Source: the human T2T-CHM13v2.0 reference genome, Homo sapiens. Taken from it: a stretch of DNA of 64,000 nt. The stretch is from positions 36,608,001 to 36,672,000 of the forward strand of contig CP068257.2 in the NCBI GenBank assembly GCA_009914755.4, in the 5' to 3' direction. A program made the translations under genes and the position numbers. Shown one piece after another: positions 1 through 64,000 of this stretch (the first letter of the stretch is position 1; every line of letters begins with the position of its first letter). The notes under the pieces were generated by a model. That model was not told the DNA's origin, searched no databases, and saw only the letters and a list, made by a program, of their open reading frames with translations.

Positions 1-11047: not shown

Positions 11048-13490
11048 AAAGTTGAGCTGGAATTTGAGCTTATTTATTATTCCTTGAAAATCAAGTGTAG
11101 ATACCCTCGATTGCTACCATAGGGAGTGCCACAGCAAGAGCTCAGTGAGTATAATTTGTCCTCCTGTTTTTTTCTTTGTTTTGATTGCACATTTACTCTA
11201 TCAATAATATGAATGTTTCAAATTTTGTCTTTGAAATGTGGACTAGCAAAATTACTAAGATACTGAGTACTTAAAGTTACTTATAAAATACCGCTTAAAG
11301 ATATCAACATCTGTTCATCTGTAAAGCACTCTAGAAGTTGTTTGCAATTTTTACTGACAACTAAGTGAAATATAAAGATAAAACATTTGGATCTTTGATG
11401 AGCTTCAATTAGAAATGTTTTTTTCCAGAATATATCATTTTTCTAATGATAAATGGTTTAGATTGAGTTAATATTTCTGTTCCACAATTGTATTATTTCC
11501 TTTTGCCCATAGACTTTTTATTCATGCATTTCTTCAAAAAATAAATATTATATTGTTTCATCCCAATGCTTATATGGAGGCCCAGGAGGCTCTGCATCCC
11601 AACCCCTCTGTTTTCTGTCTTACCTGCCAGGTCAGGATGAGAAATGCCATTGGGCTTATTGAGGCAGGGATGGTGAGTCTAGCTTTCAGTTTCCTGTACC
11701 TGGCTGACATGATTTTCTTCACCGTCACTTGCTCTGGCTGGTATTTGTATCCATATAGAAAAATATAAACATAACAAAAGCTTTGGACAAATGAAATCAA
11801 ATTCTAATTCTATTAGAAGGCACCTGATGTCATTCTCTTAATGACTTTTTAGAGTATTACTGCACAAATACCCTCCACCAGGGGGTAGGGGAGGAAGCCT
11901 GTATTCTCCTCTGTCTGCATATCTAGTACTTTGCTAGTGGCTGACTTGGTGCTCCATAAACATGCCGTTTCTTCCTGACACTTTCATTTTCTTAAGCCCA
12001 TTAACAGCATGAGATAGACACATATGGGTGGATTCCCAAGTCAGATGCTTTGTTCTGAAACTATCTTTAAAATCTACTGTAGACTGATTTTCAGACCATT
12101 TTCCAGTGATGGAAACAGGCTCTCCCTGTGAATTTATGCAGCCTTGTTTCCCCTAACGTTTCACCCAAAATGAGGTTAGCCCTGGAAATTCCAGTGTCCC
12201 TTAGCTACAGGGGCCCTCCACTGAGAATGGCTTACTCCTATGTGTGGTACAAGTATTATGTTTGTTGCCTGTTCACATCCCAGGAAAAATACTGATTTCT
12301 GCTCCTGAAGTCATAAAAGATTATTCAATCATAAGCCTTATGTTTGGGATTATCTTCAACTATAAGCGGCTGCACACATTCAGCTTGTTCTTCCTGACTG
12401 AAGGGTCCAGAAGCAGACAGTCTATGGGTGGGAGGGTAACTCACAATGTCACCAGGGACCCAGTTCCTTTTCATTTCTACTCAGTCATCCTTGGCACAGG
12501 CGTGGTACTCTGTGTTACAAGAGGGCTGTTTGGTCCACCAGCAGCAAGAGGAAGGGAAAGGGGCAATGGGCAAAGATGACATGTCTATTGGCAAACTCTT
12601 CTAAAGAGATTTCCCAGAGGCAGGACGAACTTCTCACCCAAAATTTGGTTCAGATGTTGAGACTGATGATACCATATATGAATCCACTAAGAAAGTATGG
12701 AAAGGTTTATTGCTTACATAATGATCCAAAAATAGCTTTAGAATCCAGAGAAGAGAGACTGGCTTGGCGTTTATTGTGGGTAGAGATGAGGCTGGGGTGA
12801 AGGCTTTTGCACAGGGGTAGAGGCTTGTGGGGTTTAAATTTCCCACCAATTCCAAAGGAGGGAGCACCTGGGCCTTCTTTTCAGCTTCCTGGATATGGAA
12901 CAAAAGGAGAAGAGGGAGTAATGAGATTTGAATGCAGCCAGACATCAGAAATGTAGTCAGACTCTTTATTGCACTGTCTCAATACCCTTCTCCTGGCATC
13001 TTACAGCAGGCTGAGAAATGTGGTGTTTTAGTGGCCACAATGGAGGGCTGTTAGCACAGGAGTGCAGGATGGAGGTGAGCGGGGGGGCAGGCAGCAGACT
13101 CTGCCAGCCCAGCCATCTCGTCTTTCCTGCTGACCTCCATTCAAAGATGAAAAGTGACCTTGGCTGTCCACAAGGATCAATGGTGTTGAGGTACCTGGCT
13201 CACTTTTGTTACATAACCAAGTCCAGTGAACTACAGTAATGTAGCCTTTTCCAAAGCTTGAAGGAGCAAGAGGAAAACCATGAGAAGGAAGAAGAGAGCT
13301 ACCCTTTGGGACACAGCAGGGCCCAGTGAGTGTGTTCAGCTATAAATATGGGCATCCTAAAGATCCATCGCAATGGTATGTCCTTCTGTTAATTGCAAAG
13401 ACAAAGGGAACACACAAGTTAAAAACAACAACAACAACAAGAACAACAGTAACAATAACGATAGAAAGCAAAACAGCCTAATTCTGTCCT

Positions 13491-13516
13491 CTAGGCTGGA
13501 GACTGTAATTTTTTCC
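13491..13516. repeat. Target-site duplication (3' side) of the SPATA20 retrocopy
   Basis: 'ctaggctggagactgtaatttttt' at 13491-13516 is a direct repeat of 'ctgggctctggagactgtaatgtttt' at 14138-14162. On the insert's sense strand the TSD begins with an A-run, as expected for an L1 endonuclease site. Confidence 0.8.
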
Positions 13517-14137
13517 CCACCGTAGGATACTGTTAAGTTTATTCTAGGGTGAGTGGGTGCCCAAGGGAGGCAGTGAGTATGGCTGAAGTCACCTGGTGGC
13601 AGGGTGCTCAGGGATGGCCACAAGTTCTACACGGCCCTGCAGGACCTGAGTCTTTAGTCAGTTGGGAAGCTCTACCTTCTGCCCCAGCCCAAGAGGGTTG
13701 GGGCAGTCACGGATGTAGCAGTTTTCGTAATTCACAGGGATCCATGATGAGCATTGAGCAGGCTTGATTCTCACACACATACGCAGTGGCCTGGTCTTCC
13801 TGCCTTCGGAGGGTACTCAGGAAAGGCAGCCAGTGGGACAGGAAACTCGAGGGGTCCCCATCAGCCAGAATCAGCACCATGTTAGGAATGTAGACAGGGT
13901 GGACGCACTGCACCAGAACTTTGGTGTCCTTGGCCTGGCGGTCTCCACAGATGGTGATCTGCCTGAGGGTCTGCTGCTGGGCTGAGAGGGCACGGACCAT
14001 CTCCGGCAATGCCACCGGGACATGGTGCATGTGCTGGGAGAAGGCAGTCACTAGGCACACACACTTGTCCATCCAGTCCTTGTGACTCGTGAAGCTGTGC
14101 AACCAGAGCGGGTTGTGGGCTGACACGGAATTGGCGC
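13517..14137 (-). pseudogene. SPATA20: 5'-truncated processed pseudogene (retrocopy) of the SPATA20 (DUF255 thioredoxin-like / six-hairpin) mRNA 3' end: C-terminal ~143 codons, stop, ~170-nt 3'UTR and AATAAA
   Basis: The uninterrupted minus-strand frame reads '…SAHNPLWLHSFTSHKDWMDKCVCLVTAFSQ…VLILADGDPSSFLSHWLPFLSTLRRQEDQATAYVCENQACSMLIMDPCELRKLLHP*'. This matches the conserved C-terminus of DUF255 proteins ('…TAYVCENFACQ-PVTDP-EL--LL'); SPATA20 is the only human member. The stop is at 13707-13709. A minus-strand AATAAA lies at 13538-13543. There are no introns, and TSDs flank the insert. Confidence 0.75.
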
Positions 14138-14162
14138 TGGGCTCTGGAGACTGTAATGTTTT
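14138..14162. repeat. Target-site duplication (5' side) of the SPATA20 retrocopy
   Basis: See the 3' copy at 13491-13516. About 22 of 25 positions are identical. Confidence 0.8.
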
Positions 14163-17100
14163 AAACTCTAGGAGGAATGTCCTCTGAAAGATTGTTCAGA
14201 AGAGGAAGTTGTTTTCCCCACTGGAAGGAAAAGAGGGGAGAAGAGTCAGAATGATTAGATAAAAGTGCTTTCCAATATGTTATTGTCCAGAGCGTGGTGT
14301 AGAAAAACAAAAGTATAGTAAAAAATGATTCTCCCTTTCAGTTCTCTCTTTAACCTTTCTCTCTCTCTCACATTTTTGTACTCAGATGTTGCTCCCTGGT
14401 TAAAAATAATTCTGCAGTTGAAAAGCAAGTCACTTGGGAAGATCTGCAAGTTAAAGCCCTACCAATAGTTTTCAAATATGACAATAAATGTCTGGGTGGT
14501 GATGAAGGGTGACTTGCAGAAGCACCATTTTCCATTGAGAAGGTGGTTATTGGCTTGCTATTAGAGGAGGAAGAAAAGATCTATGTTTATGGTGCTGATG
14601 GAGAAGCGTTCAGAACTAGCTGCTTTTGTGTTTAATATTTCAGTGAGGCAGGTGTCCCTAAAGGCATGTTGACACTTACCTCTAAGGATTCAACCAGAAA
14701 TCTCTTTGATTTGACATTTATTTTACAACTTTGATGTTTGTGACCACTGCTCAGTTCCCACAGGTTGCTGTTTGACCACAACAAGGTCACAAAGCCACGA
14801 AGCCATAAAATATGTTCAATTCAATAGCTAGTTATGGCTCTCGGCTCAGGGACCCCACCTCCCCAAAAACTAGCAGTCTAGAGGACTCCCTTGGCAGAGA
14901 ATCTGAGCACATGCGTTCTGCAAAGCCTCTTCTGGGGTCCTGATTTATTTTTATTTTTTCACTTTCTCCCCTTTATTCTCTTGATGAGCTTCAAAAAAAA
15001 ATTCCATTGCAGCTGGCAAGGCCGAAAAGGTACTTAATTTCAACCACATTTTTGGTACCCTAGGAAAACTAATTAGAAATAATATACAGAGAACAAGGTA
15101 TGGCATAGATGCACAAGATCTTTGCAGGCCAGTGAGCAAACCAAAGATACGAGAAATCGTAGGTCTGCCAACCTTATCTTAAAGTAAAAAATTGAGTTAC
15201 AAACAAAATACAAGTGCCACCACTCCTAGTGTGGAGAAGTCAGCTTGGGCCCATATCCCAACTTTAAGTAAAGTAGAAAACATTTATTTTATGTCTGCTT
15301 TGCCGTGACTGCCCTACAGTGGAAACAGGACATTTTTGCCATGAATTTATCATTTGATGCAGATGTTTGGCTCAAGTTTCCTGATCTTGTCAGCAAAGTT
15401 GACGTTAAAACATTAGAACAAGAATTGTGGTTTATTTACGTTTTCTTACAAGGTGTAAATTTGCATATATGAGCTTTGTTTTTATTGCAGCCTCTTAGAG
15501 AGCCTCTAGTTTTGGAGTGTATGCCCTATTTTTTCTCCATGAATAGTTTGATAGTTGTACTTAAATTTATGGGTTCTTTCTACCTCTTTCTACCTTTATT
15601 TCTCCAAGTACCAGCACATTTTATTACAGTGATTGCTGCTTTCCTGTTATTTTTTTAATGGCCATCAAGAAATATAGACTCCCATCGTAGCATTGCAGGT
15701 GGCTAACCCCATCTTGACCTCTAGACTTTTCTAAGTCTGCAAAGAATAAAAACAAGGAGGAATTTGCAAAGTTCATCAAGTCTAGACCTTCCTTAGAGGC
15801 CTAATGATTATATTTGAAGCCACTCTGGCCAGTTTTCCTGATTGGAAATGGTTAAAAAGTAGCTAGGAAGTTCTGAAAAAGCAAAAGTGGTTAAGATAAC
15901 AAGTTAAGCATTAGCAAGGAAGTTTTTCTTGAGTTCAAGTATTAATACATGGTCTGGGCTTTAGGAGTAATTTTACACCAGTTGTCTGTTTTCCTTTCAG
16001 AGGTGGATGGAAAGTTGTTCTCAAAATGCATCTGAGTTGTTGAATATCCATTATGTTACAGGGAAGCCATTCCTTCTTCCAAAACAGTTTTAATTTTTAT
16101 GGAGTCTAAGTTAAAACAGGAACATTTATTTTCTTATGGGTAAAGTTCCTGGAATGCTCTATTACATGGATTTAGTACATTTTTTGACCAAATAACACTT
16201 GACCAAACATTATTTTCAAAATTGATCTCTCTTTAAAAAACAAAAAGATTTAAAAATATGGTTCCTTTTGCTGATGAGCATCATACTTTGGCATTTAGTC
16301 TGTAAAACCTTGGCATTTAGTCTGTCTTCCTGGAGCTCAGTTTCTTGAAATGCACATCTCGCATTCAGGGCTTTCATACTCAACAGGTGGTACCAGCCAC
16401 TGGTGTTCTGCTTATAATAAAAATGATACATGTGTATTAATATTGCTCTTGTAGTTAATAAACACACCCAAATCTGGTTAATTTGTTCAAATTATTGACA
16501 GATTCTCTGTGATTTACCAGGATTAATGAGTATGCAAATACAAGGAAGAATGCCCAGGATAGAGAACATCATGGAACATATTGTACTTTATTGTAAAATA
16601 AAAATAGCCCTGGACAGCCCATGGAATGCGTTCTAACAGCATAATCAGTTCTTTACTGTGGTTTTCCTGCCAGGCGGGGAGCCCTGTGTCACACAGGGTG
16701 GGTGCCAAGTGTCTGGTTTGCGCTTTGGTAAGATTTTTCTTTTTCTTCCTGATAATTTTCAGGTTTGCAGTTTCTCCAAGTGCAAAACATCCAAGCCACC
16801 TCCCTCTGCAGTGGAGTATTGATTTTGTTCTAGATTTCTCAGCAAAGGTTGGGATATTAGAGTTCAAAACACAAGTGGGCAGGGTGAGCCCACAGTCTCT
16901 GTGACGGGGCCTGCTGGACACTCCCAGTCTGCCGGCGAATGGCAGAGGCCTGGGACAGCACGGTGGAATTTTCATCTCGTGCAAATGAACTTGGCCTCTT
17001 AGATCCAGGTCCTCTGCTACCAACAGTGAATTTGTTACAGTGTGAAATGCTGAGGCAACTACCTAAATAAATCTGGGCAAAATATACTATCGAAGCAATC

Positions 17101-17167
17101 TGGGATTTCCACCCTTCATGAATTATCTCACATTTTAGTCTAAATTGTTTAAGAATGACTTGCTCAC

Positions 17168-17561
<394 letters not shown>

Positions 17562-18849
17562 TTATTCTTAACAGGCTGATGATCCTGGAGCCCACGGCCA
17601 CACTTCTGGGCTCTAGTCACCTCTAATCCACGTTGTGATAATTGGTCATTTTGTTTTGTGCAGGCAAGACTTGGATGTGCAATTTTCATACCATCTCTTG
17701 ATTGTTTACCCAAACAGAAAATGTAACCAGGGAACCAGCAATATGGTAGTTATGCACTTCCCAAATCAACTTGAAGTTGATCCTAAATGCACGCTGTTTC
17801 CACTGCTGCTTCTCTGATGCAGGTTCTGCCCCAGTGATAGTGAGCTGGGGTTACTGTGAACCAAGATTGCACACGGGGCTATATGTGGAAACTCCGACCC
17901 CATGGTGCCTGCCACACACTCACACACATACTCTTTGAGACCCAACCAAACCAGCACTCAGAGGCAAAGAGTTTAAAGAGGTGGGGCTTTATCCAACATT
18001 GGAACCATTTTAAATTCCCCAAGTAGCTCCATTTCAAGTTCTTCAGATGGCCTATGAAGATCGATAGGACGTCTTTCCCTAAGCCCTTGCCCTCGTGCCT
18101 CTCCTGACACACGCCCAGCATCTCTCTTCTGGAGGCCTTCCCTGCTAAAGCTCTTTCTGTGCAACTTCTTGGCTGACTCCTCCATCCCCAGGAGGCTCTA
18201 TCTAACAGCAGCCTCATCAGGGACACCTTCCCCTCCTGCCACCTGCTCTGTGTTCCCCCAGCCCACATCTTCATTACACAAACTATTTGTATGCTCACTT
18301 ATAAGCTTAAGGGAAAGAGACAGTAAGCTCGTCTGGGTAGGAAGTCTGTTTTGTTTACTGCAGTCTCCATATCCTATGGAAGGGTGCCGGGCCCACTGTA
18401 GATGCTAAATTAAAACCTGGTAAATGTTGAACAAATAAAATGATTAAATCAAATGGTGTAGTATGCAAGGAAGAAACAAAGATAGGGATTCAAGCCCTGC
18501 CTCTCTACCTGGCTGTGTGACTTCAGCTCAGTTATTGAACTTCTCTTGCTTTTAATCTTCTTATCATTATAATTACTGAGATTTGGGCCACGTTTTTAGA
18601 AAGTTAAGATTTTGGGTGGCTTTTTGAGCTTTGACACTTTAAAATTGTTTATCTTCTTTTCTGATTTTTTTTTTCCTGCTGGGCTGTAATTTTCTTAAGG
18701 GCAGGATTATTAAAGATGCATCTGTTTATTTCCTGAAATTCACAGGACAACACTTACACTCAGGTGCTCAATAATCATTTGTTGGAAATAACCTGTTTTG
18801 TTTTTTCCCCAGAAAGCCTGTTTCAAAAGGTGTATTTTATAGTATTTGA

Positions 18850-19249
<400 letters not shown>

Positions 19250-20744
19250 TAGCCTGAAAACAGCCATAAACAATTTGTGAACAAATGGGCATGGCTGTCT
19301 TGAAATGAAACTTTATTTGCAAAAAACAAATGGCAGGCTGCATTTGACCTGGGAGCTATAGTTTGCTGGCCCAGCACTAGACGGTTATTGTCATAAAATA
19401 ACCATTTTCTAAAAACGAACTCTTTGTTTCCACTGTGTTTCTGAGTAAGTTACATGAGATCATTTAAGTTTCATTTCTATTGTTGGCCATTTGTTATATG
19501 AATAAAGATTTGCTAAGTGACCCTCAAGCTTGGGTCTTTATTTCATTTTTAGATTATATAAGGCTTGACCCACTTAAGAAATGTAACCGTCTTTTTATTT
19601 CTCCTATTAATTTTTTTTTTGTCTTTGTGACTATCTTGTTTATACAAACTGAACCTGAGACAAAGCCGCTAGTGACTGCTTTTTGTGGTTAAACTGGTTT
19701 CGAACCCACCAAAGTCTAGAAGAGGGAAAGAAAGAATTGTACCAGATTTGATGTGTTTTGTGTAACGTAAGCCAGATTGTACCTCCTTCTCTCTCTCCCA
19801 GGTCTGTATACAACTTAGGACCAAGAGGTGGACTTTGGTGTCTTAGTTCAAGCTCTAAAAATACCAGGGAAGCAGGGACCACGGCACATCCCAGGCTTGG
19901 TGCAGAAACCTGACCTGAATTGGACCTTAAGATCAGAATATAGATCTATTGTCTTTCCTCACCTGGCTGTTACCAAACTAACTTCCGCATCTCCTGGGAG
20001 TGCTTTCTATTTCATCCAGGCAGTGCCCTTATCTGATCTGGAGTGGGTTTATCTCTGGGAGAGCTATTGAAGTGCCTGACAGGAGAGGACACTAAGAGTA
20101 CCTCCAGTCTCCAACTGCCTCCTCCGGCAGAACTGAGCAAGTCCTAACCATGCCAAAAACATCATTATCTCTGGTTCCATCTTAGTCCCTGCACACCCTA
20201 GGATTCAAGGACTCAAGTAAGTTGGGGAGGGGAACATCTTTTCACCCCTGGAAAACCTTGTCTCCTCCCAAGCCCTGGGAGGGGAGAACTGCTGCTAATG
20301 AGATGCTGGTAGTTAGTCTTGTAATTTTTACAGTATTATCTGCAGAATGAATGACTACCAGCAGGTACTCTGAATCTCTTTTCTTTCTAATAAGATGTAA
20401 TCAACGAACCAGATTGTGGCCTTGGAGCTGACCAAAGGATCAGCTAAAGGAATTGGACACATCCTGAGCTAGTTAACACATGGGTATTGTCGGTCTAAGA
20501 TGCTCTTTAGGGGCTAGTGACTCATTCATGATGTGCAGGAAATGGCACAGACACCTCCATGACCACAGAAGGTTTCTACAGGCGCCGTCATCACAGGGTC
20601 TACAAACAGAAGGAAGTCAGAGAGAGAGGCTCAGGGGAAGGCAAGGCGGGGCTGGAGACCTGGATTCTACGTCGGAGTTTACCGCATCCTGGTTCTATTC
20701 CCAAAGTCCTCTCTGTGTGGCCATATGCCTGATTCTCAGCCTGG

Positions 20745-20900
20745 CTTCATTCCAGTCATCTCAGGATCTTACAAACAACATTGATGTCCAGGCCCCACCC
20801 CAGACCAATGAAATCAGAATCTCTTGGACATTAAAAAAAAAAATGAGTGATTCTTTCTGGGTGATTCTAATATGTGGTCAGGGTTGAGGCCACTGCTTTA
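20745..20900. mobile_element. MER5A-like hAT-Charlie fragment
   Basis: 'ccaggccccaccccagaccaatgaaatcagaatctct…gggtgattctaatatgtggtcagggttgaggccactg' matches the MER5A 3' half. It overlaps the spurious ORF 20480-20887. Confidence 0.7.
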
Positions 20901-21051
20901 CTTCATTACATCATGACACTAAAAATACTACTGGAAAGAAAAAAGGAGGGCTACCATCTGCCTTCCAATCTCTTCAGCTGGGAACCTCTTCATAAGACTG
21001 TATCTGAAACCAGGATACGAGATCCTTATAAGTAATTCCATTTATAATAAC

Positions 21052-21250
21052 AAAGAAAGAAAAGAAAGAAAGAAAGAGAGAGAGAGAAAGAAAGAAAGGA
21101 GGGAAGGAAGGAGAGAGGAAGGAAGGGAAGGGAAAGAGAGACAGAGAAAGGAAAGAAGAAAGAAAGAAGGAAAGGGAAGAAAGAAAGAAGGAAAGGAAAG
21201 AAAGAAAGAGAGAGAAAGAGAAAGGAAGGAAGGAGAAAGAGAATGAAAGG
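21052..21250. repeat. (GAAA)n/(GGAA)n polypurine microsatellite (~200 bp)
   Basis: Uninterrupted purine strand: 'aaagaaagaaaagaaagaaagaaagagagagagagaaag…ggaaggaaggagag…'. Confidence 0.95.
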
Positions 21251-22477
21251 TGTTTACAGCTGGAAATCAAACAGAACTTTGCCTGACACATGTTCATTTT
21301 TGGCCATTTTTGCCTTTTTTGTGGTGTGAACCATTAGTTCAGCCCAGTTAACCCTGAGACCACCCACAAAGACTGAATTCAGAGGTGGCTGTCCAGTACA
21401 GTGATTCAAGGTGAGGCCTGTGAAGTGAGATCAAGATTTGAATTTCTGCTTCTCAGTTCACCAACTATTTGACCTTGGGCAAGTGACTTAATTCAAGACT
21501 TAGTTTTATCATTTATAAAGTAAGAAGAATAATACCTGTCTTACATACTCTGATTTGTTGATATGATAGTCAATATGCTATAAGAATAAATTAATAATTA
21601 AATGACACGGTAGACATAAGGCATTTAAATCTAATTCCTGATCCACAGCAAACCTTCAACAAATAGCAGCTGTTATCATCAGAGCTAAAACGAATCATGT
21701 ATCTAGGCTAGGGTCTGGTTTCTTTGCTGTTTTGGATAATGGCTTAGGAATAAGAATAATGCCCACTGAAGAAGTCTTGATTTTTCTTAAAGCTCTAAGC
21801 TCACTAGAGTTTTTTGCGCGTTGCCAATTTCAATCAGATCCAGGAGTATTGGTTACTGTTGGCCTATATGATGAAGATTAACTTTTGGAAGAATCTTTCT
21901 GTGGAATGCAGGCCAAAAGAATTCTGAGGCTGCTTTTGATTTGCTTTGAGTTCGTTGCAGCTAATGTGAAGGATGCAAATATTTCTATATTCCCTACTAT
22001 CTGCTTGGGGTCTTCAAGAGATGAGTTACAGTGACCTGGAGGTAACATTTTAAAAATGTTAGTTAAGATTAGTGTTAAAAACACAGACAAAGTCTGAATC
22101 TCTCCAATGCTTGATTTTAATTTTTAAAAAAGAGGAACATATTACAAAGGAAGCAGAATTTCAACATAATCTTTAGATGGTAAATTATGTTTTACATTAG
22201 TCTGCATTATTACCACAATACTTGCACCTGGCTGGTATGAGGAGTGTGTGTGTGGGTTAAAGGGAGCTGTTATTTACCTGCTTATCTATCAGACTGGTAA
22301 TACCAATCTCACTCTGCAAATTTAACATCAGGGATTTACTGTTCATAATAGAATAAATGCATATTGAGAACCACACTTGAACTTAGCCCTTCTGACAGGA
22401 AACTTTCAAAGTTAGAAGTTACACTGAGCTTGAATTTTAAGAGAGAGGAAAAGTCATTTAATAAAACTAAAAAATGA

Positions 22478-23092
22478 AGGATGGATGGATGGATGGATGC
22501 ATAGGTAGATGGATGGATGCATAAGTGGATGGATGGATGGATGGGTGAATGGATGGATGGATGGATGGATGGATGGATGGATGGATGGATGGATGCATGG
22601 ATGGATGGATGGATGGATGCATGGATGTATAGGTATATGGATGGATGGACAGATGGATGGATGGATGCATAGGTAGATGGATGGATGGATAAATGGATTG
22701 ATGGATGGATGGATGGATGGATGGATAAATGGATGTATGGCTAAATGGATAGATGGATAGATGCATAGGTGGATGGATGGATCGATGGGTAAATGGATGG
22801 ATGGATAGATACATAGGTGGATGGATGGATGGATGGATGGATGAATGGATGTATGGATAAACGGATGGATAGATGGATAAATGGATGGTTGGATAGATGC
22901 ATAGGTGGATGGATGTATGGATGAATGGATGTATGGATAAACGGATGGATAGATGGATAAATGGATGGTTGGATAGATGCATAGGTGGATGGATGGATGG
23001 ATGGATGGATGGATGGATGGATGGAAAGATGCATGCATGCATAGGTAGATAAATGGATGAATGGATATGTAGGTAGATGGATGGATTGATTG
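22478..23092. repeat. (GGAT)n tetranucleotide array with GCAT/GTAT/AGGT variant units (~615 bp)
   Basis: 'ggatggatggatggatgcataggtagatggatgg…'. It generates three overlapping artefactual minus-strand ORFs (SIHPSIHP…). Confidence 0.97.
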
Positions 23093-26000
23093 AATAAAAT
23101 GCTGAAGTTAATAGAATCCTCTGTTACTCTGTATGCCCATATGTTCTTCATGGCCACATGTAAGGTTAGCCTTATGATGAAAGATTGGCATCAGTATTGT
23201 CATTTTTATTTCAGCTTGTGCCTAGGTTACATGTTCTCATATGTTCCCCATAAACATTCACATGGTCCAGTGTGCAACTATGAAAGAAGCTTCCCATCAC
23301 CTGTGCCTCCCAATCTCACCCCACTCACTGCAATCTGAGGAAGAAATCCAACACCAAACAAACACTAGAAAGCACCTTGCTGGCGTGGGCTTCCTGTTAA
23401 CTAAACTAAAATTCCATCTCTAGGACTCAGTGAACTGACAAGTGTTATTGCTTCCAAACTTGGGCTATGTTCACTCCATCCAGGTGCATTTCTACAATTC
23501 AAGTAAACATTTTCACTGTAAACTTATTGCTAGTAAGAGCACACCACATCACAAGGAACAGCAAATAGCAGACATATCTTTGCGCCTTCACACAGCAGCA
23601 CAGAAATTATATCTGGTACTTGATTCAGTGTCAGGTGGTATAAGCACTTCATCAACAAATGAAGAACAGAAGGGGTAACTGAGCAGCGACAAATATTTCG
23701 TTAAGTTCTGTAACCAAGATAAGAGATAGATTCTCACACTTGATTGCTGGGAATACACACATCCTATAAAAGCCAAGAAAGTTAGAAAGTTAACTAAGTG
23801 GCACAAACTTTATAGCTTATCAGTACAATGCAAGGCACTTCAGGAAAACTGGCATGATAAAGCTTGGTTTCCTAGGAACAAGCTAATTAAATTATATTTA
23901 TTCAAGTAATCTAAACTATTTAACTATTCAAGTGGTTGGACAATAAAAGAACTAGAATAAGACTCAGAAAAGCCTAGTACCTACATTGCTCTCCCTGGGA
24001 GGTGCAGCAGCACTTTGAGGGCATGCAAATTGTTTAAGATATTTTAAGGCAGCTCAGGATCTCTGCATACATTCTAGTGAAAACAGCAGATCTTGAAGGA
24101 ACTGGAGTGCACGGCTTCTGTGTCCCACAATTCAAACATGAGAGGAGATGAGAACTCCTGTATTATAAGATGGCTTTGCACATGATTGTTCCTAGAGGTG
24201 AGTTTTCAGGCAAAACAGAGGGAGCTCCCTGTCTGAGTGCAACCAGCAGGAAGAGGACCTTGATGCTGGCCACCTTTGCCCCTCACCATGGAGCTGCATT
24301 CCCTGATGTCTTCTGACAGAACACACGTGGTGCAGGACAATTCCCATGCCTTCCCTTCTCCAAACTGCATAAGGACCCTGGGAGGTAAACTGTTTTTCTC
24401 AGTTCACTAGTGCAAAACCATCTCAGATAAGTCAATCCGCTTGCCTCAGATCATTGAGTTAGTAAGTAGCAGCTCTAGAATTTGAATCTATAGCTAAGAC
24501 CAAACCTACATTTCTCCCTTGCACCCCCAATGGACTTTACTCCTTGCCAGAAAGAAAGAATATAACCATTTAGTGTCCCAAGGCAAGAATTACAGCTTCG
24601 GTTCAATTTTGCTGTTGGTGTCCACACTGTAAAATGAGATTTGACTGGCAAGATAAGACATACCACTGAGCAATTTGAAAAACAAAACATAATGACTTTT
24701 GCCCAAGAGATTGCAATGATTGTTTAAATTGATAACCCAAGTACTCTTTCTGATGTGCGTACTAGGTGATATATGTTATTTACTGATTGATAAATGGTAA
24801 GGCTGCACCTTTAGAATTACTGCTGCCTACTAAGTACACACAGATTTCAGAAGGGAAGTAAGCAGAGGTGAGTTTTCAGTCATAACTCAACTATCACTCT
24901 GAGTTAGGGTGACCACAATGGCAAACCAAAGCCAGTGGAACAGAATGGATGACAGATAGGAAATATTCTCCAGCATGTGATCAGGAATAAATGCATGGAG
25001 GTGAAACAACTCCAGGAATTTTTCTTAATGAAGAAGTAAAGAAAACACAGTCACTGCATGTCTAGTCTGTATAGGTGTGGTCAAACACCAAGGAAACTAA
25101 AGACTGTATGTTTGACTTTAATTTCAGAAGCCTGACTTTGGCTCAGTCATAATTCTCTAGCTTTTATTCTTCAGGTCAGACAGTCAAGGAGAAGAAAAAT
25201 AAGAAAAACCAGTACCCTATTATTAGGCATTCTTTATCATCTCTTTTTCAGCTGGAGTCTCCATCATCTCTACGTGCACATTTGATAAGCTGAAGTGCAA
25301 TGATAGAATAAGATGATCTTGGACAGCTTTCTCTTTGAATTCATTTTTAGCTTAATGTATTTGTTGTGGCTTCTCTAGGAAATGTTTGCTGAATTAGCCC
25401 CTGTGCATTGCTAGGGCTGATAAGGAATAGTCAAGAGTTTGAGTTCACAACACCCTCTTTCTATACTCCTGCTAGTCCTTCAGTGTGAAGTCCCTTAGAT
25501 TTTTATGACAACTGGGCTGAGATCTTTCACTTTACGTAACTTAGCCAATTCGCATTGCTCAGTTTTTCCACAATAACTAGAATATTTGGCAAAAGGGCAC
25601 AATTTTGCAATGGGAAAGCTCCCAAAGTGAAAAACCTAGTTGTTTACCCAGTTCTGCTAATAATAAATACCCAAGATGAGACCTGGGACTTCTCCTAGGC
25701 CCTCTTGCATTGATGCCAGGTAGAAGGAGGGGTATTAGTGCAGAATCAGGGTTTGAATGACATTCTTCTCTGTGGATATTAGAGGGATAAACTGTATGGA
25801 TTGATAGGGAGGTGGTTCAGTATGTTACAAATGAGGACGTTATAGCCTAATAATATCACTACATGCTGGAGCAAATAAAGGGCCATAAAACATGCAGTGT
25901 GTACCCAGCTAGCTCTTCCAGAGGCCAAGAACTAAACTTGGAAAAGGGTGAAAGGGGCCTGATCTATGCTCAGGAATTGAAATGTCATAGCAAGAAATAT

Positions 26001-29000
26001 CAGTACAGAAGAGATCTGGAGGTTCACATGCTTCAGACAGTTTGATGGAACTTGGTGATGAAGGACGTGCCGGAATACAGCAGGTAGAATCAAACACCTG
26101 GCCTGTCCATTGATATTGCCAACTTGAAAGACAGATATCCCATTGGCTTGGTGATTTGTTTTTAAAGCTGAAATGTGTGATTGATCATCAGTCAAGCACC
26201 AATTGACCAATTGCTAAAATATGAAAATGGAAGGAAATGTAGAATGAATCACTACTTTTGTCTTCTCCAGTTGATCTTTGAAATTATTCAGGGTGATAAT
26301 CGCATTTTCTGTAATATTCTATTTCAAATATTGTAAAGTGGGTCTTGGAGTGTTGGGTTCAAAGTCAGTCTGTTGTAGGTAAGACGTGTCTGGCCATCTG
26401 GTAGAGATAGGGTCCACGGCACACATACCTCACAGTCTGGCCTAGGAGCCTCCCTGTACAGTTGATTCAGAGTTAAACCACAATAAGACAACAATAGAAG
26501 AGGTGGGGGGTAATACAAGCCAGCATGCCACACATTGATGAATGATCCGGCGAGGCTTTCAAAGCAAGGCGGGATTACTCTGGTTGCAGTGGGCTGGAGA
26601 AGGTAACTGTACTTAGCAGATATTGCTTTTCTATTTGCCAGCCCACACTGTCAACAGTGGAAAACAGTCATTATCATATCCCTTCTTTGACGGGAATTGC
26701 CACAAAATAGTTCACTTGGTAAAAGCCTGTCTGAGGTGAACCAGGAACAAACGGTGTGTATTTAACATGTGGTGTAAGGTTGCACCAACAATAAAGGAAT
26801 AAAGTTCAATTTGAATAAGGCAAGAGGAAACCGGATCACCGTTGGGTTCATGTCAGTGGTTGTTTCACAGTTTCTCAATTCTGAAGCCATGCTGCTGATA
26901 GGGACCTAGAATCACCAACTAACTCCAGTAGAAGTTTAAAGGACACTTCCATACGGAGCCCCTATAGAGAGAGGCGGGCACTTCATGCACCCAACTTTTA
27001 AGTATATACATTCCCACCTGACAAAGTTAGATTTTACAGATGCCGTGGCAAATGTGCACTCAGTGCTAACAAATTAGGATATCAGGCCTGTATTAATGCT
27101 TTCATTTTCCAATTATTTTTTATTGCATTTAACAGCTGACTTCAAAAGAGCTGAGGACACACAGAGGAATAGCGTGACCCATCATCGCAATTTGCCAGCG
27201 AGTAGGGGATTTCTTAGGATGTGGGACTTTAAGTGTTAAAAACCAGGGCAGTCAGTGGAAAATCAGGATTATTGGTCACCTTACAAAGGAATGACTTGGA
27301 GGTAACATTTTTATTAAGTAAGTTTTGCATTTTTGGATAATTTTTGAACCATCTCATTTAAGAAGAATGTGGATAAAATAGCTTCCATGTCTTCCTGAGG
27401 AGGAACGCTTTGTGTTGAGGATGGTGGGTGGTGGGAAGATGGGGAAGCCTCCAGTGGGAGGCTAGAGGTTGCTTTCAGCTCCATTTACTTCTCCCAAGGG
27501 AAAGCTAAAGGACAAGGGGAGACAGGCGATTCTATAACCAAAGCCATTTTTCTTGTGATTTCTTGCTGTCTAAACTCCATGAGGCTAAGGCTAGAGTTAC
27601 ATTGCTAAACTGTCCCAGAGATCAGATCACTTGGCTCTTTTAATCTTTACTTAAATAATCTTTAATTATTTGCTCTTCATTTTTCCTGGAATGTCAACAA
27701 CCCTACTTTGTCTCCACCTATGGAAATCTTGTGGGCTGCACTCAATTGTTCCCACCTCTGGAAGGCTACCTTCAAACTCCCAGGTAGAGTAAATTCCCCT
27801 TCCTGTGGGCTTCTAGAATATTATGGTCCTATAACACTTATCACACAATATCATGGTTAGCTATTTGTCCATCTTTCTGCTGAACTATAATTTACTCCAG
27901 TTTAGGAACTGGAGGGTCTTTGGAACTCAGCAAAAAGAAGACATCTGATTTAGTTACTAATCAAACTAAATTGACATGATACCAATAACAAAGGTTTCTA
28001 TTAGTAACAAGAAAGCCCTGCTAGGATTCTCCTGGCATTTTGAGGAAAAGACTATATGCATAATAAAATCTCGTGCATCTTAAATGGAATTCCACATTTT
28101 AGTGCTGAAATTCACGATTTTATTTTAATTGGGAAACTGACAAAGTGGAGGAGGATGGGAATATTGAGGGATTGAGGAGCAATGATTAGGGGTAGTAATA
28201 GCACCTGCACCATGGATTGCAAAGCATTCTATCACTCACAGGATTAACCATCATAGCCAGTGCTGCTGGGAGTCTTCCCCAAGCCCTGTGAATGTTCTGC
28301 ACTGCTTCTGAGAGCCCATTCCTGTGCTTCTCTGTGTGTATTAATTTTAACAGCCTGCTGCCCCTACCACCATCTTCATAAGATTGCCCTTGGGCTATGG
28401 GAGCCACTTCCATTTCCATTGCAGATGCAGGAAGCCAGAGCCCTTGGGAAATTGCATGCTCCCATCACCCTTTCTACTCTCAGTCAAAGACTGATGGGCA
28501 GCATCATGAAAGCCCAGCTCTCTTACCTAGGATGCTATTTTCACTCCAGAACTCCCTCCCCAGGATTAGGCAGGGACTGGGTCTTGTCCTTGTCCTAAAA
28601 TTGTACCCTGGCTTCTTCCCTTCCTGACTTGCTTTCCCCACACCACTTTGGGTTCCTCCTGGGAGTACTACTTTAATAAATTGCCTGCGCATTTTTGTCT
28701 CAACGTCTATTTCCATATAATCTACCTCCAGACAAGATTTTAATTTTGTGGCTTCCCAGGACAAGCTTCTTGCTAGAAAGACCCAAAGGCAAGTAGGTCC
28801 TCACCTCTGGCCTGTGAGGTCTGGAAATGGGTACACATTATGCTCCAAGACTCACCTATATTCCAAGGAATCATTTTCAATGCCTCTAGGATAAGGATGG
28901 TGAGAACAAACTGGAGACAGCTGGCCATATCATGATGCACCTGTGGAGGGCTCTTTAAGCTGCTAGATTCATGGAAGATTCTGAGGAAGTTTTAAGAACT

Positions 29001-30119
29001 GTTGTAAGCTTCCATAAATAGCTCCATATCTAACCCAACTTAAATAGAATTTATTCCAAGGTAAAAATATTTTTTCCCTCTCATCACACTTTAAGGTTTT
29101 TTATGTCTTGATTCAAGCCAAGATGAGGATTGGAAACATTATAGCATTTTTTTTTCTTTTTTGGAAATTATTCTTGGGAAACAGTTCTCTTGAAAAATTT
29201 GGTTCTTGTGAACTCTTCTGCCCAGTATTCAGATGTCATTTCAGATCTTCATAGAAAAATCCAGACTTCTATGTATTTTCTATGCAAATTTGACACAACT
29301 AAGAGTCTTTCCGTTAACTGTGGAGGTGGGGGTTGGGGAGCAGAAAGAAGTAAACACAACTTACTGAATAGTCATTTATATTTGTTTTTATCTTCGGCTA
29401 AAAGGTCAGTAAAATTAACCATGTTCAATTATGAAATGATTAGCTATGTTATTTCATGTAATCTTATACACTAGATTTCCCACTTTACTCCTTAGAACCA
29501 GAATTGTGAAACAAATTTTACTCATTGGATGAGAGAGAGATTGCATGGCAGAAAATATTATTTTGTCAGGATTAACAGTTTGTCCTATTTCCCTTAGTTA
29601 GTTTCAGAAATTTCCAGAAATACTTAGATCATTCAGTTGTTAAAGCATGCTTAACAAAGCCTGGCCTCTATGACAGAAGTCACATAGACGCGCATTTTAG
29701 AATTTCCCCACTCACCTCTCAACCCTGCAGTCATACATTTATAATGTCTCATCTCCTTTGGTAAACTGTCAGATCTGCAGCCTCAAAATCTAATTGTTGA
29801 CATATCACCAAATGAAAAGTAACAAAAACAGGTAAACATCACCAAAATGAAGAACATTGTCTTAGCATTTAAACTTTAAAATGTATTTCTACTACTCTGG
29901 ACTCATTTTTTCCTTCCATCATCTTTAAAATTGTTATAAATGAGTATCTGCTCCACTGTGTATGGTCCTGCAAGAACTAAAACTTCCCAGAGTATTAAAC
30001 TGTGGTTAAAATTCATGCAGTATGTAACTCGATGCTGAGAAGAAGCTACATATGCATATGTATGCTCAAAATATAAGAATTTAAGAAAAATGTACGATAA
30101 TGAAAAATGCATGGATTGA

Positions 30120-30250
30120 AAGTGAAAAGAGCTGTTTTGAGCTTCAATTCATCGCTCTGTAGCTGTGTGACTTTGCACAAATCACTTATCTTCTTTGGCT
30201 TCCATCTCCTTGCCCTTAAAATACAACTAATCATGCCTACATTTTGATCT
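30120..30250 (+). mobile_element. MIR SINE fragment
   Basis: '…ctgtagctgtgtgactttgcacaaatcacttatcttctttggcttccatctccttgcccttaaaat…' matches the MIR core. Confidence 0.7.
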
Positions 30251-32293
30251 GAGCATGGACTTAACAACATTTCTGGCAGTGTTTTACAAATTGAAAAAAA
30301 GGTGTTCAAATGTTAGTTTATTAAGTAAAGCTTAGGCTGGAAATACAGATTAAATATAAGGAGATAATTAAAGTTCCACGGTAACAAATCATGTCTTCCA
30401 TATGTAATCTTTTGTCAACCCACTTGACAAATATGCATATTTTTTGAGGGACTATGATGTGCCAGATATTGCTGGAAAGATGTTTGGTGAATAAGACAGG
30501 TACCATTGAGCTCTAGACTGGAACACAGATGGTAAATGGAAAAGCTTGAGGGCAACTTCAGACAGTGATAAGTGAGATACACAACAAAAGGAGTCTTGGG
30601 GCACGGACTTGGATCAGGACCAGATCAGATAAGGACCTCCCAGAGGAGGTGCCATTCAGGCTAGGACCTGAACAATGAGTCAGCTCAGTGAATGAAGGCC
30701 AGAGGGGACCATTCCAGGCCGAGGAAACAGCCCCTGCAAATCATCCCACCTGAGCAGCTGGTATATACTCAGATCCTTTAATTCTCAGTTTTCCCTCTTT
30801 CATCGTTCTGCACCTCTGTGCTTACCTGTTTTCTATGGGACTTTTAGCATATCCTCGCGGGAGGTCTATCTGATTCTAGACTCCGGGAGTACCAGCTCTA
30901 AGAAGTCCAAATCTCGTGTAGCTTCTTCATCCTCCTGCCCTGAACCCCTGGGAGCCCAGTGTCTTCTTTCCAGGGCCACCATTTATACTCCCAGGCTGAA
31001 AACGAGTCCCTTGCTTCCAGGGAAAGAAAGAGCAAAAGAGAAGGAGACTGAGGCATACCATCTCCACTGGGAAAACAGAAATGGAATGATTTATGCCCTG
31101 AGCTTTGAGTCAGGAGGGAGAGGGGGGAGAAAATAAGGAAGTCTCAGCCCTTCCTTCCTAAAGACAGAATGACACCCCATCCCTTCCAGCTCCCACTTAG
31201 TTCAAGCACCCAGAACAGCAGCAGCTGCACTTGGGGTGAATTGCGGAGCCCAGTACTCTGGGGAGAGGAAGTATCATTCATTTCCAACAGAAGCAAAGTG
31301 TTCCTCACCCTGTCTGCTCTATGTCAAACCAGATGCCGTGGTCTGGCCCCACCGACATGCCTGGGCAGGGGACGTGTGGGTATATCATCGTCTCCCATGG
31401 GAAACAGACCGTTTGCGTCTCTTGGCATTGCCTTTGGACCAGTGTAGAGGGCTCTCTCTAGGGGAAGTGCTTTTGAAAAACCCATTCCATCTCTTAGGAT
31501 TGACCACGATCCCCATGCAGTCTGGCCGTGAGAAGGCCAGGAGAGCACATGAGCCTTGGACTGGCCTCCCTTGATGTGGTGGCTGCAAGAGTCACTTTGC
31601 ATAGGATGGACATATAACCCCATTCCCGAAAGAAGCTTACTGCCTCTGCTTGCAGAGATCTTCCATTAGAAGCCTTCTTCAAGGATGGAATTCTGACCAT
31701 TTCTCATAAAGATGCCAGACTATGCAAGAATGCTGGAACTCAGATTCCAACATGTATCCCGAAGCCCAATTTCCATGATCCAGAAGAACCAAATTTTGCC
31801 CATGTCTATTCAGCTTATATATGTATATATATATATATAATATTTATCAGGGAAAGCAGGGCAATAGAAAAAAATCAGCTCAATAAAGGGGTTGAGCTAA
31901 AAACATGAGTTTTCCTCTGTGGCATTTTGCTTAGGTATGTTTGACATAGGTATAGTCTGTATGGATTCATTCTGATTCCACCAGGAGGGAAGAGATTTTG
32001 TTAATATTCATTTGGGGAGGAGAGAGGAAAGAGAAAAAGAAAACATGGGATAAAGGAGAGATTGTTAGAAAAGGTAATCTGGTTATTTATTTATAGTTTA
32101 CTTAGCCAAAGGGACCTTAAAATGCTTTGATAAGAATGGCCAAAGTTTCTTCAAAGATTAACTGGCATTCTTTAAAAAGGCATCAGTTTTCTTTTGCACA
32201 GGTGTTTGGAGAGCCCGGACTGGATGCCCACTAGAATCCTGTGCTGGTTTGTAGATTTCCTTAAGACCTTAAGACATGCTGACATCATGGTCT

Positions 32294-32460
32294 CCTTTCT
32301 CAGATTCCTTCTCTCTTTTTCTCTTTCTCTCCCACTCTCTCTCTCTGTCTCTCACTTTCTCTCCTTTCCTCCCTCCCTCCCTCCCTCCCTCCTTCCCTAT
32401 CCCTCCCTCCTCTGCCCAATGTCTCCCAATCTCTTTCCTTTCTCTCTTCAGTTCCTCCAG
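32294..32460. repeat. Polypyrimidine (CT)n/(CCCT)n tract (~170 bp) on the plus strand
   Basis: 'tctcctttctcagattccttctctctttttctctttctctcccactctctctctctgtctctcactttctctcctttcctccctccctccctccctccctcc…'. Confidence 0.95.
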
Positions 32461-32639
32461 GTAATTCTTACTCAAACTTGTACCAACTTGTTTTTGACTG
32501 ACAGTGAACAGTGAGAGAGTTTTCTTCATTTTGAGGAACCCTAAACACCTATCTTTCCCAAGGCAACCTGTCTGGACTGAGCATTTCTCTGACTTGACAT
32601 AACTTCCCATCCAGCCAGGAGTCTGCACTCTTCAGTCTT

Positions 32640-33440
32640 TGCAGGTAAGAGGTACACGGCGCTTATGTTAACTCTGGGGCATGTGGCACGCTGGAGGTAT
32701 TTTTGAAAAACTTTACTTCTAAAGGTAATGAAAACGTTGTGATTCTTTTAAAGCTTATTTAAATCATTTAAGACGCCCGTGCTTATCTGGGGGAATTTAC
32801 AAGTGCTGTTTGCATGTGGAAAACGGGATTTTACTTAATGATGGGACAAAAAAAAGTGTTTTATTCTTGCTCGTGAAACAATATCCAGATGTCGTCTTGT
32901 TTGCGGTGGGTGTACGGGGGTCTAGCTTGCGGGACAAGAATTACTCCGACTTCTCTTTGCAAGGGTCTGTCAGAGCAAGTTTGTTGATTTTCAGCGATTA
33001 CATAGTTCTTTGGCTAATTCTGAAGCAGTTACTTTCCTTTGTCAATGGGGAAATCAGTTTAGATTGCCGTAAGGCGAAACCTCGCCGGAATATTTTAAAA
33101 TCTGTTACCTATCCTTTTGAGAAAAGTTATGTAAGTTTTCTGTGGTAGGTGTAAGGAATGTAAACGATCCTGAGTTTGGAAATATTATGAACTTTGTTCA
33201 TGACCCATGATTAATATGTTTTTTAATCTGTGTATAATTTCATGAGAGTTTAGACTATCCTCAGCTAATAAATGTTATACTGGGTGAAATTTCCACATTG
33301 CTCCTGTAACGCCAACGTTTGTCTCCTCTGTACTTCCGCATTTAGTCACTTGAAGGAAATAAGAATTTATTGTTCAATAGACATTTCTTGACCTCATAAT
33401 TTCTTTTAACCCACAGGTTAGAAAACTTACAACGAATGTA
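32640..33440. other. AT-rich yet CpG-undepleted non-repetitive block (CpG observed/expected ~0.7-0.8 by eye) that begins at a consensus 5' splice donor
   Basis: ~24 CpGs in ~800 bp of ~38% GC sequence (e.g. 'acggcgc', 'agacgcccgtg', 'gtcgtcttgtttgcggtgggtgtacggggg…tgcgggac', 'gccgtaaggcgaaacctcgccgg', 'aacgccaacgtt'). Neighbouring non-repeat DNA is strongly CpG-depleted. 'ctcttcagtctttgcag|gtaagaggt' at 32629-32654 is a textbook donor. An A12 run lies at 33537-33550. Confidence 0.5.
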
Positions 33441-34461
33441 GTATTTGACTGTGGAAAACTAAAGACCAAAAATGTGTACCATTAATTCAAATGTTTAGAT
33501 TTATCTTTTTCCCCTTTACCTGTAAGAGGGATTTTGAAAAAAAAAAAATCCAAGTGATTCTTAAAATTCATTTTTTGCAACCTCAAGATCACAAGCACAC
33601 ACTCACACTCATGCACAATCAACTGTTATCCCCAATCCTATCTTCTTTTGTCCTCTTGTGAATGTTTAAACAAATATGAAACAATCGGTAGTAATAGCCT
33701 TAGGTGACAAATTCTCTCCTATTTAAAATTGTCCTAAAAATCAAAAGAAAAGTGTCCCATAAAGCTATAATACATTTTTAAATATCATCATTTTGTGAAA
33801 ACTAAATACAGTATCAGAGACACTTCCAGCCGATTAATTAGGTAAGTAAGCACTTACCTCACACACAGCTTCCCCGGGCGCTGTTCTTTCTTCCCATACC
33901 TTCTAGGGTTTTACTTTTTAGCAGTTTTTCTCCTTCTCTGTTAATATAATAAGTGACCATCCAGGGAATGGCCCAGAGGCCACAAGGCAAGTCTTCCCAA
34001 AATACTGAAGATTAGAAGAGTTTAACCAAATTCCTGGTAGCAGCATGTCAGAAACGCTCATCAAATAACGGAACAGACCTTTCTTCACTGAATTAAATAA
34101 ATGTATAAATAGTCTGGGGGTTTTACAGAAATTGCCTTAGTTGAACTTTGTGATTCTGGTTGCTTAAGGAAAACACATTTTTCTAAAACGTCCTCTCTCC
34201 ATGTTTCCACTCCTTCCTCCCACCAACAGTTGTGGTCATTTTACAGAAAGTCTTATTTCCCCAATTTCCTCTCCTCACACTTCTCACCAGTGCAGACAGC
34301 CAGTGTTTTGGGGGGAAAGAGAGCGAGACCCCAGGCTGCACATGCCAGCAAACCTGAGAAGCCAACAAAAGCAGGTCTCTGGGCTCTTTCCCATAAGGCT
34401 CAGCACAACCTCACTCTGCTTCTGCATCGAGGAAATCTCGAAAGGGCTGTGCTTTCTTGGG

Positions 34462-34501
34462 GCGTGTGTGTGTGTGTGTGTGCGCGTGTGTGTGGTGTGT
34501 G
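34462..34501. repeat. (GT)n microsatellite
   Basis: 'gcgtgtgtgtgtgtgtgtgtgcgcgtgtgtgtggtgtgtg'. Confidence 0.95.
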
Positions 34502-35465
34502 CAATTATATACCTGAATAACAATGACATACTCGTTATAAGAAAACTCACCAATATGTGGCTTTAGGCACGGAATAGAGAGGCAAAGTTATTCGGATTTA
34601 ATCAGTACATGTCAAATCTTTGGAATATCCTTTCCTGTGCAATCCCCTCTCATCTGTTTAGAGACTCAAAGCAGCCCACGAAGTTTTTTGCATACTTTGC
34701 CTCAGAGTCCAGGATTGCTTATGAAATGTATTTGTGTGGTGGATGCGTCAGAGTCTTAGAGCCAACATAAGAGTCCAGAGACTGAGCTGTAAGCATGATA
34801 AAGCTGTCAATGACTGGCCCGTGGGAATGCTTGTTGAAGGCATATACACCTCCCTAATCATTTTCTTCAGTCTTTAATATGTAAGTGATACAGCTACCGT
34901 TATTTTTTTCCCTGCAGCAATTCAAGCATTGCACCCCGGATTAAATCATGTATCTCTAAATATGTTGTTTTAATTCTTTCAAGTAAAAATAATTCCACAC
35001 TGAAAATTGTCAGAAAGCCATTACATGAGTTAATATTAACTTTTATGTCTGCAAAGATGAGTTTGTTGCTTATTCATGGGCAAATACAAGAGGCAAGTCA
35101 GACAGAGGTTATTGTCTACCTTCTCTCTCTTCTGTCCTTTACCTTTATCTCATAAAAGCCACCTCAGGAGTGGGGCTTTTGGTGCAGCTGATGGTGGGAT
35201 AAGGCCGGGGAAGTCTGGATCTAGAACAAAGTGAACCAAGGGTGAGCCTTATTCTATGCCCCTCAAGGATGCAGTGCCCTGGAAGGAGACAGGTCTGACT
35301 GAACACACCTGGCTCAGGTAACTTCCTGGTGCCAGTTTTGCAGACAGGTGAAGGAGCAGTGTGACCCGGTAGTAGCTCCAGAGACAAGCAATCTAAGAAG
35401 TGCTAAATCTTCCCTAAAAGAACACAAGGAGCCTGCTCCTACCTTTAAAAGGAGAACTGAGGGCA

Positions 35466-35580
35466 GAGAGGGAGAGAAACTAAGTTATAATTTATAAATA
35501 AAGGTTTATAAACATTTAGGAAATGCAACTTCTTTCTTGGATCCTTTATTTATAAGTTCTGACTTAGTTTCTCTCCCTCT
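35466..35580. repeat. Near-perfect inverted repeat / hairpin (~37-bp arms, ~38-bp spacer)
   Basis: Left arm: 'gagggagagaaactaagttataatttataaataaagg'. rc(right arm): 'gagggagagaaactaagtcagaacttataaataaagg'. Spacer: 'tttataaacatttaggaaatgcaacttctttcttggatc'. Confidence 0.8.
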
Positions 35581-38144
35581 ATGCCCGTGATTCTCCATTT
35601 AAGAAGTTTTATTTGCTAAATATTACTCTGTTGAAATGAAAGAAAAAAAATGAGGGGGTAGATATTTCTGATAAAAAGGCCAGGCGAGAAAGTTGAACTT
35701 GACAGGTGTAGCCTCTGGAACACGTCTCTGGATGAATTCAGATGATAGTAGGGGGATCTCCACTCATCGTAATGCAGCTGGAATACACATAGTGAATTCT
35801 GTCACATGCCCAGGGAGAATTTCAGTCAGAAACATCTGTGCTGTTTTCACAAGGGAAAGGTCAGAACTCCCTGAGTAGTTCATGTGTCTGCATTTCTTTT
35901 GATGGGCATTGTGCCTCAACTAGAGAAGAGATCAATAAGCCAATAGCCGCCACTATCCAATTTGAATCCAGAAGTTCACACAACCTAATTCCAGAATACA
36001 GTTTGTGCTTCTAGATGAAAAATTCTAAAGCACAAGCACACAATTCCAGATATTTTAGCCACTATACAAAGATGAATCAGGGTCACGTGATCATGCTCAC
36101 GTCAGAAGATGCAGGAGAAGGACAAAGTTTTGCATTTTGGTACAAAACACGCATGTGCCAGCCACCCGATTCGTTTCCAGTAGGGAGCAGTTGAGTGGAA
36201 GGTCATGTCTGCACTACCTTAGGACTGAGGACCTACAGAGGGAACACTGGAAAGAATTAGCAACAGAATAAGCCAGGTTCTGTTTGATTCTGTCTCTCCC
36301 ACCCTGCAGCTCCAATTCAGAGCAGTCTTAATGTGCAGGGATCCGCATAGAACCAGCCAAGCAGGGCCTCTCGTAGTAGCCTGACCAGAAGTCACAGAGG
36401 CTGTGTAGGCCACTCATTCCCTCATTCAGAGTTCAGACATCCTGAGCCTGCCCATGTCCCTGAGATTACAGATAACACGAATCCTCAGAGTCACCGCTGG
36501 GCCATCAAAGAAAAAAGAGGGTGACGCAGAGAGGGAACACTGCAGGGGGGAATGCAATTCTTAGGGTGCTCTGAGGACCCAGGTGCCTGGGTTTGGGTTT
36601 CATTCACATCCTGCTTCAGTCGGAGCTGCCCTGGTGTTGGGCGGATGGCTATGGAACTCATGTGCATTTTCTTTAGTGTCTACACTGGAGGCTGATGAAG
36701 ATTTTATGGACCCTTAAGATTGCACAATGTGGGGGCTTTCTTTAGAGAAAACAAATGCAAAATTAGGACTGTACTATTAAGTACAAGGATTTGGATAGGA
36801 CCTGGGCAAGTGAGGAACCCTGAAGCTGAAGTTTCATTAACTTCTTGATAAATCCACTCTGTGTCATACATAGTAAAGCCCTGATACTTGTCTCTTGAAT
36901 GAATGGTTGAATTAACTTATGTACATTTTAGCTGCTGGCTGCTCTCTCAATAACTCTGAAAAATGATAAGCAAAAAATACCTATCATGTTTATCCATATC
37001 TAGTGATCAGTGATATATGGAAAACCAATCTTAATGCTATCTAGAATGTTTCTTGTTTCATTGGCACCTTGCCATGAAAGGTAGGTCCTTGTACTGTAGT
37101 TGAACCTTTAGGTCATATCTCAGCTCAAGGGTAAGATGCTATCAAAGCTGCTTTTCCTATGGTAGAATATGTGAGTACTGAAATTAACTGTGCGCTTTTT
37201 CCACTTGAAAAGCCCCCAACTTAAAACCTAAAGAACGTTATGCTAGTTGTGCCACTAGATCCTAGAATGGTATTGAATGCATGAATAATAAGCATCTTCC
37301 TGAGCAGACTTGAGGGCTTGCCCCAGTGGAATATCTGTGTCTCTGGTGAGAAGCCTTCCTCTTTTTTCCTTAGTTTCTATTAACGCTGTTTCCAATTTTC
37401 AATAGCAGTTAATTGTGTCATTTCTTGGTAGAAATGCTGGCTAAACCCATGCCTACCAAGCCAAATAATGTTCTCACTCAATGATGTTTACATTTTCAAA
37501 TATTTGCAGATTGATATCTTGCTTCATCTTAGACCTCTTTGCCAAAAAATACAAGGTCAGCTCCCTGAATCTTGCTTTCTTATTTCCTGAGTTATCCTTC
37601 ATGTCTATTCCAACCTTTAAAGGACAAATTTGAAAAGTTTATCCTCTGCTTTGAAAGTTTATGAAATTTGGCATCATTTGTACTCTTCCTACCAACGCCA
37701 TTCTCACATATCTGCTAGGAGGTAAAGAAAATATAATGAATCCTGGAGCACCTGGCTGCTGTGACTAGCATGCTCTAAATACTAAGAAATAAGAAACCTG
37801 CCCTGTCTTTTTTATATTGTCAGAAGTTTGTGGAAAGAATTTATATATGGACAGTGAGCTGTATTACATACAGACACAAACATACAAGTGACAAAAGCAG
37901 TGTGGGTGTGTATTTAGCTAGGACATTAATAACAAAACTGACTGTGTAGGTATAGAGAGGCTATCCCAATGTCAACAACATCAGAATACAATGGTACTGT
38001 ATTTTGAACGTCTTGTTTAATATATTTCAAATCTATAATTTTGACTTACAGTCAAAATTAAACATTAAGTGCACACAAAACAATTACCCTTTAAACAGTA
38101 TTTTTAAAAAGTGATGTCATAGTGACATTGACATCTGACATCTT

Positions 38145-38436
38145 TTTTTTTTTTTGAGATGGAGTCTTGGTCTGTCACCCAGGCTGGGGTGCAGTGATGT
38201 GATCTTGGTTCACTGCAACCTCCACCTCCCGGGTTCAAAGATTCTCCTGCCTTAGTCTCCCAAATAGCTGGAATTACAGGCACCTGCCACCACACCTGCC
38301 TAATTTTTGTATTTTCAGTAGAGATGGGGTTTCACCATGTTGGCCAGGCTGGTCTTGAACTCGTGACCTCAGGTGATCCTCCCACCTCAACCTCCCAAAG
38401 TGCTGGGATTACAGGCCTGAGCTACCGTGCCTGGCC
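38145..38436 (-). mobile_element. Alu, minus orientation, with TSD
   Basis: The poly-T begins at 38145 and the body ends '…gctaccgtgcctggcc' at 38436. Flanks are 'gacattgacatct' (38124-38136) and 'gacattgatatct' (38437-38449). Confidence 0.95.
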
Positions 38437-39363
38437 GACATTGATATCTTAACGTCACTCCTTAAAACGAGTTGGATATAATGTCAAACGACTTGATTCT
38501 TGTCAACAGGAATGCTGTGATAATCTGATTACGGAAGACTCAGGGTCTTGGTTCCTAGGCCCTAGGGACAGAAGAAGGCTAGCTTCTCCCAGACAGGCCA
38601 AAGCTGCTTTGAGGAGGGAAGGGGAGGTGAAGTCTCCACTCCATTGCCAGCAGGACACACCTGCCTGGGAACTGGGGGAGAACTCTCAGAGGCTGACCCT
38701 ATACTTCCTGTCTCTGGAGTCAGGGGACAGGGGTGATTCTGCTGGTCAGAAGGCAGGAGGGAGTGTCCTGAAACACAATTGAATTTGACAGCAAAGCACT
38801 GTCTATCCTGGGAAGTTCTGCTGGTGAGCGGAGTCCTGTGAGGGTCCTGGTAACCCTATCCCTGCAAGAAATAAGAAGGTCTGCACTCAAATAGGTTCAG
38901 AAAACCTTTCCTAGTTTAGGCCCCTCTTGAATCTTCACAGCAATCATTAACATTTTAAAAACCCCAAGAAGTTCTGCAGCAAAGACGTTCTTTAACTTTG
39001 AATCCAAGTTGTACATCCATTTTGGACCGCAGAACTGTCCACCACCTCCTCCCTGACCACAACTATGATTCCCTCCTCTGACTAATGTTTCACACAACCC
39101 CACGGGGGATGCTTTGGCCAACTGTGATGGGTGTGGAGTGGCAAGGCATCGTGCGATCCAAAGAACATGTGTGATGTCCAGGCTCCATTTAGGTGTAAGT
39201 TGTACTACTGGGGCCTGACTACCTCTGCATGTGACTGGCCAGCCTTCGGGATTGCGAAGTGGCTGCTTACAGTCAGCCCCAAAGAATTTTTTTTTACTTT
39301 CTTTCTGTTTCTTTATGTCCACCTTATTCCTAAAAGAATTTAAGTGAATTTACAAAGATACAT

Positions 39364-39382
39364 ACACACACACACACACACC
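39364..39382. repeat. (CA)n microsatellite
   Basis: 'acacacacacacacacacacc'. Confidence 0.9.
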
Positions 39383-41588
39383 ATGAAATAAAAGAGGAGG
39401 AAAATAAGAGTAAATGTCAAAAAGGCCATTTGATTAAATCATTTACTTACATAAATTTGACCTATTTTTAAAAATCACAGTTGAGTGCACACAGATCCAC
39501 AGTGCCAGAATCTTACTTTTGAGCTCAACATTAAATATAGATCTTAACTACATCTGAACTTAACTTAGCTTCCTATTTGAACCTGGGAATCAACTGGGCA
39601 CTCACTGAATGTAGTTTTACACGCACTGTATTTTACAATTCTTTTGAAAGACAATGTCCATTTTCCTCTGTGGATCTTTTAAATTTTATTTCACCTTTTA
39701 CACCCCTTTATGTATAATTTGTTTATACTGAGATTGTAAACTTTCTTCATTGGCTTAGACTCAGGTCTGGCACTAGCCTAAGGGACTAATCTCTGGTCCA
39801 TCAGGCCTGGGCTGGGAACCCTCTGTGGGATTCCCTCCCCATTCCCGGAGATAGCTGGTTCGCCCTGCTTGGCCCCACTTTACAATGGCCTGCTTACTTG
39901 TCCCTTTTCCCTACAGGGCTGCAAACTCTTTGACAATGGAGATTTTATGTAGTTATTTCTTTGTGCTTTCAGGGCATGGCCCAAGGTATTCTTCAAGCAA
40001 TATGTATTGAATCCACAGGCACTGACATGAAAGGCATAATTTTTGCTATAATTACATCTTTACTTTCACCATGAACTTACATCTACCTCATCCTGCAAAC
40101 GCACAGCAGAGGCCTTTTTATCTGAAGTCTTTTGAAAATATGTGTATGTGAAAATGGCTAACTGGTGTGTTCTCTCCCTTGGTGAATATTACAAAGTGAT
40201 AGATTGGCTGCTAGAATTGCGTAAGTGGGGTTATTAAGGAGGGAGACATCTTATTAAGGAGTGACAAGAAACAGGGAACCATGTGCTTAAGATATAGAAG
40301 TTGTGTAAACCCAACAGAGGAGAAATAGAAAACATGCAGGTTATTTTGGAAAGAAGAAAATGAAGACACTTGAAATAAAACAGAAAAGTAAATACGGAGC
40401 CAGCAGGGTTCAGCATGGGAGTGTGGGCTGGAAGTCTGATTCTGAGGAAGAAAACAAGGGGAAAAAATAAAAGAAAGAATATACTGCAATCCCAGGCTAG
40501 AAAGGGGTGATTTGATCCATGGAGCAGCAAATGCAGAAAACAACAAAATTAGCATCATTTCAGTCTCCTTCAAACGCTATGTCTAGATCTGGCTTGTGTT
40601 AGCATACCTGTGGCAATAAAGGTATTTGGGTCTGAATGTGTTTTAAATTTTAAATTGAAGAGAATTTTCTAACATTTACCCATTTTAAAGATGAAATATT
40701 ATAGGACTAAAACTTGTAAGGGCCACTTTTCTGTGATTACAATCAAGCGAATTTCATTGCAGCTGGGAGCAGCCTATGCCAGTATATGGCATTTCAGAGT
40801 CTAGGGCTGCATAAGGATATGTACATTTAAACATGAATTGTATAATTATGGATATTAACATGTCTAGTCCAATATCCTGGGAATGTTCCCTAAATGATAC
40901 TTTCTGCACAGCACTTTGCTTAGTTTTCAGTATCTGAAGAAATGGTCTGACTTGCTAGCCCTGTGATTGGTAGAAATGTATATTTGATGGGTTTTTAAAT
41001 CAATTCTCACTCAGATTTTGAATAGTCAGGCTTTAACCCTCAGTGATCTTCACCAAGTATATTCTTGCCAAGGGCTTACTCTGCAGGAGGCTGGGTGGTC
41101 CGTCTTATGTCGATTTAGAAGATATAAGTGACATCAAGGACTCAAGGAGCCTCCAGGCTGCTGCTGGACAGAGGTGTGGATAGGAAGACATGGAGGTAGA
41201 GAAACAGTAAAGAAAAACACCCAAAGCACAAGAAAGGCTGCAGTGTCCAGCAGAATGTGATGACATTGACATGAGAGGCCCTGACAAAGTTCCAGGGAAA
41301 GTCAGAGAGGGAAAGACCAGATCCCTTTGGGATGACTGTAAGAGGCACTGGGACATTTGAGATGTGCCTTGCAGAACAAGACGACTTCCAGGGTCAGGAC
41401 GGGGAGAAGCCTTCAGAGCAGGAGGAGTTACCATGCACCAGCAGGAGGGTGCGGGAGGTCGGCAGTGTGCACAGGGGCTGAGCTTACTGCAGGGAAAGAA
41501 TGGGAGAGTGAGGGCCACAGTCAGGACAAAGCTGGCAGCCAACAGTGCTGAGCACTCCTGAAAGGCCAGGCAGGGCTCTAAGTATTTC

Positions 41589-42183
41589 TTTTTGTTTGTT
41601 TGTTTGTTTATTATACTTTAAGTTCTGGGATACATGTGCAGAATGTGGAGGTTTGTCACATAGGTATACACGCGCCATGGTGATTTGCTGCACCCATCAA
41701 CCCGTCATCTACATTAGGTATTTCTCCTAATGCTCTCCCTCCTCTAGCTTCCCACCCTGCTGACAGTACCCAGTGTGTGATGTTCCCCTCCCTATGCCCA
41801 TGTATTCTCATTGTTCAATTCCCACTTATGAATGAGAATATGCGGTGTTTGGTTTTCTGTTCTTGTGTTAGTTTGCTGAGAATGATGGTTTCCAGCTTCA
41901 TCCATGTCCCTGCAAAGGACATGAACTTATTTTTTTTATGGCTGCATAGTATTCCATGGTGTATATGTGCCACATTTTGTTTATCCAGTCTATCACTGAT
42001 GGGCATTAGGGTTGATTCCAGGGCATTTGTGTTGGTTCCAAGTCGTTGCTATTGTGAACAGTGCTGCAATAAGCATATGTGTGCATGTGTCTTTATAGTA
42101 GAGTGATTTATAATCCTTTGGGTATATACCCAGTAATGGGATTGCTGGGTCAAATGGTATTTCTGGTTCTAGATCCTTCCATG
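41589..42183 (-). mobile_element. L1PA-type L1 3'-end fragment (~595 bp), minus orientation, with 16-bp TSD
   Basis: High identity to the L1 3' end (rc: '…ttatactttaagttctgggatacatgtgcagaatgtggaggtttgtcacataggtatacacgcgccatggtg…ccagtaatgggattgctgggtcaaatggtatttctggttctagatccttc'). The TSD 'gctctaagtatttctt' lies at 41573-41588 and 42184-42199. Artefactual ORFs 41815-42274 lie inside it. Confidence 0.92.
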
Positions 42184-45100
42184 GCTCTAAGTATTTCTTA
42201 ATCCTCACACAGGCAGGCTTTCTTGCTAACCTCTTTAGAGATGAGGAAAGCAGGGTGCAGAGGTTAAGTAACACGCTGAGGACACAGGCTTCAGAGAGGG
42301 GTGAAGCTGGCCTTTGAAGCTAGGTTGTCCATCTCTAGAAGCCACACCCTTAAGCCTCTGCTGCAGGAGGTGGGAGTTAAACATAGGCAATGAGAAGTCA
42401 TTGAATATTTTGGTTTTCTGGGTCCTGAGCTGCACTTTAGAAATACCAGTCTGGCAGTGATGATCAAGTGACTAATTCAAAGGGTATTTTGAGAGACTGA
42501 GTGAAAGGAATGAAGACCTGGACCAGCATGGTGGCTGTGGGAAGGGGCAGGAGAGACACCGGTGCAAGGGAGATTCAGCAGGTGGAATCTGGGGCTTGCA
42601 CTGATTGGATACAGGAGTACAGTTGCTTAAAGAGGGAGAGGTGAGAGAATGAGGACGCCATTGTTAGGAAACAAAAATCAGGAGATGTAGCTGGATTTAG
42701 GGAGAATAATATGCCTTCAGTTTTGGATGAGTCAGTTCTGGACTGCTCTCATTCCAGGAGATGTTGGAAACAGAGACTGGATCCCTGAGGAGATGCTGTT
42801 AGTGAGCATTGATTAACACCATGGGACTCTGAATAGGCAGTAGGGTAACTCAGAGGATGCCAAGAGAGAATAGAAAGATATAATAAAGGAGGATGAGCAC
42901 AAGACCTTGGGGAATATAATTACAAAGGATGGGGAAGAAGAAAAACCCACCACGCTGCAGGAGAGTGAACTCTCAGAGAGGCAGATAGATGAGCAATGAG
43001 TCTGCTGACCCACTGGTAACCAACAGTAGGAACTTTCTGAGGAAGACACAGTTAATGGCGCCACCCTTGACTCATATATCAGAGAAGAGGAGATGGAGGG
43101 AGTTGAAGGGAAGAAACAGTGGAATAGGAAGGCTTGGTAGCACCTTGCCAACTCAGTTCAGATGAAAAGCCTGAGAGAAACTGAGAGATTATCATTTGGC
43201 TGGCAGAGCAGAGTTCTCAGGGTCCTGGAAGCTGGCTGTCTTCAAGCCTATTAATGGTTAATGTTTCTCATGCTCTTTTTTGCTAAATTTGACAAACCTA
43301 TTCCCCTTCCTCCTCAAAGTCAACTGAGTTATTCACTCAGTTAAATCTATCATGACTTAAAAAGTATATGCTTAGCTTGGAGAGGGGGTTACATCTGTTC
43401 TTGCAGTCACATAATTACTGGAGACATGAAGGAAGATTCCAGCAACTCAGGCGCCTTCTGAACAGGTTGAATACCTGGTTTTTATGAGCAACCCGCTTCA
43501 GTTTTCTGAGAAGCTCTGAGTAACTACAACTAAACAAGTCTATTCTTGAATATGTTTATAATAAAAAAGGAAAGATAATGCAGTTATTTGCTAATTGCTG
43601 CAATGATTAAAGCAAGATGTTTCAAGTTTATCCTTTCATAAGACCAGCAGCCTTTTGAACACAAACAGGATCTGACAAAGATAGTAATAATGAAAGCGGG
43701 AGAACAAGGAAACAATGCCAGTTTTCTTCAGAACAATCGGTTGCCACTGACTTCTAACCTACCTACAGTTTCAAGTTTCTTTGGCTGGGACTATATTCTG
43801 GTTTTTCAGTGCTGTACTGTGATTAAGCCAAACTTCAGAAAAAAAGGAAGTGCTGCATTGTAGCAGTATTGAAAGTTATGTAGGTGGATTTTTTAAAAAA
43901 ATATTACAGCCTAAATTTTCTTAGCAAAAGTCAAATGAGTAACAACACACAGTTTGGAAACATTTGGAGAGGAGAAAACAAATATCTGACAAGAGTACTT
44001 AAAATCTGAAAAAAAAAAAAAAAAAAGAAAAAAAAGAAAGTGGGAGGAGAGTGAGAAAAAGCCCCTGACAGGTAATGGTGGAAACCTGACAAATGGAAGG
44101 TCATTCTAATGAGAGAGGCGGCCTGGTCTCATGGAAAGAGACTTTGGCCTTTGGAATCTGACCTTCCTGGATGTGAATTCCAGGTGTGCAGACTCCTGGC
44201 AGCAATACTCTTGGGAAAGGTGCACTAATGTTCTGAGCTTCAATTTCTTAGTACATTATGGGGCATATGGGAAAGAGACAGAGGTGGGCTACTTCTCTCT
44301 CCACTCCAGGATGCCACCCTCCCACTGTTCCCCACCTTCCTTCTTCCCCAGGACCAGGCTGAGCTCAAGGCTTGTCCCTAAGGCAGCTGGTGAAGGAAAG
44401 GTTCGACTTGGTGGTAGAAGCCCTGGACTGGAGTCCCCACCTATGGGCTGAGGGATCCTCCACAAGTGATTCAACTTCTTAGTTTCTCACCTACAAAAGG
44501 CAGGGAAATTCCTGCCACAGGACAACAAGGAAGTTAAATGACATGATTTTTTGTGAAAGTGTTGTGGAAAGCACTTCTGTCTTCTATCTTATGAATCAGT
44601 AGGGAATGAGCATTCTCAAAATGACCAGAATGATTCCTAATTTCCTTTCTAAGGACCTGATTCCCTTTTCATACGTTCTTTTTGTTCTAAAAACAAAACA
44701 AAACAAAACTTACTTTGTAAAGAAAGCCTGAATTCCAGAGCCAGAGTCTGTCCGTTAAAAACTTTCAAGCTTTTTTTTTAAACTTATAAAAGGCGTTATA
44801 CCCTATAGCCACTCAAACTTTCATAAACAAGAGTTGCAATGTGAAAAAACTCACTTGCTGGGTTTGCCTCTATGAACAACTATTGTTGTCAATGCAAATT
44901 GAATCCGAAATTACCCTTGTCATTGTTTTTTTCTGGGGTTGCTTCTTTCATTTCTGTTAAAAATACACAGAAACATTAAAAAAGTAACTATCTCCTCTGT
45001 TTTATAAGGAGAAGAAGGGATAAAGAAAAAGAAAATCAACTTGGCATGCAAGTGAGCCTTGCTCTGGAATTTGGGTGGGTCTAGGAAAAAGCACCGACCT

Positions 45101-45859
45101 CAGTGGAAAACATATATGGGTGTGTGGGAAATCCCTGTAAACTATAAATTGACTACACAGTGCTTAAGCTGGTGTGGAGAGAAACCACAATACTCTCTGA
45201 AACCAGAGAGGAGGGGACAGAGAGCAAGTTTTGCACGAGGAGAGCACAAAGTGTCCCTGGGAGACAGAGCTGCTGGTAATTCTTAGCAGGCTTAACTGGA
45301 TCTATTGAAAGTGACCACTGTAAAACACCACTGTTGCACCCTGGGGTTCTCTGTGGGATGCCCCTACTTGTATCATGCAGGAACCCTATGGCCTGACTCT
45401 GCTTCACCCACACTTCTTCCCACCGCTCCCCAGCAAGGCCCCCCGCCCTGTTCAATTGCTCCTGTATGCTTCCCCACTTCACTGCCATTGCCTTTGCAGC
45501 TCCAATTCCTGGAAAGCATTCTTTCCCTTTTCTATTAGAATCTCATTATGTAGCTTCGAAGCCCTTCAAGGCCTGTCAAGACTCAGCTTTCCCTTCCCGA
45601 TGGGGCCTTACCTCTTCTACACTTTCTAAATGTTATCTTCTCCAGGCTGAACAAAACCTAGTGTGTCTCTTTGCTACTAAGGACTAATCAGATGCTGTGT
45701 CCTGATTCATTCGGTGTTGGTGTATCCCATATCTCCAATCAGATTACGAGCCCCTGGAGGGCTGACAGCACGTTGGACTTGGCTGAGCTAGAATCAGCTC
45801 CCTTTTGCACCCTGAGCTGAGTGCATGCAGCTCAGCATTTGTAATCCTAGCCTAATGCA

Positions 45860-45960
45860 ATGTGAAATTTATTATCTCTCTTTTTACAAATGAGGAAACT
45901 GAAGATCAGGGAGACAGTGTGACTTGTCCAAAGTCACTAGCCCAGTTGCCTTTCAGAAGG
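45860..45960 (+). mobile_element. MIR SINE fragment
   Basis: 'ttacaaatgaggaaactgaagatcagggagacagtgtgacttgtccaaagtcactagcccag'. Confidence 0.75.
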
Positions 45961-48900
45961 CATCTCACTCCATCTTCAGGATGACCCCAGGGGCTAGGCT
46001 TTCACACTTTAACTCCTCCTAGAAGGTCATAACCTGAAGATCTGAGATTTGAACCCAAGTCTGTCTGGCTCCTACCCTGTACCTTTCCCACTATAGCATA
46101 TTGCCTCCCTATCACCAAAATGCCCAACACGAAGTTGAACATGGCATAATATCAAATGAACTTGTGATCATCCCGTTTTGTCAAAACTCAGAGAACATAA
46201 AAAAAAATCAGCAAATTTGACCAGAGCAGTGTATTTATGGCAAGACCAAGGCAAAACTTGATTCTGCATTCTTTGCATTATAGTAACAGACTGAAAAGGT
46301 TCATAAGTGTATTCATATTTAAGGGAGTGTGTAACTGTTTTACCTGGGTCAATGTAGAATTCCCTATACGTTGCATGCATCATCAGGAATTTCATATGCA
46401 GCAGATAGGCATACAGCCTGGTTTCTCCAACAGCCAAAGGCATTTCTGAGTGGCAACAACACTCTGATCTGGTGAAGCTGAGTCCATCTGGACATTGGGG
46501 AGCCCCAGGCCAGCAGGGTTTCTGCTAAGTGGACCTTTCCAAATCCTCTCAGGGACAAAACCTGGTTGGGCATCTTCAAGAAAAGATGCTCTTGTAAAGT
46601 TGGTGTAGCTGCTTAAATAAGCCCCGAATAGAGTCTAGTCCGTCTCTCTGTGCTTTTCTTTAAATTTCCCTTCATAGAAAGCTAAAACTTAAAGAGGTTT
46701 CAGAGAAGCTAGTCTGACCCCATCTCCCAGTATCATTGAGAAAACTGAAGCTCGGAGGGGCTGGGTCATTTGCCGGAGGTTTTGCAGGACACAGAAGAGC
46801 TTGTTCTCCTAATGTGGCCTAGAACTCTTCACCAGGCCTCCTCCTATCCCAGGTGGAAACTAAAGAGGAAAAGATGAAGCCAAACTCAGGCGGAAGCAAC
46901 ATAATTAAACTGGTTTATCGTTTGGCAACAGAGATCAGAGGAGTGAGTGGAAAGTGAAAATCAGTGAAACACTTGCAGTTTAAAAGAGGCATGCGATTCC
47001 TGCTTTTCCTAAGCAGTTGAAATGTGTTTATATGTCTTTCCTGGAGCTCTCTCATTGCTAATGTGGTCCTATAAGGGGAAGTCCTGGAGACTGAGCTGGG
47101 TGTATTTGAGTATTCTTCTCAATGGAAGGCAATGAGCTTGTGTGCTACACTGCTTAGGCCACACGATCCCCCAAGCCTGGGCTGCCAGACGTCGCCATCA
47201 TTGCTCCATGCAGATCATGCCCATCCTGTGCAGAAGGTCACTATAGGAACACATGGCACAGGGAAGAAAACGCCCATAGAAATTCACATGGTGCTTGTCT
47301 AAACCGAAGGCAGGTGAGATCCACCCACTGTCATGGGAAGCTGCTAGCATGCTCCCATTTGTTTATAATAATTTCTCCACCGTTAGAGGCTGCTTTAAAA
47401 AGAAACGGCCAAAACCTGCGATCCGGTGCCACAATTGAGACAGAAAGCATGGGACCATGACAGTTTTAAGAATTACTAAAGTATGAGGCTTGACCAGATC
47501 ATTTTTCCAAGGATCCAGAGCCCTTTAGAGAGAATTCAAGAGGGAGAATTTCTGGTGACTTCTACCACCTCTGAAGAATTAAAAAACTTACTTGTGCTGC
47601 TTTCCAGGCCTCTGTGGTAGTTAATTCTGCTTGGCAGTTTTTGTTGTCAAATAGCTTTTAAGAAATCTGGAGCTATCTCAGATATAAATACCTTAATGAT
47701 GCCAGAGGACTGTCTTTCACCCATAAAAACTGAAGCCATGTGCCAGAAGCCCTCGTGGCTCAAGGGCTCTGTCCTTGGACACGGATGAGGGCAGCTGGGC
47801 GGTGGGACCGAGGCTCTGCCTGAATGCTCAGCTTCTGCAAGCTGGGGTGGAGAGTGTGTTCCTGCCTACCGGCTCAGCCAGCACAGGAGCACGTAGCCTG
47901 CAGGTGTGGGTTGTACACAGGCTACCCCCTGCTGAGTCAGTTCCCCAGATCTCTTCATCACTTCCCCAGATCTCTGGGATCTTCAGCTGAGATTGGGCCC
48001 CAGCACCTGGACTCAAGGTAAGGCCCCTTAGGATGCTTGTAGCTGATCAATCAGGGTAGTGCAAAGGAAGAGGGGAAAAAGCCACCCAGACCTTAAAGGA
48101 GATTTCTGGAAGATCCAATCAAAGTGATTCACCTTAACCTCAGGCATGACCTTTCCCCATTATCTGCTGTTTTTAATTTCAAGTAGTGTAAATCTTACTG
48201 ATCTGAAGAAGACTTCTGCTTCTGAAACTACCAGCGCTTAACAATGATTGAGCCCTACTCTATGAGATTGCAAATAAAAATATATTAACCTTGGCAGGAA
48301 ATCAACTGATTAATACTTATACCCTACACTCTAAAGCCTGGAACCTCAATTTATCTGCATAAACAGAGGCTTTGGGTATAAAACTAAAATGTAGTTGGTT
48401 ATGCCAAAGACTGCTTTCAATAGTAATGCACCAAACATGCTTTTGAAAATAGCAATAAACTATTCATTTAGGTTAGATATACAAATAAGTAACTTTCAGA
48501 GTTAGCACTAAGTTTTAAGCCTCAAAGACTTTGATTTCAGTGACAAGATGTGTAAATGCAGCGGTTAGAAAAAGTACACATACTGAGGTTTCTTTCAAGA
48601 TTATATATAGTATTATTCAAAAGTCTTATTGTATATGAAAAGTGACAAGATTTTTGCAATGTGAAACAACAGTAGCTAGCTAATACTCTAGTTACCTTTA
48701 CAGATTGTCTAGTTGGTCACATTATACCTTAATTTTTCAGGATCTAACCAAGGCCTGGTTAACTCTTACTGGCAATGTTTGAAAGGGATGAAAGAGGTCC
48801 TATGCATATTACTCTAAATTAATCTTAGTGCAGGAAGACAAGTCATATTTGAATAACTTTATTTTGTATCCCTAGCTACTGTCATCCTAGTATTTGAAAA

Positions 48901-50793
48901 GCTCCTTTTCTCCCAATGTTCAGAAAGTCATTTTCCAAACTTGCAAATATTAAAACCTATTCATGTCTAATACTTTTCTACTTGGTCTATTTCCATGTCC
49001 TGTCAATGACCTATCAATTACCCTATTCAATTACCCATGTCACTTGAGATTTCTCCCACCAGAATTTAGGTTGCATATTTTCACAGGGCAATTTATTTTA
49101 AAATCAGAATGGTCCATAAAACTAATAGCTTTGTGTGCACAGACCTAAAAGATTTGTAGTAGCTCTGCAGCTGCATTTTTGAACATCAATAGTTAAACGA
49201 TCAACATAAATGTTAAAGAAGTAAATTAACTTTCAGAATTTCACGTGTGCTCTAGCATTCACCATTGACCATGCTGGAAGAAGACTTTGAGGTCATTTCA
49301 TCCAACCCTCTCATTTTACAGATGAGGAAAACAGGACTAATTGATAGCTAGCAATACTAAATTATAGCTCTTCTAAAACTAGACAGCAGCGTCAGTAGGC
49401 TTCTTCATGTGCTCAATTACTGTATGGATTCCACGAGTTGATGAGCGTGCTGTGACCTTGAGCATTTACATTCTGTGGTTTTCAAATGTTTATGTTTCTA
49501 ATGTGGTATTTGTAAACCTGGGCCCCAGTAACCTTTACCACTGAGGCTTTGCCAATCCCAACTCTGGGCAGCCCACCTCTTCCATATGCAGCAGTGCTTG
49601 CAGGCTGTTCCGCCTGGGCAAAGTCATGTTAGGTGTAAGCAAAGACGTGAACTAGTGTTCATGCTTGAAAACCTCACAGAGACCTGCCTGCTGGCTGAAT
49701 CCTTTCTTCATCTCTTGTTGCCTCTCCTACATGTGACTCAAAAGCTAGCCAAGTTTGTTCCACATCCTTCAGCTTGTTCCTCTTACACCAAAGTGCCATA
49801 CCATCATCCCCTTTAGTAAGATCACACTTCTCCAATTTCTGTCCTCCTCTACTCCTCAATAAACAGGAAGATGCTGTCTGTGGAAATGCACGTGGAGCTC
49901 TTGCACACGTTTTCTATAACTTGTCTTCATTCCACTTCCCCACAACTAGAATATAAGCCTCATGAGAGCAAATGCCTTGTCTGGACTGTTATCTCCCCTG
50001 TGTCTAGTATAGTCAAAAATAGTAGGTGATGGGTAAATACATGTGCAATAAATATATCCTTTCATCTTTCCTTCCTATCTTAGGGAAACAAATGTCCCTT
50101 TCTTTTCTGTCTTACCTCCCTAATAACATCAGTACTTCTTTGTCCCTCCTCCAATATTGACCTCTGAATCATGTCCTCCTTCTTGAAATCTTGCCTTCTT
50201 AATTGTCTGCTTTTATTAATTTACATAGGTGTCCAGCCATCTGGCTGGCCTTTCTCCAGTTCTTTTGCTGGAAAATCCTCTCCTCTTCTCTTTAATACAG
50301 GCAGCCTCTAAGATTGCCCCTTCAGTTGCTTTCTTCCCTTGGTATTTTTCTTTTTTTTGCAGTTCTCATTGACTCATATCTGGTCAACTTTTACCTCTAG
50401 GTACAATGATTCTTCAATTTCCACCTCCAGCCCCAAATTTAATTCCTAGATATGGACATGCTTGGAGCCAACCCCACCATGTCACCTCAATACACTCTGC
50501 TTTTCATCCAAATCTTCCTTTCCATCCAGGCAGCAAACTCCAGAGTCCTTTCCACTCCTGTTCAACCTTTCTACTTCACATATGACAGGTGTGTGAATTT
50601 TACCTGGTGGCAAACCAACGTGGTGATTCTCTTGAATTCATGTATTACTTAGACAAATTCAACAGCCTCCTAAATGATCTCCTTCTAGCTGCTCTCCTCC
50701 CTCTCCATCTGTCTTGCTAGATGAGCCTGGCTTCTTTTTTCCTGCAGAAAGATCAAACTTTTCAGTTTAACCCGCATCACCTTTTAAAATTCA

Positions 50794-51034
<241 letters not shown>

Positions 51035-64000: not shown

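What the first reader, a model, noticed from the sequence alone, without database searches (positions are those of the whole stretch)
13491..14162. 5'-truncated SPATA20 retrocopy with ~25-bp target-site duplications
An intronless minus-strand frame of ~143 codons ends '…TAYVCENQACSMLIMDPCELRKLLHP*'. It is followed by a ~170-nt UTR and an AATAAA ~20 nt before the insert end. The whole unit is bracketed by direct repeats 'ct(a/g)gg(ct)ctggagactgtaat(t/g)tttt' at 13491-13516 and 14138-14162. The A-run of the TSD abuts the cleavage site, with essentially no poly-A tail left.
The protein matches the conserved C-terminal six-hairpin tail of DUF255 / thioredoxin-domain proteins. SPATA20 is the only human member of that family. 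This is a clean, fully delimited L1-mediated retroposition of an mRNA 3' end.
It could be mis-scored as an exon by gene predictors, as the supplied ORF 13707-14126 shows.
Basis: partly seen in the sequence, partly recalled or inferred. Interest (0 to 1): 0.55.

Follow-up and report, generated by a model that had tools for sequence, protein, structure and literature searches.

The report
Old SPATA20 processed pseudogene (SPATA20P1)
This is an ordinary dead copy of the tail end of the SPATA20 messenger RNA, pasted into the genome by the LINE-1 machinery before apes and Old World monkeys split; it is almost certainly the already catalogued pseudogene SPATA20P1.

Summary
Window 13519-14146 (minus strand) is an intronless copy of the last 145 codons plus the 188-nt 3'UTR of SPATA20. 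It is 90.3-90.7% identical to a spliced SPATA20 transcript contig. It crosses two exon junctions that carry introns of 777 and 179 nt in gibbon genomic DNA. Homology starts inside an exon and stops about 19 nt after AATAAA.

The copy is bracketed by a 19-nt target-site duplication (18/19 identical), not about 25 nt. The target reads TTTT/AA, the LINE-1 endonuclease consensus, and the 5' junction has 3 nt of microhomology.

The same filled site, with the same junction, is present in orangutan and in an Old-World-monkey-like contig. The insertion is therefore at least about 25-30 Myr old, with a rough estimate of 40 Myr.

Orangutan carries a frameshift and the monkey copy two stop codons. Changes on the retrocopy branches fall 11/21/14 on codon positions 1/2/3, so evolution has been neutral. 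The open frame in the window is expected by chance (26-52% in simulation).

SPATA20P1 (ENSG00000231123, 21q22.13) is already annotated, so this is known and ordinary. One minor point: an orangutan gene model splices an upstream exon onto the retrocopy, and both splice signals are conserved in the window.

The parts
13496..13514 (.). Target-site duplication, copy next to the 3' (poly-A) end of the retrocopy: ctggagactgtaatttttt
   Evidence: 19 nt, 18/19 identical to 14144-14162; core occurs only twice in the window, 0 expected; conserved in Pongo
13515..13518 (-). GGGG spacer (cccc on the + strand) between the last SPATA20-homologous base and the TSD; this is where a poly(A) tail should be
   Evidence: shared with Pongo; matches neither parental genomic read-through (AACCTGAGGG) nor a plain A tail. 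Unexplained.
13519..13706 (-). SPATA20 3'UTR-derived segment (188 nt, 18 mismatches to the parental transcript)
13538..13543 (-). AATAAA polyadenylation signal inherited from the SPATA20 mRNA; 18 nt separate it from the last homologous base
   Evidence: identical in window, Pongo and both parental sequences
13707..13709 (-). Native SPATA20 stop codon (TGA)
13710..14144 (-). 145 codons copied from the C-terminus of SPATA20 (EPSANSV...KLLHP). Covers part of one exon plus the two last coding exons, with no introns. Exon junctions lie at 13959|13958 and 13878|13877.
   Evidence: 43 mismatches in 435 nt to the parental transcript; 86% amino-acid identity to P0002
14144..14146 (-). CAG microhomology shared by the end of the TSD and the SPATA20 mRNA at the 5'-truncation point
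   Evidence: SPATA20 homology runs to 14146; the TSD starts at 14144
14144..14162 (.). Target-site duplication, copy next to the truncated 5' end of the retrocopy: ctggagactgtaatgtttt
   Evidence: the same junction is present in Pongo and in the monkey-like contig L005
14159..14164 (+). tttt/aa: LINE-1 endonuclease nick-site consensus on the priming (+) strand, nick between 14162 and 14163
   Evidence: read directly; the consensus itself is established knowledge of L1 target-primed reverse transcription
14221..14222 (-). Splice acceptor AG after a pyrimidine tract. The orangutan gene model uses it to join an upstream exon to a terminal exon that contains the retrocopy.
   Evidence: acceptor context identical in window, Pongo and monkey; use in the window's species is not shown
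29714..29738 (-). Counterpart of the first coding exon of the orangutan model (ATGTATGACTGCAGGGTTGAGAG) plus its GT donor
   Evidence: 29/29 identical to Pongo, 0 matches expected by chance

Best explanation
A mature, spliced and polyadenylated SPATA20 mRNA was reverse-transcribed into this site by the LINE-1 machinery (target-primed reverse transcription).

How the insertion happened (mechanism inferred from the sequence anatomy):
- L1 endonuclease nicked the + strand at ...gtaatgTTTT/AAactc.
- The freed T-run primed cDNA synthesis on the poly(A) tail.
- Synthesis or integration stopped about 630 nt in, so only the last 145 codons and the 188-nt 3'UTR were copied (5' truncation).
- The cDNA end was joined to the target through a 3-nt CAG microhomology.
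- A second nick 19 nt away produced the 19-nt target-site duplication.

Timing: the event predates the ape / Old World monkey split.

Fate: the copy has no start codon and no promoter of its own. It has since drifted neutrally to about 9.5% divergence from the parent, with CpG decay. It is a non-coding processed pseudogene, very probably the one catalogued as SPATA20P1 at human 21q22.13.
For: Shown by tool results:
- Identity. 90.7% nucleotide identity over 622 nt to a spliced SPATA20 transcript contig, or 61 mismatches in 628 nt with no gap. Relatives are named SPATA20 / SSP411 / YyaL.
- Intron loss. Gibbon genomic DNA matches in three pieces separated by 777 and 179 nt with AG/GT borders. 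The window is continuous across both junctions.
- Boundaries. Homology begins inside an exon at 14146 and ends at 13519, with 18 nt between AATAAA and that last base. There the parental genomic sequence goes on differently. No other SPATA20 homology exists in the 64 kb.
- TSD. 19 nt, 18/19 identical, exactly flanking the homology. TTTT/AA lies at the nick.
- Base composition. The insert is 56-59% GC against flanks of about 37-45%.
- Age. The orthologous filled site with the same 5' junction is present in Pongo pygmaeus, which is 96% identical over 28 kb. It is also present in a contig whose flank is 94.2% identical, i.e. Old-World-monkey-like.
- Neutral decay. Pongo has a 1-nt deletion and the monkey copy two in-frame stops. 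Changes on retrocopy-only branches fall 11/21/14 on codon positions 1/2/3. 13 of 62 differences are parental CpG to TpG/CpA, and CpG count falls from 25 to 16.
- The open frame is not informative. A 145-codon frame stays open in 26-52% of neutral simulations.
- Already catalogued. SPATA20P1 is listed as a pseudogene at 21q22.13 (GeneID 100874060, PMC12779367) and as ENSG00000231123 (PMC7248486). Every retrocopy-like protein hit in the database is orthologous or identical to this one locus.
Against: - There is no recognisable poly(A) tail. Four G's of unknown origin sit where it should be (13515-13518).
- No empty (pre-insertion) site was recovered from an outgroup, so the insertion is inferred from anatomy rather than seen as presence/absence.
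- That the window is human chromosome 21q22.13 was not tested directly, because no human reference was searchable. It rests on the single-locus argument and on the orangutan chromosome-scale contig.
- Nei-Gojobori dN/dS between retrocopy orthologues is 0.53-0.59, not 1. Counts are small, and CpG/transition bias inflates dS.
- There are no indels in 628 nt against the parent.
Confidence: 0.95

Rival explanations
1. The retrocopy is not inert. It has been taken over as the 3'-terminal exon and polyadenylation signal of a spliced primate transcript, either a long non-coding RNA or a short chimeric ORF. That would explain why SPATA20P1 RNA is reported in RNA-seq studies.
For: - NCBI's orangutan model 'SPATA20-like isoform X1' (P0004) joins an exon about 15.5 kb upstream (MYDCRVE-) to an acceptor 58 nt upstream of the 5' TSD copy (exon start 14220).
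- The upstream exon with its GT donor is 29/29 identical in the window. The acceptor context is identical in window, Pongo and monkey.
- AATAAA is intact.
- SPATA20P1 appears in differential-expression tables.
Against: - In the window and in the monkey contig an in-frame TGA (TTC TGA ACA) sits between the acceptor and the retrocopy. The orangutan reading frame therefore exists only through a lineage-specific T-to-C change.
- There is no coding constraint, and the orangutan frame ends in a frameshifted tail.
- Transcription in the window's species could not be tested here. The gene model may be ab initio.
- RNA-seq counts for a 90%-identical pseudogene can include mis-mapped parental reads.
Confidence: 0.3
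2. It is a protein-coding retrogene: the intact 139-145-codon frame is maintained by selection.
For: The frame is open up to the native stop in the window. There are no indels against the parent. dN/dS between orthologues is 0.53-0.59.
Against: - There is no start codon at the truncation point and no promoter of its own.
- Pongo has a frameshift and the monkey copy two premature stops.
- Substitutions are not enriched at third codon positions (11/21/14).
- A frame this long survives neutral decay in 26-52% of simulations.
- The fragment lacks the thioredoxin-like catalytic N-terminal part of the family, and Pfam finds no domain in it.
Confidence: 0.03
3. It is a DNA-level (segmental) duplicate of the 3' end of the SPATA20 gene, or a cDNA captured at a double-strand break without LINE-1.
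For: The missing poly(A) tail and the microhomology at the 5' junction are also seen in repair-mediated captures.
Against: - Both introns are precisely absent.
- No homology extends beyond the mRNA ends.
- A 19-nt TSD begins exactly at a TTTT/AA site. Endonuclease-independent or repair-mediated insertions typically lack these hallmarks (established knowledge).
Confidence: 0.02

Closest known systems
SPATA20P1 (spermatogenesis associated 20 pseudogene 1; NCBI GeneID 100874060, ENSG00000231123, human 21q22.13)
   Same: - It is a pseudogene of SPATA20.
- Only one SPATA20 retrocopy locus is visible among all database hits, and it is this one.
- The orangutan orthologue lies on a 59.7-Mb chromosome-scale contig and is annotated 'SPATA20-like'.
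- The pseudogene is listed in the literature at 21q22.13.
   Different: Nothing is known to differ. The identity of the window with that annotated locus is inferred rather than tested, because no human reference genome could be searched here.
Parental gene SPATA20 / SSP411 (Thioredox_DsbH, formerly DUF255, family; bacterial YyaL)
   Same: The last 145 codons and the whole 3'UTR are collinear. Identity is 90.3% at the nucleotide level and 86% at the amino-acid level. The stop codon and AATAAA are the same.
   Different: No introns. About four fifths of the coding sequence is missing, assuming the parent is about 786 aa (from memory). No promoter. Inserted in AT-richer, unrelated DNA. Decaying neutrally.
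Typical LINE-1-mediated processed pseudogenes (5'-truncated class)
   Same: Intron loss, a 3' end at the mRNA cleavage site, a 19-nt TSD, a TTTT/AA nick site, 5' truncation with junctional microhomology.
   Different: No poly(A) tail survives, and GGGG sits in its place. The loss is unusual but not rare for an insertion tens of millions of years old.

Membership tests
LINE-1-mediated processed pseudogene (retrocopy) | Parental introns are precisely absent | tested here: met
   Two exon junctions (13959|13958, 13878|13877) are continuous in the window. Gibbon genomic DNA has 777-nt and 179-nt introns there with AG/GT borders.
LINE-1-mediated processed pseudogene (retrocopy) | Homology is confined to the mature mRNA and ends at the polyadenylation cleavage site downstream of AATAAA | tested here: met
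   Homology ends at 13519, with 18 nt between AATAAA and that base. The parental genomic/read-through sequence diverges from that point. There is no further SPATA20 homology in the 64 kb.
LINE-1-mediated processed pseudogene (retrocopy) | Target-site duplication of about 7-20 bp flanking the insert | tested here: met
   19 nt, 18/19 identical, at 13496-13514 and 14144-14162. The core is unique to these two places, with 0 expected by chance.
LINE-1-mediated processed pseudogene (retrocopy) | L1 endonuclease nick-site consensus TTTT/AA at the priming end of the target | tested here: met
   The + strand reads gtaatgTTTT/AAactc at 14159-14164.
LINE-1-mediated processed pseudogene (retrocopy) | 3' poly(A) tail | tested here: not met
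   Only GGGG lies between the last homologous base and the A-run, and that A-run belongs to the TSD. Loss through age is plausible. This hallmark erodes with time, so its absence does not decide membership.
LINE-1-mediated processed pseudogene (retrocopy) | Empty (pre-insertion) site with one TSD copy in an outgroup | tested here: inconclusive
   A protein search with the flanking ORF found nothing. All three species recovered have the filled site.
SPATA20 / SSP411 / YyaL (Thioredox_DsbH) family, as source of the copied sequence | Significant sequence similarity to named family members over the copied region | tested here: met
   E = 4e-74 to 'SPATA20-like' of Pongo. The parental form hits SPATA20 of fish and insects and 'YyaL (SSP411 family)' proteins at 37-62% identity over about 97-100% of the query. 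The profile reaches PDB 7TKV 'Thioredox_DsbH domain-containing protein' at E = 7e-4.
SPATA20 / SSP411 / YyaL (Thioredox_DsbH) family, as source of the copied sequence | Pfam Thioredox_DsbH (PF03190) N-terminal domain present | tested here: not met
   No Pfam domain in the 143-aa fragment. This is expected, because only the C-terminal fifth was copied. The locus is a fragment of a family member, not a member.
Functional retrogene | Reading frame conserved among orthologues, with purifying selection | tested here: not met
   Frameshift in Pongo and two stops in the monkey copy. Codon-position counts are 11/21/14.
SPATA20P1 (annotated human locus) | Same genomic position, chr21q22.13, ENSG00000231123 | not testable with these tools
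   No human reference is searchable here. The identification is inferred from the single-locus argument and from the literature listing.

The most novel reading that the evidence does not exclude
The old SPATA20 retrocopy now serves as the terminal exon and poly(A) signal of a spliced, catarrhine-specific transcript. That transcript would start about 15.5 kb upstream (donor near 29715, acceptor at 14221-14222), as in the orangutan gene model. 'SPATA20P1' expression would then reflect a host non-coding RNA rather than an autonomous pseudogene transcript.
Probability: 0.3. Interest if true: 0.2.

Novelty: already known. Interest (0 to 1): 0.08.

Why it matters
It matters little biologically. Its practical value is for annotation:
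- The intact 139-145-codon frame can be mis-called as a gene or exon. That has already happened in the protein databases: P0001, P0003 and P0007 were called from human-like contamination in metagenome and run assemblies, and the orangutan locus carries a 'SPATA20-like' protein model.
- At 90% identity to SPATA20 it can attract mis-mapped reads.
- It is a clean worked example of a 5'-truncated L1-mediated retrocopy, with a TTTT/AA nick site, a 19-nt TSD and junctional microhomology.

Tried and rejected
- Pfam scan of the 143-aa frame: only a sub-threshold SapC match, which is meaningless.
- Single-sequence search of the PDB: only a chance hit at E about 1. A profile was needed to reach 7TKV.
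- Rfam scan of the whole window: nothing.
- Search for outgroup empty sites by protein search with the 49-aa ORF in the 5' flank: no candidates. A metagenome pattern scan for an empty site was considered but not run. An exact 25-nt or longer match in a platyrrhine or strepsirrhine contaminant is very unlikely.
- P0001 / L001 looked at first like a longer version of the retrocopy that extended into upstream SPATA20 sequence. It would then have argued against 5' truncation at 14146. Alignment shows a chimeric metagenome contig: its first about 330 nt are identical to the parental intron and exon start, and the rest is identical to the window, including the window's 3' flank. Rejected as evidence.
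- P0005 (gibbon 'SPATA20-like') was considered as an orthologous retrocopy. It has introns and unrelated flanks, so it is parental-type genomic DNA.
- Coding constraint was considered because of the open frame, the lack of indels and dN/dS of about 0.55. It was rejected on the codon-position counts, the disrupted orthologues and the simulation.

Full report
**What is in the sequence**

On the minus strand an open frame runs from the region of 14144 to a TGA at 13709-13707. It ends '...TAYVCENQACSMLIMDPCELRKLLHP*'. Downstream of the stop lie 188 nt, with AATAAA at 13543-13538.

The longest direct repeat in the surrounding 1.1 kb is a 19-nt pair, 13496-13514 and 14144-14162, identical at 18 of 19 positions. 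Its 14-nt core occurs only at these two places in the 64-kb window, against none in 100 shuffles. The insert is 56-59% GC in flanks of about 37-45%.

**What the frame is**

A search of the large protein collection with the 143-aa frame returned two kinds of hit:
- near-identical short proteins called from contaminating primate DNA in assemblies;
- two NCBI models named 'spermatogenesis-associated protein 20-like', from Pongo pygmaeus and Nomascus leucogenys.

One hit, P0002, comes from a transcript-like contig (L002). That contig is spliced across the last exons of the gene. Its protein ends '...ATAYVCENQACSVPITDPCELRKLLHP'.

Searching with that parental form gave SPATA20 of fish and insects and many bacterial 'YyaL (SSP411 family)' / thioredoxin-domain proteins. 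These aligned over nearly the whole 150 residues at 37-62% identity. A profile built from them weakly reaches the solved 'Thioredox_DsbH domain-containing protein' 7TKV, including its extreme C-terminus. Pfam itself finds no domain in the fragment. The source gene is therefore SPATA20, and the copied part is its conserved C-terminal end.

**Why it is a retrocopy and not a genomic duplicate**

- The window aligns to the spliced contig L002 in a single block, 13525-14146, at 90.7% identity. In a five-way alignment there are 61 mismatches in 628 nt and no gap.
- The gibbon locus (L004) is parental-type genomic DNA. It matches the window in three pieces, separated by 777 and 179 nt, with canonical AG and GT borders.
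- In the window the corresponding junctions, 13959|13958 and 13878|13877, are continuous.
- Homology starts inside an exon at 14146, about 14 nt after that exon's acceptor in the parent. It ends at 13519, where the parental genomic sequence continues AACCTGAGGG and the window does not.
- Nothing else in the 64 kb resembles SPATA20 genomic sequence apart from interspersed repeats.

**How it was inserted**

The retrocopy is on the minus strand, so the + strand carries the first-strand cDNA. On the + strand the undisturbed target reads ctggagactgtaatgTTTT/AAactc. This is the LINE-1 endonuclease consensus TTTT/AA, and the nick falls exactly at the end of the duplicated 19 nt (the consensus is established knowledge).

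The left TSD copy (13496-13514) is followed directly by the antisense 3'UTR, as target-primed reverse transcription predicts. At the other end, the last three bases of SPATA20 homology (CAG, 14146-14144) are also the first three bases of the TSD copy. This is a 3-nt microhomology of the kind commonly seen at the 5' junctions of truncated L1-mediated insertions (established knowledge).

The extra bases at 14138-14143 are SPATA20 sequence, and they resemble 13491-13495 only loosely and with an indel.

No poly(A) tail is left. Four G's (13518-13515) lie between the last homologous base and the TSD's A-run, in both the window and orangutan. I cannot explain them.

**Age and fate**

Two other species carry the filled site:
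- Orangutan. The locus (L003, a 59.7-Mb chromosome-scale contig) is collinear with the window over 28 kb at 96% identity. It carries the retrocopy with the same junctions.
- A monkey-like contig. L005, a Logan contig of unknown species, is collinear over 1.1 kb. Its flank is 94.2% identical to the window, against 96.9% for orangutan. That fits an Old World monkey. It has the same 5' junction.

The insertion therefore predates the ape / Old World monkey split. Site patterns in the 500 columns shared by all five sequences give these counts:
- about 15 changes on the window lineage since that split;
- about 21 changes on the monkey lineage;
- 19 changes shared by all retrocopies against both parental sequences.

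With roughly equal rates on the retrocopy and parental lineages, this puts the event near 40 Myr ago. This is my own rough estimate, with a range of perhaps 30-50 Myr.

The copy has decayed neutrally:
- Orangutan has a 1-nt deletion.
- The monkey copy has two in-frame stops.
- Changes on retrocopy-only branches fall 11, 21 and 14 on codon positions 1, 2 and 3.
- 13 of 62 differences from the parent are CpG decay, and CpG count falls from 25 to 16.

Nei-Gojobori dN/dS between orthologues is 0.53-0.59. Counts are small, and CpG and transition bias inflate dS, so I give it little weight. The intact frame in the window is unremarkable: 26-52% of simulated neutral histories with 20-43 substitutions keep it open.

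**Is it known?**

SPATA20P1 is a named human pseudogene, with NCBI GeneID 100874060 at 21q22.13 (PMC12779367) and Ensembl ID ENSG00000231123 (PMC7248486). It turns up in RNA-seq tables.

All retrocopy-type hits in a collection of 5.8 billion proteins belong to this one locus or its orthologues. A 6.2-kb contig from another sample is 99.95% identical to the window. I therefore take the window to be from a great ape, most likely human, and the element to be SPATA20P1. The chromosomal position itself could not be tested with these tools.

**One small extra**

The orangutan gene model (P0004) is a two-exon model. An upstream exon encoding MYDCRVE- is spliced to an acceptor 58 nt upstream of the 5' TSD copy (exon start 14220), which makes the retrocopy a terminal exon.

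The upstream exon and its GT donor are perfectly conserved in the window at 29738-29714. The acceptor context is identical in all three species, and AATAAA is intact.

In the window and in the monkey contig an in-frame TGA blocks that reading frame, so a protein is not credible. A spliced non-coding transcript ending at the SPATA20-derived poly(A) signal remains possible and untested.

**Verdict**

This is an ordinary, old, 5'-truncated processed pseudogene of low interest.

Noticed in passing
window 2123-3873 (minus strand): Decayed endogenous-retrovirus pol fragments. Overlapping ORFs hit the integrase zinc-binding domain (PF17921), RNase H (PF00075) and RT_RNaseH_2 (PF17919).
   Followed up: partly
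window 22479-23066: A 588-bp (GGAT)n tandem array of 147 copies. It produces spurious 138-194-aa ORFs rich in 'SIHP' on the minus strand.
   Followed up: partly
window 21052-21249: A purine-rich (AAAG)n-type degenerate microsatellite of about 200 bp.
   Followed up: no
window 13423-13470: An (AAC)n-like microsatellite about 25 nt outside the 3'-side TSD copy. It is 12 nt shorter in orangutan. It is not part of the retrocopy or its tail.
   Followed up: partly
window 13515-13518; L003 equivalent: Four G's (minus strand) sit where the poly(A) tail should be, and orangutan shares them. They are neither parental read-through nor a plain A tail. Possibly untemplated bases at integration or a decayed or mixed tail.
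   Followed up: partly
L001 (ENA ERZ926449, contig k127_127531), 1-940: A chimeric metagenome contig. About 330 nt of SPATA20 intron and exon start are fused to the chr21-type retrocopy and its flank. It has put a spurious 178-aa 'protein' (P0001, a cluster of 19 members) into the protein collection.
   Followed up: yes
L003 6001-22279 (Pongo pygmaeus CM054652.2); window 29714-29738 and 14220-14222: NCBI annotates a two-exon protein-coding 'SPATA20-like isoform X1' in orangutan, built on the pseudogene. Its frame depends on an orangutan-specific TGA-to-CGA change and ends in a frameshifted tail. It is probably a mis-annotated non-coding transcript.
   Followed up: partly
L004 7210-8807 (Nomascus leucogenys unplaced contig VIFL01001522.1): The gibbon 'SPATA20-like' locus has introns, so it is parental-type. 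However, it carries an 8-nt deletion in the third-from-last exon relative to L002 and sits on a 25-kb unplaced contig. It may be a degenerate partial duplicate or an assembly error.
   Followed up: no
window ~10750-11050 and ~17170-17470: Interspersed repeats of about 300 bp that match several places in the orangutan and gibbon loci at about 80-83% identity. They are Alu-like in size and copy number.
   Followed up: no
L002 1-530 and 1152-1352: The transcript-like SPATA20 contig is spliced across the last two introns. It nevertheless retains the intron upstream of the third-from-last exon and reads through the poly(A) site into downstream genomic sequence. It is probably assembled from incompletely processed or read-through RNA.
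   Followed up: no
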